Shown here piece by piece: positions 1 through 64,000 of a DNA stretch of 64,000 nucleotides. The position numbers and the translations under genes were made by a program. Within the stretch, counting starts at the first letter, position 1, and the number at the start of each line of letters is the position of its first letter. The stretch comes from Candidatus Woesearchaeota archaeon (GTDB taxonomy: Archaea > Nanobdellota > Nanobdellia > Woesearchaeales > GW2011-AR9): positions 759 through 64,758 of the forward strand of contig JAHFSP010000003.1 of NCBI GenBank assembly GCA_023265685.1. Direction: 5' to 3'. Under the pieces are notes generated by a model. That model was not told where the DNA came from. It made no database searches and was given only the letters and a program-made list of their open reading frames with translations.

Positions 1-348
1 GCTTCCTCGTGGAGGGTTAGGACAAATTCGGGGATCAATAATATCTGAACGGCCGTTGGCAAAAACACGAGTTGATACTGAAACCTCACCGTTAAGTAAT
101 GGAAAATTATGTGCTGGTGCAGGAACACTACCAGGTGCCGCAAAAAAAAAACCAGGAACATTCGGAGCAACTCCAATTGCCTGACCACTATTACTTCCTG
201 GGGCGATGAAGATGAAGAATGAGGCGGCGATCAATACAAGAATCATGAGGAGGCCGACGCCAAGAATTGCTTTGATGTGATGTTCTTTATGAGAAGGGGG
301 ACGAGGGATACTTCTAGAACTAGCTGTACTTACACCTCTTTTCACCAT
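1..348 (-). CDS. Hypothetical membrane-anchored protein, 5' part only (ATG at 348, continues past the window start)
   Basis: The reverse strand is open for 116 codons from ATG (348) to position 1. It reads MVKRGVSTASSRSIPRPPSHKEHHIKAILGVGLLMILVLIAASFFIFIAPG..., a basic N-terminus followed by one hydrophobic TM helix. It is absent from the ORF track because there is no stop in the window. Confidence 0.45.
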   Translation of the reverse strand, partial: MVKRGVSTASSRSIPRPPSHKEHHIKAILGVGLLMILVLIAASFFIFIAPGSNSGQAIGVAPNVPGFFFAAPGSVPAPAHNFPLLNGEVSVSTRVFANGRSDIIDPRICPNPPRGS

Positions 349-484
349 ACACAGAATGAGTTGTTTTAGGTATATAAAGGTTGCGAGAGAGGTGAGTGAG
401 GAGGGATTTGTCTTTTTGTGTAAGAATTGGCATCTGGGGGTTGCACTAGTCGCACGAGAACTGTTGTTCTGGGTGTTTTTGTTA

Positions 485-507
485 CCACTAGTCACACTGG
501 TCAGGTC
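485..507 (+). promoter_or_regulatory. Operator-like direct half-sites CCACTAGTCAC/ACTGGTCAGGTC immediately upstream of the Bro-N TATA box. This is a spacer-less variant of the 36-bp repeat at 6177 and 7080.
   Basis: Direct reading of the sequence. A further degenerate half-site GCACTAGTCGCAC lies at 443-455. Confidence 0.45.
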
Positions 508-515
508 TGGAAAGG

Positions 516-524
516 ATATATAAA
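516..524 (+). promoter_or_regulatory. Archaeal TATA box (atatataaa) for the Bro-N gene
   Basis: An A/T-rich octamer sits about 25 nt upstream of ATG 547, the spacing typical of leaderless archaeal transcripts. Confidence 0.45.
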
Positions 525-546
525 GTACATTCTTACTGAGATTCTT

Positions 547-1401
547 ATGAGAGAACATAACACGCTTTCAATTTTTGATGGAAAACATATTCGTAAATTA
601 TGGCATAATAATGAATGGTGGTTTTCTGTTATTGATGTGGTAGCTATTCTTACCGATCAAATTGATTCTTTAACTGCGCGAAAATATTGGAACAAATTAA
701 GTCAAAGATTAAGAGAAGAAGGGAGTGAAGTGGTGACGTTTTGTCACCAGTTGAAATTACCTGCTGATGATGGAAAATTTCGTGAAACTGATTGTGCTAA
801 TACTGAGGGTATTTTTCGTATCATCCAATCCATACCTTCTAAGAAAGCTGAACCACTTAAGCTTTGGCTGGCAAAAGTTGGCTACGAGCGTGTTCAGGAA
901 ATTGGAGATCCAGAACTTGCACAAAAACGGATGAGAGAAATCTACAAAGCGAAAGGATACTCACAGGATTGGATTGAAAAGAGAGTAAGAGGGATCGCTG
1001 TCAGAGATGAACTAACTGATGAATGGAAAAAAAGGAACGTTGGTGCCGAAAGAGAATATGCAATCCTCACAGCAGAGATTAGTAAAGCTACCTTTGGTAT
1101 GACTCCTCGTGAATACAAAGAATTCAAGGGATTGAAAAAAGAAAACTTGAGAGACCACATGGATGACCTTGAACTTATCTTCTCAATGCTTGGAGAACGG
1201 GTTACAACTGAAATAACTCGTACTAAAGAGGCACGCGGATTTAATGATTGTCACATTGCTGCAGCGGAAGGAGGAGAAGTTGCAGGTAACGCGAGAAAAG
1301 ATGCAGAGAAGAAGATTGGTAAATCAGTTGTAACACATGAGAATTATCTCAATCAACATGAAAAAGAAAAGCGAAAGTACGTTGGAATGAAAAAAACTTA
1401 G
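547..1401 (+). CDS. Bro-N domain DNA-binding protein (phage antirepressor-like)
   Basis: N-terminus FDGKHIRKLWHNNEWWFSVIDVVAIL matches the Bro-N pattern (F-x-G-x-x-IR...W-F-x-x-x-DV). ATG at 547 is preferred over TTG at 427 because of the TATA box at 516. Confidence 0.7.
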   Translation: MREHNTLSIFDGKHIRKLWHNNEWWFSVIDVVAILTDQIDSLTARKYWNKLSQRLREEGSEVVTFCHQLKLPADDGKFRETDCANTEGIFRIIQSIPSKKAEPLKLWLAKVGYERVQEIGDPELAQKRMREIYKAKGYSQDWIEKRVRGIAVRDELTDEWKKRNVGAEREYAILTAEISKATFGMTPREYKEFKGLKKENLRDHMDDLELIFSMLGERVTTEITRTKEARGFNDCHIAAAEGGEVAGNARKDAEKKIGKSVVTHENYLNQHEKEKRKYVGMKKT

Positions 1402-1927
1402 TTAGCCTATCAAATAATGCTTCATCACCTTTGCTTCTCATTCGTGCAAATCCTTGGTCATCAACCCCTCGTTCATAAATTAACTTGGAGAGTTCTGTTT
1501 CTGATGCGATAAGTTTTTTGCGTGCTTCAAATCGTTCTTGCAACGCAATTCTTTCTTCAATTAGTTCTTGTTTTCGAGTTTGGAAAGCAAAATAACTTTG
1601 GGCAAAGGCAATCTGTTCTTTGCGTGGATCTCCATTCTGGGCGATGAGATAACAGGCATAGCGAGTGAGCAGACTATCAGATATCTCCCTTTCACTACCT
1701 GAACCAAGTTCAACCATTTTGTTGGTGTCGACAAAATGGTCTGTTATCTTCTGACCTGAATTTTTGCAGGCAATTTTCGCTTTTTCGATTACTTTGGAGA
1801 AATTCCTCCACTCATCATACCCTAAAAATTTCTGTAAATCTCGTGCAAACCAGAATTCTACTCCCTGCGCTTGTTGAGCATACTCTTCAAATGTTTTACG
1901 AAGTTTTAGGATAATTTCTTTTTCCAT
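1349..1927 (-). CDS. DNA-damage-inducible protein D (DinD)-like protein
   Basis: GVEFWFARDLQKFLGYDEWRNFSKVIEKAKIACKNSG and RYACYLIAQNGDPRK resemble the DinD family. It is convergent with the Bro-N gene and the 3' ends overlap by 53 nt. Confidence 0.7.
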   Translation of the reverse strand: MEKEIILKLRKTFEEYAQQAQGVEFWFARDLQKFLGYDEWRNFSKVIEKAKIACKNSGQKITDHFVDTNKMVELGSGSEREISDSLLTRYACYLIAQNGDPRKEQIAFAQSYFAFQTRKQELIEERIALQERFEARKKLIASETELSKLIYERGVDDQGFARMRSKGDEALFDRLTKFFSFQRTFAFLFHVD

Positions 1928-2086
1928 TTCTGTTTCTGTAAGAGAATTGGGTTTAAAAATTCATTGTGTGGGTGGGCTCCGTAAGAGATTGTCTAGATCC
2001 TCAGGAATTGAACTATCGACATTTTGTCGACTCTTGAGATTATTGGCTTCTGATGATAAAATGCGTGAAGTTGATAAATTAGTGAG

Positions 2087-2410
2087 TTATACTTCGATCT
2101 TAATCAAACTGCCTTGTTCAATACACTCTTGAACAAGAGAAGGTTCATGCTTGAGATCGTTAAATTCTTGAGGAGTGTAACATAAAACGTCAAGAGAAAA
2201 TGGTTCTTTGATGAGATGGTGTATTTTAAGCGCACGATGATACGAGTCTATCCCTTCAAACTTAGAACTTACAATAATAAAATCCCAATCACTATCGGAA
2301 TGAGTTTTCCCTGTAGCTCGACTTCCAAAAAGATAAATACTAACTTGAGGAGAAAATAAAGTACGAACACGATGCAGAAAATGCTCTACGTTACTTGTGA
2401 TCTTGACCAA
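2087..2410 (-). CDS. Minimal nucleotidyltransferase (MNT-type, antitoxin-like)
   Basis: Pol-beta NTase motif IYLFGSRATGKTHSDSDWDFIIV (G-S-x9-13-D-x-D). It is a paralog of 62932-63222. Confidence 0.8.
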   Translation of the reverse strand: MVKITSNVEHFLHRVRTLFSPQVSIYLFGSRATGKTHSDSDWDFIIVSSKFEGIDSYHRALKIHHLIKEPFSLDVLCYTPQEFNDLKHEPSLVQECIEQGSLIKIEV

Positions 2411-2422
2411 TCAAGCACCTCT

Positions 2423-2923
2423 TTAGCAATGTCGATGAAAACCAACCACATGCTTACTTAAGAAAAGAGACAAAAATTTCTTTTCTGATCTACAATGAAG
2501 TCCTGCTTCATTGTATGCTTCGTTTGGTTTTCTGACCCTGATTTTTCCATTTACAGTGTAATGGTTTAGGCTACGCCACCAGTGTTTTTTCCCACTGGTG
2601 GAAAATTCAGATTTTACAAACTTTTCGGTTTCTTTAGTCGTACAGGAAAACTTACCAGCTTCTGGATAGCGCGTCCCAACATAGGCAGGATCTAAAACTT
2701 TAACAATGCTAGACTGTGGAAAATTACAAACAGTAGCCAATTCGTAAAGAGAATGAAGACGTGGTGGAAGTTTGTTTGTTTTCTTCATTATTACGGCTTT
2801 AAATGCCAGTTCGATAGTTTGATGGGAATGAAATGCAGTATTTTTTAATTGCCCTAATTCTAATAATGCTTGAGCCGCTTGGAATTGTTCATACGCATTT
2901 TCTATCCAATCATTTACGTTCAT
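2423..2923 (-). CDS. HEPN domain protein with a C-terminal extension
   Basis: AAQALLELGQLKNTAFHSHQTIELAFKAVI ... VGTRYPE fits the HEPN (PF05168-like) layout. The start is placed at MNVNDW. About 50 extra C-terminal residues have no counterpart in the paralog at 62640. Confidence 0.65.
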   Translation of the reverse strand: MNVNDWIENAYEQFQAAQALLELGQLKNTAFHSHQTIELAFKAVIMKKTNKLPPRLHSLYELATVCNFPQSSIVKVLDPAYVGTRYPEAGKFSCTTKETEKFVKSEFSTSGKKHWWRSLNHYTVNGKIRVRKPNEAYNEAGLHCRSEKKFLSLFLSKHVVGFHRHC

Positions 2924-3053
2924 GCCATTACTGAAGTAGAATGGATTTTTAATGATTTCGTTGGATTTGCTGACAATTCCACAACATACGTTAGCTGATT
3001 GTGGGATCACTGGCCAACGTAAAGTGAATGTTTATATATTTTCTAGCATTAAG

Positions 3054-3452
3054 ATGCCTAATATGGACATTACAGAAATCGTTGCAAAGATACAACAACT
3101 GGATACAAAGAAAAAGATAAAGATAATCTTGCTTTTTGGCAGTGTTGCTAAGGGAAAAGCCCATATTCACTCAGATATAGATATAGCACTTTACTATCAG
3201 GGGTCGAAAGAAGAGCGGTTACGTTTCCAGATTAAAGTGTTGGGTGAGTTGCCAAAAAATGCAGATATTAGTATTTTACAGGATCTTCCTCTTGCAGTCC
3301 AGCGGGAAGCAATTTCGGGGAAATTACTTTATTGTGGTGATGCAAACATATTATCTGAGGAATTTGTGCGAGTCGTTCGTGCATACCGTTACTTTGAACC
3401 CCATTTAAAGACCTATTTTGAAACTCTTGAGGCGGTGACTCTTGGATCCTAA
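3054..3452 (+). CDS. mntA: Nucleotidyltransferase MntA-like antitoxin
   Basis: ILLFGSVAKGKAHIHSDIDIAL NTase motif. ATG at 3054. It overlaps the downstream DUF86 gene. Confidence 0.8.
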   Translation: MPNMDITEIVAKIQQLDTKKKIKIILLFGSVAKGKAHIHSDIDIALYYQGSKEERLRFQIKVLGELPKNADISILQDLPLAVQREAISGKLLYCGDANILSEEFVRVVRAYRYFEPHLKTYFETLEAVTLGS

Positions 3453-3867
3453 ACAACGTATTCTTGCAAAGTTTACTGAGATGAATCGGTACTTACACGA
3501 ATTGGATGAATTCTTACCCGCAACAAGCAGGGAGTATCGATCTCAAACTCTTCCAAAGAGAGCGAGTGAGAAAACTATTGAACTCGCCATTGAATGTGTT
3601 TATGATGTTATGGCAATGGTAATTGGGTTAGAAAAAATCCAAATGCCCGAAGAAGAGGAAAGTTTTGCAAGAATTTTAGCTAAACACAATATTATAGATA
3701 AAGATCTTGCGATGAGAGTACAAGCAATGAGGGGATTTCGAAATCTTTTGGTTCATCGTTATGCGAAAATAGATGATGCAAAAGCCTACAAATTTTTCAA
3801 TGAGGAGATGGGTGATTTTAAAGAGTTTGAAACGAAGATTATTGTGTTTTTGAAGACTAAAAAATAA
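3442..3867 (+). CDS. hepT: HepT (DUF86) HEPN toxin
   Basis: Rx4HxY motif in MRGFRNLLVHRYAKID, with size and position typical of MntA-HepT pairs. Confidence 0.85.
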   Translation: MDPKQRILAKFTEMNRYLHELDEFLPATSREYRSQTLPKRASEKTIELAIECVYDVMAMVIGLEKIQMPEEEESFARILAKHNIIDKDLAMRVQAMRGFRNLLVHRYAKIDDAKAYKFFNEEMGDFKEFETKIIVFLKTKK

Positions 3868-3868
3868 T

Positions 3869-5347
3869 TTATATCTCTTTTTGGAGGAATTCTCGTAGTT
3901 TTATGATCGGTACGCGTTCTTGTTTGGTGCTGTCGCGATCACGTATGGTTACACATTGATCGTTGAGAGAATCGAAGTCTATGGTGATGCCGTATTTTGT
4001 TCCCATTTCGTCAGCACGTGCATAGCGTCTACCAATGGAGGCTGCTTCATCATAAAAACATTTGACGTGTGGACGAAGGGTTGCGAAGATGTTGGTTGCA
4101 AGAGCAACGAGTTCTTCTTTGTTTTTGAGCAGAGGGAACACACCGCAGACAAAGGGAGTTACATTTTGGGGAAGTGAGAGGACAATATTGCCACGTTCTT
4201 TATCATCATGATAATTAAGATCTAGTAAAGAGTATACATTACGGTCTACACCAAAACTAAGTTCAAGGACGTGAGGAATAAAACGTTTGCCGCTTTCTTC
4301 GTCAAAAATTTCCATGCTTTGTTTGGACACTTTTTCATGTCCGCCAAGGTCATGATCGGTGCGATAATGGAGTCCGCCTACTTCGGTAAAACCATGTTCA
4401 TGGAGATCGATTTCAAGGTCGAAATGGTATTTATTGTAGAAGGCTTTTTCGCTATCATCTAATTGGTAGAGACGGAAGCGTTCGGGAGGGATGTTGAAAA
4501 CGTCGAAATAGAATTGTTGAATTTTGACGAGATGATAAAGGTAGAACTTAGGAAGTCCTTTTTTATGAAGCTCGTCTGGAGTTCGTTCTACGACAGCGTT
4601 CTTTTTACGATCTTCTTCAAGGAGAACACGCAGTTTGTATTTTTTTACTTTCTCAAATTCAGGATGTTCGTCGACGAGATGGGGATTGAAGAATAGTTGG
4701 AGTTCAGCTTGAGTAAATTCACGTTGACGCAGAGTGAGATTTCTGGGTGAGATTTCGTTTCTAAATGCCTTGCCGATAAGAGCGAGTCCTAAGGGGAGTT
4801 TCTTGCGTTGTAGTTCGTATTGGAGTTTGAAATTGACATAGGGTGATTGAGCAGTTTCAGGACGTAGATATGCGGTTGTGGTGCTGCCGACTCCCATGTT
4901 GAGAGGAAACATCATGTTCATGGAAGTGACTGGTGCAAGAGTTTTTTTACATTGAGGGCATGCAAGTTTGTGTTTTTCAATAAGGTGATTGAGTTGCTCT
5001 GGATTGAATCCTTCGGTACGCTGTTTGGTGGTTTTTTCAACAAAGTGGTCTGCACGTTCGGTAAATTCGCAGGCACTACATTTTACCACGGGATCAGCGA
5101 AATTAGCGAGATGGCCTGAGGCTCGAAAAACGTTGTGGTGCATAATTTGGGCAGTTTCTAATTCGAATGAGTTGTCGTTAAGGTTAAGAAAATAATCTCG
5201 CCAGACGTTCTCGAAGTTGTGTTTGAGAAGAGTTCCTAGATGACCATAGTCGTAGAGTCCTGCAAGTCCACCATAGATTTCAGAGGAAGGATAGATGAAG
5301 CCTTTTTTCTTGAGGAATATTGCGAGGTCTTTGAATGTGTGAGTCAT
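3869..5347 (-). CDS. glyS: Glycyl-tRNA synthetase (archaeal/eukaryotic dimeric type)
   Basis: N-terminus KKGFIYPSSEIYGGLAGLYDYGHLG, class II motifs (FRNEISPR) and an anticodon-binding C-terminus. Confidence 0.95.
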   Translation of the reverse strand: MTHTFKDLAIFLKKKGFIYPSSEIYGGLAGLYDYGHLGTLLKHNFENVWRDYFLNLNDNSFELETAQIMHHNVFRASGHLANFADPVVKCSACEFTERADHFVEKTTKQRTEGFNPEQLNHLIEKHKLACPQCKKTLAPVTSMNMMFPLNMGVGSTTTAYLRPETAQSPYVNFKLQYELQRKKLPLGLALIGKAFRNEISPRNLTLRQREFTQAELQLFFNPHLVDEHPEFEKVKKYKLRVLLEEDRKKNAVVERTPDELHKKGLPKFYLYHLVKIQQFYFDVFNIPPERFRLYQLDDSEKAFYNKYHFDLEIDLHEHGFTEVGGLHYRTDHDLGGHEKVSKQSMEIFDEESGKRFIPHVLELSFGVDRNVYSLLDLNYHDDKERGNIVLSLPQNVTPFVCGVFPLLKNKEELVALATNIFATLRPHVKCFYDEAASIGRRYARADEMGTKYGITIDFDSLNDQCVTIRDRDSTKQERVPIIKLREFLQKEI

Positions 5348-5452
5348 GAATGGAAGGTTTGAGGAGGCATTTATTAAGATTTTGGAGAGTTATGTATGTT
5401 TTATAATTTCTTAAGAACATTTAAATAATACTTAGTATTATTAGGTAATACG

Positions 5453-5728
5453 ATGGAAGCAGTCTCACTAAAATTTGAAGAAAACTTTCTCAAGAATATA
5501 GAAAAAGCGATGAAAAAATATAATTACAGCACAAAGACTGAATTTATCAGAGAAGCAATCCGAGAAAAACTTATTGACCTTGAAAAACAAGATTATATGT
5601 TAATGGCTTTGAAGATGTATGGGGCTGGGAAAACTAAGCATGGTATTATCAAAGACGATACACTTCATGAAGCACGGGAACGGGCTGCTCGAGAACTTGC
5701 AAAAGAATTAGGTGTTGACCTCACTTAA
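5453..5728 (+). CDS. Ribbon-helix-helix (CopG/VapB-like) protein
   Basis: MEAVSLKFEENFLKNIEKAMKKYNYSTKTEFIREAIREKL has a beta-alpha-alpha RHH pattern. Confidence 0.6.
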   Translation: MEAVSLKFEENFLKNIEKAMKKYNYSTKTEFIREAIREKLIDLEKQDYMLMALKMYGAGKTKHGIIKDDTLHEARERAARELAKELGVDLT

Positions 5729-6139
5729 AAAAAGTAGGTCTTCTGGTTTCTTTGTTAAGGTTATATCTTTTAATCTCTCAAAATCTTTATCACGAGAAAC
5801 AAATTGTGCTTCATGATCTCGTGCAAGGATGGCGTGAATTGCATCTCCTAATGGAACACCTCTTAGTTGAGCCAGCTTTTTTGATTCTTGAATTTGATTA
5901 TTAGTTACCTGTACTCTTCTGATGTGATCTGGTTTGATGATCTGAAGCAAAGAGTTTATCTCTGTTTTTGAGAGACCAATATGTTTTAATTCTACTTTGA
6001 CAAAATTTGAAAAAATGATCACTGATTTATCATTGATAATTTTTAAGATGAGTTTAAGGGCGTTTTTTCCATTCTCTTCGCGTTCCAAATAATAATCTAA
6101 CCAAATAGAAGTGTCGAGATAGTAAGTGTTTTCTACCAT
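5708..6139 (-). CDS. vapC: PIN domain ribonuclease (VapC-like)
   Basis: YYLDTSIWLDY (first acidic residue), LGDAIHAILA and FVSRDKDF are the acidic residues typical of PIN. Confidence 0.8.
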   Translation of the reverse strand: MVENTYYLDTSIWLDYYLEREENGKNALKLILKIINDKSVIIFSNFVKVELKHIGLSKTEINSLLQIIKPDHIRRVQVTNNQIQESKKLAQLRGVPLGDAIHAILARDHEAQFVSRDKDFERLKDITLTKKPEDLLFLSEVNT

Positions 6140-6176
6140 TTTGTTCTTTTAGATGAAAAAAACTGATTAATATAAC

Positions 6177-6212
6177 CCACTGGTCACTTTTTAGGCCACT
6201 GGTCAAGTCCCG
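6177..6212 (+). repeat. 36-bp direct repeat copy 1 (ccactggtcactttttaggccactggtcaagtcccg), upstream of KilA-N
   Basis: Identical to 7080-7115. It contains two CCACTGGTCA half-sites. Confidence 0.9.
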
Positions 6213-6228
6213 CAATGATTTAAGAAGC

Positions 6229-6241
6229 AAAAAAAATAAAG
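6229..6241 (+). promoter_or_regulatory. TATA-like box (aaaaaaaataaag) for the KilA-N gene
   Basis: A/T tract about 24 nt upstream of ATG 6261. Confidence 0.35.
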
Positions 6242-6260
6242 TTGAAAAGTGGTACGTAAA

Positions 6261-7067
6261 ATGAACGTGTTAGGGACAGAAATATCTCTCTTTGATTATG
6301 ATGAAAAAGATTTTATCTCTTTAACTGACATGATTAAAAATATTGAGAACGGCCTGGCATTGATAGAAAAATGGTTACGAAACAAAAATACCATCGAATT
6401 TTTAGGTATTTGGGAAGAGATCAATAACCCTCACTTTAATTCCACCGAATTCGAGGGAATTAAAAATGAAGCGGGATTTAATAGATTTGTCCTCTCTGTA
6501 AAACAATGGGTTGAGAAAACTAATTCTGTAGGTATTATAGCTAAAGCGGGGAGGTATGGAGGAACCTATGCCCATAAAGATATTGCTTTTGAATTTGCTT
6601 CTTGGATATCCCCTCAATTTAAATTATATTTAATCAAAGAATTTCAAAGACTTAAAGAACAAGAAAGAAAAGAATTGGGATGGGATATCAAGAGAAATTT
6701 AGTACGAATAAATTACAAGGTTCACACTCAGGCAATAAAAGAGAACTTGGTCCCAGTAGAATTAACACACACGCAAATAAATCAAATTTATGCAACAGAA
6801 GCAGATGTTCTAAATATTGCTTTGTTTGGAATGACTGCTAAGGAATGGAGAGAAATCAATTTGGAAAAAGAGGGAAATATGAGAGATTATGCGAATATAT
6901 CACAACTCGTCTGTTTGTCCAATTTAGAAAACCTTAATGCTTTTTTTATTCAAGAGAGAGTTCCTCAATCTCAACGACTTTTAAAATTGAACCAAATTGC
7001 AATTCAACAAATGAAACTTCTTACTCAAGAAAAAATGAACCTTTTTGGGATTAGTAGTAGGAAATAA
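6261..7067 (+). CDS. KilA-N domain DNA-binding protein
   Basis: DFISLTDMIKN...WLRNKNTIEFLGIWE...GGTYAHKDIAFEFASWISPQFKLYLIKEF is the typical KilA-N core. Confidence 0.75.
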   Translation: MNVLGTEISLFDYDEKDFISLTDMIKNIENGLALIEKWLRNKNTIEFLGIWEEINNPHFNSTEFEGIKNEAGFNRFVLSVKQWVEKTNSVGIIAKAGRYGGTYAHKDIAFEFASWISPQFKLYLIKEFQRLKEQERKELGWDIKRNLVRINYKVHTQAIKENLVPVELTHTQINQIYATEADVLNIALFGMTAKEWREINLEKEGNMRDYANISQLVCLSNLENLNAFFIQERVPQSQRLLKLNQIAIQQMKLLTQEKMNLFGISSRK

Positions 7068-7079
7068 ACTCATTAATTG

Positions 7080-7115
7080 CCACTGGTCACTTTTTAGGCC
7101 ACTGGTCAAGTCCCG
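7080..7115 (+). repeat. 36-bp direct repeat copy 2, downstream of KilA-N and upstream of a TATA box
   Basis: Identical to 6177-6212. Confidence 0.9.
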
Positions 7116-7121
7116 GATTTC

Positions 7122-7130
7122 TATATAAAG
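7122..7130 (+). promoter_or_regulatory. TATA box (tatataaag)
   Basis: Lies 6 nt after repeat copy 2. A GGAGGG and ATGs at 7161 and 7168 follow. Confidence 0.45.
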
Positions 7131-7350
7131 GTTAGAAGCTCTGAATATTTTATTGGAGGGATGTGTTATGATTCGACAACGGTTATTTCGAAACGGGATT
7201 TTGGTGGGGTTCGTTCGACCTGATTTTCATGGACAAACCATGGAGAAATTTTGGGCGGTGTTTAATTTGAGTTGTATTAGCTTTTAGATTGATTGGGTGA
7301 CGTCAGCGATGGATTTATATACAAATGTATACTCTTGTATACACAATAAC

Positions 7351-7590
7351 ATGAGCGATACAACAATTAGAATTAGTGGAGACACGAAGTCAGAACTAGA
7401 CACATTCAAAGAGTACAAGAATGAAAGTTATGATGAAGTTCTTAGAAAGGTAATGTATATCGCTAAAACATCAAAGACTCAACCCAAGCTAAGTAAAGAA
7501 GCTATTGAACAGATTGAAAAGGCCCGTAAAAGAATCAAGAAAGGTCAATTTGTAACTGCTCAAGAAGCGAAAAAAAGGCTTGGACTATGA
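7351..7590 (+). CDS. Antitoxin of the RelBE-type module
   Basis: MSDTTIRISGDTKSELDTFK... is a small acidic/basic protein. Its stop overlaps the RelE start (ATGA). Confidence 0.65.
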   Translation: MSDTTIRISGDTKSELDTFKEYKNESYDEVLRKVMYIAKTSKTQPKLSKEAIEQIEKARKRIKKGQFVTAQEAKKRLGL

Positions 7591-7841
7591 ATTTTGAAAT
7601 ACTCTTTGATGATGACGCAATTGATTTTCTTAACAAGCTAGAAAAACCTCTCAAAGAGAGAATTTACACCAAAATAATTACTGCTTCACAAGATCCGTTT
7701 CGTTTTTTCATAAGATTAACCGGAAGATCAGACTATAAGTTACGAGTGGGAGATTATAGAGTCATCGCAGAGATTGATGGGTCGACAAAAAGAATTGAGA
7801 TTACACTCATAGGACATAGAAAAAATGTGTATGAAACATGA
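7587..7841 (+). CDS. relE: RelE/ParE-family mRNA interferase toxin
   Basis: SDYKLRVGDYRVIAEIDGSTKRIEITLIGHRKNVY is the classic RelE C-terminal pattern. Confidence 0.8.
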   Translation: MNFEILFDDDAIDFLNKLEKPLKERIYTKIITASQDPFRFFIRLTGRSDYKLRVGDYRVIAEIDGSTKRIEITLIGHRKNVYET

Positions 7842-8050
7842 GGTGATGGAAGATGAGTAGACAAAATTCAGAACTGAAATTAAAGAAAGAGATTTCATTC
7901 AATGTAGAGAAAGGACTGGGAAAGAAGGATATGTGGCAAAGCCAGGGGGGTTTTGAAGATGAATAGAGATAAAATTGGAAGGTTGTAAAGTGAAAGAATA
8001 TATGTACCTTAAATGATTATTTTTTAAAATAGGTTGTTTTTTATTGTTAT

Positions 8051-8467
8051 ATGGAACGGTTACAAACTTGTGATGTTGGGCGGTATGTTCAACTAACTCT
8101 AGATCCTGATTCTGTGGGTCTGTCAATGAGAGAACGTACGTTCCCCTATTGTTTGATTGGTAAGGTTGCTCATCTTGATGCTTTAAATGTAGTTCTTAAT
8201 CCAACTGATGTTTATAGACCTGGCTCGTCATGCCCTGGTTTTGAAAATACAGTGCAGAATTACCTTCGGTTATTACGAGAATTGGAGGCACGACGTGGAC
8301 CGGACGTACTAGATCTCGATACGTTTCGAGCATTAAGAGCTGATGCTGATGATATTGCTACAAGATCAGATTATATGAGGGGGACAGTAAGAAATATTCT
8401 TGAAACAGCAACATCAGGAAGAGTTGTTAGTTTAGATACGGTTATTGAAATTGTTCGATTGAGGTAG
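8051..8467 (+). CDS. Hypothetical protein
   Basis: 138-codon ORF with an ATG start. No motif was recognised. Confidence 0.45.
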   Translation: MERLQTCDVGRYVQLTLDPDSVGLSMRERTFPYCLIGKVAHLDALNVVLNPTDVYRPGSSCPGFENTVQNYLRLLRELEARRGPDVLDLDTFRALRADADDIATRSDYMRGTVRNILETATSGRVVSLDTVIEIVRLR

Positions 8468-8506
8468 TGGTGTTTAGAACTTTGATTATTTTTAAAAATT
8501 GATTTC

Positions 8507-9388
8507 TTACTGGTGATGAGACATTTTTTTAATCCATTCTTCTACTGGTTTTACACATTGTTCACGAAAAGAATCTTCGCCTTGGGCTGCGACGTGGTTG
8601 GTGAGGAGGGTATTTTTGCAAAGGGAAGAAAGTTTTGTTTGTAGGTCGTTAGAGAAAACGTCTAGTCCTATGCCACGAAGTTTTTTCTCTTTCACTGCCC
8701 AGAGAAGAGCTTGTTCATCGACGACTTCTGCACGAGAGGTGTTGATAAAAAATGTATGTTCTTTGATTTGAGAGAAAAATTCTTTGTTGCAGAAGTTGCG
8801 GGTGTGTTCGAGAAGAGGAACGTGAATGGAAATAATATCACTTTTGTTGAGTAGAGTGGGAAGAGAGACCATGGCAACGTTGAGTTCACGCAGCAAGGTG
8901 ACGTCTTGAGCGACAACATCATAGGCAACAACGTTTACTTCACAGCCTTTGAGTTTTCGTGCAAGAATTTTCCCTATCGCACCAAAACCGATGAGTCCAA
9001 TAGTTTTGTTTTTTAATTCGGCGAAAGGACGTTGTGGGTCTTGACGTAGAAGAGCAAAGAGAAGATAGAACGCATGTTCGGCAACACTGTTAGCGTTAGT
9101 TCCAAGGCAGTTTACAAGAGTTATTTTATGTTTGGTAAGTTCTGCAATGTCGATGTTGTCAAGACCAACACTACAACTGAGGACATATTTTAATTGAGAA
9201 AATTTTGCAACGTCTTTGGGTTGAAGCGGTGAGAACGTGCGAATGACGAGGACTTGAGTTGTGGGGAATGATTTTGTGGCAAAGTATTGGTCGTTGGTGA
9301 TAGTGGTTACGTTTCCTTGTTTTTGGAGTAGAGAGAGAGCGTCTTTGTGGATGTCACCGACAACGAGGATTTCAATGGAGTGGTTCAT
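8507..9388 (-). CDS. D-isomer-specific 2-hydroxyacid dehydrogenase (SerA/GyaR-like)
   Basis: NAD-binding loop GLIGFGAIGKILARKL and the catalytic-domain pattern INTSRAEVVDEQALLWAVKEKKLRGIGLDVF. Confidence 0.85.
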   Translation of the reverse strand: MNHSIEILVVGDIHKDALSLLQKQGNVTTITNDQYFATKSFPTTQVLVIRTFSPLQPKDVAKFSQLKYVLSCSVGLDNIDIAELTKHKITLVNCLGTNANSVAEHAFYLLFALLRQDPQRPFAELKNKTIGLIGFGAIGKILARKLKGCEVNVVAYDVVAQDVTLLRELNVAMVSLPTLLNKSDIISIHVPLLEHTRNFCNKEFFSQIKEHTFFINTSRAEVVDEQALLWAVKEKKLRGIGLDVFSNDLQTKLSSLCKNTLLTNHVAAQGEDSFREQCVKPVEEWIKKMSHHQ

Positions 9389-9459
9389 GGTTCTGTGAGG
9401 GGGTTTGATCTTTATAAAAATGGTGGAAGAAGAGTATGGGTTTTGTGTAGATTCTTTGA

Positions 9460-10245
9460 TTATTCTGCCTTCGCTAATTTTCCTGATTTTCTCGATGATT
9501 CGACGGCCCAGCTAAGAATGTACGCAGCAATGACCAGCGAGATGAGGGCGATGATGAGTGCATAAAGAATTGAACCAACATTGAGAGGTTGGCCTTGGAT
9601 GGTCGCGCGCATTTGTTCGAATATATGGGTTGTGGGAAGAAGAATGGCAACTTTTGCCGCCCAGGGAGGAAGCGCACTAAGAGGATAAAATACACAGCTA
9701 AATGGTTGTAATACCCAGACAGGGCTCCAGGCAAGGACTTGAACGCGAGTGCCAAATAAAAAAATGAATGAACTTACAAAGAGACCAAGGGCCCAACCGA
9801 TAATTAAGAGAATGCTGATGAGAATACTTATGTGAACTAGATTAAACGTGAAGATACTAAAGTGATAGAGAAAATAGCTTACGGTGAGCATGACACTAAA
9901 TGCAACAAAGGAACGAATTAACCCCATGATGATCAGTGAGAAAAATAATTCGCTGGCTTGAAGGGGTGAGGCAAAGAGATTATACAAACTACGTGACCAG
10001 AAACTTTCGAGAAGATAGACGACGAGGTCTTGACTTGATCTCCACAGAAAAATCCAAAGGACAATACCACCAAGGATGTTCGTGAGAAGATTATATTGGG
10101 AGATACCTTGGATATAGAGAGTCATAAATCCCCAAATGAAGATGTCGAGAATAGGCCAGTAAAAAACATCAAAGAGACGGTCAAGACTATCAAGCGAAAA
10201 ATAATAATAGTTCAGGAGCATGGCTTTGACACGGTGGAGTTTCAT
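9460..10245 (-). CDS. ABC-2 type transporter permease
   Basis: Six predicted TM helices. It overlaps the upstream ATPase gene by 4 nt. Confidence 0.75.
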   Translation of the reverse strand: MKLHRVKAMLLNYYYFSLDSLDRLFDVFYWPILDIFIWGFMTLYIQGISQYNLLTNILGGIVLWIFLWRSSQDLVVYLLESFWSRSLYNLFASPLQASELFFSLIIMGLIRSFVAFSVMLTVSYFLYHFSIFTFNLVHISILISILLIIGWALGLFVSSFIFLFGTRVQVLAWSPVWVLQPFSCVFYPLSALPPWAAKVAILLPTTHIFEQMRATIQGQPLNVGSILYALIIALISLVIAAYILSWAVESSRKSGKLAKAE

Positions 10246-11258
10246 GTTCTTGACCTTGTTAAAAAATATTCTTCGAGAGTTGGCTTTTCTAAAATGAGGT
10301 CATCAAAGACAAGATTGTGTTGAATGAGTTTTTGAAACAATGGATACATGACATTGGCACGGTTTTCAATGCTGAAAATAAATTGGTTGTTTTTTTCTTC
10401 GAAGATGATTTTTTCTTTTTTGAGAAAGTTACGAGCTGCGGTTTGGTTTTTGGAGATAGTTAAATGGACACGTTGAACTTTGAGTTCAGCAATAAGATCT
10501 TTAGGTTTGCCCACTTTAACGATTTTTCCTTTGTCGACAAAGGCGACACGATCACAGAGTTTTTCTACTTCTTGCATGTAGTGAGAGGTGAAAATGATTG
10601 TACAGTTAGTCTTTTTGTGATAATTCTCGATCATGGTGCGAGTGATTTCAGCCATATCTGGATCGAGACCTACCGTGCACTCATCGAGAAAGAGAAGTTC
10701 TGGATCGCTGAGAAGTGCTTTTACTATTGCAACACGAGTGCGTTCACCTGAACTAAGGAGAAGAAGTTTGGTGTTGTAGAGATTGGTTAATGAAAAGTGA
10801 GAACAGAGCTGATCAATCTTTTTTTGGGAATCTTGAACGTTGTAGAGAAGTGCATAGACTTTAAGATTTTGAGAGATGGTGAGATTTTGACTGAGATTAT
10901 AATAGGCCGTGGCAACGTTGAAACGCTGTTTACATTCCTCTTCATGTTTGAAAAAATCTTTGCCAAACATGGTGATCGTGCCAGAGGTTGGTCGCAGAAG
11001 TCCTGTGAGGATGTTAATAGTGGTAGATTTGCCTGCACCATTGACTCCAAGCAGTCCGAAAATTTCACCTTTTTTGACTTGAAATGAGATATCATCAACC
11101 GCGTTGAATACACCTGTTTTGGTTTTGTATAGTCGTCCAACTAAATCCTTCGGATTTTGTTTGGACTCGTGATAGTCAAACAAGTGGCGAAACCATTCGG
11201 TTTTCTTTCTTGGTTGACTATATTCTTTGACGAGATTTTTGACTTCAAGAACGTTCAT
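10242..11258 (-). CDS. ABC transporter ATP-binding protein
   Basis: Walker A GLLGVNGAGKST, signature LSSGERTR and Walker B LLFLDECTVGLD. The start is placed at MNVLEVKNL. Confidence 0.9.
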   Translation of the reverse strand: MNVLEVKNLVKEYSQPRKKTEWFRHLFDYHESKQNPKDLVGRLYKTKTGVFNAVDDISFQVKKGEIFGLLGVNGAGKSTTINILTGLLRPTSGTITMFGKDFFKHEEECKQRFNVATAYYNLSQNLTISQNLKVYALLYNVQDSQKKIDQLCSHFSLTNLYNTKLLLLSSGERTRVAIVKALLSDPELLFLDECTVGLDPDMAEITRTMIENYHKKTNCTIIFTSHYMQEVEKLCDRVAFVDKGKIVKVGKPKDLIAELKVQRVHLTISKNQTAARNFLKKEKIIFEEKNNQFIFSIENRANVMYPLFQKLIQHNLVFDDLILEKPTLEEYFLTRSRT

Positions 11259-11348
11259 GCTTTTAGAAAATAGAGATTGATTAATAAGGGTAGTGGTTGA
11301 CGGATTAAGTAAAAAGAGTTGGTGATTAAACAAAAATACAAGAATCTT

Positions 11349-12107
11349 TTATTGGTCCGTATTAAAAGAAGTGTCGTCAAAGAATGTTACTTGACTTGGA
11401 TCTAAACAGCCAGGCCAACGATTGGACAACGGGAGTTGAGGGTTAGCGACATAACAACAGGGGTTGCCGAGGTCGTCACAGCTTGTCTGTCCACCATCGA
11501 CAGAGGTTATTGTGGATGGCGAGGTTGTTGTATCGATGAGATAGGCTTGACAGTTAGTACTTTCTCGATAATGAGTTCGAACACATTTCCCAGCGTCTGA
11601 TTCAGGTACAGAACGGGGAAATCCTGGTGCCCAGTTACCTGCGGTGCAAGGAGCAGGATCAATAGAACTATAATTCTGATCGGGATCAATACAACACGCA
11701 GCACCTGTTGAATCACACCCCACAATTCCTCCTTCGTCGATTTCATTGTTAGCATTTTTTCGACGACAAATAGGACCATTACTTCCCGCATACCCATAGG
11801 CAGTGCATAAGCCTTCCCAACTTGCATCTATGGGAATAGCATCAATGATGGCATCGATACTGGACGCATCTAAAGTAGGATTGGGCGTGGGATTAGGTGA
11901 GGGAGTAGGATTTGGTTGGGGCGATGGCTGTGGTGTTTCTAGAGTTGGACATCCAGCATCGCATTGTGGTGTGAACATGGTGGGAGAGTAGGGGGTGTTG
12001 GAGTTGTATCCTATTCCAGAAGAATTGGAAATGTCTGGACCGCACGCTGACATTACAAGAAGAGTAAGAGAAGAGACTACATTTAGATTAGTGTAGGAAG
12101 ATACCAT
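11349..12107 (-). CDS. Secreted Cys-rich putative lipoprotein with a Pro/Thr linker
   Basis: Signal plus lipobox-like LLVMSAC, linker PQPSPQPNPTPSPNPTPNPT, and two repeats of a CC-containing module (GCDSTGAACCIDPDQ / SCDDLGNPCCYVANPQ). Confidence 0.6.
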   Translation of the reverse strand: MVSSYTNLNVVSSLTLLVMSACGPDISNSSGIGYNSNTPYSPTMFTPQCDAGCPTLETPQPSPQPNPTPSPNPTPNPTLDASSIDAIIDAIPIDASWEGLCTAYGYAGSNGPICRRKNANNEIDEGGIVGCDSTGAACCIDPDQNYSSIDPAPCTAGNWAPGFPRSVPESDAGKCVRTHYRESTNCQAYLIDTTTSPSTITSVDGGQTSCDDLGNPCCYVANPQLPLSNRWPGCLDPSQVTFFDDTSFNTDQ

Positions 12108-12257
12108 CTGATTATTTTTTACTACTTCATTTTAATAACATTTGTTGTTTTTGAATAGATATTTTAAATGATATAGTTTATAATAACTATTTTAGGATAT
12201 ATCTATTACAATGAGGTAATTCTTTTAAATAAACATTTTCTACTTCTAAGTGATACT

Positions 12258-13727
12258 ATGAAATTCTATCAACCGGTATTACTTGCAGGAGGAGTAGCAC
12301 TTGGTTCTTCAGTTCTAGCACAAGAACCATATAATCCGTGGGCGCATACACCTGTAGCACCGATACCTGCGTCTGTTTTAGCAACTGTTCCTGCAACTGT
12401 GCCTCCATCTACTCCTGCTTCTACTCCCTCTTTACCACCATTTTTAGCTCCTGTTTCCATATCCCCTTCTGCTCCGATAATTATTCCTCCCTCTGTGTCA
12501 CCATCAGCTCCACCTTCCATACCTGCGTCTGCTCCTGTTGTGGTGCCTTCTACTACCCTAGTTGCACCTGAATCAGTTTCTCCTGTTTTGGTTTCTGTTC
12601 CAACAGCTGTTCCTGCAGTTGTGAGTGCTCCTGCATCAAAGGGAGTACCTTCTTCTCCAATAATATCTTCACCACGATCTCTCGAAACGAGAACGCTCGA
12701 AAATGATGGAGTTGCCGGTAGAGTTGCTCAGGAGCATCGACATACTTTAGGTGATACCACTGGGATGTTTGGTCGTGGAGCATATGCAGGGACGATGATA
12801 CAATCAAATGTGGGACAGGAAAATGTTGCAGGTGTTCATGCTGTAAATGGTTTTCAACTTGTTTTAGACCATACACGTCTTACAAATAAACCAGATATTC
12901 TTCAGGGAGGATTTCGAACACCTGAATTTAAGGGAATTATTCTTCAGACATCGGCTGAACTTCCAACAAATCAGCAATATGGTAACATCAATGGACAGAT
13001 TCTTTTCAAACCCGTAACAAACACGCAAGTTCGTAGCGGAACATTACATTTTTTTGGAGAAAATTATGGTATTGTTGGTGGACAATATGTTGGTCCTCGT
13101 TTGGGCGGATTTATTGTTAATGGCGATATCATTGGAAACACTAATACACTGGGTACAGAAGGTTTTATAGGTTTTGAGTCAAGTCCTTGGTATGTGAGTG
13201 CTGGTGGAAATTCAACACGTAGATTGATAACAAGTTCGCAGGGTGTGTACCAACGTGATCGAAAGTTCGGAGTATTGAACCAAGCGTGGTATTCTAGAAA
13301 CGCACAACAAGGTTTCAAAGTGATTATGGGTCCTGAATTTACTCTTGATGGAAATGATGCAGCTGATCTAGATCAACGACTTACAAATGCAGGTCAACTC
13401 TGGGTTAATGAAGGTTGGCAACGTTTTGATCCTAATTATGCAAATGGACGATTTTTGATTGGTCTGAATGCGGATCGGAATGAAAAGATTGACGAGTGGC
13501 ATATAGGTGGTATGTTTTATGACCAAATGAGTAAAGATGGAACTGGCGTAGAAAATTATTTTTGGGGTGTTGGGTTTGCACGTGCTCAAGCGAAGGATTG
13601 TAAAGGATGGGTGATTGTTCTTGATGAAGCATCACCATTTCCACTTTTTTCAGAGAGAGTTACTCTGCGTGTTGATGAAGAATATCATGTTATTGCGACG
13701 GCATGGATCGGAACTTTAACACGGTAG
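12258..13727 (+). CDS. Secreted protein: signal peptide, ~110-aa P/S/V/A low-complexity stalk and a Gly/aromatic-rich C-terminal domain
   Basis: MKFYQPVLLAGGVALGSSVLAQE signal, then repeated PxS/VPA units, then a globular beta-rich-looking region. Confidence 0.65.
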   Translation: MKFYQPVLLAGGVALGSSVLAQEPYNPWAHTPVAPIPASVLATVPATVPPSTPASTPSLPPFLAPVSISPSAPIIIPPSVSPSAPPSIPASAPVVVPSTTLVAPESVSPVLVSVPTAVPAVVSAPASKGVPSSPIISSPRSLETRTLENDGVAGRVAQEHRHTLGDTTGMFGRGAYAGTMIQSNVGQENVAGVHAVNGFQLVLDHTRLTNKPDILQGGFRTPEFKGIILQTSAELPTNQQYGNINGQILFKPVTNTQVRSGTLHFFGENYGIVGGQYVGPRLGGFIVNGDIIGNTNTLGTEGFIGFESSPWYVSAGGNSTRRLITSSQGVYQRDRKFGVLNQAWYSRNAQQGFKVIMGPEFTLDGNDAADLDQRLTNAGQLWVNEGWQRFDPNYANGRFLIGLNADRNEKIDEWHIGGMFYDQMSKDGTGVENYFWGVGFARAQAKDCKGWVIVLDEASPFPLFSERVTLRVDEEYHVIATAWIGTLTR

Positions 13728-13868
13728 TTTTAGTATAGTAATGGAATCTTTTTGTTGATTGGTAATAAATTTAAGAAAAAAGAAAGATGAATTTCGAAAA
13801 ACACCATACCATTTATAAAAAATAGTTTGGTGAAATATATAGGGGGATAGGTTTGGAAGGTATTAATT

Positions 13869-15161
13869 ATGGTAAAAATTATAGTAAATGCTCCCCCTGT
13901 GCCATCTGGTGATGCAGTAGATAATCTGGTTGAACCGCAAACTCTTTTACTTCATATTTTGCGAGATGACCATGGAAGGCCAGTCACTGATGCGGCTGTT
14001 GCAGCTCAAATTCTTCAAGGAACAGTGTCCAGCGCATTGTATGCACCATTGGGAAATAATGAAGAACTATCTGGATTATATTATGGTGCACGGTTTTCAG
14101 ATGAACCTCATATTTCACACGTAGTATTTACTAGCCCTAACACAAGTCAAAGAACAGAACCTGATAAAGATCTTTTTGTGAAGCAACAATTTACTGTGTT
14201 GAAAGAAGTGCGTGATCGACAAACTGCTGTTAATAAAAATTCACGACGACAAAAAATAACTGGGGTTGCTGTAGGAGTTCTTGGTTTGGGACTTGGGGTT
14301 ACAGGAGTTTGGTATGGTGCGTCGGCGAGTGGGGCTGCACAGCGTGAACATGAACTTTTTGATGCTGCGGTTACACAAACGCAAGAAATTCTTGAGGGTA
14401 ATAAAACAAGAGCAGATACTCTTGCCCAGGATGTTCTTGCGTATAGAAGAGTTGTTGTTTCAACTGGTTCTACTCTTGACGAGATACAGGCAAAATATGA
14501 AAAACAAAAAACATTAGCTGATTTAGCTAAAACAAATGGTGATATACTTAAAACTCGAGTTGACGATGTAGATAGAATTATTAGAGAGCAATTTAAACTG
14601 TTAGATGAGAAAGAACCACAGGTAAATGCATTGGAAACAATGTTAGAAGAAATTAAGAATGCAGACCCTTATATCAATTTGATAGCAACAGCAGATAGGG
14701 TTATTGACCTACCTGCTCGAGTTGATGCAGCAGGAAAGGCTCTGCGAGATCGATATGGGTTTTATTCGCAACTAATTGGTTTGTTGAACCGAGAAAGTAG
14801 ATCGAGTGCTGCTCTGCCAGTTCAAATCAACCAAGCTTTAGGGTATCAAGTTGGAATGGTTGGTGGATTTTTATCAAGCCAAATGGAGAATTATTTGTGG
14901 TCGCATACAAAACCGGATGGTAATTTTGTGCCACTGCTCACCACTATGACTAATTTTTTCGCACAGTATACTGGAGCTGCGAAAGTGTCTGGTGTGACAT
15001 ATAACAACGGAAACATCTTGGTTATGGGATCGGATTGTTCTACGGCTACGCAAACGCTTGCAGCAGTTCTTGGTGTTAAATCTAATTTTAGACCTAAGTT
15101 TGGGCAGTTCACAGTAGATGCTGTTTGCATAAAACAGACTGGTTCTCCTTATACATTTTAA
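13869..15161 (+). CDS. Membrane-anchored protein with a coiled-coil region
   Basis: Single TM ITGVAVGVLGLGLGVTGVWYG near residue 130, followed by heptad-like segments. Confidence 0.55.
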   Translation: MVKIIVNAPPVPSGDAVDNLVEPQTLLLHILRDDHGRPVTDAAVAAQILQGTVSSALYAPLGNNEELSGLYYGARFSDEPHISHVVFTSPNTSQRTEPDKDLFVKQQFTVLKEVRDRQTAVNKNSRRQKITGVAVGVLGLGLGVTGVWYGASASGAAQREHELFDAAVTQTQEILEGNKTRADTLAQDVLAYRRVVVSTGSTLDEIQAKYEKQKTLADLAKTNGDILKTRVDDVDRIIREQFKLLDEKEPQVNALETMLEEIKNADPYINLIATADRVIDLPARVDAAGKALRDRYGFYSQLIGLLNRESRSSAALPVQINQALGYQVGMVGGFLSSQMENYLWSHTKPDGNFVPLLTTMTNFFAQYTGAAKVSGVTYNNGNILVMGSDCSTATQTLAAVLGVKSNFRPKFGQFTVDAVCIKQTGSPYTF

Positions 15162-15181
15162 ACATTTTAAATTTTTAATTT

Positions 15182-15190
15182 AAAAAAAAA
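15182..15190 (-). terminator. Poly-T terminator after tRNA-Thr
   Basis: A T-run follows immediately after the discriminator base on the minus strand. Confidence 0.5.
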
Positions 15191-15305
15191 AGCCTCTGCG
15201 GGGACATTCAGTCACAATGGAATTGTGGACATTTGAACCCCGGACCTGCGCTTCTCTCAAAGGGTTTTGTACGAGAGCGCCGCTCTACTACTAAGCCACA
15301 GAGGC
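15191..15305 (-). tRNA. tRNA-Thr (anticodon CGU) with two introns: 16 nt at 37/38 and ~27 nt in the T-loop
   Basis: Hand fold: acceptor GCCUCUG/CAGAGGC, D stem GCUU/GAGC, anticodon stem GCGCU/AGCGC, loop CU-CGU-A[intron]A, T stem CGGGG/CCCCG, T loop UUCAAAU interrupted by gtccacaattccattgtgactgaatgt. The mature length is 72 nt. Confidence 0.8.
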
Positions 15306-15427
15306 AGTTAGGTTAATGATTTGGGGTTTTCTTTTTTAAGGTATCGTGATTCAAGAAGAAATTTATGGGGGTTGAAAGAGTGGTTTACGATTAACTGGGG
15401 ATTATTGGTATTAGTTCAACAGTTGGA

Positions 15428-15592
15428 TTAGTTGAGTTTAGCGAGAAGTTCTTCTTTGGTTTTGAATTTTTTCTGACATTCGAAACATACGGGGTATTGA
15501 GTTGAAGAACCTGGCTTGTGAACAATCGTGCCTTTGATTTTACTTAAAAAGAGTTCAGCGATTTTGTTGGAACAGATGGAACATTTTGGCAT
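15428..15592 (-). CDS. Small zinc-ribbon protein (54 aa)
   Basis: MPKCSICSNK...YPVCFECQKKF has a CxxC...CxxC pattern. GGAGG and a TATA-like box lie upstream. It falls below the ORF-track length cutoff. Confidence 0.4.
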   Translation of the reverse strand: MPKCSICSNKIAELFLSKIKGTIVHKPGSSTQYPVCFECQKKFKTKEELLAKLN

Positions 15593-15666
15593 GGAGGAGT
15601 AGAATGAGAATTCTTTAAAAATTATTCCCTCTATTTTTCTTGCTTTGAATACTATTCTCTATAACT

Positions 15667-16578
15667 TTACTCTCGATTAAAAAAACTTTCAACTCCGTCC
15701 ATGATACTGAGAGGATCGTAGCCTCCCTCTAGGACTGCAAAATAAGGAATAAGAGACCGATCTAAAATTTTCCACAGAGCTTGGTAAGAATCACTGGTCA
15801 AATTGAAACTACCCCCAAATGTTTCTTCGAAGGTATTGCTGTCATGGACGCAGGTATCAAAGCCTGCACTTACCGCGATGATGGAGGGATTTTCTCTTTC
15901 GATTGTTTTTGTGAGACGACGTTCTAAAACTTGAATATATCTTGCATCACTTGTTCCTGATGGAAGGAAGATATTTTCGCATCTTTCAAATTGATCTTGA
16001 TCGCCATGTGGCCATAATCCTGCACAATTTATAGAAAAATAGGAAGTATTGGGTGTTTTTGTAACGTATTCTATTGTCCCGTCACCAAGATGAAGATCAA
16101 CATCAATAATCAGAATTTTTCGTTCGCCCTGCTGACGAAGAAATTCAGTAGCAATAGCAACATTATTGAAAACACAGAATCCCCCTTCTTTGTCTGACCA
16201 AGCATGATGACCTGGTGGACGGACAAACGCAAAAGCACGACGAGCATGTTGTGCATATTTGGCAGCTTCGATAGTAGCCCCTACCGCATAACAGGCAGCT
16301 TGATATGTGCTCTGAGAAAAGCAATTATCAATTATTGTGTTGATTTCTCCTCTTCCTAACTCGTTGCAAATGGTACGTACTTTGTGAATATAATCTGGAG
16401 TGTGAAAAAGAGGTAAATACTCTTCGCCGTTGGGTGCATCTTGTACTGTGACTATATCAATTAGTTCTTCTAACGCTTCATCAAGTCGCTCTGGCTGATC
16501 TGGACAATCTAAAGAGACTTTATGATTGATGTGCAGAGGTGAATAAATTAATACTGGCTCTGAATTCATGATTATCAT
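15667..16578 (-). CDS. Histone deacetylase-family (AcuC/acetylpolyamine amidohydrolase-like) deacetylase
   Basis: RPPGHHA catalytic His pair, GFCVFNNVAIA and IIDVDLHLGDGT zinc-ligand motif. Confidence 0.85.
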   Translation of the reverse strand: MIIMNSEPVLIYSPLHINHKVSLDCPDQPERLDEALEELIDIVTVQDAPNGEEYLPLFHTPDYIHKVRTICNELGRGEINTIIDNCFSQSTYQAACYAVGATIEAAKYAQHARRAFAFVRPPGHHAWSDKEGGFCVFNNVAIATEFLRQQGERKILIIDVDLHLGDGTIEYVTKTPNTSYFSINCAGLWPHGDQDQFERCENIFLPSGTSDARYIQVLERRLTKTIERENPSIIAVSAGFDTCVHDSNTFEETFGGSFNLTSDSYQALWKILDRSLIPYFAVLEGGYDPLSIMDGVESFFNRE

Positions 16579-16671
16579 GAGCCTTTATGATCGTTACTTT
16601 AAAAATGTTATTATTTCAAAGTGATTAATTTTTAGGGAAATATTTTAAAGTAAGCCTGTTTTCGGTGGTGT

Positions 16672-17481
16672 ATGGGACGTCAGGTACTAGATTCGGCAGA
16701 ACTTAATGGTTGGCTTGAGCGCTATGAAAAAATGCTTATTGAGGATCAAAAAGGTGGGTTGGAAGAGCCTGATGATGTTTTAGACGCACGGCGATTTACT
16801 CAACCTGTTAGAAGAGGATTTTGTTCTGCATCTGAGAATAAAATGGTGTCTGATGTCGTTGTTACGAGTGCCGATCAAAATGACCATACTTTACTTACAC
16901 GTTTGGATAATATTTTTTATCGTACTTTGTATGGTCAGGAAAGAGATGATTCGTTTGAACCCGACTTTCCAACTGAAGTTCTTGTTGCCCGAAAAAATGT
17001 GCATCTTGTAGGTGGAATTTGGTACGCAATAGAGCCAACGCAGGTGTATGAAGGTTTTTTGTATCTTGATAGAATGGTAGTAGTAGATAGAGAGCGAGGG
17101 CAAAATATTGGTACAAAAATGTTGGTGAATCTGCTGGAATATGTGCCCGAAGGGAAAAGTGTTATTCTTCATGCATGGGATAAAGCAATCCCGTTTTATG
17201 TTTGTAATGGGTTTTTTTCAGCAGGCGAAGATGTTGAAGGTGAGGATGGATGTTTTTTTCGTAAGATGGTTTTGCCTCTTGACTGGGGTACTTTTCAAGA
17301 TTATAAACAGGAAGGATGGCAAGAGGAATTACAGGCCGCTACACGTGATGAGATCTTTTTTAGAAAGATTCGTAAAGCATTGGAGAAAAATTGTGAAGAG
17401 TCATTTACTGAATTGAGCTCTAATCCTTTCACGGCAGTGTTATATCGTAATGCAGGAATCGATCATAGACTTCTAAAATAG
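16672..17481 (+). CDS. GNAT-family acetyltransferase with an uncharacterised N-terminal region
   Basis: Motif A-like VVVDRERGQNIGTKMLVNLL and AIPFYVCNGF. Confidence 0.55.
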   Translation: MGRQVLDSAELNGWLERYEKMLIEDQKGGLEEPDDVLDARRFTQPVRRGFCSASENKMVSDVVVTSADQNDHTLLTRLDNIFYRTLYGQERDDSFEPDFPTEVLVARKNVHLVGGIWYAIEPTQVYEGFLYLDRMVVVDRERGQNIGTKMLVNLLEYVPEGKSVILHAWDKAIPFYVCNGFFSAGEDVEGEDGCFFRKMVLPLDWGTFQDYKQEGWQEELQAATRDEIFFRKIRKALEKNCEESFTELSSNPFTAVLYRNAGIDHRLLK

Positions 17482-17531
17482 ATCAAACCTTAACCAAAAC
17501 TAATATAAAAGCACCTTTCTGCGTACTGTTT

Positions 17532-19295
17532 ATGCGTAAGCGTATTGCAGTTATTGATCGACAGAAGTGTCATCCAGATGAGTGCGGGAATTATCTTTGT
17601 GCTAAATTGTGCCCTGTTAATCGGTCCGGGACTGAATGTATTTCTGTGGGAGAACCAGATAAGAAAGCACGTATTGATGAGATGTTGTGTACAGGATGTG
17701 GGATTTGTCCTAATCGTTGTCCATTTGGAGCGATTCAAATCATTAATTTGCCCGAAACGCTCACCAAGGATCCGGTTCATCGCTACGGGGAGAATATGTT
17801 TGAGCTCTATCTTCTTCCAACACCAGTGTTTGGGAGTGTTACGGGAATCTTAGGAAAAAACGGAATTGGTAAGTCAACGGCACTTAAAATAATGGCCAAT
17901 ATGCTTAAACCAAATCTGGGTCATTATGATAATCCTCCAGAATTTAAAGAGGTTATCAATTATTTTAAAGGCACTGAGACACAGAAATTTTTGGAGCGAT
18001 TGCACAAGAACGAGATTACGTTAAGTTATAAACCGCAGCAAGTTGATCTGATACCTAAACAAGTAAAGGGGACGGTACGAGACTTATTATCAAAAATTAA
18101 TTCGAGTGAGGAGTTGATGGGAGTTGTTGAAAAACTACAACTAACACATTTCCTGGATAATGAGATTGCGACAATTTCAGGAGGAGAATTGCAACGAGTC
18201 GCGATTGCGGCGAGTGTGTTGAAAAAAGCAAACTTGTTTTTATTTGATGAACCAACATCGTTTTTAGATATTAAGCAGCGAGTCAAAGTTTCTGAATTTA
18301 TTCACGATTTGGCTGACGATAAAACAGCAGTTATGGTTATTGAGCACGATTTGATTATTTTAGATTATATGACTCAATATCTAAACATCATGTATGGGCA
18401 AGAAGGGGCGTACGGGGTTGTGTCAGGATTGAAAGCCACTCGTGAGGGAATTAATGCGTTTTTGGAAGGATATTTGCGAGAAGAAAATATTCGGTTTCGA
18501 GATCATGCCATTAAGTTTGAAAAATCTCAGGATTCACGAGGTGCAATTCCTATGCCATTAGTTTCTTGGCCTGAGATGAAGAAGACACTGGGTAAATTTT
18601 CTCTGGAAATTGGTGCAGGGACATTACATCGTGATGAGGTTGTAGGAATTTTAGGAGAAAATGGAATTGGTAAAACGACGTTTATTAAAATTCTTGCAGG
18701 CATGATAAAGCCTGATTCTGGTGTGGTTGATTCTTCTGTGAAGGTTGCATACAAAGCACAGTATCTCGAGAGTGATTCAGAGATAATGGTAAGTGAGTTT
18801 TTACATCGTGCTGTTGAGAAATATTCTAACCAGTTAATTGGCGCAATGGATATTGAACAGTTATTAACACAAAAATTATCCGAACTTTCAGGTGGTCAGT
18901 TACAACGTGTGGCGATTGCACATTGTTTATCACAGGATGCTCAGCTCTTTTTATTAGATGAACCGTCAGCATATTTGGATGTCGAGCAGCGTTTGAAAAT
19001 CTCTAAGATTATTCGAGCGTTTGCACAAGAACGGGGGATTACGGTATTAATTGTTGACCATGATTTGATGTTTCTGGATTATATCTCTTCACGTTTGATT
19101 GTCTTTTCAGGAGCTCCTGCGGTTCAGGGCACAATGGAAGGCCCATTCAAGATGGAAGAGGGAATGAACAAATTCTTGAGAGATTTGAATATTACCTTAC
19201 GTCGAGATATGACTTCGCGACGCCCTCGAGTAAATGATGTTGGTTCAGTTAAAGATCGTGAGCAGCGATCTGGCAATAAGTGGTATTATAGTTAG
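17532..19295 (+). CDS. ABCE1: ABCE1 / RNase L inhibitor ribosome-recycling ATPase
   Basis: N-terminal 4Fe-4S ferredoxin Cys clusters (CHPDECGNYLCAKLCP, CTGCGICPNRCP) followed by two ABC domains. Confidence 0.95.
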   Translation: MRKRIAVIDRQKCHPDECGNYLCAKLCPVNRSGTECISVGEPDKKARIDEMLCTGCGICPNRCPFGAIQIINLPETLTKDPVHRYGENMFELYLLPTPVFGSVTGILGKNGIGKSTALKIMANMLKPNLGHYDNPPEFKEVINYFKGTETQKFLERLHKNEITLSYKPQQVDLIPKQVKGTVRDLLSKINSSEELMGVVEKLQLTHFLDNEIATISGGELQRVAIAASVLKKANLFLFDEPTSFLDIKQRVKVSEFIHDLADDKTAVMVIEHDLIILDYMTQYLNIMYGQEGAYGVVSGLKATREGINAFLEGYLREENIRFRDHAIKFEKSQDSRGAIPMPLVSWPEMKKTLGKFSLEIGAGTLHRDEVVGILGENGIGKTTFIKILAGMIKPDSGVVDSSVKVAYKAQYLESDSEIMVSEFLHRAVEKYSNQLIGAMDIEQLLTQKLSELSGGQLQRVAIAHCLSQDAQLFLLDEPSAYLDVEQRLKISKIIRAFAQERGITVLIVDHDLMFLDYISSRLIVFSGAPAVQGTMEGPFKMEEGMNKFLRDLNITLRRDMTSRRPRVNDVGSVKDREQRSGNKWYYS

Positions 19296-19345
19296 TAGTA
19301 TTAACCGAAATGTTTAAATAGTTCTTTTTAGTTAATATCATTAAC

Positions 19346-19678
19346 ATGAATGGAGAAACTCTTCGTAAGAATTTTTTAGAATATTGGGAAATAGGAGAGT
19401 ATTCTTTTCAAAAGAAAAAATTCAACGCGTGTGTAACGCTTTATTATAAAGCACTGGTTGAATTATGTGATATCCGGCTTCTTGAGAAAACTGGAAATGT
19501 AGGAGCAAATCATACAGAACGCTTTGAACTTCTTGAACAACACGACCCTCAACTTTATACAACTGCTTCTAAATTGTTTCGTTTTTATCGTGACTCTTAT
19601 AATAAAGAGATCAGCGAGACAATTGCAATGCTCGTACGTAAGGAGGTTGATCATGCTCGAAAATCTATCTTTGATTAA
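19346..19678 (+). CDS. HEPN-like helical protein
   Basis: 110-aa all-helical protein encoded directly upstream of, and overlapping, an NTase gene. It contains ACVTLYYKALVELCD and YRDSYN. The assignment is by context and pattern. Confidence 0.5.
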   Translation: MNGETLRKNFLEYWEIGEYSFQKKKFNACVTLYYKALVELCDIRLLEKTGNVGANHTERFELLEQHDPQLYTTASKLFRFYRDSYNKEISETIAMLVRKEVDHARKSIFD

Positions 19679-20207
19679 ATCCTGGATAAAAAAAGAAAAA
19701 GTGCTTGATGTCATTCTCTTTGGCTCGTTGACTCGTGGTAAAATAAAACCAGCAGATATAGACCTATGTATACTTGTTTGCGATAAAGATGAGAAGAGAA
19801 GTCTTGATCTAGTGGATTCGCTAAGTAAAATCACAGATAGATTAGGTGGTCAGTTTCAGATTAATATTCTTACTACAAGTCAATTTGTGCAGGGTAACTC
19901 TCTTGCAAAAACACTCCTTTTGGAAGGGATAAGTATCAAGACTACCAAAAAGTTTTCTGTAAGTTTTGGGTTTGAAGGAAAAAGTGCATTTGTCTATACG
20001 CTGAGCCATTTTTCAGCAACACAGCGAGTTCGATTTCATTATGCACTCAAAGGAAGGTATGGAAGCGAAGGAATGTTACGACAAGTAGAAGGTGAATTTT
20101 GGAACTCAGGAACGATTGTGGTGCCAATATTAAAAGAGGACATTTTGAAAGAATTTTTTATAACATGGAATGTTAAATTTAGTGTTAAGAAATTTTTGAT
20201 TAGTTAA
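19653..20207 (+). CDS. Nucleotidyltransferase with a ~90-aa C-terminal extension
   Basis: VILFGSLTRGKIKPADIDLCILV NTase motif. ATG at 19653 is preceded by AGGAGG. Confidence 0.75.
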   Translation: MLENLSLIKSWIKKEKVLDVILFGSLTRGKIKPADIDLCILVCDKDEKRSLDLVDSLSKITDRLGGQFQINILTTSQFVQGNSLAKTLLLEGISIKTTKKFSVSFGFEGKSAFVYTLSHFSATQRVRFHYALKGRYGSEGMLRQVEGEFWNSGTIVVPILKEDILKEFFITWNVKFSVKKFLIS

Positions 20208-20262
20208 TAATGATAACTTAAAAGATAAAATAAAAACATAAAGTTAATATTAATAACTTTGT

Positions 20263-21315
20263 TTAATAAGGTATCACTGCTTCGGAATCATAGCGGTCGG
20301 CTTTGTCGTATGCAAGAATGACGATGTTTTGATTTTCTACACTCTTGGCTAGTTCTATGGCACACGCAATTCCTGCTCGTGTTGATCGCCCAAGATCTTC
20401 ATAGCCTGCGAATGTTTGATCCCAATGTGGTAACGCTTTGAAATCATCTCGCCCTGTTGCTTGTGCGTAATAGTAATCCTGCCAACGATCGCTTACCAAC
20501 ATTGCGCCCGTGATGAGATCTGCCTCAACCGTATGTCTAATATGAGGAAAATCAATGCCTTGATAACTCGTGCCCCGCAGACGATGGCGAGGAAGTGTTC
20601 CTGGTTTGATACCAAAACGATCTTCATAGCGACTAGGATATTTCTGGTCGTACATTACTGCAGCTTGAACTGATTCAAAGGTGATGATTTTTGTTTGCGC
20701 AGTAAAAACACGAGCTGGACCTAAAACAGTTGAGCCATTCCCAACGGCAGGCATGTAAATATCGATATCAATCTCTTGCATGATTTCCCGAGCAATAGTG
20801 CCAAACGCATTGAGTGTTATCTCGTTATTACTAAATCCAGCGCCAGCACGTTTGCCCATGGAATGGTTCAGGAAGTAAAAGTCAGGATGTAGAGGAAGAA
20901 ATTCGCGAAGGAAATCTGGGAAGCCATTAATGTAATCTCGCTCTGCTGTACGATAAATGGTTACTCCTTGTTCTTGGATTATGTTTACGATAGCAGCATC
21001 AACACCACCAGCAATAGCGATATGACACTCGTATCCTAGCAATTTCCCAATCCCTGCAAATGCGGTACCAGCTGTTCCAGAGGTTGTTTCCAACACTTTT
21101 GCACCAGGTTGAAGACCTCGATACTCTTCAAACTCACGGAAGAGTTCAAGATAAACACGATCATAATGAGAACCAAATGGATTATCGCATTCACGTTTGA
21201 GGAAAAGATGGTTGTTGTTAGGAAAGTCCCCAGTGTATGGAATGAGTGGGGTGTTGCCGATACGTGCTGCCAGTTCATCATAGAGCTGTTGACGTTGTGG
21301 GTTCATTGGTTTCAC
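20263..21315 (-). CDS. PLP-dependent enzyme fold (CysK/CBS beta-family) with an atypical active-site motif
   Basis: IGNTPLIPY, TSGTAGTAFAG, AVGNGST and STRAGIA are blocks in CysK order. The GSxKDR motif reads GSHYDR. Confidence 0.8.
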   Translation of the reverse strand: MKPMNPQRQQLYDELAARIGNTPLIPYTGDFPNNNHLFLKRECDNPFGSHYDRVYLELFREFEEYRGLQPGAKVLETTSGTAGTAFAGIGKLLGYECHIAIAGGVDAAIVNIIQEQGVTIYRTAERDYINGFPDFLREFLPLHPDFYFLNHSMGKRAGAGFSNNEITLNAFGTIAREIMQEIDIDIYMPAVGNGSTVLGPARVFTAQTKIITFESVQAAVMYDQKYPSRYEDRFGIKPGTLPRHRLRGTSYQGIDFPHIRHTVEADLITGAMLVSDRWQDYYYAQATGRDDFKALPHWDQTFAGYEDLGRSTRAGIACAIELAKSVENQNIVILAYDKADRYDSEAVIPY

Positions 21316-21929
21316 CTTTTTTCAAAAAGTATGACGCAGGTTTCTCTAAGCCAATCAACGTTGCTCTCACTTTCAAATCGAAGAAGTCTTCCCGAAATAG
21401 CCTCATTAGCTACATTCTCGAGCAAGTGGTTGGGATCAACACGATATTGCCACTCGCGTAGTTCAGCTGTCCCATACAGTGATGGTGCATGAACAACATG
21501 CATAGCAATGCCCCCCGTTTGCAGTGCATGATAGGCATTACGAAGTGCCTGAACTTGTTCTGAGGGTGTAAGAAACTTCAGGAGTTCATGACTGAAAACA
21601 ACAGAAAAACCAGTCTGAGGAAACGGCTCTGTTACATCGTGTTCAACAACATTTCCTGCATCCTTAAGATGTTTACTATCCAGATCATAGGTTACAACTT
21701 CTACTGGCTGGCAGAAGACTTCACAAAATATTTTTTCGTGAATTGAGAGGTACCTCTTGTCCGAAGCTCCAAGTACAGCGACTCTCACTTTTTCTCGCGG
21801 ATGATAGTTAAGTTCTTCTACAACACATTTCACAATAGACTTTTTAGTAGCAGCCATATTAGCTACCCATTCCTCTGGCTGAGCAGCATATTCTCGATAA
21901 TGAGATTGAAGTATTTCTTTAGTGACCAT
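21312..21929 (-). CDS. Class I SAM-methyltransferase-like protein
   Basis: VAVLGASD (degenerate motif I), FSVVFSHELLKFL and ALQTGGIAMHVV. It overlaps the downstream PLP gene by 4 nt. Confidence 0.45.
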   Translation of the reverse strand: MVTKEILQSHYREYAAQPEEWVANMAATKKSIVKCVVEELNYHPREKVRVAVLGASDKRYLSIHEKIFCEVFCQPVEVVTYDLDSKHLKDAGNVVEHDVTEPFPQTGFSVVFSHELLKFLTPSEQVQALRNAYHALQTGGIAMHVVHAPSLYGTAELREWQYRVDPNHLLENVANEAISGRLLRFESESNVDWLRETCVILFEKR

Positions 21930-22029
21930 TTTGTTTATTACTTATTAGTAAGAAATTAATTCTTATTTAATATTATGTTGTCTTATTTTAAAACGACATT
22001 CTTAAAAAGAACAGAGATAATGCGGAAGC

Positions 22030-23142
22030 ATGCATAAAGAAGCAGTCTTGCAACAGTTTGGTCTAACAGAAGCTGAAGTACGAGTTTACATTTATCTTCT
22101 TCAGTACGGAGAAGAAACGGCAAGTGAAATTGCGAAGAAAGTGGGAATGAATCGGACGTTTGCCTATGATCGTCTCAAAAAATTGCAGGATGTGGGGTTG
22201 GTTAGCTCTGTCATTAAAGATAGCAAAAAATATTTCTTGGCAACAGAACCACAGCAATTACTCTCCTTACTTAAAGAGCGAGAAGAACAACTCAAAGATG
22301 TTTTACCCGAATTGGAGAAGCTGCGAAAACCTAAAGAGGATGTTCCAAAAGTAGAAGTATATTCGAGTTTGAAAGGTGTTAAAACTGCTCTTAATTTGAT
22401 GCTTAAAGAAAAACAAACAGCATATGTTCATGGATCAATATCTCTCTTCAAAGAAGCGTTACCAACTCATTTTGAGATTTGGAATACACGGCGAGTTAAT
22501 CTAAAAATCCCACTTAAAATATTAAGCTCGGAAAGAATAAAGCTGAGCCTTACGGAAATCGATCAACTTCCTTTTGAAGAGAAATCTATTACTACTACAT
22601 TTACGTTTGGTAACTCCACACTAATTGTCATGTGGAATGACCATCCTCTCGCTATCCATATTAATAACAAAAACATTGCTGATAATAATCGAACGCTGTT
22701 TAACACAATTTGGAATAGAGAAGTAAAGATCTACAAAGGAAAGGAAGGGATTTTACAGGCATTTTGGGAAGTGATTGAAAATACCAAAGAGTGCGTTGGT
22801 TTTGGCTGTAGCAAGAATCTAGCAGACATCTATACAGTAGAATGGAGTAATCTTTGGCATGAGGACAGACTATCTCACAATGTAAAGGTACGGTTAGTGG
22901 CCTATGATGATAAAAAAAGTAGAGACTATTTCACACCACGAACGAAAGCAAAAAGAGAATATTTCGTACGGTTTTTGTCTCGCGAGTCACAAGGCCCATC
23001 ATGCGTAATGATCTCTGAGAAGATGATTGCAACGTTTGTGTATACTGAAAAACAATATCAAGTTATTGTGAATAAAAATAAAGAAACGATTGCGGCATAT
23101 CGTAAATATTTTGATGAGTTATGGCTTAAGTCAAAAAAATAA
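22030..23142 (+). CDS. TrmB-family transcriptional regulator
   Basis: FGLTEAEVRVYIYLLQYGEETASEIAKKVGMNRTFAYDRLKKLQDVGLV wHTH plus a coiled-coil arm and a C-terminal domain. Confidence 0.8.
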   Translation: MHKEAVLQQFGLTEAEVRVYIYLLQYGEETASEIAKKVGMNRTFAYDRLKKLQDVGLVSSVIKDSKKYFLATEPQQLLSLLKEREEQLKDVLPELEKLRKPKEDVPKVEVYSSLKGVKTALNLMLKEKQTAYVHGSISLFKEALPTHFEIWNTRRVNLKIPLKILSSERIKLSLTEIDQLPFEEKSITTTFTFGNSTLIVMWNDHPLAIHINNKNIADNNRTLFNTIWNREVKIYKGKEGILQAFWEVIENTKECVGFGCSKNLADIYTVEWSNLWHEDRLSHNVKVRLVAYDDKKSRDYFTPRTKAKREYFVRFLSRESQGPSCVMISEKMIATFVYTEKQYQVIVNKNKETIAAYRKYFDELWLKSKK

Positions 23143-23160
23143 TGGGAAAGTGAATTTTAC

Positions 23161-23286
23161 TCATTCAACTTTTGCTAGAGTTTGAGCAGGTGCTTTTTTT
23201 GCAACGTATTTTTTAACGTATTTACGGCCGTTGTTGTGAGTGCGAATGCGCAGATTGCGCTTTTGCTTAGTATGCATTTTTCTCAT
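23161..23286 (-). CDS. Very basic 41-aa protein (possible ribosome- or nucleic-acid-associated)
   Basis: MRKMHTKQKRNLRIRTHNNGRKYVKKYVAKKAPAQTLAKVE. Found by hand translation. No family was recognised. Confidence 0.3.
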   Translation of the reverse strand: MRKMHTKQKRNLRIRTHNNGRKYVKKYVAKKAPAQTLAKVE

Positions 23287-23370
23287 AGCGACGTTGGCAT
23301 GTGAGGTATATTATAAGCCTTTCGCTGGTGCGAAGAAGCGTTTTAAATGAAATATAAATTTACTGACTCA

Positions 23371-23472
23371 TTACTTGCTGTCATCATAGCCGCATTTACG
23401 GCATTTAAAGAATGTGAGAAGCTCAGCTTCGATCTCTTGTATTTCTTTGGACTTACACTTGGGACAATCCAT
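23371..23472 (-). CDS. 33-aa zinc-ribbon protein
   Basis: MDCPKCKSKEIQEIEAELLTFFKCRKCGYDDSK (CPxC...CxxC). Found by hand translation. Confidence 0.3.
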   Translation of the reverse strand: MDCPKCKSKEIQEIEAELLTFFKCRKCGYDDSK

Positions 23473-23498
23473 CCTCAAAAGAAGAATGTAGAAGTATA

Positions 23499-24476
23499 TT
23501 AAGATTGTGCGATTTGAGTAATAAATCTAAACGTGTATTGCGGAGCGATGCGAAACGAGACACGTGGGACATAACCGATAACATCGCCTGCGACTTCAAG
23601 GGGAAATGATTTGTTGTCTTTTCTTTGGAGATTAATTTCACCTGTAAAAGCATCGCGAACAAGTGGACCTTGGTACTCTCCCTTCCAAAAAGAGGGGATG
23701 TTTGCTAAGAAATGTGCGACTCGACCATGAAGATTAAAACTACGTGCATGCATCATGCCCTGTTGATGTGCTTGAGTAGCGTAAGGGAGTGCTTTAAGTC
23801 CCCAGCCGTAATGAGGAGTGGTTCCTACACCAAACGTAACGGTGTCTGATTTGATAAGGTCATCGAGGGGAAGGGAATTGGTGGAGAAAGAACCATTTTG
23901 AGTGATCGGTAACCCTTGAGATTTTTCTACTGATGCTTCCAATGGTTTTAGATGAGGAAGGTGACTTAAGCCAGCAGGAATGTAACCTATTTTTCCCATT
24001 CTTGGTCGCCACTTTTTGTCGTAGTCATTGATAACTGTGACGTCTAAACCTACGCTCGCAAAGGTGAAATACTCGGGATCTTGGTTGGCTGCTTGGATGT
24101 GAATAAGGGGAATTGACGCTGTAGCGAGGAAGTCATTTTCGATTGTTCTTTCAAGTAATGTTGATGCTTGTTTTCGATTTTGTGTTCCGAGACTATGTGC
24201 AAGAGCGTTGCCGTTACCAAATGGAAGGACGAGAATTTGAGGAAATGAGTCTTGTTGTGTACCCCTAGCTTTAATGAGGCCATTGAATACGTGTCTGATT
24301 GTTCCATCACCACCAAAGATGGCTACTGCATCAGCTTCAAGGAGAGGTTGATAGGATGATCCTGCACGATAGAGAGGAGTATTATCACCAACATAGCGAT
24401 GTGATAAATCCTGGAGAATTTGCCCTCTTAAATTAGTAGAATTTCCATTTATCCAGAGTGCAACTTTTTTTGCCAT
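23499..24476 (-). CDS. Diacylglycerol/lipid kinase family protein (YegS/BmrU-like)
   Basis: DAGK catalytic motif VAIFGGDGTIRHVFNGL. Confidence 0.8.
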   Translation of the reverse strand: MAKKVALWINGNSTNLRGQILQDLSHRYVGDNTPLYRAGSSYQPLLEADAVAIFGGDGTIRHVFNGLIKARGTQQDSFPQILVLPFGNGNALAHSLGTQNRKQASTLLERTIENDFLATASIPLIHIQAANQDPEYFTFASVGLDVTVINDYDKKWRPRMGKIGYIPAGLSHLPHLKPLEASVEKSQGLPITQNGSFSTNSLPLDDLIKSDTVTFGVGTTPHYGWGLKALPYATQAHQQGMMHARSFNLHGRVAHFLANIPSFWKGEYQGPLVRDAFTGEINLQRKDNKSFPLEVAGDVIGYVPRVSFRIAPQYTFRFITQIAQS

Positions 24477-24507
24477 GAGAAATCAAGAAAGAAGATAAAA
24501 TAAAAAT

Positions 24508-24969
24508 TTATTCAACAGTGACGCTACCACGAATGGCTGGTTCGTATTGATCAAAGTAGAAGTATTGACCTGGTTGCATGAAAGTATATTGTGCGGTTGC
24601 ACCAGGAACAAGATCAACGTTGAACTCAGCGTTTTCAAATGTAACAGTATAACGTACACCTACTTCAGGATTTTGGTCGTTACGAAGATCGCGATTGCCA
24701 CGATAATCATCTTGTGCTTCGCCGCTGGTTTCACGATAGTCAACATTGACCCATTCAACAGTATCGCCGGCTTTGATCACAAGATCAAGAGGTGAATATT
24801 GACCGCTTTCCATCACAACTTGATAGATTTGGCCAGTAGGTTGAACTGGAGCAACGTATTTTGTTTCTTCAACAGGTGCGGGGGTAGTAGGTTGTTGAAC
24901 TTGTTCAACAGCGCAACCAGCAACAAGGAGAAGAGCAACAATGCTCATTATTAGGATAAGTGCTCGCAT
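24508..24969 (-). CDS. Cupredoxin-like putative lipoprotein lacking recognisable copper ligands
   Basis: Lipobox LLVAGC and VIKAGDTVEWVNVD (cupredoxin beta-strand pattern). The C-terminal GQYFYFDQYEPAIRGSVTVE has no Cys/His/Met ligand set. Confidence 0.6.
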   Translation of the reverse strand: MRALILIMSIVALLLVAGCAVEQVQQPTTPAPVEETKYVAPVQPTGQIYQVVMESGQYSPLDLVIKAGDTVEWVNVDYRETSGEAQDDYRGNRDLRNDQNPEVGVRYTVTFENAEFNVDLVPGATAQYTFMQPGQYFYFDQYEPAIRGSVTVE

Positions 24970-25119
24970 GGGGATTCCTCCAATTGTTATTTCTTATGGA
25001 TAGTAACATAGTGGTTATTTAAAAAGGTTTGGGGTGGTTTGAGTAGAAAGCCTAAATTCAGGTTGGGGTTGAGACTGGGATTGAAATTTGAATCGAACGA
25101 AAAATGCAGCAAGCCTAAT

Positions 25120-25395
25120 TTATTTGTAGACATAATCATGATGATCAAAGTGGTAAAAAACCACCGAGTCGTCTTTTAGATTGTAATGAAAAGTTAAAAC
25201 AAATGAACCCATAATGTGGACTCGCTTTAGATGTTGAAGAGGTTTGCGTAAATTTTTGTAGCGATCAACATTGGGATTTGCGACAATCTCTTGAATTTTA
25301 TTAATTACGGCACTATATGCCACAGGGTCTCTTTTTGCTAACTTGCTTAGTGTTTTTTCTAGATCTTCATGAATGGAGAAGTTATGCATTTTCAA
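25120..25395 (-). CDS. RelE/YafQ-like toxin
   Basis: LKRVHIMGSFVLTFHYNLKDDSVVFYHFDHHDYVYK, with size and context (overlapping an upstream antitoxin) that fit. Confidence 0.7.
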   Translation of the reverse strand: MKMHNFSIHEDLEKTLSKLAKRDPVAYSAVINKIQEIVANPNVDRYKNLRKPLQHLKRVHIMGSFVLTFHYNLKDDSVVFYHFDHHDYVYK

Positions 25396-25627
25396 TTTTC
25401 CGCTTCAAATCTTCAAGTGAGGAATAACGGTTAAATTTCTTGCTTTTTTCAATTGCCTTGATTTTCTCTATGAATTCTGGACGTAGTTCCGGTTCTAGAA
25501 ACTCTTCTTCATATTTTTGGATTATTAGATTAACTGCTTCGGATTTGTTTTTAAGACCGTATTTACCTTTAACTACATTTACAATACGATCTTCTCGATC
25601 GCCCATGTCAACGATTGCTTGTACCAT
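25382..25627 (-). CDS. Antitoxin (small DNA-binding protein) of the RelE-like module
   Basis: 81 aa. REDRIVNVVKGKYGLKNKSEAVNLIIQKY. It overlaps the toxin gene by 14 nt. Confidence 0.6.
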   Translation of the reverse strand: MVQAIVDMGDREDRIVNVVKGKYGLKNKSEAVNLIIQKYEEEFLEPELRPEFIEKIKAIEKSKKFNRYSSLEDLKRKIENA

Positions 25628-25675
25628 GTTATGATTTATAATAGAATATAATGATCAATTATATAAATTATGGGG

Positions 25676-26398
25676 TTATTTTTTGGTATTATCCCATATG
25701 AAACTAAAAAATTGATCATACGACTGTGCCGCTTCTTTGTGGTGGATTAATGTTCCTATAGGATTGTCTGTCCAGATGATGATTCCTACTTTGTCGTTAC
25801 GGATGATAGTTTCGGTTAATGGTTCGAAACCTTGTTTAGTGTATTTGACTTCGGCTTGGGGGTATTTGGCTTGTGCGTTCCATTCTTTAAGTGATTCGTT
25901 AAACAGCAGTTTTGCTTTGATTTTTTTTGCTGCACGTTCTTTGTGGTAGTGAACCCACCACGCATCACCTAGCATGAGGGATTTTTTACTTGAGCCGAAG
26001 GTGTGGTGCTGAGAACCACCAGCGTTTAATAGTTCTAAGAGGAGTTCTTTGATCCCTTTAATGCCCCGATAGAGGACGACTTCTGGTTTTTGTTTGGCTT
26101 GTTGTTGTTTGATGAGGAGTTCTGGAAGGAGTTGTTCGAAGCGTTGCTTTTTTTCGTCGATAAATGAGGCGATGTTCTTGGGGTCTGTTGCTTGGTAATG
26201 GTGGCGTTTACCTTGCTGGATGCTGGTGATGAAGCCTTTGGCTGTGAGTTTGATTAGCGTCATGTGGACAACCGAGCTTTGCAAGCCAGATTTTTCGATG
26301 ATGGGGCCGGCAGTTGCTGAGCCGAGTTCTAAGAGGGTAAGGTAGACTTTGATTTCTGCGGTGGTGAGGCCGATGTCTTCGAGGATTTTGATGTCCAT
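25676..26398 (-). CDS. TrmB-family transcriptional regulator
   Basis: IGLTTAEIKVYLTLLELGSATAGPIIEKSGLQSSVVHMTLIKLTAKGFI. Confidence 0.8.
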   Translation of the reverse strand: MDIKILEDIGLTTAEIKVYLTLLELGSATAGPIIEKSGLQSSVVHMTLIKLTAKGFITSIQQGKRHHYQATDPKNIASFIDEKKQRFEQLLPELLIKQQQAKQKPEVVLYRGIKGIKELLLELLNAGGSQHHTFGSSKKSLMLGDAWWVHYHKERAAKKIKAKLLFNESLKEWNAQAKYPQAEVKYTKQGFEPLTETIIRNDKVGIIIWTDNPIGTLIHHKEAAQSYDQFFSFIWDNTKK

Positions 26399-26548
26399 GT
26401 TGAGAGTAGATGTTTCTTAGTTTTTAATTCTTTCTTTTTCTCCTCCATTTTTGGAGAGTGATTATTTAAGAAGTCTTTGGTTGTTACTAAACAGTAAGTA
26501 AAATAGCCGAGCGGGCTTTGTACGCACACAAAAAGGAGATGAATAAAA

Positions 26549-27253
26549 ATGACAAACATAATGGAAATGTACCGACAAATACCTGCAGTGTTGACTCAGC
26601 GATATGAAGTTGCGGAAGAAAGCGACTCGCTTGTTTTGAGATTACAAAAAGCTCCCCTTGTAGTTGAGCTATGTGAAAATCCAAGTAAGGGTGTTCTTTT
26701 TCAAGCAAATTTAATGGCACCACTGCGAGGTATGAAAAACTTACAAGAAGGGATTAACGCATTAGCGACTCTTGAAGATCGTCGGACCTTGCTCCATTTA
26801 CAAGGATATGAAGGGCAGTTACGAGACTACGACGACGGAGTCGAGGTTACTTATGATGTTGCTCTTGAATCGCCAAACCGACTTCAGCAGGCATTACGAG
26901 ATTTCAGTTTCCCTGACTACAAATTTAAGTTAGATGTTGACTTAGAGCACTGCATTGACCCTGAAGCAAAAAGATTTACAGGGTATATTAATTGGACTAA
27001 TGGGAAAATAATTCTCTCTCAAAAAGATACGAGAATTTTTAGAGAGGCAGTTCGTGTGTATGTGAACAAGTCTTTAGAAGATGATCCCACTCTGAGAATC
27101 GGTTCTTATGGTATGGGTGGCATTGAACTTGAAGCCGAAGCGGAGGAGACGTTGTTGAGAACACAAACAGAGTTGTGTCGCATTCTCAATGAGACCTTTC
27201 AGCGAACTGATTTGGAATTGATCGTTGAGAGAAAAACTAGAGATAAACCATAA
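26549..27253 (+). CDS. Hypothetical protein
   Basis: 234-codon ORF with an ATG start. No motif was recognised. Confidence 0.5.
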   Translation: MTNIMEMYRQIPAVLTQRYEVAEESDSLVLRLQKAPLVVELCENPSKGVLFQANLMAPLRGMKNLQEGINALATLEDRRTLLHLQGYEGQLRDYDDGVEVTYDVALESPNRLQQALRDFSFPDYKFKLDVDLEHCIDPEAKRFTGYINWTNGKIILSQKDTRIFREAVRVYVNKSLEDDPTLRIGSYGMGGIELEAEAEETLLRTQTELCRILNETFQRTDLELIVERKTRDKP

Positions 27254-27307
27254 TTTTCTTTTTTACTTTTTTCGTTGATGGTTTGAGGTAGATGGAGGAA
27301 TAGAAAA

Positions 27308-27808
27308 ATGATTACACTAAATATACTTATAGGAGATGACGGATTTGAAAATAGTGATACGGCAAAAGATGCTATTGACAATATGTTTTTTGGCATGGCC
27401 GATATCTTGAAGTATAAAAAAGCATTTCCAATCAGAACAGAACGAGAAGGAGATTTGTATGTTGGAAGAAATATTGTTCCCTATGTTACTGAAGTTTGTG
27501 TAAGAACAGTTAAATCAGTAGATGAATTGATTTGCGAAGCTGGACAAGGAGAATACAATTTAGTTGTAACAGACTTGCAATATGGTGCTTTTGGGGGTGA
27601 TAGAGGAGGAGAAAGAGTAATTGATGCACTTCAAGGAAGGCAACCTCTTGTACTTTGCACGTCATCCTATGTTGTTCGTGATTTTGGTTTAGGAAGTAGA
27701 GTTGACATTCTTGCATCACCAAGAGCTGAAGGGTATGATAGAATGAACAAGTTTGAGTTTCTGGGATGGAAAATCAGTGAATTTTACATGAAACGAAACC
27801 AGGAATAG
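27308..27808 (+). CDS. Hypothetical protein, possibly a divergent receiver (CheY-like) domain
   Basis: LNILIGDDG ... YNLVVTDLQYG ... PLVLCTSS follow the order of REC beta1, beta3 and beta4 motifs, with an insertion after beta1. The match is weak. Confidence 0.4.
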   Translation: MITLNILIGDDGFENSDTAKDAIDNMFFGMADILKYKKAFPIRTEREGDLYVGRNIVPYVTEVCVRTVKSVDELICEAGQGEYNLVVTDLQYGAFGGDRGGERVIDALQGRQPLVLCTSSYVVRDFGLGSRVDILASPRAEGYDRMNKFEFLGWKISEFYMKRNQE

Positions 27809-27899
27809 TGCCTAAATTAGATGGCAGATTTCTTTTTGATTTTTTCTTTGTATTTTTGGTAAATATTTATAAGTATTAGTATTATTATAATACCTAATA

Positions 27900-28754
27900 A
27901 TGGAAAATCTTTCAGAACAAGAAGTGTTAAAGCATCGTACCTCATTGATTGAGTCAAAAATCCTTACGAGAAGGCAATGTGAGGTTCTGGAAAAGAGGAG
28001 TAAAAATATCGGATTAAGTTCTACTGAGAAAACGTACTATTACAAATTTATTCGACCGAAGTTGAAAATGATTTCTTGCTTTCAGGGAGATGACACATTG
28101 TGTGTAATGGGAAGCGAGCAGATGATTTTTGAAAGAATTGAAGAAGCAAAGAGGATAATTCTTCGTCTAGAACAGAAACATAAGAACCAGAAAATACTTC
28201 TCTCGGGTTCGTTTTTGTTTAAAGAGAAGTATAAAGATATTGATGTGTTTGTCATTAGTAAGTATGCTAAGGAGAACTATCGTTTTAGAAAAATGCAAAT
28301 TAGTTTTCTTAAAGAGAAAGATCTTGATACGTTATTCTTCGCATCATTGGCACAAATGAGTGTGGCGAACTTTAAACCAGTTTTGAATTATGCACCAATA
28401 GTTACAATCGAGGATTTTACTAAAAACTATGAGTTGCTGGTGAATGCATTTTTACAAAAAGATGACCTCGAGCCTTATTTGAGAACTTTTCTGCTTCACA
28501 CATCATATTTGAGCATAGGCGTTATTCTTAACCCATTACAACTATCAGAATTGAGAGAGAAATTTTTTAGATTTAAAAATATTGAGTTCATAAGGCAATA
28601 TGTAGTGTATGCACTTCTAACGGGATACACCAAGGTAGAACGGAAAAGACTGAGAACGTACATACAGGATTACAAATTACTCAAGAGAGAATATAAGTCA
28701 ACAAATATCCACGAGTATATCAAAACGTATGAGATGGTGATGAAAGTTGGATAA
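27900..28754 (+). CDS. HTH-like N-terminus + Pol-beta nucleotidyltransferase + helical C-domain protein (cassette copy 1)
   Basis: LTRRQCEVLEKRSKNIGLSSTEKTYYYKFIRPKL (HTH-like) and KILLSGSFLFKEKYKDIDVFVISKY (G-S-x10-D-x-D). It is a paralog of 51392-52279. Confidence 0.7.
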   Translation: MENLSEQEVLKHRTSLIESKILTRRQCEVLEKRSKNIGLSSTEKTYYYKFIRPKLKMISCFQGDDTLCVMGSEQMIFERIEEAKRIILRLEQKHKNQKILLSGSFLFKEKYKDIDVFVISKYAKENYRFRKMQISFLKEKDLDTLFFASLAQMSVANFKPVLNYAPIVTIEDFTKNYELLVNAFLQKDDLEPYLRTFLLHTSYLSIGVILNPLQLSELREKFFRFKNIEFIRQYVVYALLTGYTKVERKRLRTYIQDYKLLKREYKSTNIHEYIKTYEMVMKVG

Positions 28755-29064
28755 AAGAGAAGTGAAAGAGAAGATTAGGTCATTATTGGATGATCAACTC
28801 CGCTTTGAAGGACATTTCGACAAATGCTTTGAAGATTTGAAAGATACTCAAAAAGAAGATTTATTGGTGTGGGTGGTTTCGTGTCGAGATCAGAAAGAAA
28901 ACGTGATTCAATCAAAACGGGATCGAGATATTATTGGGTTTGTAAAACGGTTTGGTTCGAATGTGCGTGCAGTTCTAACAAAGAAAAAAGAAGGCTATTT
29001 TCTTGCTCTGTTCTTAGATAAGCACAAATATTACGATGAAGAAATGGAGAAACTAGGCTTCTAG
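28747..29064 (+). CDS. Small protein coupled to the NTase gene; possibly RelE/YoeB-fold (cassette copy 1)
   Basis: The TTG start overlaps the upstream stop. Blocks conserved with copy 2 are FEGHFDK, LxWVxxC, RDxIxF and GYFLALFLDKHKYYDE. Confidence 0.6.
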   Translation: MDKREVKEKIRSLLDDQLRFEGHFDKCFEDLKDTQKEDLLVWVVSCRDQKENVIQSKRDRDIIGFVKRFGSNVRAVLTKKKEGYFLALFLDKHKYYDEEMEKLGF

Positions 29065-29127
29065 TAAACGACAGAGTGATCACTAAGCCGTTTACTATCT
29101 AACAAGCAATTTTTGACCTATTGCTAG

Positions 29128-29913
29128 CTATTCTGAGAATATCTTCTTCCATTCTTTTCTGTATAGCTTGATCATCATGATGGTTGCAACGAGAATCATC
29201 GCCGCACTAAACCATTGGCCGATGGTGAATGGACCCCAGAATGTGTCTTCGCGCCAGAAGTCAACGATAAATCTGCCGATACCTTCAAGCAGGACAAAGT
29301 TCCAAAATAAAAAGCCATCTTTGAACTTATTTTTACTTAATAGAAACCATAACCATCCTGTAATCACAAATCGATACGCTGCGGCATAGAGTTGTTGAGG
29401 ATGACGACAGAGATCGCCGCCACCCGTATTTTTGAAATTGACACACCACCAGATCTTGGTTTGATCTGCAATAGTCCCCCATAATTCGCCGTTGATAAAA
29501 TTAGCAATTCTGCCAAACGCAAGTGCAAACATGGAGGGCATTGCTAAGACATCGGCGAGTTGGGCAAAGGATCGTTTGGTTTTTCTCGCATAGAGCCAGA
29601 CTCCTGTGATAATGCCGACAAAGCCACCGTGAAAACTCATGCCACCTTGCCAAATTTTAAAGAAATTGAGAGGGTTAGTGAGATAATAGCGTGGCTCCCA
29701 AAATACTTCGAAGATACGTGAACCGATGAGCACGCCTAAAACTACGTAAAGCATGAGATCCCATACATCATCTTTGCTCATGTTGAGATGAGAACGATAT
29801 TTGTGGATGATCCAGGCAGCAAAGAGAAAGCCGATGACATAGGTTATACCGTACCAGCGAATTTGGAGCGGGCCAAGGTGTATGAGAATGGGGTTAATGG
29901 AGTGAATCCACAT
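29128..29913 (-). CDS. lgt: Prolipoprotein diacylglyceryl transferase (bacterial-type Lgt)
   Basis: LGPLQIRWYGITYVIGF, GGMSFHGGFVG, GRIANFINGELWG and RHPQQLY match the Lgt signature blocks. Confidence 0.85.
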   Translation of the reverse strand: MWIHSINPILIHLGPLQIRWYGITYVIGFLFAAWIIHKYRSHLNMSKDDVWDLMLYVVLGVLIGSRIFEVFWEPRYYLTNPLNFFKIWQGGMSFHGGFVGIITGVWLYARKTKRSFAQLADVLAMPSMFALAFGRIANFINGELWGTIADQTKIWWCVNFKNTGGGDLCRHPQQLYAAAYRFVITGWLWFLLSKNKFKDGFLFWNFVLLEGIGRFIVDFWREDTFWGPFTIGQWFSAAMILVATIMMIKLYRKEWKKIFSE

Positions 29914-29934
29914 AAATGGTTGGGAGTAGGGAGG

Positions 29935-30459
29935 CTATTTAATGGTTTGGGAATCTTTTTGGGAAAGAAATAGATTAGGAAAAACGAAACCTCTGCTTGC
30001 AGCATAGGCAAGGCATCGTTGAAGATATGGCCCTATAGGCATAGAGAATTCAAGATCAAGATGTCCTAAGAATGATTGGTATTCAGGAGAGGTTACGGGG
30101 GGGTTGTGAAAAACAGTATAAGAACAACCAATATCAGGGATTTTTTGGATGGCTTGGACAAGTGTTCCGACATGAGCAAGAGTCCCAATACCTGATCGTT
30201 TTGCACTATCTCCAAGGCGTTCCAATGGATAAAAACGAGCATATTCTATTTGGCCATTTCCACACCGTGAAACTTTAAGTTGCCCCCAGCCAGTTTGCTT
30301 GCCATCTAAAAAGTATGCTGTTTCAAGTTCATCCTTCCAGCCACAGGCTAGAAAATCGCCTTGATTGGGGAACCGGACTTTAAATCGGCTTTGCAACGAG
30401 TAAAGAGTCATTACTGGCGAATTGACATCGGAACCAGAAATTTTTGGATTAGTACCCAT
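29935..30459 (-). CDS. Hypothetical protein
   Basis: 174-codon ORF. No confident motif was recognised. Confidence 0.45.
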   Translation of the reverse strand: MGTNPKISGSDVNSPVMTLYSLQSRFKVRFPNQGDFLACGWKDELETAYFLDGKQTGWGQLKVSRCGNGQIEYARFYPLERLGDSAKRSGIGTLAHVGTLVQAIQKIPDIGCSYTVFHNPPVTSPEYQSFLGHLDLEFSMPIGPYLQRCLAYAASRGFVFPNLFLSQKDSQTIK

Positions 30460-30671
30460 ACTCCCATTTTTGGATTTTATATTTTAAATTTAATGCAAAA
30501 AAATGAAATTACCAGCCCATGTGTTAGATTAGCGTTTGTTTAATATCAGCTCAGCTGGATTTGCCTGTTCTACTATAACTATAACATCACCGTAAACTTT
30601 ATATATCCTCTACCTCTCTGTAGTTTATCGCTTTTGAGTAGTCAGCGATCAAAAATGAGGGTGAAATCATC

Positions 30672-30935
30672 ATGGCAGAGAAAGACAAGTGTTATTCTAA
30701 AGAGCTCCTAGGAAAAACCATCGTATCCAAATCTGGTAAGAAGTTTGGAGAAGTGGGAGATTTAATCTACGAAGTAGGTTCAGGAGAGTTAATTCATATT
30801 GTATTGCGTAATGGAACTACGTATATTGACCGTATGGAACTTGAAAAAACCAAAGACGGTCAAGTTTTAATTCCATTTTCTGCAGTGATTGCAACTGGCG
30901 ATTACATCGTTGTTGCAGAAGAAGATATTGTTTAA
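30672..30935 (+). CDS. PRC-barrel domain protein
   Basis: LLGKTIVSKSGKKFGEVGDLIYEVGSGELIHIVL is the typical PRC-barrel pattern. Confidence 0.75.
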   Translation: MAEKDKCYSKELLGKTIVSKSGKKFGEVGDLIYEVGSGELIHIVLRNGTTYIDRMELEKTKDGQVLIPFSAVIATGDYIVVAEEDIV

Positions 30936-30999
30936 ATTTTTTGTTTTTGCTCTTTTTTACTTTCTGATTCTGGAGTGGATTTAATTTTAACAGATAGGT

Positions 31000-31497
31000 T
31001 TATTGATCTGTCCCTTGATACATTCCTGGTCCTTGGCATTCCATGCGAAATGGCCGTCCATCCCATCTTTGAATGGTTTCACTAAAACGGGGAGCTACCC
31101 ATGTTACACGTTCAAGACCACATTCTCCAGGTTGAGTTGTGTAGAGAAACTCACGGTTCCAAGGGAATATAGTTAGGCCTGGTCCAACAGCAATTGCTCG
31201 TAGTGAGGGACGAAAATCTGCAGGATCAAGTTTCGTGCGACCAGTAACCAATGCAAGACCCGTACCAAAATAATTTCTGTGTACATCTAAACCGATATTT
31301 TTTCCAAGACGACCTAGGAGATCATAACGAATTACTGCAGCTTGAACTCTATCGCGTGAAGGAGCATCGATTTTAACTTCTAACCCAGAACGGTCGTAGG
31401 GGACAGTAATCATTGATGGATGACGCCATTGAGCATATTGTTCGAGGATATAGGGAAGATTGTGATCAGTTATTTGGAATGACATTTGGAATGACAT
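31000..31497 (-). CDS. Hypothetical protein (start region tandemly duplicated)
   Basis: 165-codon ORF beginning MSFQMSFQ. No motif was recognised. Confidence 0.45.
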   Translation of the reverse strand: MSFQMSFQITDHNLPYILEQYAQWRHPSMITVPYDRSGLEVKIDAPSRDRVQAAVIRYDLLGRLGKNIGLDVHRNYFGTGLALVTGRTKLDPADFRPSLRAIAVGPGLTIFPWNREFLYTTQPGECGLERVTWVAPRFSETIQRWDGRPFRMECQGPGMYQGTDQ

Positions 31498-31539
31498 AGA
31501 GAGAAAGAACGCGTTGAAGTTTAAAATAGTTTTGGGAAT

Positions 31540-32016
31540 CTATTCTTCTTTGGGTAACTCGAATTCTTCATCGACTTTTTTGGCATATTCACGCACACGG
31601 GCAAGAACAGATTTGAGAACAAAATTGACTACTTTTTCATCGAAGAGTTCGGTGAGTGATGCCCATTCGCTGATTCTGTAGAGATTAGCATTGGTTTCAA
31701 TAAGATAGAGGTCTTTGAGACGTTTGAGTTGGCGGCGGATGTTGGAGGAAGCGATACCAAGCATGGCCAAACCGTGTTTTTTACGGTAATCCATAACATG
31801 ATTTTTGATTTCTTCAGAATGTAATTCTTCTTTGCGTTTTTTGGCTTCAAGAAGCACGAGTAAGACATCGACAATAACGTCTCGTGAATCACCGGGTTGG
31901 AGCAGGCCTATTGAGAGACAGAATTTGCGCACGACGTCGCGTCCATCCATAGTGGGTTTTTCATAGCGACGTAAGGTTAATTCTGCTAACGGTGTATCAC
32001 GAGCAATTTTTGACAT
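31540..32016 (-). CDS. Putative winged-helix transcriptional regulator
   Basis: DSRDVIVDVLLVLLEAKK...GIASSNIRRQLKRLKDLYLIE has a wHTH-like recognition helix and wing. Confidence 0.45.
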   Translation of the reverse strand: MSKIARDTPLAELTLRRYEKPTMDGRDVVRKFCLSIGLLQPGDSRDVIVDVLLVLLEAKKRKEELHSEEIKNHVMDYRKKHGLAMLGIASSNIRRQLKRLKDLYLIETNANLYRISEWASLTELFDEKVVNFVLKSVLARVREYAKKVDEEFELPKEE

Positions 32017-32160
32017 TTGATCATCTCTTTTAAGAGAAGAAGGTATTTTTTAGTTCTTTTAAATGTTTCTTTGTGGTTTATGAATGATTGAAGAAGAAGT
32101 TATTTTTGGGTAAGATTTTGAGGACTTTTTTGAGATCGCCTGAGATAAGTGGGTGGGTTT

Positions 32161-33861
32161 TTACTTATGTAAATACCAGAAGACTAACGTTGCTGGACTC
32201 TTGGCGTCAAGGGTACAGAAAGCAAAGCGTTCGAACTGGACGATGTCACGTGCAGCAACATTCTTGAGTGCTGGTTCACCCAGGCCTTTGATGAAGGAGC
32301 CGTCTTCAAGTAGTACTTCTACGTTGATGAGGTCATTAGATACAGGTAGCCAGTGGAGAATGAGGCCGCGATTCACTGCGTTCTTGTATTCGTCATATTT
32401 TTCTGAGACAACTTGGTATTTGCCATTTTCCACGACGATGTTGCAAAAATCGATAAGACGATGGATTTTACCTGGTTCAAGTCGTTCAAGATCTTTTTTG
32501 CCAAGATACACGTGAAGAGTAGCATGAAGTGTGCGAGTGCCTCGATGAAGAAAACTATCATGCAATGCCATGTGAACGGTTTTAGGAGTTGCTCCGTGTA
32601 GTTCAATTTGAACCGGATCTTCAACAAAGAAGTAACGATTAGCATTTGGTTCAATGATGTCTCGATTAAATGAGTTGATCATTTTCCAAAACTCTTCCAT
32701 GGTAACGGTTTTATCGTTGAGACTTAAGCCGATTTCAACAGCGAATCGACGAAATGCGCCTGGTTGATAGCCACGACGACGTAATGCAGGCAAGAAGGGA
32801 ATACGAATGTCATCCCAGCCATTATACTTGCCTTGTTCAATAGCTTGACGAGTTTGAGTAGTACTTAGTGTAAACCCTTCAAAATTAATCATACCCCAAT
32901 GTTTGTACTCAGGAACTTTCCACCCTAAGTGTTGCATGATCAAACGCTCTTTTTCTCCGTTATCGGTATGGTCTTTACCATTAAGAACGTGGGTGACGCC
33001 GAGTTCGTGATCATCGACAGCGACGGAGAAAATCATTAAAGGCCAAACACGTTGTGATTTTCCAGTTTTAGGATGAATATGTTCAACAATGCGCATGATA
33101 GGGACATCACGCATAGCGGGATTTTTGTGTTTGATATCAGTTTTAAGACGTACAACAGCCTCACCTTCTGCATATTCACCAAAGAGCTTGGCATAGCGAA
33201 TTTGATGTTCTTTGGTTGGTAATTCTCGACAAGGACAGGCGATACCTTTGTTTTTCATTTCACGCCAAATCTCTGCAGCACAGGTGCAAACATAGGCGTT
33301 ATTCTGGGTTACAAGCTTTTCTGCATGGTCATAATAGATACCAAGTCTGGAGGATTGGATAATGACACTATTGATGCCGTTATCAGTCATCCATCGTGCA
33401 TCGCGCTCAATAAGTTCGTAGGCTTGAGGATAAATATTTTCGGCATTGGTGTCTTCAAGACGTAAAATGAGTTTGCCATTGTACATCTTAGCGTATTCGT
33501 AATTGAGTGATGTGCCGTAGGCATGACCAATATGAAGTGGACCAGAAGGAGAAGGAGCAATTCGTACAATAACTTCGCCTTTGCACGCATTAGGAAGAGG
33601 TTTAAGTGGACCTTGAGGGATTTCGCACGTGATTGGTTTAGTAAGATCGGGACGAAGATGATCTAGTTTTTGCTGCATTTGTTCGATGGTGTGAGAGGAG
33701 ATTTCTTTGAGGACGGCATCGATTTCTTTCATTAATGCTGGGACGTCTCTTTTGAGATCAGGGTGTTCTTTGAGGACCGCTCCGAGAACAACTTTAGAAT
33801 TACCTTTACCTTGGAATGCAATCGCGTTGTGGAGCGCATGAGGAAGGATACGATCTTTCAT
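32161..33861 (-). CDS. gltX: Glutamyl-tRNA synthetase (archaeal type)
   Basis: RIAPSPSGPLHIGHAYG (HIGH) and LRLEDTN, with archaeal/eukaryotic GluRS length and C-terminal domain. Confidence 0.95.
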   Translation of the reverse strand: MKDRILPHALHNAIAFQGKGNSKVVLGAVLKEHPDLKRDVPALMKEIDAVLKEISSHTIEQMQQKLDHLRPDLTKPITCEIPQGPLKPLPNACKGEVIVRIAPSPSGPLHIGHAYGTSLNYEYAKMYNGKLILRLEDTNAENIYPQAYELIERDARWMTDNGINSVIIQSSRLGIYYDHAEKLVTQNNAYVCTCAAEIWREMKNKGIACPCRELPTKEHQIRYAKLFGEYAEGEAVVRLKTDIKHKNPAMRDVPIMRIVEHIHPKTGKSQRVWPLMIFSVAVDDHELGVTHVLNGKDHTDNGEKERLIMQHLGWKVPEYKHWGMINFEGFTLSTTQTRQAIEQGKYNGWDDIRIPFLPALRRRGYQPGAFRRFAVEIGLSLNDKTVTMEEFWKMINSFNRDIIEPNANRYFFVEDPVQIELHGATPKTVHMALHDSFLHRGTRTLHATLHVYLGKKDLERLEPGKIHRLIDFCNIVVENGKYQVVSEKYDEYKNAVNRGLILHWLPVSNDLINVEVLLEDGSFIKGLGEPALKNVAARDIVQFERFAFCTLDAKSPATLVFWYLHK

Positions 33862-33929
33862 GAGGGGGTTGGAGAGAGATGCTATTTTAAATTTTTGGGT
33901 AGAAAAGTATTTTAATCTAGATTAAGAAA

Positions 33930-34484
33930 ATGAAAAATATGAACATTAACGTTGGATCACTTAACGGCCCAAAACTTACCGCGGTACGAGAAGTAGTTGA
34001 ATTGTGCCCTGATTTGTTCCAAAATGCCATCGTAACTGGTATTGATGTAGAGCATAATTTGTTTGGTCACCCAGAAACATTACAGAAGACTGTTGAGGGA
34101 GCAATGGATCGAGCACGTAAAGCATTTAGAGATTGTGAATATAGTATTGGGCTTGAAGGAGGGTTGATGGTTGTACCCCACACCCTTTGTGGATATATGG
34201 AAGTCGCAGTTTGTGCGATTTACGATGGTCACGAATTTTATATTGGAATCGGGCCTGCGTTTGAATGGCCACCTCTTGTTACGCAGATGATACTTCGAGG
34301 TGAAGCTGATGGGAGTACTGCTTCTAAAAACTTAGGATATACCTCTCATGAAAAATTGGGAGCACGTCCTGGTGGAATGATTGGGGTTCTAACAGGAGGA
34401 TTAACAACTCGAGAAAATCAGACGAAATATTCTATTATCTCTGCACTGGTACGGTTGAAAAATAAAGAGATGTATGGAGGATAA
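33930..34484 (+). CDS. yjjX: Non-canonical purine NTP phosphatase (YjjX/DUF84 family)
   Basis: [18 protein letters not shown] and GLEGGL blocks typical of the family. Confidence 0.75.
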
Positions 34485-34485
34485 T

Positions 34486-34815
34486 ATGACAATCACGTAC
34501 GATGACTTCCACAACGTAGACATTCGAGTTGGCACGATCATTTTCGTGGATGACTTTCCTCAAGCACGTAAGCCTGCCTACAAGTTGAAAATCGATTTAG
34601 GCGAGTTGGGTATTAAGAATTCAAGTGCACAGATTACAGCTTACTATACTAAAGAAGAGTTGGTGGGTAAACAAGTTTTGTGCGTTGTTAATTTTGCGCC
34701 AAAACAGATTGGTCCGTTTCTGTCTGAGGTCTTAACGATGGGTTTTGATGGTGAGAATGGGGTAATTCTTGCATCTGTTGAGAGGAAAGTTGAGAATGGG
34801 GAGAGGTTATATTAA
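34486..34815 (+). CDS. csaA: tRNA-binding domain protein (CsaA/Trbp111-like)
   Basis: [11 protein letters not shown]...[14 protein letters not shown]...[21 protein letters not shown]. Confidence 0.85.
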
Positions 34816-34846
34816 ATTAACGGAGTTAGAGAGGAAAATAGAGGGA

Positions 34847-35656
34847 TTAATACTTTCCACGCTCAACGAGCTTCTTCATGACTTTAACAAATTCATCAGC
34901 GAGAGCATACAATTGGTCATATTCTTTTCCACTAATCTCCCTGATTTCACGGTGAGTAATTTCTTTACTTAACTTGTAGAACATACGCATCGTTTCAGGA
35001 TATTTTTTGTTTAATAAACCTTTTTTGACGTACACAATCTCGAGAAGATCAGCAACGTGTTCGGGAGTAGGTGGAACTTGGTTAGCACGCATAAGAGCGG
35101 CGTGAGCAGCATCAATAACAGACCAATATAGATCTAGTGTTGCCTGAAGAACATGCCATTGAGAGTTTAATAAAGTGCGTGGTGCGCGTCCAAAATAATG
35201 CCAAATGCTTTCTTCTGAGGGACGGACCTTACCGCTCTGGAGCAGGCCCTGTAAAGGGGAGAAAAAACCAGTATCATAGAGCCCTACGCCATCACGTAAA
35301 ATGTTGACAACAACAGGATCGCCAGCACGGGATTGTTCCCAAAATGTCGTAAACGTCATGGAGGTAATATGAAAACGGCCAGAAATTTTATTCATGAGTT
35401 TTTCTACAATAAGACGATAGCCTTCAATGAGTGGTTCTGAGATAATGTAATTGGTATCGTCGGTAATAATCAGAATGTCAATATCACTTTGGGCAGTTGC
35501 TTCTTTGCGTGCAACACTACCAAAAACGATAACACCCATAAGAAAATCACCTAATTCTTTGCCTAATTCTTGAGCGAATTTTTGAGCAATTTGTAAATCC
35601 TGAGTAGGGTATTTGTGAGTGTTTTTGGGAACTCTGCGCTCTATTTTGAACTCCAT
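34847..35656 (-). CDS. Nucleotidyltransferase-HEPN fusion protein
   Basis: VIVFGSVARKEATAQSDIDILIITDD NTase motif, followed by a helical HEPN-like C-terminus. Confidence 0.75.
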   Translation of the reverse strand: MEFKIERRVPKNTHKYPTQDLQIAQKFAQELGKELGDFLMGVIVFGSVARKEATAQSDIDILIITDDTNYIISEPLIEGYRLIVEKLMNKISGRFHITSMTFTTFWEQSRAGDPVVVNILRDGVGLYDTGFFSPLQGLLQSGKVRPSEESIWHYFGRAPRTLLNSQWHVLQATLDLYWSVIDAAHAALMRANQVPPTPEHVADLLEIVYVKKGLLNKKYPETMRMFYKLSKEITHREIREISGKEYDQLYALADEFVKVMKKLVERGKY

Positions 35657-35769
35657 AGTAGTTGGTGAAGCAAAAGCAGCTTATTAAGTCTTTTAACTAT
35701 TGGAGAGGAGTCATAGAACAATGTTTAGAGGTTGATAAATATTATAAATCCTTTCGTAGAGCTACATCC

Positions 35770-36981
35770 ATGGTTAATGAAAGTTTATATCAACGATTAT
35801 CTAAAATAGGTTCATTTTCTGTAATTGATGGCAAGGAGACGTTGGAATTAACTCCGTTTAATGCCGTAGCATATCAAGATGCAGTGAAACGAGGAAGTGT
35901 GAATGAAGTTGCCCAACTCGCTGATATTATGAGTAACACCAACCTCATGACTGGTTTTGGTGCGCTGCGAGATGAAGGGCAGATTCTGCCTCATTTTCTG
36001 ATGCAAGATGCTTATGCATTTATGGATTTGTTGTTTAACATTGATCCTCTCGTCCTTCAACAATTTCCGGGTGATCGACGCAAAATAGGATATATTGCTC
36101 CTGGCGAAGAGAAGTATGATTCTGGACCGGAATTGTGGAAATCTTCATGGTATTATTCAATTACGGATAAAAATTTAATTACGAATAAAAGTGCTTCAGA
36201 AATAAGTGGTCCGAAAAGAGGATATCAATTAGGGTGGCCTAATCCAGATACTACGACTCGATTTATGGATCCACGAAGACTCGTTCTCGATCAAACAGGA
36301 GCACGCCTTGTTGGAGGCATCATGCGGTCTTTGAAAAAAGAAGAAAGAGCATTTTTTCGATATGCTTCGGATTGGGTTATCCCAAAAGTTCACAAAGGAC
36401 TAGATCTTCTTGGACGCCTAGGATTAAGTGGTTTGATGCATGGTTGTTATGGGATGGAGCCAGATCATTTTCTTAAGGGAATTTTTTTGGATATAGAGGG
36501 TAATGGTTATGGTACAACGCGTTTGTTGCAGTATTACACTGGTGAGAAAGGAAAAGTAGGTGATGTTATTGCTGGTCGGCATCAAGATACGAGCTTAGGA
36601 GCGGTTATTGACTTGCGTATGGATCAAAGTGCTCTTCCTTTACGAGAGAGGACCTCTGGTGAAGAAAATAATTTTGCCTCTTGTCTTGAAGTTGAAGTAA
36701 CACCAGATACGTGGGTGCCTGCGGTTATTGGCAAAAATACTTATTCATTTAATGTAGGATGGCTTTTGGTTCAGTATGCTAGGGCACTTGAGGAGAACGG
36801 AATAATTTCAACGAGGTCTGAACTTTTACCTACGTTTCACCGAGTAGTGCGACGCAATTTGAATCTGGAGAGATCGGTCTTGGTTCACTTTCCTGATGGT
36901 AATCCGAATGCTACGATAGGAAATAAGACCTTTCAGCAGGTTTCAGAAATGGATTTTTTGCATCGAGTCGGACATTTGTAA
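35770..36981 (+). CDS. Hypothetical protein
   Basis: ATG at 35770 lies about 25 nt after the TATA-like aaatattataaat. No motif was recognised. Confidence 0.5.
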   Translation: MVNESLYQRLSKIGSFSVIDGKETLELTPFNAVAYQDAVKRGSVNEVAQLADIMSNTNLMTGFGALRDEGQILPHFLMQDAYAFMDLLFNIDPLVLQQFPGDRRKIGYIAPGEEKYDSGPELWKSSWYYSITDKNLITNKSASEISGPKRGYQLGWPNPDTTTRFMDPRRLVLDQTGARLVGGIMRSLKKEERAFFRYASDWVIPKVHKGLDLLGRLGLSGLMHGCYGMEPDHFLKGIFLDIEGNGYGTTRLLQYYTGEKGKVGDVIAGRHQDTSLGAVIDLRMDQSALPLRERTSGEENNFASCLEVEVTPDTWVPAVIGKNTYSFNVGWLLVQYARALEENGIISTRSELLPTFHRVVRRNLNLERSVLVHFPDGNPNATIGNKTFQQVSEMDFLHRVGHL

Positions 36982-37082
36982 AACTGTATAAAAAATTTAA
37001 GAAGAAGAGCCTCTCTTGTAAAAAACCAACCCACACATTTATAAAATCCGTTTCTTCTGCTTAATATAGTAAGACGGGTGGC

Positions 37083-38312
37083 ATGGTGGATAATTTCAAC
37101 AAACTGATTATTTTTGTGTTGTGCATTAATGTTCTTGTTATTTTGGTTCAAGCACAGAGTCGAGCAGAAGGTCCGGCTCTTGCGATTACTCTTCTTTCCC
37201 AAACACCCACTCCCGTTGAGCCAGGTCAAGTTGTTCACCTACGATTCCAGATACAAAATAATGGACAAGAGATACCTGATGATGTAGTCATTCATCTACG
37301 CGAGCGTTACCCTTTTACATTATATGGTAGTCCTGCCGATAAGAATATTGGAATTTTACGAGCAGGTTCCGACACAGTTATTGTTGAATATGATCTTAAA
37401 GTTGATGAAAAAGCAGTTGGTAAACGTACCGAAATAGAATTAGAAGCACGTTACGCAGGAGTTACAAAAATATTTGATAATGATGAGTTTATGATTGATG
37501 TTCGAACACAGCAGCCTTTACTTTATCTTAAAGAGATTAATGTAGATCCACTTCAAATTACCCCAGGAGGAACTGGTACAGTTACTGTTGTGCTGCAAAA
37601 TACAGGTCCTGCTTTACTTAAGGACATCCATATGAAGATGGAGTTAGATGGTACGACTATTCCTTTTGCACCATACCAAAGTTCTTCGTTGCAAGTATTA
37701 TCGCAGTTAGGACCAACATTTCAGAAAGCGTTGACATTTTCATTAATTACCACACCAGAGGCAACACCAGGGCTATATAAGATCCCCGTCACTATTTCAT
37801 ATAATGATGAGCGCGCAAATACGACTGTTCTTAAAGACATTGTTGCCATTACCGTTGGTGAAGCACCACAAATCCGACCTTATATCAAAAAAACAACACT
37901 TCTCGCACCTGAAAGTCAGGGGAAAGTAACGATTGAATTGGCCAATGCAGGTAATGGTGATGTGAAACTCACTGAATTGACCATTTTGCCTTCAGAGAGT
38001 TATCAGTTGATTTCGCCGAGCAATTATTTTTACATTGGTGATATTGATGCAGATGATACTGAGACCGAAGAAATTTCTTTGTATGCACAAGATGTTGAGA
38101 AGGTGACATTGCCAATAAAAATTAGTTATTATGATGCGAACAATAAAAAATTTGATCAAGAGACGACATTAACTCTTCCGTTATATTCTTCGAGCGATCT
38201 TAAGAAATTTGGTTTGGTGGAATCAGGTTCGACGGGAATGTGGGTTATTGTGTTGATTCTGATTGGTGGCAGTTATTTTGCGTACAGAAAATACAAAAAA
38301 CGCAAAAAATAG
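37083..38312 (+). CDS. Cell-surface protein with repeated beta-sandwich (COG1361/CARDB-like) modules and a C-terminal TM anchor
   Basis: Signal-like N-terminus, repeated LxPGxxxxVxxxLxNxG modules, and C-terminal WVIVLILIGGSYFAYRKYKKRKK. Confidence 0.6.
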   Translation: MVDNFNKLIIFVLCINVLVILVQAQSRAEGPALAITLLSQTPTPVEPGQVVHLRFQIQNNGQEIPDDVVIHLRERYPFTLYGSPADKNIGILRAGSDTVIVEYDLKVDEKAVGKRTEIELEARYAGVTKIFDNDEFMIDVRTQQPLLYLKEINVDPLQITPGGTGTVTVVLQNTGPALLKDIHMKMELDGTTIPFAPYQSSSLQVLSQLGPTFQKALTFSLITTPEATPGLYKIPVTISYNDERANTTVLKDIVAITVGEAPQIRPYIKKTTLLAPESQGKVTIELANAGNGDVKLTELTILPSESYQLISPSNYFYIGDIDADDTETEEISLYAQDVEKVTLPIKISYYDANNKKFDQETTLTLPLYSSSDLKKFGLVESGSTGMWVIVLILIGGSYFAYRKYKKRKK

Positions 38313-38364
38313 AAATACTATAAAAATACTAAAGTAAGATGATTAGAGATCAGGAGATGAGATT

Positions 38365-39573
38365 ATGATTGGTGCGTATGTTCGTCTTGCGTACCAAAGT
38401 ACCAGACGTCGTCGATTGCGTTCGTATCTTACGATGCTAGGGATTTTTATTGGTATTGCGGCAGTGGTTGCGCTGATCTCACTTAGCCAGGGTCTCAAGA
38501 ATGCAATTCAAGATCAATTTCTTCATTTAGGTTCTGATAAAATTTTAATTCAAGCAGCAGGGGGAGGCTTTGGTCCACCTGGTACAGGAACTAGTGTGCC
38601 ACTAACGACAAAAGAGTTAGAAACAGTTGAAAAAGTGCAGGGCATTGATTTAGCTGTGGGTCGGCTGATTCGTATAGCGAAGTTCGAGTTTCATGATGAT
38701 GTAAAGTATTCTTATTTAGTTTCATTTCCCAAAGAGAGTGATAAACAGACGTTGGTTATTGATTCAAATTCCTATGAACTACGAGAAGGACGTTTTCCTA
38801 ATGATGGAAATGAAGTGTTTATTGGTGCTGATGTTGCAGATACCTATTTTGACAAGCCAGTTTTGTTACGTGATTTGATTACAGTGCAAAATAAGAGCGT
38901 GCGGGTGGTGGGAATTCTTAAGCGTTCAGGTAACCCTCAGAAGGATACAACGGTGGTTCTTGCCGAGAGTACAGTACGCGATTTGCTAGGCATTAAAGAT
39001 AATGTGGATATTATTGCGGCACGCATTGCTCAAGGTGAAGATTTAGAGGTTGTGAGTTCAAGTGTTGAGAAGGCATTACGCAAAGAACGTAATGTGGAAG
39101 AAGGAAAGGAGAATTTTATTGTACAAACACCTGAACAGTTGCTGTCTACTCTTAATACAATTTTAGGGATTATTCAGGGAGTGCTCGTTGGTATTGCAGG
39201 GATTTCATTATTGGTGGGGGGCTTAGGAATTATGAATACCATGTACACAGCAGTTGTTGAGAGAACACGAGAAATAGGTATTATGAAAGCCGTTGGTGCA
39301 ACGCAAACGCAGATCCAAACCTTGTTTATTATTGAATCAGGAATGTTGGGACTTTTTGGCGGACTCATTGGAGTGGTATTGGGATTAGGAATTAGTAAAT
39401 TGGTAGAGTTTGTAGGATATCAAATTTATGAATCGTTTTTGATTCGTGCTGATGTATCAGCGTGGTTAATTGTGGGTGCGCTATTGTTTGCGTTGATTGT
39501 AGGTGGCCTTTCGGGAGTGTTACCGGCTCGACAAGCAGCGAAATTGCAACCTGTTGATGCGTTGAGGAAGTAG
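38365..39573 (+). CDS. ABC transporter permease, MacB/FtsX family
   Basis: N-terminal TM, a periplasmic-type domain, and a C-terminal FtsX 3-TM bundle with REIGIMKAVGAT. Confidence 0.85.
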   Translation: MIGAYVRLAYQSTRRRRLRSYLTMLGIFIGIAAVVALISLSQGLKNAIQDQFLHLGSDKILIQAAGGGFGPPGTGTSVPLTTKELETVEKVQGIDLAVGRLIRIAKFEFHDDVKYSYLVSFPKESDKQTLVIDSNSYELREGRFPNDGNEVFIGADVADTYFDKPVLLRDLITVQNKSVRVVGILKRSGNPQKDTTVVLAESTVRDLLGIKDNVDIIAARIAQGEDLEVVSSSVEKALRKERNVEEGKENFIVQTPEQLLSTLNTILGIIQGVLVGIAGISLLVGGLGIMNTMYTAVVERTREIGIMKAVGATQTQIQTLFIIESGMLGLFGGLIGVVLGLGISKLVEFVGYQIYESFLIRADVSAWLIVGALLFALIVGGLSGVLPARQAAKLQPVDALRK

Positions 39574-39657
39574 AAAAAATGGAGGATAATTTCAAAATTT
39601 ATTTAGTTTTAATGTTATTATTCTAGGATTTCTTTTTAGGATCTCTGTTTGGGAGAT

Positions 39658-40851
39658 CTATTTCCCAAACCACTCGCCTTCTTCGTTACTTAATTCCAAC
39701 TCTTTGGCAAGAGCATCCTGATTTTTTTTGAAGACGTTTGCAAGATAGGGTACTTGTCGGAAAGCTTCTTTTTTGGAAGTGTGAGTGGCTGCTGCGAGCT
39801 TTTCTGCAATTTCTTTGCGTTTGGCCATTTTCATATTGATTTGCCACTGACGTAGTAAACGCATCGTTGGTTTGTATGCAATAAAATTGGGATTTCTTTC
39901 ATCTTTGGCGCTGGAGACGCCAGCACTAAGAAGTTGATTGATGTAGGCAAGAAAGCGCCAGTGCTGATGTCGTCGAATGCGACCTTGTAATACGTCGACT
40001 CGGGAGAGATGTTCATAGGCCCTGGCTAATGCTGGAGCTGAAGGGTATTCTAAAGGAAGATTGGCATCAAGCCAGAGCATGAGCTCGCCAGGTTCGAGAT
40101 CAGTATCGTCAAGTGCAGGGAGTGCTGTTTCAACGGAGGATGATTTGAAGATTTGAGTTAGCGCTTCAAGAATGGTCTGAGTTCGCTTACGATCGGAAAG
40201 AGTGGCTACTGCTTCAAAAGTGAGCGTGCCGTTGGCAGCACAGATATGTAAATCAAGGAGTGCTCCTCGTAAATCTCCATCAGCTTGACGTGCTAACGAG
40301 TTAAGTGCTTTTTCGTCGAGCGTGATGTCCTCTTGCTGTGCTACCCATGTCAATGCATGAGCAACTGTGCGATATTGTAATTTATGAAAATCAATTGTAA
40401 GAACTTCTTTTAGTAATGGTTTGAATTTTGAATCAGTTACATCGTTGGCAGTGAGAATGACGGGAAATGATGACTTTTCAATGCCTTTGAGTAGACCTGA
40501 AACTCCACCTCGATCACGCACGCCAGAAAGTGCATCGATCTCGTCGATAAGGATGATTTTAGGTGTGAAAAATAAAGATTGTTGACCAAGAGCAGAACTT
40601 AAGAATTGTTTCATGGCGGCTTCGTTACGTAAATCAGATGAATTGAGTTCGATTACGTCGTACTTGAGTTGGTTGGCCAGAGCATAGACACTAGATGTTT
40701 TTCCAACACCAAGTGGACCGAGAAGGAGAGCTGCTTTTTTTGACTGTTTTTTGTAATTGAGGATATATTCTTTAAGTTGTGCGACTGCGGTTTGTTGGCC
40801 AAAGACTTGTTCTTCGTTTTTGGGTGCATATTTGAGAGTGTAGAGAGGCAT
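39658..40851 (-). CDS. rfcL: Replication factor C large subunit
   Basis: LKYAPKNEEQVFGQ, Walker A GPLGVGKTS, ELNSSDLRN and LIDEIDAL. Confidence 0.85.
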   Translation of the reverse strand: MPLYTLKYAPKNEEQVFGQQTAVAQLKEYILNYKKQSKKAALLLGPLGVGKTSSVYALANQLKYDVIELNSSDLRNEAAMKQFLSSALGQQSLFFTPKIILIDEIDALSGVRDRGGVSGLLKGIEKSSFPVILTANDVTDSKFKPLLKEVLTIDFHKLQYRTVAHALTWVAQQEDITLDEKALNSLARQADGDLRGALLDLHICAANGTLTFEAVATLSDRKRTQTILEALTQIFKSSSVETALPALDDTDLEPGELMLWLDANLPLEYPSAPALARAYEHLSRVDVLQGRIRRHQHWRFLAYINQLLSAGVSSAKDERNPNFIAYKPTMRLLRQWQINMKMAKRKEIAEKLAAATHTSKKEAFRQVPYLANVFKKNQDALAKELELSNEEGEWFGK

Positions 40852-40967
40852 GTTTTTGTAGCATAAAAGAGAGTATTAAAGTTTTGTGGTGATGGTTTTG
40901 ATGAAAAGTCTTGTGGGGTTTGGTGATGGAATGTTAGAACTGATGAAAAAGAGACTGGCTTTTATAA

Positions 40968-41171
40968 TTATAATCTTCTAAGATCCCAAACTATAAGACC
41001 AATACACAGAAATGAAAAGAGCGCAATGATATGGTTCTGAATAGGATTGGGAAGTCCAAGGTTGAAAAACACAAATTGAGGATTGAGCAGAGAGGTGATG
41101 AAAATGATGGTAAGTAGGATTAAGATAAATGTGAGCAGAATGAAGATCTTTCGACGGTACTGGTAGACCAT
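40968..41171 (-). CDS. Small two-TM membrane protein
   Basis: 67 aa with two hydrophobic helices. Confidence 0.35.
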   Translation of the reverse strand: MVYQYRRKIFILLTFILILLTIIFITSLLNPQFVFFNLGLPNPIQNHIIALFSFLCIGLIVWDLRRL

Positions 41172-41307
41172 AGTATTTAGGACGATTGGAGGGTTTTTAA
41201 GTTCTTAGGTGATGGAAAAGTTGAAAGAGGGAGACCATGACATTATTGTCACTTGATAGTGATAATTAATAGGAAGGTTTATAAAAGACAGGATATTATG
41301 GAGGATA

Positions 41308-42375
41308 ATGGTAATTACTAATACTGTACGGGAAATGCTATTGCCCAAGTTTACTCGCAGTGTAGCAGGTTATCCGCACTGTATATATCTTACTCCCGAA
41401 GGCAGTGATACTACTCTCATGGTGTATCAAGCTCCACTAGGTGCATCTTTAAATTCTGAAACTGTGAGGGTATTGGCCAATAGGGTTGAACACGATATCA
41501 AAAACCCTTTAACAGCTTTGAAAGGAGGATTAGAACTAGCTAAAAGCGAAGCTGTAGAACGACGAAAGGTAGAACTTATTCCTAAATATAATCTCTTGCA
41601 GAGTGAAATTAGAGGTTTGATGCAGGATGCTTCTGGTATGGGGAATACTTCTTCTGGATCATTGGAAGAGTTCTTTGATGGTCTTGCTACTGTACAACAA
41701 AGATACGGTCGATTTAGAGGAATTTTATCAAGATTACCAGAAGTAGGTGAGGAATACTTAGATGAGTTATTTTTGAGAAAGGCAAACCAAGATGGATCTA
41801 TTGACTATTTAATGCGAGGACTTGCTTCATTAGCGCAATCAACGCCTGGCTTGGGTCAAACTCATCTTGTTGAGAGATACTTTGATATGCTTCGAACAGA
41901 GTTGGAAAAGTATGGGACTGTGGGAGTAGATCTTGGCGATACGATTGGGCATTTAGCGTTACCAAATTTAGATATTTTATATACTCAAATTATGAATTTC
42001 GTCTCTAATTCAGACAAAGCACGTAAAGAGAATGGAATTAAAAATGAATTAGAACTTACTTTGAGTGGTTGGGTAAAACCATTAGATGAAAGTGTAGATC
42101 TTTTTTTCAACCACGAACAAAAAGAAAAATATTGGGGACAACCTATGGTTTTTGTGACTTATAGAGACAATGCAGGTGGAGTAAACCAAGATAAAATCAA
42201 ACTTCATGAAATGTTTGATCAAGGACGTAGCACAGGTAGTAGCGGATTAGGTCTTGCACTTTCAGGCTTAGTCTTGAACCGACTGGGAGGAAGTATCATC
42301 GTTGAAACTGCGGGAAATGGAACTCCTGAGGGGTATACTTCATTTACGCATGCTTTTCCACTCTATAAAGAATAG
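41308..42375 (+). CDS. Soluble atypical histidine kinase-like protein
   Basis: H-box VEHDIKNPLTALKGGLELA, N-box-like IMNFVSNSDKA, G1-like RDNAGG, G2 GSSGLGLALSGLVLNRLGGSIIVE. Confidence 0.6.
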   Translation: MVITNTVREMLLPKFTRSVAGYPHCIYLTPEGSDTTLMVYQAPLGASLNSETVRVLANRVEHDIKNPLTALKGGLELAKSEAVERRKVELIPKYNLLQSEIRGLMQDASGMGNTSSGSLEEFFDGLATVQQRYGRFRGILSRLPEVGEEYLDELFLRKANQDGSIDYLMRGLASLAQSTPGLGQTHLVERYFDMLRTELEKYGTVGVDLGDTIGHLALPNLDILYTQIMNFVSNSDKARKENGIKNELELTLSGWVKPLDESVDLFFNHEQKEKYWGQPMVFVTYRDNAGGVNQDKIKLHEMFDQGRSTGSSGLGLALSGLVLNRLGGSIIVETAGNGTPEGYTSFTHAFPLYKE

Positions 42376-42544
42376 ATTTTTATTTTATAGTTTTCTTGTT
42401 TTATGGATTTAATATTTTTTAGATTTTGTTGATTTAGTAAATTTGAATGGGGGTTGAAATCAAGTTGACACTATCAAGTTGACACTAAAATATACTAAAA
42501 CAAGCGCAATGATTTTAAACCCTCACTTAACCTATGGGATTATT

Positions 42545-45082
42545 ATGGAATTAGCAAAAAATTACGATCCTAAAGAAGCTGAACCACGTATGCAGAAGTT
42601 CTGGTCGGAGCATCATATTTACAAATTTGATCCGAAGAGTACGAAGCCGATTTATTCTATTGACACGCCTCCACCAACGGTTTCAGGGAAGATGCATCTG
42701 GGTCATGCATTTAGTTATACCCAAGGAGATATTATTGCACGGTATCAGCGTATGAAAGGCAAAAATGTGTTCTATCCTTTTGGTACTGATGATAATGGAC
42801 TGGCAACAGAGAAGTTGATTGAGAAGACAAAAAATGTTGTTTCCAAGAAGATGGAGCGAAATGAATTTATCAAACTGTGTATCAAAACACTTGAAGAAAT
42901 TCGCCCTGGTTTTGTTGATGATTGGAAACGAATTGGCATGAGTTGTGATTTTTCAATCTTCTATTCAACGATTAATGATCATTGTCGAAAGCTGTCTCAA
43001 AAATCTTTTATTGATCTTTACAAGGCAGGACGTATCTATCAGAAGAAGGCGCCAATTATTTTTTGCCCTCACTGTAAAACAGCGATTGCGCAAGTAGAAA
43101 TGGAAGATACGGAACGTAAAAGTACACTTAATTACATTAAAGCGAAGATAGCTACGAAGGAGATAACCACGAGGGGAGAGTACATTGTTTACTCGACCAC
43201 GCGCCCTGAACTGCATCCTGCCTGTGTGGGTATTTCTATTAATCAAGAAGGAGACTATGTTCGTGCCAAGCGAGCTGATGGAGAAGTCTGGATTTTGAGT
43301 AAAGAAGGAGCAGAAAAGTTGGCGGGGGAGTTTGGATTACAGGTTATTGAGACATTCAAAGGTTTGAAGTTAGTGGGAAAGAACGTTGAGATCCCTTTTG
43401 CAGTTCATCATGTTCTCATTAGTCATGACATTTCTGCGAAAACAGAGTATGGAACCGGCGTAGTATATTACTGTAGTTATGGTGGTTTAGACTGTGTAGA
43501 ATGGATAGCACGTCACCCTGAAGCAACAGCAGTTCATATTATGGATGAAAGTGGTACATACATTGCTCCAAGCCCCTATATTGGTAAGACTTCTGAACAG
43601 GCACGAGTTTTGGTACTTGAAGACTTAGAGAAGAAAGGAGTATTGCTTAAAAAACAACATTTGACCCACATGGTTAACACGCATGAGAGATGTGGCACAG
43701 ACATTGAATATGTTGCAACCAAACAATGGTTTGTTCGCTATCTTGATTTACGTGAAAATTTCTTAGAAGCAGGAGCAAAATTAAATTGGTATCCACCACA
43801 TATGAAAGTGCGTTACGATAACTGGATTAAAGGACTTAAATGGGATTGGTGTATTTCACGTCAGCGTCATTTTGGAATTTCTATGCCTATATGGTACCAT
43901 GCGAAAACGGGAGAGGTTATTCTCCCTGCTGCTGAACAATTACCGGTTGATCCGCTTAACGATGTTCCCAAAGGGTATACTAAAGAAGAAGTTATTGGAG
44001 AAAAAGATGTTCTTGATACGTGGGCAACGTCATCTCTGACACCACATTTGGCCGCAGAATTATTTCATGATCCGGCATTGACACAAAAACTTATTCCAAT
44101 GAGTTTACGTCCTCAAGCACATGACATTATTACGTTCTGGCTTTTTAACACGTTAGTTAAAGAACAATTGCACCATCATCAAAATCCGTGGAAAGACGTG
44201 GTTATTTCTGGTCATGCACAAGATCCACATGGACGTAAGATGTCTAAATCAAAAGGCAATGTCATTGAACCACAAGTGATGGTTGATAAGTATTGTGCAG
44301 ATGCATTACGTTTTTGGGCAGCGGGCTCAAAGTTAGGTGATGATTTGCCATTCCAAGAGAAGGATCTGGTCACGGGACAGAAATTCGTAACGAAGTTATG
44401 GAACGCGTCGAAATTTAGTATGCTTCATCTGGAGGATTATAAAGATCATGGTAATGGAAAAGCAACCGAACTTATCGACCGATATGTTCTTTCTGCATTA
44501 CAGCACTTAGTTCAAGAGTGTAGCGAGAGTTTTGATCGTTACGAATATGTGCGAACAAAATCTGAAGTAGAGAAGTTTTTCTGGCATGTGTTTTGTGATA
44601 ATTATCTTGAAATCGTTAAAGATCGGCTCTACAATCCCGATGTACGTGGGGTGAAAGAGCGAGAAAGTGGACAATTTACGTTGTATCAAACTTTACTGAC
44701 GATTACCAAATTGATGGCACCGATCATGCCCCATATTACTGATGAGATTTATCAGCAGTTTTTTAGCGTTCAGGATGGACATAAGAGTGTTCATATTAGC
44801 TCATGGCCGAGTGTAGAGCCTCGTTTGATTGATGAGGACGCTGAGAGATTAGGAGAAATAATGCTCGATATTATAGCTACTGTGCGTAAATACAAATCTG
44901 AGAAAAAGCTTTCCATGAAAGAGGATTTGAAAAAATTAGTATTAGTTGGTGAGGGAGTTAATGAGCTGGTGAAACAGGCTTTGGGTGATCTTAAAGCAGT
45001 ATTGAGAGTGGGAGAGATTGTAACCCATGGACCTACTACTCTTGAGACTGAGAAGTTGAAGATTAAAGTTGGAATTGAGTAG
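42545..45082 (+). CDS. valS: Valyl-tRNA synthetase
   Basis: PPPTVSGKMHLGHAF (HIGH region) and KMSKSKGN. ATG at 42545 is preferred to the upstream TTG. Confidence 0.95.
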   Translation: MELAKNYDPKEAEPRMQKFWSEHHIYKFDPKSTKPIYSIDTPPPTVSGKMHLGHAFSYTQGDIIARYQRMKGKNVFYPFGTDDNGLATEKLIEKTKNVVSKKMERNEFIKLCIKTLEEIRPGFVDDWKRIGMSCDFSIFYSTINDHCRKLSQKSFIDLYKAGRIYQKKAPIIFCPHCKTAIAQVEMEDTERKSTLNYIKAKIATKEITTRGEYIVYSTTRPELHPACVGISINQEGDYVRAKRADGEVWILSKEGAEKLAGEFGLQVIETFKGLKLVGKNVEIPFAVHHVLISHDISAKTEYGTGVVYYCSYGGLDCVEWIARHPEATAVHIMDESGTYIAPSPYIGKTSEQARVLVLEDLEKKGVLLKKQHLTHMVNTHERCGTDIEYVATKQWFVRYLDLRENFLEAGAKLNWYPPHMKVRYDNWIKGLKWDWCISRQRHFGISMPIWYHAKTGEVILPAAEQLPVDPLNDVPKGYTKEEVIGEKDVLDTWATSSLTPHLAAELFHDPALTQKLIPMSLRPQAHDIITFWLFNTLVKEQLHHHQNPWKDVVISGHAQDPHGRKMSKSKGNVIEPQVMVDKYCADALRFWAAGSKLGDDLPFQEKDLVTGQKFVTKLWNASKFSMLHLEDYKDHGNGKATELIDRYVLSALQHLVQECSESFDRYEYVRTKSEVEKFFWHVFCDNYLEIVKDRLYNPDVRGVKERESGQFTLYQTLLTITKLMAPIMPHITDEIYQQFFSVQDGHKSVHISSWPSVEPRLIDEDAERLGEIMLDIIATVRKYKSEKKLSMKEDLKKLVLVGEGVNELVKQALGDLKAVLRVGEIVTHGPTTLETEKLKIKVGIE

Positions 45083-45165
45083 ATTCTTTGATTTTTCTTT
45101 TTTATGTATCATGGGGAAATTTTTGGGAGAGAACCTTTTTAAATAAACTGTGTTCTTTGTTAACT

Positions 45166-45579
45166 ATGGTTAACAAGGCGATGTTGCATCCGCAAGAGAT
45201 TGAAACGTACTACGTTATTCCGACGATTCGTAAGTATATAGCACTCTTTTTAGTAGAACAGGGTCGTAAGCAAAAAGATGTTGCGGCATTATTAGGAATT
45301 CATACGGCAGCAATTAGTCAGTATCGTAGTAAGAAGCGAGGCATGCAGATTACATTGCCTGCGGAAATTCTTGTTGAGATGAAAAAATCTGCTTCACGTA
45401 TCAAAGATCACTTTTCCTATTTTCAAGAGACACAGCGTTTGTTACATTTGATTCGCAAAACGAGAGTGTTATGTCAGATCCATCATCAATTCTCGCCCAT
45501 TCCACAAGGTTGTGATCCTCATAAAATTGGATGTATCACTAAAATGACAACTAAGATGACTAGTAAGGAGTGTGTCTAA
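45166..45579 (+). CDS. HTH transcriptional regulator with a Cys/His-rich C-terminus, upstream of suf genes
   Basis: GRKQKDVAALLGIHTAAISQYRSKKRG (HTH) and C-terminal CQIHHQFSPIPQGCDPHKIGC. Confidence 0.6.
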   Translation: MVNKAMLHPQEIETYYVIPTIRKYIALFLVEQGRKQKDVAALLGIHTAAISQYRSKKRGMQITLPAEILVEMKKSASRIKDHFSYFQETQRLLHLIRKTRVLCQIHHQFSPIPQGCDPHKIGCITKMTTKMTSKECV

Positions 45580-47042
45580 ACGTGGCTACTACTAAAACCC
45601 TGTCGAAAACAACACCAGAACAGAACATCAAGAAAGAAAAGATACATGAACAGAAGAGAGTCGTTGATGCAGCTCGAGCACTTTATGACCCATCAGATAA
45701 ACATAAAGCACGTATTACGGCCAAAGCAGGGATTAACCGTAACGTTGTCGAGTTGATTTCTCGTACTAAAAATGAACCGTCATGGATGTTACAAAAGAGA
45801 TTGAAAGCGTTGGAGTTTTTTGAGAAAACGGCAATACCAGGATGGGGACCGGATCTTAGTGGTTTAGATTTGCAGAAGATTGTCTATTTTGTTGATCCTA
45901 ATGCTACAGAGAGTGATTCGTGGAATGATGTGCCTGCTGAGATTAAGAATACATTTGATCGTCTGGGAATTCCGGAAGCGGAGAAAACGGTTCTGGGTGG
46001 AACAGGTGCCCAATATGATTCGAGTATGGTTTATCATAATTTGCAAAAATCTCTCAAGGAGAAAGGAGTCATTTTTGAAAACATGGACACGGCATTGCGG
46101 ATGTATCCAGAGATGGTGCAGAAATATTTCATGACGAATTGTATCCCTATTACTGATCATAAATTTATCATGCTTCATGCAGCTGTGTGGAGTGGTGGTA
46201 CATTCATCTATGTCCCAAAAGGAGTTGTTGTTGATCTGCCTCTTCAAGCTTATTTTAGGATGAATGCACAGCGCGGAGGACAGTTTGAACATACGTTGAT
46301 TGTTGTTGATGAAGGGGCAGAATTGCATTATATTGAAGGCTGTTCTTCTCCTCGCTATCAACAAAGTTCATTGCATGCTGGTTGTGTTGAAATTCATGTT
46401 ATGGCTGGAGCAAAAATGCGTTATACTTCTATTGAAAATTGGAGTAAGAATGTTTTCAATCTTAATACTAAGCGAGCATTAGTTCATGCGAATGCTACTA
46501 TGACTTGGGTGAATGGGAATATGGGAAGTGCACGTACGATGTTGTATCCTTCTTCGATTTTAATTGGTGAGAGAGCGCATAGTGAGAGTGTAGGAATTGC
46601 ATTTGCCGGTGAAGGACAAAATCAAGACACAGGGACGAAGATGATTCATGTTGCGTCGCATACTACTTCCCTAATTAAATCAAAAAGCATTAGTAAAGAC
46701 GGAGGAGTTGCATCGTATCGGGGATTGGTTCGTATAACGCCGAGTGCTGCACACTGTAAAGCACGGGTTGAATGTGACGCGCTCATGCTTGATGCAAAAT
46801 CCGTTTCTAATACGTATCCGTTTATGAAAATTGATAATAGTACGGCAAAAGTAAGTCATGAAGCAAGTGTAGGGCGAATTGGTGATGAACAATTATTTTA
46901 TCTCATGTCGCGAGGGCTGAGTTCACATGATGCTGTGAAAATGATTGTAAGTGGGTTTATTGCGCCAGTGATTAAGGCTCTCCCGCTGGAATATGCTGTT
47001 GAGTTGAATAAATTAATTGAACTTGAAGTAGAGGGGATGTAG
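45570..47042 (+). CDS. sufB: Fe-S cluster assembly protein SufB
   Basis: EPSWMLQKRLKALEFF, FENMDTALRMYPEMVQKYF and SHEASVGRIGDEQLFYLMSRGL. The start is uncertain (GTG at 45570 or 45582). Confidence 0.9.
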   Translation: MCLNVATTKTLSKTTPEQNIKKEKIHEQKRVVDAARALYDPSDKHKARITAKAGINRNVVELISRTKNEPSWMLQKRLKALEFFEKTAIPGWGPDLSGLDLQKIVYFVDPNATESDSWNDVPAEIKNTFDRLGIPEAEKTVLGGTGAQYDSSMVYHNLQKSLKEKGVIFENMDTALRMYPEMVQKYFMTNCIPITDHKFIMLHAAVWSGGTFIYVPKGVVVDLPLQAYFRMNAQRGGQFEHTLIVVDEGAELHYIEGCSSPRYQQSSLHAGCVEIHVMAGAKMRYTSIENWSKNVFNLNTKRALVHANATMTWVNGNMGSARTMLYPSSILIGERAHSESVGIAFAGEGQNQDTGTKMIHVASHTTSLIKSKSISKDGGVASYRGLVRITPSAAHCKARVECDALMLDAKSVSNTYPFMKIDNSTAKVSHEASVGRIGDEQLFYLMSRGLSSHDAVKMIVSGFIAPVIKALPLEYAVELNKLIELEVEGM

Positions 47043-47966
47043 ATGGTTGCGACAGCTAATTCGACGAAGAATTTTGATAAGAACTCTGATAAGAACGTTG
47101 ACAAGAAAGCTGATGTTGCTCGTTTTGATAAGAAAGTGTACGGATTGGGAATTCGCAGCAGAATGGAAGGAATTGATCCGATTTTATTCGATACTGCGAT
47201 TGAGCCTATTGTTAAGGTTAATGGAGAGTTTAGCAGGATTAAAACAATTCTTAGTAAAAGTCAGAAATACACCGTTACTCTTAGTCTTGAACAACGACCA
47301 GCGCAAGGAAAACACACTTTAGTTGTAAAGTCAGGTAAAGAGGTTGTTATTGAAATTCTGGAAGAAGTAAATGGGAAAGGATTAGCATTTGATTGGGAGG
47401 TTATGATTGAGAAAGGAGCAAAAGCAACCATAGGTAGAACTATCTATGCACATAGCGCTTCGGTTTTCACGACGTTACGGATGCAGATGCAACCAAATAC
47501 AAATGTGGTGTTTGAAGAGATAATTAGGGAAGGTAATTTTGTACGTAATCAGACGATGAGTTTTTTAGATGAAAACGCAACGTTAACTCACACGACTTTA
47601 TTTCATACGACTCATGAACATGAAATTGCCGCAAGTGCGCACGTCGCAGGACGAGAGAGCACTGTTTCACTTATTGCACGAGGAGTTGTCGAAGAAAATG
47701 CAAAAGGATTGTTCTTAGGAGAGCTAAAAATTATGAAGAATGCGGTTCACTGTCAAGCACATCAAAAATCAGAGATTCTGCTTTTGTCACAACAATCTAT
47801 TGGTGAAGCAGTACCCATTCTGGAAGTAGAAAATAATGATGTGATCTGTAGTCATAGTGCCACGGTCTCACAGATTGACGAGGAGATACTATTTTATCTT
47901 CAAAGTAGAGGTATTGGACATGAACCTGCAAAAAAAATGATAACCGAGGGATTTTTGCGACCCTAG
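47043..47966 (+). CDS. sufD: Fe-S cluster assembly protein SufD (short form)
   Basis: C-terminal SHSATVSQIDEEILFYLQSRGI matches the SufB/D beta-helix family. It immediately follows sufB. Confidence 0.8.
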   Translation: MVATANSTKNFDKNSDKNVDKKADVARFDKKVYGLGIRSRMEGIDPILFDTAIEPIVKVNGEFSRIKTILSKSQKYTVTLSLEQRPAQGKHTLVVKSGKEVVIEILEEVNGKGLAFDWEVMIEKGAKATIGRTIYAHSASVFTTLRMQMQPNTNVVFEEIIREGNFVRNQTMSFLDENATLTHTTLFHTTHEHEIAASAHVAGRESTVSLIARGVVEENAKGLFLGELKIMKNAVHCQAHQKSEILLLSQQSIGEAVPILEVENNDVICSHSATVSQIDEEILFYLQSRGIGHEPAKKMITEGFLRP

Positions 47967-47967
47967 A

Positions 47968-49266
47968 GTGTATACAATGAATGTTAAACTATTAAAACAA
48001 GGCACACAACGCGCACTGGTACTTGGAAAAGATTTCCCATTATTAGTTCGAAAAGGAGACACTGGGAAGGAAAAATTAGTTTATTTAGATAATGCTGCGA
48101 CAACTCAAAAGCCTGTGGCTGTTATTAGCGCAATGAATGAGTATTATACTCGCTATACATCAAATGTTCATCGAGGGATTTATCCACTTGCGGAGAAGGC
48201 AACAGAGGAGTATGAGAACGCTCGATTGAAAGTAGCGTCGTTTATTAACGCTGATGCGCGCGAAACAATTTTTACCAGTGGTACAACTGAGAGTATTAAT
48301 GTTATTGCACGAGCACTTGAACCAATGATAAAGAAAGGAGATGAGATTGTGCTTACTGTTCTTGAGCATCATAGTAATCTTGTTCCTTGGCAAGAGTTGG
48401 CTAAACGACGTGGTGCACATCTGAAGTATATTGGATTAACTAAAAATCAGAAACTTGATCTGAGCATGGCACGAAAATTAATTGGGACTAAAACAAAGGT
48501 TGTCGCTTTTACATTGGTATCAAATGTATTGGGAACTGTGAGTCCGGCTCAAGAATTAATTGGCTTAGCTCGAAAAGTGAAAGCCTATAGCGTGGTTGAT
48601 GCTGCACAGGCAGTAAGTCATTATCCTCTTGATGTGAAAGAATTAAAATGTGATTTTTTAGCTTTTTCTGGACATAAAATGTTTGGCCCAACAGGGATTG
48701 GGGTATTGTATGGTCGCAAGGAATTACTTGAGAGCTTGACTCCGGTTTTATTTGGAGGAGAGATGATTAGTGATGTAAGTCTACAAGGGGCAACTTGGAA
48801 TGAATTACCATGGAAATGGGAAGCAGGCACACCTAAAATTGCTGAGGCGATCGGGTTAGGAGCTGCTGTTGAATATATTAAGAATACAGTGCGTGTAAAA
48901 GTAAGGGGAAGTGTTGATATGGAAGAATATCTGCACGAATTGTTTTTGTATGCTCGGGTGAAAATGGTAACGGTTAAAGGCTTAGAGATCATTAATACAA
49001 AACAAGAAGAGAAATTATTGAACACAAAGCAAGCGCCGATTATTACTTTCACAATGGGAGACATTCATCCCCACGATATTGCTGAAATAGTAAGTCGATT
49101 TGGAGTGTGTATTCGGGCAGGACATCATTGTGCAAAGCCTCTCCATCACATTTTGGGAGTTAGCTCAACTGCACGGGTTTCACTCTCTGTTTATAATACA
49201 CCTCGGGATATTGATTGTTTGGTTGTTGCTTTGGAAAAAGTTCGCAAGGTGTTTTCACATGGGTAA
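47968..49266 (+). CDS. sufS: Cysteine desulfurase SufS (class II aminotransferase V)
   Basis: YLDNAATTQKP, FSGHKMFGPTGIG (PLP Lys) and RAGHHCAKPL (catalytic Cys loop). Confidence 0.9.
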   Translation: MYTMNVKLLKQGTQRALVLGKDFPLLVRKGDTGKEKLVYLDNAATTQKPVAVISAMNEYYTRYTSNVHRGIYPLAEKATEEYENARLKVASFINADARETIFTSGTTESINVIARALEPMIKKGDEIVLTVLEHHSNLVPWQELAKRRGAHLKYIGLTKNQKLDLSMARKLIGTKTKVVAFTLVSNVLGTVSPAQELIGLARKVKAYSVVDAAQAVSHYPLDVKELKCDFLAFSGHKMFGPTGIGVLYGRKELLESLTPVLFGGEMISDVSLQGATWNELPWKWEAGTPKIAEAIGLGAAVEYIKNTVRVKVRGSVDMEEYLHELFLYARVKMVTVKGLEIINTKQEEKLLNTKQAPIITFTMGDIHPHDIAEIVSRFGVCIRAGHHCAKPLHHILGVSSTARVSLSVYNTPRDIDCLVVALEKVRKVFSHG

Positions 49267-49780
49267 CACTAAACATATTTCTAACATTATGGATGAAGAA
49301 CTTTATCAAGAACAAATCTTAGATCATTATCGTCATCCTCGTCATAAGAAAGTGATGGAAGGTGCTACCTGTAAAGCCCAGGGGAATAATCCAATGTGTG
49401 GTGATGAACTTACAGTGTTTATTGATATTGTTGGCGATACAAATGATGTTATTGGTGGTACAAAGGGAGGTAAAAGAAATAAGAATAGAGTGAATCAACT
49501 TACGTTTACAGGCCATGGTTGTGCAATTAGTCAGGCTGCAGCATCATTAGTTATTGAATCTTTACAGGGTAAGACAATAGAAGTAATCAAAAAGTTGCAA
49601 GACAAAGAGGTTTTGGGATTACTGGGTATCCCAATCACTGCAACACGTATGAAATGTGCGTTGTTGATCTATAAGACTCTTCAGCAAGGAGTTAAGAAGT
49701 ATGAAAGTGAAAACAAGGGTAGTAAAAATGCAAACACACAAAAGCAAACTAAAACAAAGATCAAAGTTGGAAAAAACTAA
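49259..49780 (+). CDS. sufU: SufU/IscU-like sulfur-transfer scaffold with an internal insertion and a Lys-rich tail
   Basis: LYQEQILDHYRHPRHKK, NPMCGDELTVF, GHGCAISQAAAS and RMKCALL. ATG at 49259 overlaps the sufS end. Confidence 0.8.
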   Translation: MGNTKHISNIMDEELYQEQILDHYRHPRHKKVMEGATCKAQGNNPMCGDELTVFIDIVGDTNDVIGGTKGGKRNKNRVNQLTFTGHGCAISQAAASLVIESLQGKTIEVIKKLQDKEVLGLLGIPITATRMKCALLIYKTLQQGVKKYESENKGSKNANTQKQTKTKIKVGKN

Positions 49781-49796
49781 AAAAACTACATTACAA

Positions 49797-50639
49797 ATGG
49801 CATCTAAAACAAAAAAATCTACGTTGAGTTCTACATTAAATGTAGAGCGTCTGGTAGTAGAGAGAGAAGGTAAAAAACTACTTAAAGAAATAACCTTGCA
49901 ATTTGAACTGGGTAAGACCTATGCTCTTATGGGCCCAAATGGAGCTGGTAAAAGCACCCTGCTTTATACTCTGATGGGACATCCTGGATGTAAAGTTGTG
50001 GGTGGAAGAATTCTGCTTGATGGGAAAAATATTACTACTACTTCAGCTGATGAGCGGTCTCGATTAGGTTTATTTTTGTCATTTCAAAATCCGGTGGAAG
50101 TTCCCGGCGTGCGATTAAGTCATTTTTTACGAACAGTGGTGAATGCACAACGAGAGAGCCGTGGTGAGAAAGCATTGAGTGTGCCGGATTTTTCTTTGCT
50201 GCTTAAAGAGAAGCTTACTGATTTGGGATTAGATGAGACGTTTACTAAGCGTTCTCTTAATGAGGGGTTTTCTGGTGGAGAGAAGAAGCGTGCGGAAATT
50301 TTACAACTGGCGTTACTGGAGCCGCGTTATGCGTTTCTTGATGAGACGGACTCTGGTCTTGATGTTGATGGTATGAAGACGGTGGCGGGAGCACTTGCAC
50401 GATTACAGAAAAAAACGGGAATGACAATTATCATTGTAACACACTACAAACGCTTTTTAGATTATTTGAAACCTGATCAGGTGTATGTTTTACATGAAGG
50501 TAAAGTTGTGGATGAAGGCGGAGCGGAACTGGTTGATAAGATTGATCGAGAAGGTTTTGGGAAGAAAGAGAGTTCTGGTGTTGCGAAGAGCAGTAATAGT
50601 AAGCTTGGAAAAAGCATTGTCGGAAAGGTGAAACGATGA
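49797..50639 (+). CDS. sufC: Fe-S cluster assembly ATPase SufC
   Basis: Walker A GPNGAGKST, LNEGFSGGEKKR and FLDETDSGLD. Confidence 0.9.
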   Translation: MASKTKKSTLSSTLNVERLVVEREGKKLLKEITLQFELGKTYALMGPNGAGKSTLLYTLMGHPGCKVVGGRILLDGKNITTTSADERSRLGLFLSFQNPVEVPGVRLSHFLRTVVNAQRESRGEKALSVPDFSLLLKEKLTDLGLDETFTKRSLNEGFSGGEKKRAEILQLALLEPRYAFLDETDSGLDVDGMKTVAGALARLQKKTGMTIIIVTHYKRFLDYLKPDQVYVLHEGKVVDEGGAELVDKIDREGFGKKESSGVAKSSNSKLGKSIVGKVKR

Positions 50640-50920
50640 TTACACAAGAAGAATTAATCAATGTTTTAAAATCTGTGGAAGATCCTGAGATTCATCTTGA
50701 TGTTTGGACACTGGGTTTGATTTATGATACCAAGATTTCGAAAGATAGTGTGAAAATTTTAATGACGTTTACGTCTCCCTTCTGTCCATATGGCCCACAG
50801 CTGCTTGAGGAGATGCAGGAAAAGATCGAAGATAAAGGTGTGAAAAAGGTTGATATAGAGGTTACATTTGATCCGCCGTGGCAGCCTAGCGAGGAGTTGA
50901 GGGAGATGTTGGGGTTGTAA
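50636..50920 (+). CDS. sufT: DUF59/MIP18-family Fe-S assembly protein (SufT-like)
   Basis: VEDPEIHLDVWTLGLIYD...TFTSPFCPYG. Confidence 0.8.
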   Translation: MITQEELINVLKSVEDPEIHLDVWTLGLIYDTKISKDSVKILMTFTSPFCPYGPQLLEEMQEKIEDKGVKKVDIEVTFDPPWQPSEELREMLGL

Positions 50921-51091
50921 TTTTATTTACTTCTTTTAATTAGTAAATTGAGAGGGGAATGAAGCACTCTTTTATGGCATCGACGATATTTTTATTTAAA
51001 ACAAAAATGTTGCCACTTCCTACCACTTCTTACCGAGATCAGTTTGATATAATCTGGAAAAATGCATTAACCAACCCCAAAAGATGAAGAA

Positions 51092-51411
51092 CTAAATCCC
51101 TAAATATTTCCTTTTCTCATCATAATATTTATGCTTGTCAAGAAACAACTCGATAAAATAACCACCCTTATGCTTTGTTAAGATACCCGAAGCATATTGT
51201 CGCTAGACTTATAGATAAAAGCTATCTGATCTCGATAGTTTTTACATGGTTCTGGACGCTCTTTTCCATCATGACACTGATTAATCCAGGTGAGAATGGA
51301 ATTAACTCTTTCCAAAGATAAGCTTGGAATGATCTTGTTAAAATGCCCATCAAATGAGACGTTATTTGCTAAAATCTCTTCAACTTTTATTTTAAAATCG
51401 TGGCTTTCCAA
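51092..51411 (-). pseudogene. Cassette copy 2 small protein, interrupted by a frameshift near codon 77
   Basis: The ORF 51178-51411 ends ...NMLRVS*. The conserved tail LTKHKGGYFIELFLDKHKYYDEKRKYLGI* continues in another frame to 51092. Compare copy 1: SNVRAVLTKKKEGYFLALFLDKHKYYDEE. Confidence 0.55.
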
Positions 51412-52279
51412 TATTAAGCACCTCTCTAAGAGTGTCGATCATGTAGTTATAATGCACCACGTAAGCAGGATACTGCAGGGCAAGATCGGTGTAAGAGTTA
51501 ATCAGGTCTCGCATAGTTTTCTGTGTTTGTTGTACGTTTGGATGGAGTAGAATGGATTGAACAAAAATGTATCTTGTGAACATTTTTGCATCAGCATGAA
51601 GGATAGTATTAATCGTTTTGTGGAGTTCTCGCGAATCTGGAATAGGGCGAGCGCTTACTAGTGCTGCGTGGAGCAAAAAATCACGAAGGGTTGATTTGAC
51701 CGAATGGGGATGTTTATCTAGATCAAAGCATAATTCTTGATAAAGAGCGATGAATGCGTCAGGATTAGGAGACAGAGACGACTGATTCAACTCTATTTTT
51801 TGATTCGAAACACAAAGCTTAGCAAGACTTGCAAAAAGAAGGCTAGAGTAAACAGAAGGTTTTAGAAAAGTAATATGAAATTTCCCCTCTTTATGATCCT
51901 CTTTTTCGTACTTTGAAACAACAAAGATATCAATATCATTAAACATAGTTGTGTAAAGAAAACTCCCACCAATAATAATGTGTTTGCCCCTAAAACGACG
52001 AGCAAATTTTTTGAGATAAGTGATAGCGAGTTTCTTTCTTACTGCAAGTGTTTTTTCCTCTCCGTAAACGTATAGATTATTATTTTCGTGATGAAAATGT
52101 GACAAAATACGTAACTTTTTAGAGATAGAACGGGAGAACTCTACTTTTTCGGATGCTTGAAAATACGCCCCCTTTGCTTTTTTTTCTATCAGGTCCATCT
52201 GATGCGATGTGAAAACATACGGTACTGCTTCCTCTCGCAGAAATTTGATCTCTTTTGTAGCAAACGAATATTTCACCAT
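51392..52279 (-). CDS. HTH-like + nucleotidyltransferase + helical-domain protein (cassette copy 2)
   Basis: HIIIGGSFLYTTMFNDIDIFVVSKYEKEDHKEGKFHITFLKP...LLFASLAKLCVSN aligns block by block with 27900-28754. Confidence 0.7.
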   Translation of the reverse strand: MVKYSFATKEIKFLREEAVPYVFTSHQMDLIEKKAKGAYFQASEKVEFSRSISKKLRILSHFHHENNNLYVYGEEKTLAVRKKLAITYLKKFARRFRGKHIIIGGSFLYTTMFNDIDIFVVSKYEKEDHKEGKFHITFLKPSVYSSLLFASLAKLCVSNQKIELNQSSLSPNPDAFIALYQELCFDLDKHPHSVKSTLRDFLLHAALVSARPIPDSRELHKTINTILHADAKMFTRYIFVQSILLHPNVQQTQKTMRDLINSYTDLALQYPAYVVHYNYMIDTLREVLNIGKPRF

Positions 52280-52395
52280 AATTATACATTAAAGTATAAC
52301 TTTGTTTAAATAATTTTTGTTTAAACCATAGCAAAAAAAATTACGCTACCTTTTTAAACCTCGTTTCATTCATTCTCTTCAAAAAGAGGAGATAG

Positions 52396-54561
52396 ATGGA
52401 CGAGCGAGAATATCAAGATTTGTTGCAGCGCTATAAGAAAAAGGTGGCGGATGAGTTTGGTGAAGGTGCTGCGGCTCCCAAAAATATTAGTTCTAAGGAA
52501 TATACTCAATTTAAACAGGAAATTTATCCTGCTCGATATTCATTATATGAGAAAGCATGTAATGTTGCTGAGGGTATTCTTCATCTTTCTGTTGATCCTA
52601 AAACAGCCGTGAAATATCAAAAAAATATCGACATGTGTCATCTAAGTGTAACCCCTTCGGGAGTTATATCTTTGGCGTATTTGCTGCCTTTATTTGTGAT
52701 TATTTTTGGAGCGCTGGGTTCCTATGCTCTCTTCCATTTGCCATTTTTTATCGTCTTTTTTTTGATTTTAGGAGTAATCATGATTCCTACATTACAAAAG
52801 ATTCCAGAATTTATGGCGAATACGTGGCGAATGAAAGCGTCTAACCAGATGGTTCAGTCGATTTTTTACATGGTGACGTATATGCGTCATACCTCAAACT
52901 TGGAGCGAGCTATTGGTTTTGCAGCAGATCATCTTGAGCCACCTCTTTCTCTTGATTTTCGTAAGATTTTGTGGGATGTGGAAACCCAGCAATATAGCAC
53001 AATTCGTGATTCCGCAAATGTGTATTTGGAAAAATGGCAAGATATTGAGAAAGATTTTATTGAGTCGTTTCATTTAGTGGAATCATCGTTGTTTGAGGGA
53101 TCTGAGGAGCGTCGTTTGGCGTTGTTGGATAAAGGTTTAGATGTTATTTTAGATGGAACCTATGAAAATATGTTGCATTATGCCCACGATCTTAAATCTC
53201 CGATGACCATGTTGCATATGTTAGGGGTTATTCTTCCAATTTTAGGTTTAGTTGTGTTGCCACTGGTGGTTACATTTATTAGTAGTAGTTCGCCGTTTGT
53301 CACGGCGTTGTACATCTCGATGCTCTATAACGTGAGTTTGCCTTTAGGAGTATATTATCTGGGAAAAAAGATTTTAGCAAAACGTCCTGCTGGATATGGG
53401 GCCGCTGATATTAGTGAGAAAGAAGGGGTTCAGAGGTTTGGCATGGTGCGTCTTTCTCTTTCAAAGAATGTGAATGTTGCAGTTAATCCTCTTTATTTTA
53501 GTATAATGATTGGTCTGGTTGCGCTTCTGATTGGTTGTAGTCCATTGATTATTCATTCTTTGAATCCCGATTTCGAGATTCCATTAGGAGATAAATTGAG
53601 TTTTATGGATTATGTTTGTCCACCTAATGAAACATGTCCTCCAACGGATAAGTATGGGCCTTATGGGATTGGTGCGTCGCTGTTATCGCTGGTGGTTATT
53701 GCTGGATTAGGTGGAGCCTGGGGGTTGTATTATTCGCTGCGATCGAAAAATGTGATTGAAATTCGAGAGAAGACAAAATCACTTGAAGAAGAATTTTCCT
53801 CGGCTCTTTTTCAATTAGGAAATCGATTAGGGGATGGTTTACCTGCTGAGATTGCCTTTGCGAAAGTTGCTCAGACGATGCAAGGAACGACCTCTGGTGA
53901 ATTTTTTGCCATTGCTGAGCATAATATGACTCGATTAGGAATGGGTTTAGAACAAGCTATTTTTGATCCGCATGTTGGATCACTGCGTAATTTTCCTTCT
54001 AATGTTATTGAATCTTCGATGAAAGTGTTGATCGAGAGCGTACGCAAGGGACCGCGTATTGCAGCACAAGCATTATTGTCGATGTCACGTTATATTAAAG
54101 AGATTCATCGAGTTGAAGAGAGGTTGAAAGACCTCATGGAAGATGTTATTTCTTCAATGAAAGCACAGACAAAAGTTTTGACTCCTGCAATCGCAGGAAT
54201 TGTTGTGGGCATTACGTCGATGATTTCGACGATACTTACTAAACTGAGCGCTCAATTGACGACGTTTGCAGGTCAGACTGATGCGAGTTCGTTTAGTAGT
54301 ATTTTGACACTATTTGGTGTGGGTATTCCTACGTTTCATTTCCAGATTGTAGTAGGAGTGTATATTGTTCAGATTGCCTATATCTTGACAATTCTGACAA
54401 GCGGTATTGAGAATGGTGCCGATAAGCTAGGAGAGAGATTTATGCTAGGGAAGAATTTAATTGGGAGTACATTGCTTTACTGTTTTATTGCAGGCGTGGT
54501 AATGTTATTGTTTAGCCTGTTTGCAAACGTGATTATTTCAAATTCAGGAATTGGATTGTAG
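52396..54561 (+). CDS. Large polytopic membrane protein with two T2SS-F (PilC/FlaJ/TadC)-like cytoplasmic domains
   Basis: Two helical soluble segments (…NLERAIGFAADHLEPPLSLDFRKILWDVE… and …LGDGLPAEIAFAKVAQTMQGTTSGEFFAIAEHNMTRLGMGLEQAI…) are each followed by TM bundles. The assignment is by pattern only. Confidence 0.5.
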   Translation: MDEREYQDLLQRYKKKVADEFGEGAAAPKNISSKEYTQFKQEIYPARYSLYEKACNVAEGILHLSVDPKTAVKYQKNIDMCHLSVTPSGVISLAYLLPLFVIIFGALGSYALFHLPFFIVFFLILGVIMIPTLQKIPEFMANTWRMKASNQMVQSIFYMVTYMRHTSNLERAIGFAADHLEPPLSLDFRKILWDVETQQYSTIRDSANVYLEKWQDIEKDFIESFHLVESSLFEGSEERRLALLDKGLDVILDGTYENMLHYAHDLKSPMTMLHMLGVILPILGLVVLPLVVTFISSSSPFVTALYISMLYNVSLPLGVYYLGKKILAKRPAGYGAADISEKEGVQRFGMVRLSLSKNVNVAVNPLYFSIMIGLVALLIGCSPLIIHSLNPDFEIPLGDKLSFMDYVCPPNETCPPTDKYGPYGIGASLLSLVVIAGLGGAWGLYYSLRSKNVIEIREKTKSLEEEFSSALFQLGNRLGDGLPAEIAFAKVAQTMQGTTSGEFFAIAEHNMTRLGMGLEQAIFDPHVGSLRNFPSNVIESSMKVLIESVRKGPRIAAQALLSMSRYIKEIHRVEERLKDLMEDVISSMKAQTKVLTPAIAGIVVGITSMISTILTKLSAQLTTFAGQTDASSFSSILTLFGVGIPTFHFQIVVGVYIVQIAYILTILTSGIENGADKLGERFMLGKNLIGSTLLYCFIAGVVMLLFSLFANVIISNSGIGL

Positions 54562-54581
54562 AATTAGATTGCTGTCAAGGC

Positions 54582-55103
54582 TTAGATTATTTTCTTAACA
54601 GCATTAACATTGTCTATAATGAAATCGGCTTTGACTTTGTCGATACATGATTTTCCCTGACCGGTTTTGACAAGAATAGTTTTTGTCCCGGCATTTTTTC
54701 CTGTTTCAATGTCTTTGTCGGTGTCTCCGATAAAATAGGAATTTGAAATGTCGATGTTGTACTTTTTGGCAGCTTGGAGAACAAAGAATGGTTTTGGTTT
54801 ACGGCATTCGCAGTTGTCTTTTGTTACGTGAGGACAGAAATAGTACGCGGTGATGGGGATAGATTTGGCTCTAAGTTGAGAAACGATATTTTGAAAATAG
54901 CCTTCGACTTGTTGTATTGTTAGTCTTTTTTGAGCAATCCAACCTTGATTGGAAATGAGAAAGAGGAGGTATCCTTGTTGGTGGAGGTAGCGCAGACCAT
55001 CTTCTACGTCGTTGAGAAGGATTTTATCTGAAGGAATCTGATATGGCGATCCAGCATCATCTACAATGGTCCCGTCTTTATCGAGAAAGATGGCTTTGTT
55101 CAT
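54582..55103 (-). CDS. gmhB: HAD-IIIA phosphatase, D,D-heptose 1,7-bisphosphate phosphatase (GmhB)-like
   Basis: FLDKDGTIV (motif I), zinc loop FCPHVTKDNCECRKP and GDTDKDIETG. The start is at MNKAIF. The longer tracked ORF runs antisense through a tRNA. Confidence 0.8.
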   Translation of the reverse strand: MNKAIFLDKDGTIVDDAGSPYQIPSDKILLNDVEDGLRYLHQQGYLLFLISNQGWIAQKRLTIQQVEGYFQNIVSQLRAKSIPITAYYFCPHVTKDNCECRKPKPFFVLQAAKKYNIDISNSYFIGDTDKDIETGKNAGTKTILVKTGQGKSCIDKVKADFIIDNVNAVKKII

Positions 55104-55157
55104 GTTGGTATTGAGTCCACAAACATTTATAAATGATTTCTTGATTTTTGAGCTTGT

Positions 55158-55300
55158 GGGATTGTAGCTCAATCTGGGACGTAAGAACTGGTTTCTTGCG
55201 CAGGAAAGAGCACTACGCTGAAGTGCACGCGAAGTGAGCATCTCGCATGCTTTGCTGCGAAGAGACGTAGGTGTTGAGGGTTCAAATCCCTCCAATCCCA
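55158..55300 (+). tRNA. tRNA-Phe (anticodon GAA) with two introns: ~27-28 nt in the D-loop and 41 nt at 37/38
   Basis: Hand fold: acceptor GGGAUUG/CAAUCCC + A73, D stem GCUC/GAGC separated by 37 nt, anticodon stem CUACG/CGUAG, loop CU-GAA-G[41 nt]A, T arm GAGGG-UUCAAAU-CCCUC. A TATA box (tttataaat) lies about 28 nt upstream. Confidence 0.8.
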
Positions 55301-55302
55301 CA

Positions 55303-55309
55303 TTTTTTT
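55303..55309 (+). terminator. Poly-T terminator after tRNA-Phe
   Basis: T7 run 2 nt after the discriminator base. Confidence 0.5.
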
Positions 55310-55333
55310 CTGATAGATGTTGGGGAATAGAAT

Positions 55334-55891
55334 ATGTTTGACGAGATACGTGAGCGGTTACGAGGAATTGATCTGGCGTTAAATTCTACTCTACTTGAAA
55401 GGTATAAAGATGATGAACTTCAAGGGATTGAATATCTTAAGAGGAATAAGGAAGATGAAGGTACTTTTCTACTTATTGAATTAGGACTTGAGCAACGTGG
55501 AGTGCATAGGATATATCAACAAAAATTAGTTCGAGGTTTTGAGGAAGTATCATTAACACATGTTGGAGTTGTTACTCATTTTCTTGATGAGATGAAAGAT
55601 GTACTAAAAAACCATTATAAAAACCCGCTCACTTGGGGAAGAGGAGTCGATATTTCAAATGTTCGCTCTTTTGAAAAAGGTCAGTTTATTTTAAACATTA
55701 ACGTTTTAGGGGGAGGTAGATATTGTTTCAAAGATGGAGAAGTAAAACTTTATGATAAGAGTGATACGTTTGGACCAATACCTGAGCAAAACTGGGAAGA
55801 CTTACTACGTCTGTGTGAGGTAGAAGTATTACGTCATGCGTCAAGTGCGTATAAGGGGTTTAGATTTGATTATACTGGGTTAGTTCGTTGA
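55334..55891 (+). CDS. Hypothetical protein
   Basis: 185-codon ORF with an ATG start. No motif was recognised. Confidence 0.5.
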   Translation: MFDEIRERLRGIDLALNSTLLERYKDDELQGIEYLKRNKEDEGTFLLIELGLEQRGVHRIYQQKLVRGFEEVSLTHVGVVTHFLDEMKDVLKNHYKNPLTWGRGVDISNVRSFEKGQFILNINVLGGGRYCFKDGEVKLYDKSDTFGPIPEQNWEDLLRLCEVEVLRHASSAYKGFRFDYTGLVR

Positions 55892-56472
55892 GGTTTCTTG
55901 AGTTGTTTTCTTCTTACCAAGACCATGATTACGAAGATACCATTGGCAAGAATCAGAGAGCCGGTATAAAACCAGTTAACAAAGGCGAGGCTGTCTAATG
56001 CGAAAAGGGCGATCAACCATTTGAGACTGGCAAGGCCAAACGTAGTAATAGTTTCTTCATGGGGTTTGTGATAGCCTTTGCGAAAGGTAGGGATAAATGC
56101 AACTGTGTCCGTTATAGTGATAAGGATAATGGATAATGTAGGATCGTTTGTATAAGCCCATAGTCCCATTGCTGCAAACGATGCAATAAGACACAGCCAG
56201 TCAACAAGAGGAAAATCGCGTGTGCCTTTAACAAATGCAAGTATGGAGATAATGAGACAGACAAGCGCTGAAAAGCCCGTTACCCACGCACCGGCTCCTC
56301 CGTTTTTGACTACCTGAGCAACGAAGGCGATTGCTGTTAAAATAGCCCAGACAAACCAAGAGAACGCGTGTGGCTTGGTTTTTCCGTTAAAAATGTCATG
56401 AAAGTAGGGGATATAGCTTACAAACGCAATAATTGTGGCAATAACGCCAAGAACGATCTTGTACTCAAGCAT
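55870..56472 (-). CDS. Integral membrane protein (6 TM, PQ-loop-like N-terminus)
   Basis: Six hydrophobic helices. SYIPYFHDIFNGKTKPHAFS resembles PQ-loop/SemiSWEET-type motifs only loosely. Confidence 0.5.
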   Translation of the reverse strand: MLEYKIVLGVIATIIAFVSYIPYFHDIFNGKTKPHAFSWFVWAILTAIAFVAQVVKNGGAGAWVTGFSALVCLIISILAFVKGTRDFPLVDWLCLIASFAAMGLWAYTNDPTLSIILITITDTVAFIPTFRKGYHKPHEETITTFGLASLKWLIALFALDSLAFVNWFYTGSLILANGIFVIMVLVRRKQLKKPQRTNPV

Positions 56473-56572
56473 GAGATACTGAGATGATTCTTTCTATAAA
56501 TAAGTTGTGTTGCGATGATTAAAAAAAAGAGAACCCTCAGGATACAGGTTCTGTGAAAACTCAAAAAATTTC

Positions 56573-56698
56573 TTAATATCCACGACAATTATTGCAATAG
56601 TATCTGTTGGCATTCTCAACAACAATACGTTCATTACAACTTTTGCAACACCGTTGGATTTTAAACTTCTTGACCTCTTGGAAGACGTGTTGCTTCAT
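56573..56698 (-). CDS. 41-aa zinc-ribbon protein
   Basis: MKQHVFQEVKKFKIQRCCKSCNERIVVENANRYYCNNCRGY (CxxC...CxxC). Found by hand translation. An A/T-rich TATA region lies upstream. Confidence 0.3.
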   Translation of the reverse strand: MKQHVFQEVKKFKIQRCCKSCNERIVVENANRYYCNNCRGY

Positions 56699-56936
56699 TT
56701 GATCACCTATCACCGCTTTTTTTTAATAAAAAAATTAAAGTAATTTATAAATATGCAATAAGTCGTATATAAACATTTGCTTTCTTGTCGAGGACAAACG
56801 TCTCAAAATTTAAGTTTTAAGATCATTTCTTGATTGCATTTAACGTGTTTTTGATTGTTTTTACCTACGTTTCTCGTGGAGATTGTGGTGAAATAAATTG
56901 AAAGAATTAGTCGAGAAAGTGAGTGGATGAAAGATC

Positions 56937-56954
56937 GAGAGAGAGAGAGAGAGA
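56937..56954. repeat. (GA)9 dinucleotide microsatellite inside a purine-rich non-coding stretch
   Basis: Direct reading of the sequence. Confidence 0.9.
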
Positions 56955-57172
56955 ATTGAGAACACAGGAAGGTAACAGGGATGTGAAAATTATTTTTGAA
57001 AATGAAATGGAAGGAATTTTAAGAAGGGAAAAGAGTTCTAGGATAGCGAAAGGTTTATGATCTACTAAATAAAGCTCTATGGAAAAAGAGTACTTATAAA
57101 TTGAATAATAAATTGAATAATAGCCTCATAAACAATAGATAATCAAATAATTTTTATTTGAATGGTGATAGA

Positions 57173-58429
57173 ATGGCCCAAACTCAGATTGAAGGTGATT
57201 TAAATTTTCGGACTCGTTCTTTGGGTCAGTCTGCTTCTAAGATATTAGCATTATTTCAACAGGTAATGCCGCAGGGATTTAGTGTTCAGATGCATACTTC
57301 GAGTCAATCATTTACTCCTGTTAGTAAAAGTTCATATCGAGAGAATCCCATTAATGTAACTGGTTACAGCTTTATGTTTGTTCTCCCTCGAGACTTTCTT
57401 CAAGCGGAAGATGGTGGTCCGCGCATATCTTCCATCTCAATTTTTCCGAATGATAAAGGTTATGGAATCAGTATTGTTGGTCTAGATGCATATAAAGATC
57501 AAAGTGACTCAGGTTATTTGACAGTATCTAAACCAACCATGGTCGAGTTATGGTCGTATCTTCAGGATCGGATGTCTTCTTTTATTGCAGGCATGTACGC
57601 AAATCTCTTTGAGAAGATTCCAAACATTATGAAAAAAATGGTGCGGGAGAAATATGGATTGTCTGATTTTAAACCGGATGAAACGCCTAAAGTGATTTAT
57701 CGAAGCGTAAACGGATTTAAAGAGCAGGTGTCAATTGAGATTATATATAATTACATAGTGAATAGGTTTTGGAAAGGTCGAGGAGCGCTGTTGAAAATCA
57801 AAGCTGATTATGATGGTTCGAAACGAGTCTTACAACTCGTTGTAGAATCAGATCGTATTACTGGGTCAGGGCACGGTCATGATTATCTGGTCAGTTGGAC
57901 TCAACTTGGGGCATATCTGGAGAAATGGGCTCTTCCCGTTGTGGGATTATTGGTACTGCGTGTTGCTCGTCAAGGAGAAATTGTAGAAATTAAAGAACTT
58001 GAAGCTGAAGAAAAAGGGTGGCTTCTACGTGAAGCATATTTTATGAAAAATCTCAAAAAAGATATTGAGAAACATGCCACAGAGGCATTAAGAGATTTAC
58101 GGATATTGGGTTCCACAGAAAGACGTGTTGGTGGTTTCTACAAAGAATTAGAAAAAGCGCTTGAGAAGTTAAAGGCAGAATATACCGGACGAAATAACCT
58201 TGAACTTGACGCGGTTGAAAAAGAAATGGAGTATGAGGAGGCGACTTTGGCACGGTATCTTTCAAGGGCAAGTGTAGAGTTATCAGATTTGATTAAGAAA
58301 GAAAAATGGAAAGAAGCAGAGACTATTATTCACCAGATTGATACAGCGCTTGCTGGTGTTGAAGCTTCTCTACAACATTTAGATAAAATTATTAAACAAT
58401 ATACGAGTAACGCACTGGAATTAAAATAG
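57173..58429 (+). CDS. Hypothetical protein with a C-terminal coiled-coil
   Basis: ATG at 57173 (the tracked ORF starts at TTG 57158). The C-terminal ~130 aa are rich in E/K/L heptads. Confidence 0.5.
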   Translation: MAQTQIEGDLNFRTRSLGQSASKILALFQQVMPQGFSVQMHTSSQSFTPVSKSSYRENPINVTGYSFMFVLPRDFLQAEDGGPRISSISIFPNDKGYGISIVGLDAYKDQSDSGYLTVSKPTMVELWSYLQDRMSSFIAGMYANLFEKIPNIMKKMVREKYGLSDFKPDETPKVIYRSVNGFKEQVSIEIIYNYIVNRFWKGRGALLKIKADYDGSKRVLQLVVESDRITGSGHGHDYLVSWTQLGAYLEKWALPVVGLLVLRVARQGEIVEIKELEAEEKGWLLREAYFMKNLKKDIEKHATEALRDLRILGSTERRVGGFYKELEKALEKLKAEYTGRNNLELDAVEKEMEYEEATLARYLSRASVELSDLIKKEKWKEAETIIHQIDTALAGVEASLQHLDKIIKQYTSNALELK

Positions 58430-58555
58430 ATTTGCGATGGACTGAAGTTTTCAGGTTTGAGGAGTTTTTGATTTATTAGTGTTTTTTTTCTTATTTTACT
58501 CTTGACTTTTTCTAATGACAATAGGTTGAAGTAAAGTAGAACCGGAAAGATAAGA

Positions 58556-59185
58556 TCAAAATGAACTAAAAAAGAAGACAAAAAAGACGCCAAACGCGAC
58601 CATTAACGTCCAGACAATCTTGTTCCAGTAGAATATTTTGATACCATCGAAATTACCAAAAGGGATCATGTTGAAAAGGCCTAACCACATGTTGATACCA
58701 AATCCCGTGCTTGCGATAAGTTGAATCACATTTGAGGAGCTGATTATCATGAGAGCAAGAAAGAGTAGTCCAAGGATATAATTAGTAAGCGGTCCAACAG
58801 CACTAATAATCCCATTTTCTTTACGTGTGACACTTCCTGCGATCATCACGGCACCGGGAGCGATAAATGTGAAGCCGATTAATAACGCGAGGCCAAGTGC
58901 GAGTAAGAGCATTTGATCAAATGAACGAAATTCTGCGACACACCCGTAGCGTTGGGCGACAACTTTGTGTGCTAATTCGTGGAGTAAGAAGCCAATGCCT
59001 GCAGTTACGATACTCATGAGGACAAGTACCCAAAAGCTTGCTGTTGCTAAAATGGAAAGTGAGCCAGGATTAAATAATTTAATTCCAGCATTGAGAACCG
59101 CGAAGGTAATTGCAACACAGAGTAGTGCTTTAACAATGTCAATTATTTCCGTCTTCGAGGTCTTGATCTTGGGTAATGATATCAT
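58556..59185 (-). CDS. Site-2 protease family (M50) membrane metalloprotease
   Basis: HELAHKVVAQRYG (HExxH) in a TM helix, and FNMIPFGNFDG (NxxPxxxxDG). Confidence 0.8.
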   Translation of the reverse strand: MISLPKIKTSKTEIIDIVKALLCVAITFAVLNAGIKLFNPGSLSILATASFWVLVLMSIVTAGIGFLLHELAHKVVAQRYGCVAEFRSFDQMLLLALGLALLIGFTFIAPGAVMIAGSVTRKENGIISAVGPLTNYILGLLFLALMIISSSNVIQLIASTGFGINMWLGLFNMIPFGNFDGIKIFYWNKIVWTLMVAFGVFFVFFFSSF

Positions 59186-59363
59186 CTTGGTCTTCTTCTA
59201 TCTTCCCCTTAATAAAACGTTGCAGGCGCACGGCGTCATCTTCTACAACGACGAGCATTTCGATATCTGAAAAATTTTCTTGTGCACATTCTTTACAGTA
59301 GTAATCAGACGTATCTTTTATTTTATACTTAGCGGGTTCATCACAGATGATACACTGTTTCAT
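59139..59363 (-). CDS. Small zinc-ribbon protein with an acidic tail
   Basis: MKQCIICDEPAKYKIKDTSDYYCKECAQENF. Its 3' end overlaps the start of the M50 gene by 47 nt. Confidence 0.45.
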   Translation of the reverse strand: MKQCIICDEPAKYKIKDTSDYYCKECAQENFSDIEMLVVVEDDAVRLQRFIKGKIEEDQDDIITQDQDLEDGNN

Positions 59364-59522
59364 AAGTACTTTGAGGGAACGCTATTTTAAAAAGATAGTG
59401 TTTGATTTTGAGGGGAATTTGGTGAAGAAGAACTCTTTTTAGCAAGAAGTTGTCTCTACGTTTACATAAACTATATTTTTAAAAACTCTCGTTGTTGTTT
59501 CTACACTAAAAGAGGCGGGTTT

Positions 59523-60059
59523 ATGGAAGAGGAATGGTTAGATGTTGTAAATGATGAGGATGAGGTCATTGGTCGGGATCTTAAGAGTAATAAATCCGAG
59601 AAGCGTTTTTTAAGTCGTAATGTTGCAGTGTATCTTCAGACTAAAGAGGGACATTTTGTAATGGTACAGCGAGCGGCACACAAGAAAATTGAACCACTTA
59701 AATTTGATCTTTCTGCATGTGGTCATGTTCAATCAGGAGAGACATACGATCAGGCGGCAAGGCGAGAGTTGCTTGAAGAAGTGGGGGTTCACGCGCCCTT
59801 GCAACTTATTGGGAAGCGACGTACATCTATTCCTATTGATGATGGCGAGCCTTTAGAATTTCTTACTTCTATTTATCATGGAGTTCATAATGGACCGTTT
59901 ACCATTAATGAGGAATCTGCTGATTTGCGGATGATGACGTTTGTGGAATTACAAGAAGCGTTGATTGAGACGCCAGATATGTTTTGTGGACCTTTTCTCG
60001 AAGATTTTGCGATGACGCATAAAGAGTTACTGCGATTGCAGAAACGTTTTGAGTATTAA
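59523..60059 (+). CDS. NUDIX hydrolase
   Basis: Nudix box GHVQSGETYDQAARRELLEEVGV. Confidence 0.85.
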   Translation: MEEEWLDVVNDEDEVIGRDLKSNKSEKRFLSRNVAVYLQTKEGHFVMVQRAAHKKIEPLKFDLSACGHVQSGETYDQAARRELLEEVGVHAPLQLIGKRRTSIPIDDGEPLEFLTSIYHGVHNGPFTINEESADLRMMTFVELQEALIETPDMFCGPFLEDFAMTHKELLRLQKRFEY

Positions 60060-60080
60060 ATTTAGTGGATGAGGTTTTTA

Positions 60081-60100
60081 GAGAGAGAGAGAGAGAGAGA
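60081..60100. repeat. (GA)10 dinucleotide microsatellite between convergent genes
   Basis: Direct reading of the sequence. Confidence 0.9.
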
Positions 60101-60113
60101 CTTTAAGATTAAC

Positions 60114-60911
60114 TCATCTCCTATATGTATTGGGATTTCTATAACCTGTTTTTCGTTCATAAACTGTTTGAGGTCTTGTGGCTTTATCAAGGTTCTCTTC
60201 TTCTTTTTCAGCCCATTTGTACCCACAATAGATACATTCTTTTGTGTTTTTAAAAATTTTAATTCGTTCAATTCTGGTTCTCCATTCAGTATAATTACTG
60301 TTTTTGTAAGAACCATCTGAATAAAGATATCTTGTCTCTACCCTATATTCCCAAGGTCTTTTTTCTATCTTTTCAAAATCCCTACTAACATGGTCTTTAG
60401 CAAAAACTCTCTTACAATTACTACATCTGGTTACACTAAATATGATGATTAGGACCACATTTACAAAAAGTAACATTAATAGGATAGTATAAGATAAGGG
60501 AGATAAAATCAGAAAAAGAACTGCTGTTACTATTGAGAGGATTAGTGGATTTTTATAAAAAAGAAGTGGCTCGACTTTGTTACCTAATCTTTCAATTCCC
60601 TTCTTTATTACACTTGAAACGTAATTTAATTGATTAGGATAAATGTAAATACATTTTATACCATTATTGCTATAAGCCTCTTTTTTCTCATTATATCTTG
60701 CTCTTTCAGTTCTTCGTTCTTCATCATTTTTTTTATCCCATCCACCAAAGTATTCAATATATATGTTGTATTTTGGTAAGAAAAAATCTGCTCGCCTACT
60801 TCCTTTATAATCATTTTTTAAGAAGTGAATCTCTTTCTCCGGCTCATATTTAATGCCAAGATTATCCAACGCTGCACGAACTGCTCGTTCTCCATCAGAT
60901 TCTCGATTCAT
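60114..60911 (-). CDS. Membrane protein: N-terminal restriction-endonuclease-like (DUF559/Vsr-like) domain, 2 TM, C-terminal Cys4 zinc-ribbon domain
   Basis: GERAVRAALDNLGIKYEPEKEI...RRADFFLPKYNIYIEYFG...GIKCIYIYPNQL, TM segment PLILSIVTAVLFLILS...LLFVNVVLIIIF, then CSNCKRVF...CIYCGYKW. Confidence 0.55.
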   Translation of the reverse strand: MNRESDGERAVRAALDNLGIKYEPEKEIHFLKNDYKGSRRADFFLPKYNIYIEYFGGWDKKNDEERRTERARYNEKKEAYSNNGIKCIYIYPNQLNYVSSVIKKGIERLGNKVEPLLFYKNPLILSIVTAVLFLILSPLSYTILLMLLFVNVVLIIIFSVTRCSNCKRVFAKDHVSRDFEKIEKRPWEYRVETRYLYSDGSYKNSNYTEWRTRIERIKIFKNTKECIYCGYKWAEKEEENLDKATRPQTVYERKTGYRNPNTYRR

Positions 60912-60987
60912 AAATTCTAATGGCCAATATTGATATATAAAATATTTGATTTAGTTGCTTTTGCTATGAGAACTCTGCTTTGAAAGA

Positions 60988-61791
60988 TTATAACCTAAGC
61001 AAGTACGCTTTCATTTCTTCTATCTCTTCTTCGTTGACAGCGCAACCGTTGCTTTTAACAGCCCATAATAAAGCGTCGAGAAGGACGGCTTTTCCATCTC
61101 GTTTAGGAGGGGCGTAGCCGTCATAGAGATGTAATTTGTAGGCAGTGCAGACTAACTCAATAGAACGGAGTAGGATCATCCCCTTGAATTTTGATGAAAA
61201 CGCGTTGATGTTGCCCTGGTTAGGCGTGATTTCTTTTTCAAAACGAGAAGTGAGAAGTTTTCGTAATCCATCACTATCTTCAATAAAAAGACGGAGGGCT
61301 CGTTCGTCAACGACTACGGCTTGAGCGCCTGCTTTGAGAGCACAGGCGACGGATTCGACTTCGCCTTGTTGAAGGACTTCAAGATTCTTAGTACCGCTCA
61401 AAAATGAGGTATTGGCAAGAGAAATGAGTTGGTTGACAGTATTTACAGGTACATCTTCGTAGAGTTCAATAACCCCGTCGTTAAGGAGTTTAAGACACTG
61501 AAGTGCTTCAAACTTGTAGCGGTTCATCGTTAATGGACGATCGATGAGTTCAAGTTTCACAGCAGGTGTGATATAAAAATGTCCGCCGTATTGTTTTTTG
61601 AGCTCAGGTAAGATGAAACTCATACGAGAGATAACTAACGAGATGATGGGGCCTGTGTCGAAGAAGATGATGTTTTGATTTGGAATTGAAGAGGGACGGA
61701 CTGGTTGTACATTTAGTTTGGAAGGAGTTGATAGTTTGGAAGGATTTGATTTAGGAAGACTCGTTTTTGGAGGAATTTTTTGTGGTGCCAT
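60988..61791 (-). CDS. PIN-like (DUF3368-type) domain protein with a Pro/Ser/Lys-rich N-terminal tail
   Basis: IIFFDTGPIISL, QQGEVESVACALKAGAQAVVVDERALR. Confidence 0.6.
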   Translation of the reverse strand: MAPQKIPPKTSLPKSNPSKLSTPSKLNVQPVRPSSIPNQNIIFFDTGPIISLVISRMSFILPELKKQYGGHFYITPAVKLELIDRPLTMNRYKFEALQCLKLLNDGVIELYEDVPVNTVNQLISLANTSFLSGTKNLEVLQQGEVESVACALKAGAQAVVVDERALRLFIEDSDGLRKLLTSRFEKEITPNQGNINAFSSKFKGMILLRSIELVCTAYKLHLYDGYAPPKRDGKAVLLDALLWAVKSNGCAVNEEEIEEMKAYLLRL

Positions 61792-61797
61792 GGAAGA

Positions 61798-62352
61798 TTA
61801 GACCTTGAAAATTTGGAAAGCACTTTTGAGACGTTTCTCGATAGGTAATGTTGAGTTTACACCAAGGGCAACAGTTTTGGAAGCATAGTCTTGGAGATCC
61901 CAGTTGGAGAGCCCCATCAATCCGGCAGCTTGACCAATAGAGAGACCGTGTTCAAGTAGAGCTGTGCCTTTTTTTATTCTTGCGGCGTGCAAAACATCTT
62001 GTAAGTGTTCACGTACTTCTCCGTGACTGTCTTTGACGATTTGAAATGATATTTTCATGTAGGAGTTGTATTTTCCAAGATCACGTGAGTTAATTGAATT
62101 GTAGGCTTTGTCGAGTTGAGTGAGAAGATCATTGACGGTTTGATTGGTGGTAAGTGTGGGAAGAAGTTTGTAGAGAGAGTAGATTAAAACAGTGACTGAG
62201 ATGATGTCGATGTTTTTATGGAGGGCAACGTCTTCGATGGAATGGTCGCTAAGACTTTTGAGTTCTTCAAGATTGCATTTTGGCCAACAGCGTAGAAAAT
62301 TCGTGAGTTTATTTAGATCGTATACTATCTCTTTGCGAACTACCTCTTTCAT
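61798..62352 (-). CDS. HTH protein (UPF0175-like C-terminus), likely partner of the downstream PIN-like gene
   Basis: C-terminal LEHGLSIGQAAGLMGLSNWDLQDYASK. There is a 6-nt gap to the PIN-like gene. Confidence 0.5.
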   Translation of the reverse strand: MKEVVRKEIVYDLNKLTNFLRCWPKCNLEELKSLSDHSIEDVALHKNIDIISVTVLIYSLYKLLPTLTTNQTVNDLLTQLDKAYNSINSRDLGKYNSYMKISFQIVKDSHGEVREHLQDVLHAARIKKGTALLEHGLSIGQAAGLMGLSNWDLQDYASKTVALGVNSTLPIEKRLKSAFQIFKV

Positions 62353-62429
62353 AGTCTTAGGGAGGGATTTGGAGGTTATTAAAGTTTGGGTGGAAGATTT
62401 TTAAATGGAGGAGGTCTTGGAGATTCTAT

Positions 62430-62501
62430 GGGCCTGTTGTATAACGGCTATTATACACCGCTGGCAGCGGTGTGACGCGAGTTCGACTCTCGCCAGGTCC
62501 A
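62430..62501 (+). tRNA. tRNA-Ala (anticodon GGC), intron-less
   Basis: Acceptor GGGCCUG/CAGGUCC gives G3:U70, anticodon stem CACCG/CGGUG, loop CU-GGC-AG, T arm GCGAG-UUCGACU-CUCGC. The D stem is weak. A TATA-like tttttaaat lies about 27 nt upstream. Confidence 0.75.
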
Positions 62502-62550
62502 TGTTTTCTTGGTTTGATACGTAAATTATAAATAGTTAGTTATGCTCTAA

Positions 62551-62930
62551 GATTACATAGATACAAAGACCAAAGAATGGTTAGAGCTGGTACGTGATAA
62601 TCTTGATGCGGCCAGAAGAGCCTTAGTGTTGGTCTGATTATGTGGGCGGATATTCAAGCTCAACAGACTGTAGAAAAAGCACTTAAAGCAATTTTATGTG
62701 AGAGAGGTGTTCGAATTCCAAAAACACATGATATTGTGTTCTTAGGAAAAGAAGTTGGTTTAGAAGAAAAATTGATTCATCAAGTAGCTCCATTGACAAA
62801 AATATATCTGGAAATGCGTTACCCTGATGATATTAAGAAAGAATTGAAGACAGTTGAATTACACCAAACAAAAAGTAATATTCAATTGGCAAGAGAGATT
62901 TTACAATGGGTAGAAAAAAAATATAGATAA
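62551..62930 (+). pseudogene. HEPN domain gene, N-terminal part frameshifted and lacking a start codon; the ORF 62640-62930 retains the C-terminal two thirds
   Basis: 62551-62634 reads DYIDTKTKEWLELVRDNLDAARRALVLV* (a typical HEPN helix 1) in a different frame from MWADIQAQQTVEKALKAIL...EMRYPDD. Confidence 0.55.
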
Positions 62931-62931
62931 A

Positions 62932-63222
62932 GTGAAAGAGTTTATGTCTGAAGTATCGCGGCGTGCTGGTGTAGAGAGGATGATCCTTTTTGGTTCGAGG
63001 GCATCGGGAAAAGCACGAGCTGATAGTGATTTTGATCTACTCATTGTTTCTTCTAAATATCGTAATATAAATGTGTTCAAACGGGGAACTGATCTTTATC
63101 ATTACTGGAATCTACGTTATCCTGTTGATTTTCTCTGTTATAGCCCTGAAGAGTTTAAGAAACTAAAGAACGACCCTACATCTATAGTTTATGAAGTAGT
63201 TAGGACCGGAATTGAAGTTTAG
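62932..63222 (+). CDS. Minimal nucleotidyltransferase (MNT-type)
   Basis: MILFGSRASGKARADSDFDLLIVSS...FLCYSPEEFKKLKNDP. It is a paralog of 2087-2410. Confidence 0.8.
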   Translation: MKEFMSEVSRRAGVERMILFGSRASGKARADSDFDLLIVSSKYRNINVFKRGTDLYHYWNLRYPVDFLCYSPEEFKKLKNDPTSIVYEVVRTGIEV

Positions 63223-63417
63223 ATTTAAAAAAAACGTACTCATAAATCCGAGTAGCAGGATGTCAAAGACGATTTTCACTAATGGTTCGGAGAAGTAAAA
63301 GTCTACAAAGAGCATACGAAATTTTCTAGTGTTTGAAATGAGGGGTAATGAGATGAGAGAGTTAGAATAATACTTTTTAACCAAGCTTTTTTATATTCTA
63401 CAAGATGTAGACAGGTT

Positions 63418-63945
63418 ATGTTCTTTTCAAAGTCAAAAGTTATTGTTTCAGAAAATCTTCCTCCTGAAAAGATAGAGAATATTCGTTTTGTATACATTGT
63501 TATTGATTCTGATGGTAAAACCCACTATGAATTTAATAACAAAGGTCATGTCGTCTCGCCGTTGCATTGGAATGAAATGAATCCTCTGCGGATTTTGAAA
63601 AATCTTCCAGCAAACTTAGTTGCTCGTAGTGTTTCTGAGAAAAAGAATATTGTGGGGGTTTTGCAATTGTGGATTTATTATACCCAAAAACACACTTATG
63701 CGAGAGTAAAAGCTGCAGGTATTTTGGAGGAATTTCAACGCCAAGGGTTTTGGAAAAAATTGAATGTTGCCATGGATGCTTTCTGCACATATTACCATAT
63801 TGAATGGGTTGAACGAGAGACAAGTGTTATGCCAGCAGAGATTCTACTTAAAATGGGATTTTTACCTGCACAGAGCCATAGTCTTTGGCATCGGTTTGAA
63901 AATAGGGTAACATTTAAACAAGCCTACATTAAGAGGTATACATGA
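63418..63945 (+). CDS. Hypothetical protein, possibly GNAT-like
   Basis: AAGILEEFQRQGFWKKLNVAM resembles GNAT motif A only weakly. Confidence 0.4.
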   Translation: MFFSKSKVIVSENLPPEKIENIRFVYIVIDSDGKTHYEFNNKGHVVSPLHWNEMNPLRILKNLPANLVARSVSEKKNIVGVLQLWIYYTQKHTYARVKAAGILEEFQRQGFWKKLNVAMDAFCTYYHIEWVERETSVMPAEILLKMGFLPAQSHSLWHRFENRVTFKQAYIKRYT

Positions 63946-64000
63946 TTCATATTATTGCTGTGGGAAAGACACGTCAGTCGTTTGTCAAAGAAGGTGTTGC
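63942..64000 (+). CDS. rlmH: Partial CDS (first 19 codons), RlmH-like SPOUT methyltransferase N-terminus
   Basis: MIHIIAVGKTRQSFVKEGV resembles RlmH N-termini (M-x-I-x-I-I-A-V-G-K...). The ATGA overlaps the upstream stop. It is truncated by the window end. Confidence 0.35.
   Translation, partial: MIHIIAVGKTRQSFVKEGV

Follow-up and report, generated by a model that had tools for sequence, protein, structure and literature searches.

Among described two-gene systems, HepT/MntA resembles the pair of genes analysed here in its upstream Pol-beta-type nucleotidyltransferase (NTase) and its downstream gene for a small RNase-type effector, which our pair has by predicted fold. MntA carries the motif GSX10DXD (PMC7641770), whereas our large protein has GS-X8-DxD, two residues shorter; a tyrosine near a catalytic-type histidine is found in both small proteins, as H93-K-Y-Y96 in ours and within RX4HXY, with the tri-AMPylated Y104, in HepT. 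Pairs of HTH-MNT and HEPN proteins are also encoded in the same genomes as our module, adjoining it, and the fused MNT-HEPN proteins (FhepTA) have, like our large protein, an NTase followed by a HEPN-like helical domain (PMC13000451, PMC3710099). However, the effector is predicted to be of the RelE/ParE type here and the toxin is a HEPN protein there, the helical domain fused to our NTase is without the Rx4-6H RNase motif, an N-terminal domain matched by a palindrome is added to our large protein, and, weak NTP_transf_2 matches of the large protein apart, neither of our proteins was recognised by a HepT or MntA sequence model.

With the RelBE, YoeB-YefM, YafQ-DinJ and HigBA systems the module shares the predicted fold and the order of elements of the small protein and, as with type II systems in general, its bicistronic operon opens with the presumed antitoxin, couples the translation of the two genes, has a palindrome at the promoter and encodes a putative DNA-binding domain in the antitoxin. 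Its layout is also that of a RelE/YafQ-type toxin, recognised by homology, that is encoded with a DUF2683 partner 2.3 kb away (25120–25627) in the same window (the whole stretch of 64,000 nucleotides of Woesearchaeota DNA that we analysed); in that pair, too, an ATG-started first gene overlaps a TTG-started second gene. It differs from these systems in that similarity of the small protein to their toxins is undetectable by sequence or profile, in the extra N-terminal helix of the small protein, and in the partner: where those systems have an antitoxin that is small, acidic and disordered in part, this one has a basic enzyme of 284 aa whose active site is conserved.

HalB of the Hailong system, together with KNTase/ANT(4'), gave the top structural matches over the NTase and helical domains of the large protein. 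As summarised in PMC13434031, the toxic partner encoded in the same two-gene operon is under negative regulation by HalB, itself an NTase, through tyrosine-primed synthesis of oligo-dA. In contrast to Hailong our module has no transmembrane HalA, its conserved partner being a 105-aa soluble protein, and the matches to HalB and KNTase have low TM scores (0.26–0.42), are accompanied by no detected sequence similarity and are to enzymes without an N-terminal domain of DNA-binding type.

A cluster of DPANN proteins, cls.004259 (NEQ050), has been described as DPANN-specific 'MNT fused to HEPN, typically in house-keeping context' by Makarova, Wolf & Koonin 2019 (PMC6393860), and in the same passages lineage inheritance and the housekeeping context of such fusions are taken as a hint of a cellular role. 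By this description our family can be set beside cls.004259, as both are restricted to DPANN archaea, combine an NTase with a HEPN-like domain, are frequently flanked by housekeeping genes and are conserved to a degree unusual for a TA-type protein; the description of the cluster does not mention a RelE-like partner, an N-terminal domain or an operator. AbiE (AbiEi/AbiEii) and MenAT are likewise two-gene modules of an NTase and an HTH-containing protein, but there a DUF1814 NTase acts as the toxin and is paired with a separate HTH-protein antitoxin, whereas our large protein unites HTH-like domain and NTase in a single polypeptide and the pattern of gene decay suggests that it is the small protein that does harm.

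A sequence-only reading of this DNA had proposed that the pair is an undescribed system. We searched the literature on NTase plus RelE-like pairs, DPANN toxin-antitoxin systems and NEQ050, and found no description of the pair. The general type of the large protein, by contrast, is probably not new, since DPANN-specific fusions of NTase and HEPN-like domains were noted in the 2019 description (PMC6393860).

Layout of the two copies

The large gene of copy 1 ends in TAA (28752–28754) and the small gene begins with TTG at 28747, which gives the overlap of stop and start that the sequence-only reading had described; both reading frames were found where it had placed them, with every peptide string it had quoted (Table 1).

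Table 1. Positions in the window of the two copies of the gene pair and of their candidate control elements
Feature	Position	Strand	Basis or remark
Large gene, copy 1, 284 aa	27900..28754	+	Open reading frame; predicted model, pLDDT 87.8; Foldseek; NTP_transf_2
Small gene, copy 1, 105 aa, TTG start	28747..29064	+	Open reading frame; 8-nt overlap with large gene
Shine-Dalgarno-like GGTGAT	28736..28741	+	Within 3' end of large gene, 5 nt upstream of small-gene TTG
TATA-box-like TTTATAA, copy-1 operon	27866..27872	+	Read from the sequence; ~31 nt upstream of ATG
Candidate operator, copy 1, GTATTATTATAATAC (inverted repeat GTATTAT-T-ATAATAC)	27879..27893	.	Between TATA box and start codon
Large gene, copy 2, 295 aa, intact	51392..52279	-	GGS...DID kept; subfamily other than that of copy 1
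Small gene, copy 2, TTG start, frameshifted	51092..51411	-	20-nt overlap with large gene
Candidate operator, copy 2, TTATACTTTAATGTATAA	52282..52299	.	2 nt upstream of ATG

The same reading had pointed to a divergent second copy with the same gene order and the same TTG overlap, which is present, but it had overlooked that the small gene of this copy is frameshifted. The large proteins of the two copies are 29% identical (E 3e-29) and the small proteins 30% identical over 76 aa (E 3e-13). The copy-2 small reading frame runs for 77 codons to a stop at 51178, and the conserved C-terminus (GILTKHKGGYFIELFLDKHKYYDEKRKYLGI and a stop) is found in another frame, running to 51092; as this frameshift is consistent with the loss of one nucleotide in a run of G (51186–51188), we regard the gene as a pseudogene as sequenced. 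The half-site of the candidate operator of copy 2 is unlike that of copy 1.

The large and the small protein

The large protein is a nucleotidyltransferase of KNTase/HalB type to which a helical domain is added at the N-terminus. The three parts that had been delimited in it from the sequence are borne out by the predicted model, namely a helical domain at the N-terminus (about aa 1–64) that putatively binds DNA, a Pol-beta-type nucleotidyltransferase domain (about aa 65–160) carrying G103-S104-X8-D113-x-D115 and, as the third part, a helical KNTase_C/HEPN-like domain (about aa 161–284). The nucleotidyltransferase motif proved real: G103, D113 and D115, as well as R195, are invariant in 62 of 62 large-family sequences, S104 is present in 60 of the 62, and Pfam NTP_transf_2 matched 29 of 32 members, each near or below the curated cut-off. 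The HTH-like segment had been placed in what is indeed predicted to be a helical domain, but no Pfam HTH model matched the N-domain in the family. No match to Pfam KNTase_C was obtained for the family either, no Pfam, NCBIfam or PHROG family covers the protein, DUF1814/AbiEii/MenT gave no match in Pfam or PADLOC, and there was no sequence-level match to resistance NTase families.

A Foldseek search with the model of the large protein identified HalB (9dbj) as the best match (E 5e-4, probability 1.0), with KNTase at E 1.3e-3; the HalB and KNTase alignments span 220–270 columns across the NTase domain and the helical C-terminal domain, with probabilities of 0.99–1.0 at the low TM scores given above. 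Further structural matches were to ANT(4'), ANT(4')-IIb, AAD(9) and AadA, and then to MntA/MNT antitoxins. The large protein has a pI of ~9.5, each of its three domains being basic, and the small protein is basic as well. Classical proteic antitoxins are typically acidic, and the large protein being unlike them in this respect, an enzyme directed at nucleic acids would fit equally well. Two of its tyrosines, Y122 and Y177, are invariant, and the motif TYYYKF is near-invariant in two subfamilies, TYYY not being kept in the others.

Two further ideas about the large protein were rejected. An R-x4-H string in copies 1 and 2 suggested an active HEPN RNase in the C-terminal domain; R195 is invariant but position 200 is variable, with Q, R, K, E or N in place of the histidine in 60 of 62 members, and the domain is thus without an Rx4-6H motif. 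A recent fusion of neighbouring HTH-MNT and HEPN proteins as the origin of the family was not supported, as hhalign aligned the GS...DxD core only (E 0.001) and nothing of HEPN.

For the small protein an AF2 model (pLDDT 89.5) has the predicted topology alpha0-beta1-alpha1-alpha2-beta2-beta3-beta4-alpha3, with helices at residues 3–14, 24–28, 33–47 and 94–103 and strands at 19–22, 63–69, 73–80 and 83–90. The RelE/ParE fold is beta1-alpha1-alpha2-beta2-beta3-beta4(-alpha3), an antiparallel sheet of three to four strands on two helices, and toxins of this superfamily inhibit growth by cleaving RNA, in a (ribosome-dependent) manner, or by poisoning gyrase. Among the best 12 Foldseek matches in the PDB nearly all were toxins of the RelE/ParE superfamily, the best being RelE, MqsR, HigB2, RelE2, ParE2, HP0894 and YafQ; the probability against RelE was 0.92 and the target-normalised TM score reached 0.59, but the query-normalised TM scores were 0.41–0.48 and the best E-value was 0.03, with none below 1e-3. 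A fold search of BFVD placed a phage 'cytotoxic translational repressor' third and was otherwise of little help. A RelE/ParE-type fold is thus weakly predicted for the small protein. R74, K79, H93 and Y96 do not vary among 32 diverse members of the small family, and F65 and W42 are nearly invariant in them; in the predicted model R74 is on beta3 and H93 and Y96 are at the start of alpha3. The basic and aromatic catalytic residues of the superfamily lie on beta2/beta3 and at the C-terminal end; those of RelE are K52, K54, R61, R81 and Y87 and those of YoeB are R65, H83 and Y84, and from their place in the predicted topology we tentatively take R74, K79, H93 and Y96 to be at corresponding positions.

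At the level of sequence the searches were negative. No significant match was found in Pfam, NCBIfam or PHROGs or, with profiles of the small family, among PDB sequences; in a per-member Pfam scan one of 32 members matched YafQ_toxin (E 0.016), and hhalign gave a probability of 0.7% against E. coli RelE and 11% against a neighbouring cluster of canonical RelE-like proteins. The RelE/YoeB-like layout suggested from the sequence agrees with the predicted topology and the Foldseek matches, but not with any sequence profile. A PADLOC match of the small protein to Lamassu LmuA (E 4e-4) covered only the C-terminal 80 positions of the model and was set aside, as the reconstructed copy-2 small protein did not match and there was no LmuB/SMC-type neighbour.

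Conservation, control and decay of the operon

Related loci came exclusively from Woesearchaeota/Nanoarchaeota MAGs, and a HMMER search of 1.84 billion representatives found 61 relatives only, with no bridge to any large known family; as far as sampled, the module is confined to Woesearchaeota-type DPANN archaea. In essentially all of 76 related loci (those in which the DNA upstream could be read and a small gene recognised, L074–L076 being weak partial matches only) the large gene is immediately 5' of the small gene on the same strand. This adjacency is far beyond chance, and the earlier view that the pairing is conserved and not accidental thus held when co-occurrence was checked across archaeal loci. 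The two proteins have diverged together (r 0.90, Mantel p 0.001) in three main subfamilies, and several genomes carry two of these; the two to three paralogues are stably inherited with the lineage and their partners are never swapped. The pair is retained even in divergent branches, with a 216-aa large and a 125-aa small protein in one and 291 and 114 aa in another. Mean identity is 51% for the small protein vs 39% for the large, and the small protein reaches 70–78% among relatives.

The junction between the genes is also conserved. The start codon of the small gene is TTG in 59 of 66 loci and GTG in six, never ATG, a GAGGTG(AT) Shine-Dalgarno-like motif is found ~12 nt 5' of this start in homologous loci, and 58 of the 66 have an overlap of 11 nt; for the large gene at least 61 of the 66 use ATG. 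The weak start codon of the small gene, lying inside the end of the large gene, implies that the small protein would be made only by translational coupling, in an amount below that of its partner. Upstream, nearly all of the 66 homologous loci have an element tttatataaa between about -38 and -29, and the distance from TATA box to ATG in copy 1 implies a leaderless or near-leaderless transcript.

Between this element and the start codon, at about -22 to -3, most of 68 loci have an inverted repeat with arms of 7–11 bp. The mean best arm is 7.7, vs 4.4 upstream of 225 other genes of the same loci (Mann-Whitney p 3e-27) and 5.9 in shuffles (p 9e-20). The half-sites are specific to subfamilies and covary with residues 41–55 of the N-domain, a putative recognition helix, and the sole branch without the N-domain is also without the palindrome. 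From this conserved, subfamily-specific palindrome we infer that the N-domain binds DNA; shared ancestry could account for part of the covariation.

Decay of the pair is one-sided. The small gene is broken in five loci (copy 2 of the window, L053, L065, L073 and L077; about 7%) and the large gene, although 2.7 times longer, in none, a pattern with a chance of 0.27^5 ≈ 0.0014 (0.27 being the length fraction); the odds were also worked out for four of five and five of six cases, and some of the disruptions could be assembly errors of MAGs. An apparently split large gene in L048 was due to an assembly gap (a run of N) and not to a mutation.

The genes flanking the pair vary, and context is kept only among close relatives. 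Known TA-type genes (RelE-like/DUF2683, HEPN with HTH-MNT, or Fic) lie within 3 kb in 19 of 76 loci, and housekeeping neighbours are frequent, among them FtsZ/ProRS, SecDF, SufC/Fe-S assembly genes and a primase with the ribosomal L3-L4-L23-L2 operon.

Possible roles of the pair

Our preferred reading, which we hold with moderate confidence, is that of a self-contained, autoregulated toxin-antitoxin-like operon in which the small protein is the effector and the large protein its keeper. The small protein, RelE-like by predicted fold, would most likely cut RNA, probably on the ribosome. A dimer of the large protein's N-domain would bind the palindrome between TATA box and start codon and repress the operon, a role suggested by the position and conservation of the palindrome and by the covariation of its half-sites with the putative recognition helix. 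The NTase domain and the helical, substrate-binding domain would keep the small protein inactive, most likely by nucleotidylylation of a conserved tyrosine beside the catalytic-type histidine (H93-K94-Y95-Y96), on the model of MntA acting on the HxY tyrosine of HepT; complex formation alone may act in addition or instead. The neutralisation would probably be enzymatic. The small protein, translated only by coupling, would be present in smaller amounts than its keeper.

A more specific version, that a RelE-fold RNase is silenced by nucleotidylylation or an oligonucleotide, that the same KNTase/HalB-like polypeptide is the operator-binding repressor, and that two to three such paralogues coexist insulated from each other, we put forward only tentatively.

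A housekeeping or domesticated pair in RNA metabolism, in which the NTase would add tails to RNA or modify it and the RelE-fold protein would serve alongside as a regulated RNase, is a possible but rather improbable alternative. Under it the pair could act in mRNA turnover, in ribosome-associated quality control or in a controlled shutdown of translation while the symbiont is away from its host. It would account for the core genes that often flank the pair (FtsZ/ProRS, the ribosomal operon, SecDF, SufC), for the unusual conservation of the small protein, for the basic character of both proteins, like that of nucleic-acid binders, and for the stable inheritance of paralogues without exchange of partners. 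MNT fused to inactive HEPN has been argued to be typically a domesticated regulatory enzyme (PMC3710099), and an important cellular role was suggested for the DPANN-specific MNT-HEPN fusions in the passages on their housekeeping context (PMC6393860). However, disrupted small genes beside intact large genes are unexpected if the small protein is an essential partner, the context is not kept outside close relatives, recognised TA modules adjoin a quarter of the loci, and the weak-start, overlapping, autoregulated layout is that of the homology-recognised RelE-type TA pair in the window.

An unlikely alternative is a mechanism akin to that of Hailong, in which the NTase would constitutively make a short oligonucleotide, possibly primed on a tyrosine of its own, that in place of a covalent mark keeps the RelE-fold effector off until a viral nuclease or a falling nucleotide supply removes the inhibitor and releases the effector. 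HalB being the top structural match of the large protein, over both domains, speaks for it, as do the tyrosine-primed regulation of its toxic partner by HalB, as summarised in PMC13434031, the invariant Y122 and Y177 with the TYYYKF motif of two subfamilies, and the basic character of both proteins. Yet the TM scores to HalB are low (0.33–0.42) and KNTase scores nearly as well, the partner is a small soluble RelE-fold protein and no membrane channel, and the TYYY motif is absent from the conservation of the other subfamilies.

We give very little weight to a reversed polarity, in which the NTase would be the toxin, nucleotidylating tRNA as MenT/AbiEii do, and the small protein the antitoxin. 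NTase toxins exist (PMC10435456, PMC11375011, PMC3985639), and the large protein is basic with an active site intact in every family member; but a small gene lost or broken beside an intact NTase in five loci would be lethal if the NTase were toxic, the small protein is the better conserved of the two, with catalytic-type residues of its own, its gene is second in the operon with a weak start codon, and the large protein matches the KNTase/HalB/MNT fold with no Pfam or PADLOC match to DUF1814/AbiEii/MenT. Least credible of all is a small-molecule (e.g., antibiotic) nucleotidyltransferase like KNTase/AadA with the small protein as an unrelated accessory, since, for all the presence of ANT(4'), ANT(4')-IIb, AAD(9) and AadA among the top structural matches, it leaves unexplained the coupled, co-diverging RelE-fold partner, the N-domain with its matching palindrome and the two to three paralogues per small genome, and the resistance NTase families have no sequence-level match.

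In the literature we searched, enzymatic neutralisation by an NTase antitoxin has so far been described for HEPN toxins (HepT/MntA); if an NTase keeps a RelE-fold effector, this principle (type VII) would cross toxin superfamilies, from HEPN toxins to the RelE superfamily. The module is compact, consisting of a pair of genes and a single palindrome, with clear catalytic-type residues, and its coexisting paralogues, each with a distinct candidate operator, offer a natural case in which to study regulatory insulation. By way of its partner gene and regulatory site, it may also explain the puzzle raised in 2019 by the strong conservation of MNT-HEPN proteins in tiny DPANN genomes. Should the housekeeping alternative be right, the genes would encode an RNA-processing pair that has gone unrecognised, in a lineage of archaea that is uncultivated; should the silenced RelE-fold RNase be right, the module might couple the supply of nucleotides from the host to translational shutdown in the symbiont.

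A gene pair kept together in a DPANN lineage

The pair at 27900–29064 (copy 1), a large gene for a nucleotidyltransferase (NTase) with an N-terminal domain (N-domain) and a small gene for a predicted RelE-fold partner, has both ORFs just as described in the sequence-only reading; the diverged pair at 51092–52279 (copy 2) was also correctly placed there, but its frameshifted small gene had escaped notice. As this small ORF ends early and its conserved C-terminus (…GILTKHKGGYFIELFLDKHKYYDEKRKYLGI before the stop) continues to 51092 in a different frame, the gene is a pseudogene as sequenced; the frameshift is consistent with one G missing from the run at 51186–51188. A profile search of the whole window identified no third copy.

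Features of the gene pairs, candidate operators and neighboring toxin pair, with half-sites and helix motifs of the subfamilies
Feature	Position	Strand	Description
Large gene, copy 1	27900–28754	+	284 aa, ATG start, TAA stop 28752–28754
Small gene, copy 1	28747–29064	+	105 aa, TTG start, 8-nt overlap with large gene
GGTGAT, copy 1	5 nt before small-gene TTG	+	read from sequence
Candidate operator, copy 1	27879–27893		GTATTAT-T-ATAATAC
Large gene, copy 2	51392–52279	-	295 aa; 29% identity to copy 1, E 3e-29
Small gene, copy 2	TTG at 51411, stop at 51178	-	77 codons, 20-nt overlap with large gene
Candidate operator, copy 2	52282–52299		TTATACTTTAATGTATAA
DUF2683 protein	25382–25627	-	81 aa, ATG start, first gene
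RelE/YafQ/YoeB-type toxin	25120–25395	-	91 aa, TTG start, second gene, 14-nt overlap
Half-sites TGATATT/AATATCA			N-domain helix motif NEKTYYYKFIKPK
Half-sites GTATATT/AATATAC			N-domain helix motif NERYYYSHFIKKK
Half-sites TTATAC…GTATAA			N-domain helix motif SEKVEFSRSISKK
Half-sites AATACA…TGTATT			N-domain helix motif SEKNEFSRSISRK
Half-sites TTGCAC…GTGCAA (one outlier)			N-domain helix motif NEEAYFSRTVSKK

Relatives of the small protein (44, ~105 aa each) and of the large protein (33; 68 with a profile) were all unnamed "hypothetical proteins" from Woesearchaeota/Nanoarchaeota metagenome bins, and for the small protein an exhaustive HMMER search yielded no more than 61 relatives among 1.84 billion cluster representatives. 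Among genomes scanned at one per GTDB species, 71 loci were identified, all in this DPANN lineage; several are tagged "uncultured Methanosarcinales", which we take to be default bin names. In profile searches of six-frame ORFs, every locus with a recognizable small gene and readable upstream DNA had the large gene directly before the small one and in the same orientation (loci L074–L076 gave weak partial hits only). Across 62 complete pairs, which form three main subfamilies, divergence of one protein tracks that of the other (r 0.90, Mantel p 0.001), the small protein being the more conserved (mean identity 51% vs. 39%), and two subfamilies coexist in several genomes, as they do in this window. 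Judged from these sequences the pair is a conserved unit, as had been proposed from the two copies here, and the pairing holds even in more distant branches, one with a 216-aa large protein lacking the N-domain followed by a 125-aa small protein, the other with proteins of 291 and 114 aa.

Several other features of the window were recorded. Two ORFs without a Pfam match (26549–27253 (+), 234 aa, and 27308–27808 (+), 166 aa) lie between a TrmB-like regulator (25676–26398) and copy 1, and are not kept beside the module at other loci. Directly after the copy-1 small-gene stop, an inverted repeat (GTAAACG…CGTTTAC, 29066–29096 (+)) and a T run near 29111–29115 were read by eye as a possible site of transcription termination for the operon. 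The next gene downstream, convergent with the module, encodes Lgt, a prolipoprotein diacylglyceryl transferase of clearly bacterial type (29128–29913 (-), Pfam E 5e-67), on a contig otherwise archaeal (DPANN). A full-length Rfam tRNA match stretched over 143 nt (55158–55300 (+)), absent from the ARAGORN output, suggests a gene with a ~70-nt intron; this match overlaps the region of the nominal GTG start of a HAD-hydrolase ORF (54582–55301 (-)), which probably begins further in. Over positions 1–64000 all 2-kb bins have positive GC skew (0.02–0.27), and its cumulative value climbs monotonically despite genes on both strands; the strand asymmetry is strong and nowhere switches in these 64 kb.

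Predicted folds and conserved residues

The model of the large protein (pLDDT 87.8) bears out the proposed three parts: N-terminal helices (3–61, at lower confidence), an alpha/beta NTase core (68–156) and a helical bundle (170–283). Over the NTase and helical domains the PDB structures matched best were HalB, the NTase of Hailong (E 5e-4), and kanamycin nucleotidyltransferase (E 1.3e-3), each at probability 0.99–1.0, followed by ANT(4')-IIb, AAD(9) and AadA, and then by the minimal NTases HI0073 and MntA; as TM-scores were low (0.26–0.42), the relative placement of the domains probably differs from that in the matched structures. Weak Pfam matches among 32 members (NTP_transf_2 in 29/32, DUF6932 in 24/32, Polbeta in 11/32) agree with the Pol-beta motif read earlier. 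G103, L106, D113, D115, Y122, K124, N157, Y177 and R195 are invariant (62/62) and S104 is kept in 60/62, so the large protein is presumably an active enzyme. After R195, the residue needed for a full HEPN Rx4-6H motif varies among the 62 sequences, in keeping with the generalization that a HEPN-like domain, when fused to an MNT, binds substrate and is inactive (PMC3710099). The two proteins have basic median pI values (9.5 for the large, 9.1 for the small).

The small protein, modeled with AlphaFold2 and the family alignment (pLDDT 89.5, pTM 0.81), has the elements H3-14, E19-22, H24-28, H33-47, E63-69, E73-80, E83-90 and H94-103, an order that we take to be that of E. coli RelE including its C-terminal helix, plus an extra N-terminal helix. 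Foldseek against the PDB ranked RelE 2kc8 first (E 0.032, probability 0.92), with MqsR, HigB2, M. tuberculosis RelE2, ParE2, HP0894 and RelE in RelBE (TM normalized to target 0.59) also among the top matches and YafQ, YoeB/ParE and the RelE-type domain of Cami1 lower; no match reached E 1e-3, and TM normalized to query was 0.41–0.48. In a BFVD fold search a phage "cytotoxic translational repressor" came third (TM 0.51). Among 32 diverse members there is no variation at R74, K79, H93 and Y96 and almost none at W42, F65 and L90; the model puts R74 on beta3 and H93/Y96 where the last helix begins, places that presumably correspond to RelE R61 and YoeB R65, and to RelE R81/Y87 and YoeB H83/Y84, respectively. 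The RelE/YoeB likeness claimed earlier thus stands on predicted topology, Foldseek ranking and residue positions, whereas none of the sequence-based comparisons with RelE-type families gave a positive result; that the small protein works like RelE appears reasonably supported, while membership of a RelE family does not emerge at sequence level.

Coupling signals, candidate operator and asymmetric decay

The small gene starts with TTG in 59/66 loci and GTG in 6/66, never ATG, with a GAGGTG(AT) motif ~12 nt before its start; its overlap with the large gene is 11 nt in 58/66. For the large gene the start is ATG in at least 61/66. Together, the start codons and conserved overlap predict coupled translation, with less small than large protein made.

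Upstream of the large gene nearly all loci have a TATA-like box (~-38 to -29) and a near-perfect inverted repeat (~-22 to -3), whose best arm averages 7.7 matched bases, against 4.4 before 225 other genes of the same loci (Mann-Whitney p 3e-27) and 5.9 in shuffles (p 9e-20). Half-sites are subfamily-specific, each paired with a distinct sequence in the N-domain helix 41–61 (table), and within a subfamily both arms change symmetrically (e.g., TGATAATATATTATCA, TGATATTATAATATCA); in the branch without the N-domain (n = 1) the TATA box is present and a palindrome is not evident. From this we infer that the N-domain may be a dimeric DNA-binding module repressing its own promoter, and that co-resident paralogs may be insulated through different operators. 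The "HTH-like" segment of the sequence-only reading is indeed helical in the predicted structure, but as no Pfam HTH model matches it the label is a structural guess; any likeness of the helix to a LuxR/GerE recognition helix is our assumption.

The small gene is disrupted at five loci: by frameshifts in copy 2 and L065, by a single in-frame stop each in L053 and L073, and by deletion of ~70 N-terminal codons in L077 (L numbers denote homologous loci in Woesearchaeota/Nanoarchaeota MAGs). The L077 remnant (1500–1750), after an intact large gene, retains the last ~30 codons (…KEKNSYFIELFLDKHKYYDRKRKYLGI before the stop) and has a short tandem duplication (KAKEFKAKEF) in front of it. The large gene, which is 2.7 times the length of the small one, has no true disruption at any locus, an apparent split in L048 being an N-run gap and not a mutation. 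If disruptions were proportional to length (small-gene fraction 0.27), five of five would fall in the small gene with a probability of 0.27^5 ≈ 0.0014. This asymmetric decay, with the weak start, second position and higher conservation of the small gene, suggests that the small protein is an effector cells can do without, with the large protein as its keeper.

Neighboring genes and candidate mechanism

A comparison of flanking genes showed that the module's neighbors are not conserved past close relatives; housekeeping ones include Lgt and SufC/Fe-S assembly here in the window, besides FtsZ/ProRS, SecDF and primase with a ribosomal protein operon. DPANN-specific fusions of an NTase with a HEPN-like domain in housekeeping contexts were raised as a puzzle in 2019 (cls.004259/NEQ050, PMC6393860). 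Recognized TA-type genes lie ≤3 kb from the module in 19/76 loci, namely RelE/YafQ-like toxins with a DUF2683 partner, HEPN with HTH-fused MNT, and Fic. The window's pair at 25120–25627 is a canonical two-gene TA module recognized by homology, its toxin's cluster profile matching H. pylori HP0892 (E 1.4e-6); it lies 2.3 kb upstream of copy 1 and shares the layout of an ATG gene overlapping a TTG gene. Such pairs recur beside the module in L010, L023 and L042, and the toxin without DUF2683 in L024, L038 and L070. HTH-fused minimal NTases of ~190–200 aa (Pfam NTP_transf_2/Polbeta) occur ≤3 kb from the module in L013, L015, L016, L020, L025, L030, L032, L033, L037, L038 and L067, adjoined by 166-aa HEPN proteins in L013, L025, L030, L032 and L067, while L029, L042 and L057 encode Fic-domain proteins. 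These loci resemble small islands of TA or defense genes.

The sequences themselves display an operon structure, coupling signals, a palindrome, conserved active-site-type residues in both proteins and asymmetric decay. On our proposal the small protein would act as a RelE-type RNase, the N-domain of the large protein would bind the palindrome and the NTase would neutralize the small protein, preferably by nucleotidylylation of Y95/Y96 beside H93. The analogy is with MntA, which through GSX10DXD attaches three AMPs to the HepT tyrosine within RX4HXY (PMC7641770); the motifs of our module are GS-X8-DxD and H-K-Y-Y. Covalent nucleotidylylation specifically, though the favored route, seems rather unlikely. 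Alternatively, the large protein could make a Hailong-like inhibitory oligonucleotide, in line with HalB being its top structural match (PMC13434031), or neutralization could be plain sequestration of the small protein; the module might also have a non-toxic role in RNA metabolism. We lean slightly towards a TA-like module that regulates itself and has the small protein as its effector, and on these sequences the earlier interpretation appears largely right on architecture and plausible on function. Each fold in the module is already known, yet in the literature searched we found no description of a strictly conserved NTase/RelE-fold partnership, of a fused N-domain with a cognate operator, or of the start-codon architecture, and we therefore rate the module, from its sequences, as a probable variant among TA-like modules with an enzymatic keeper.
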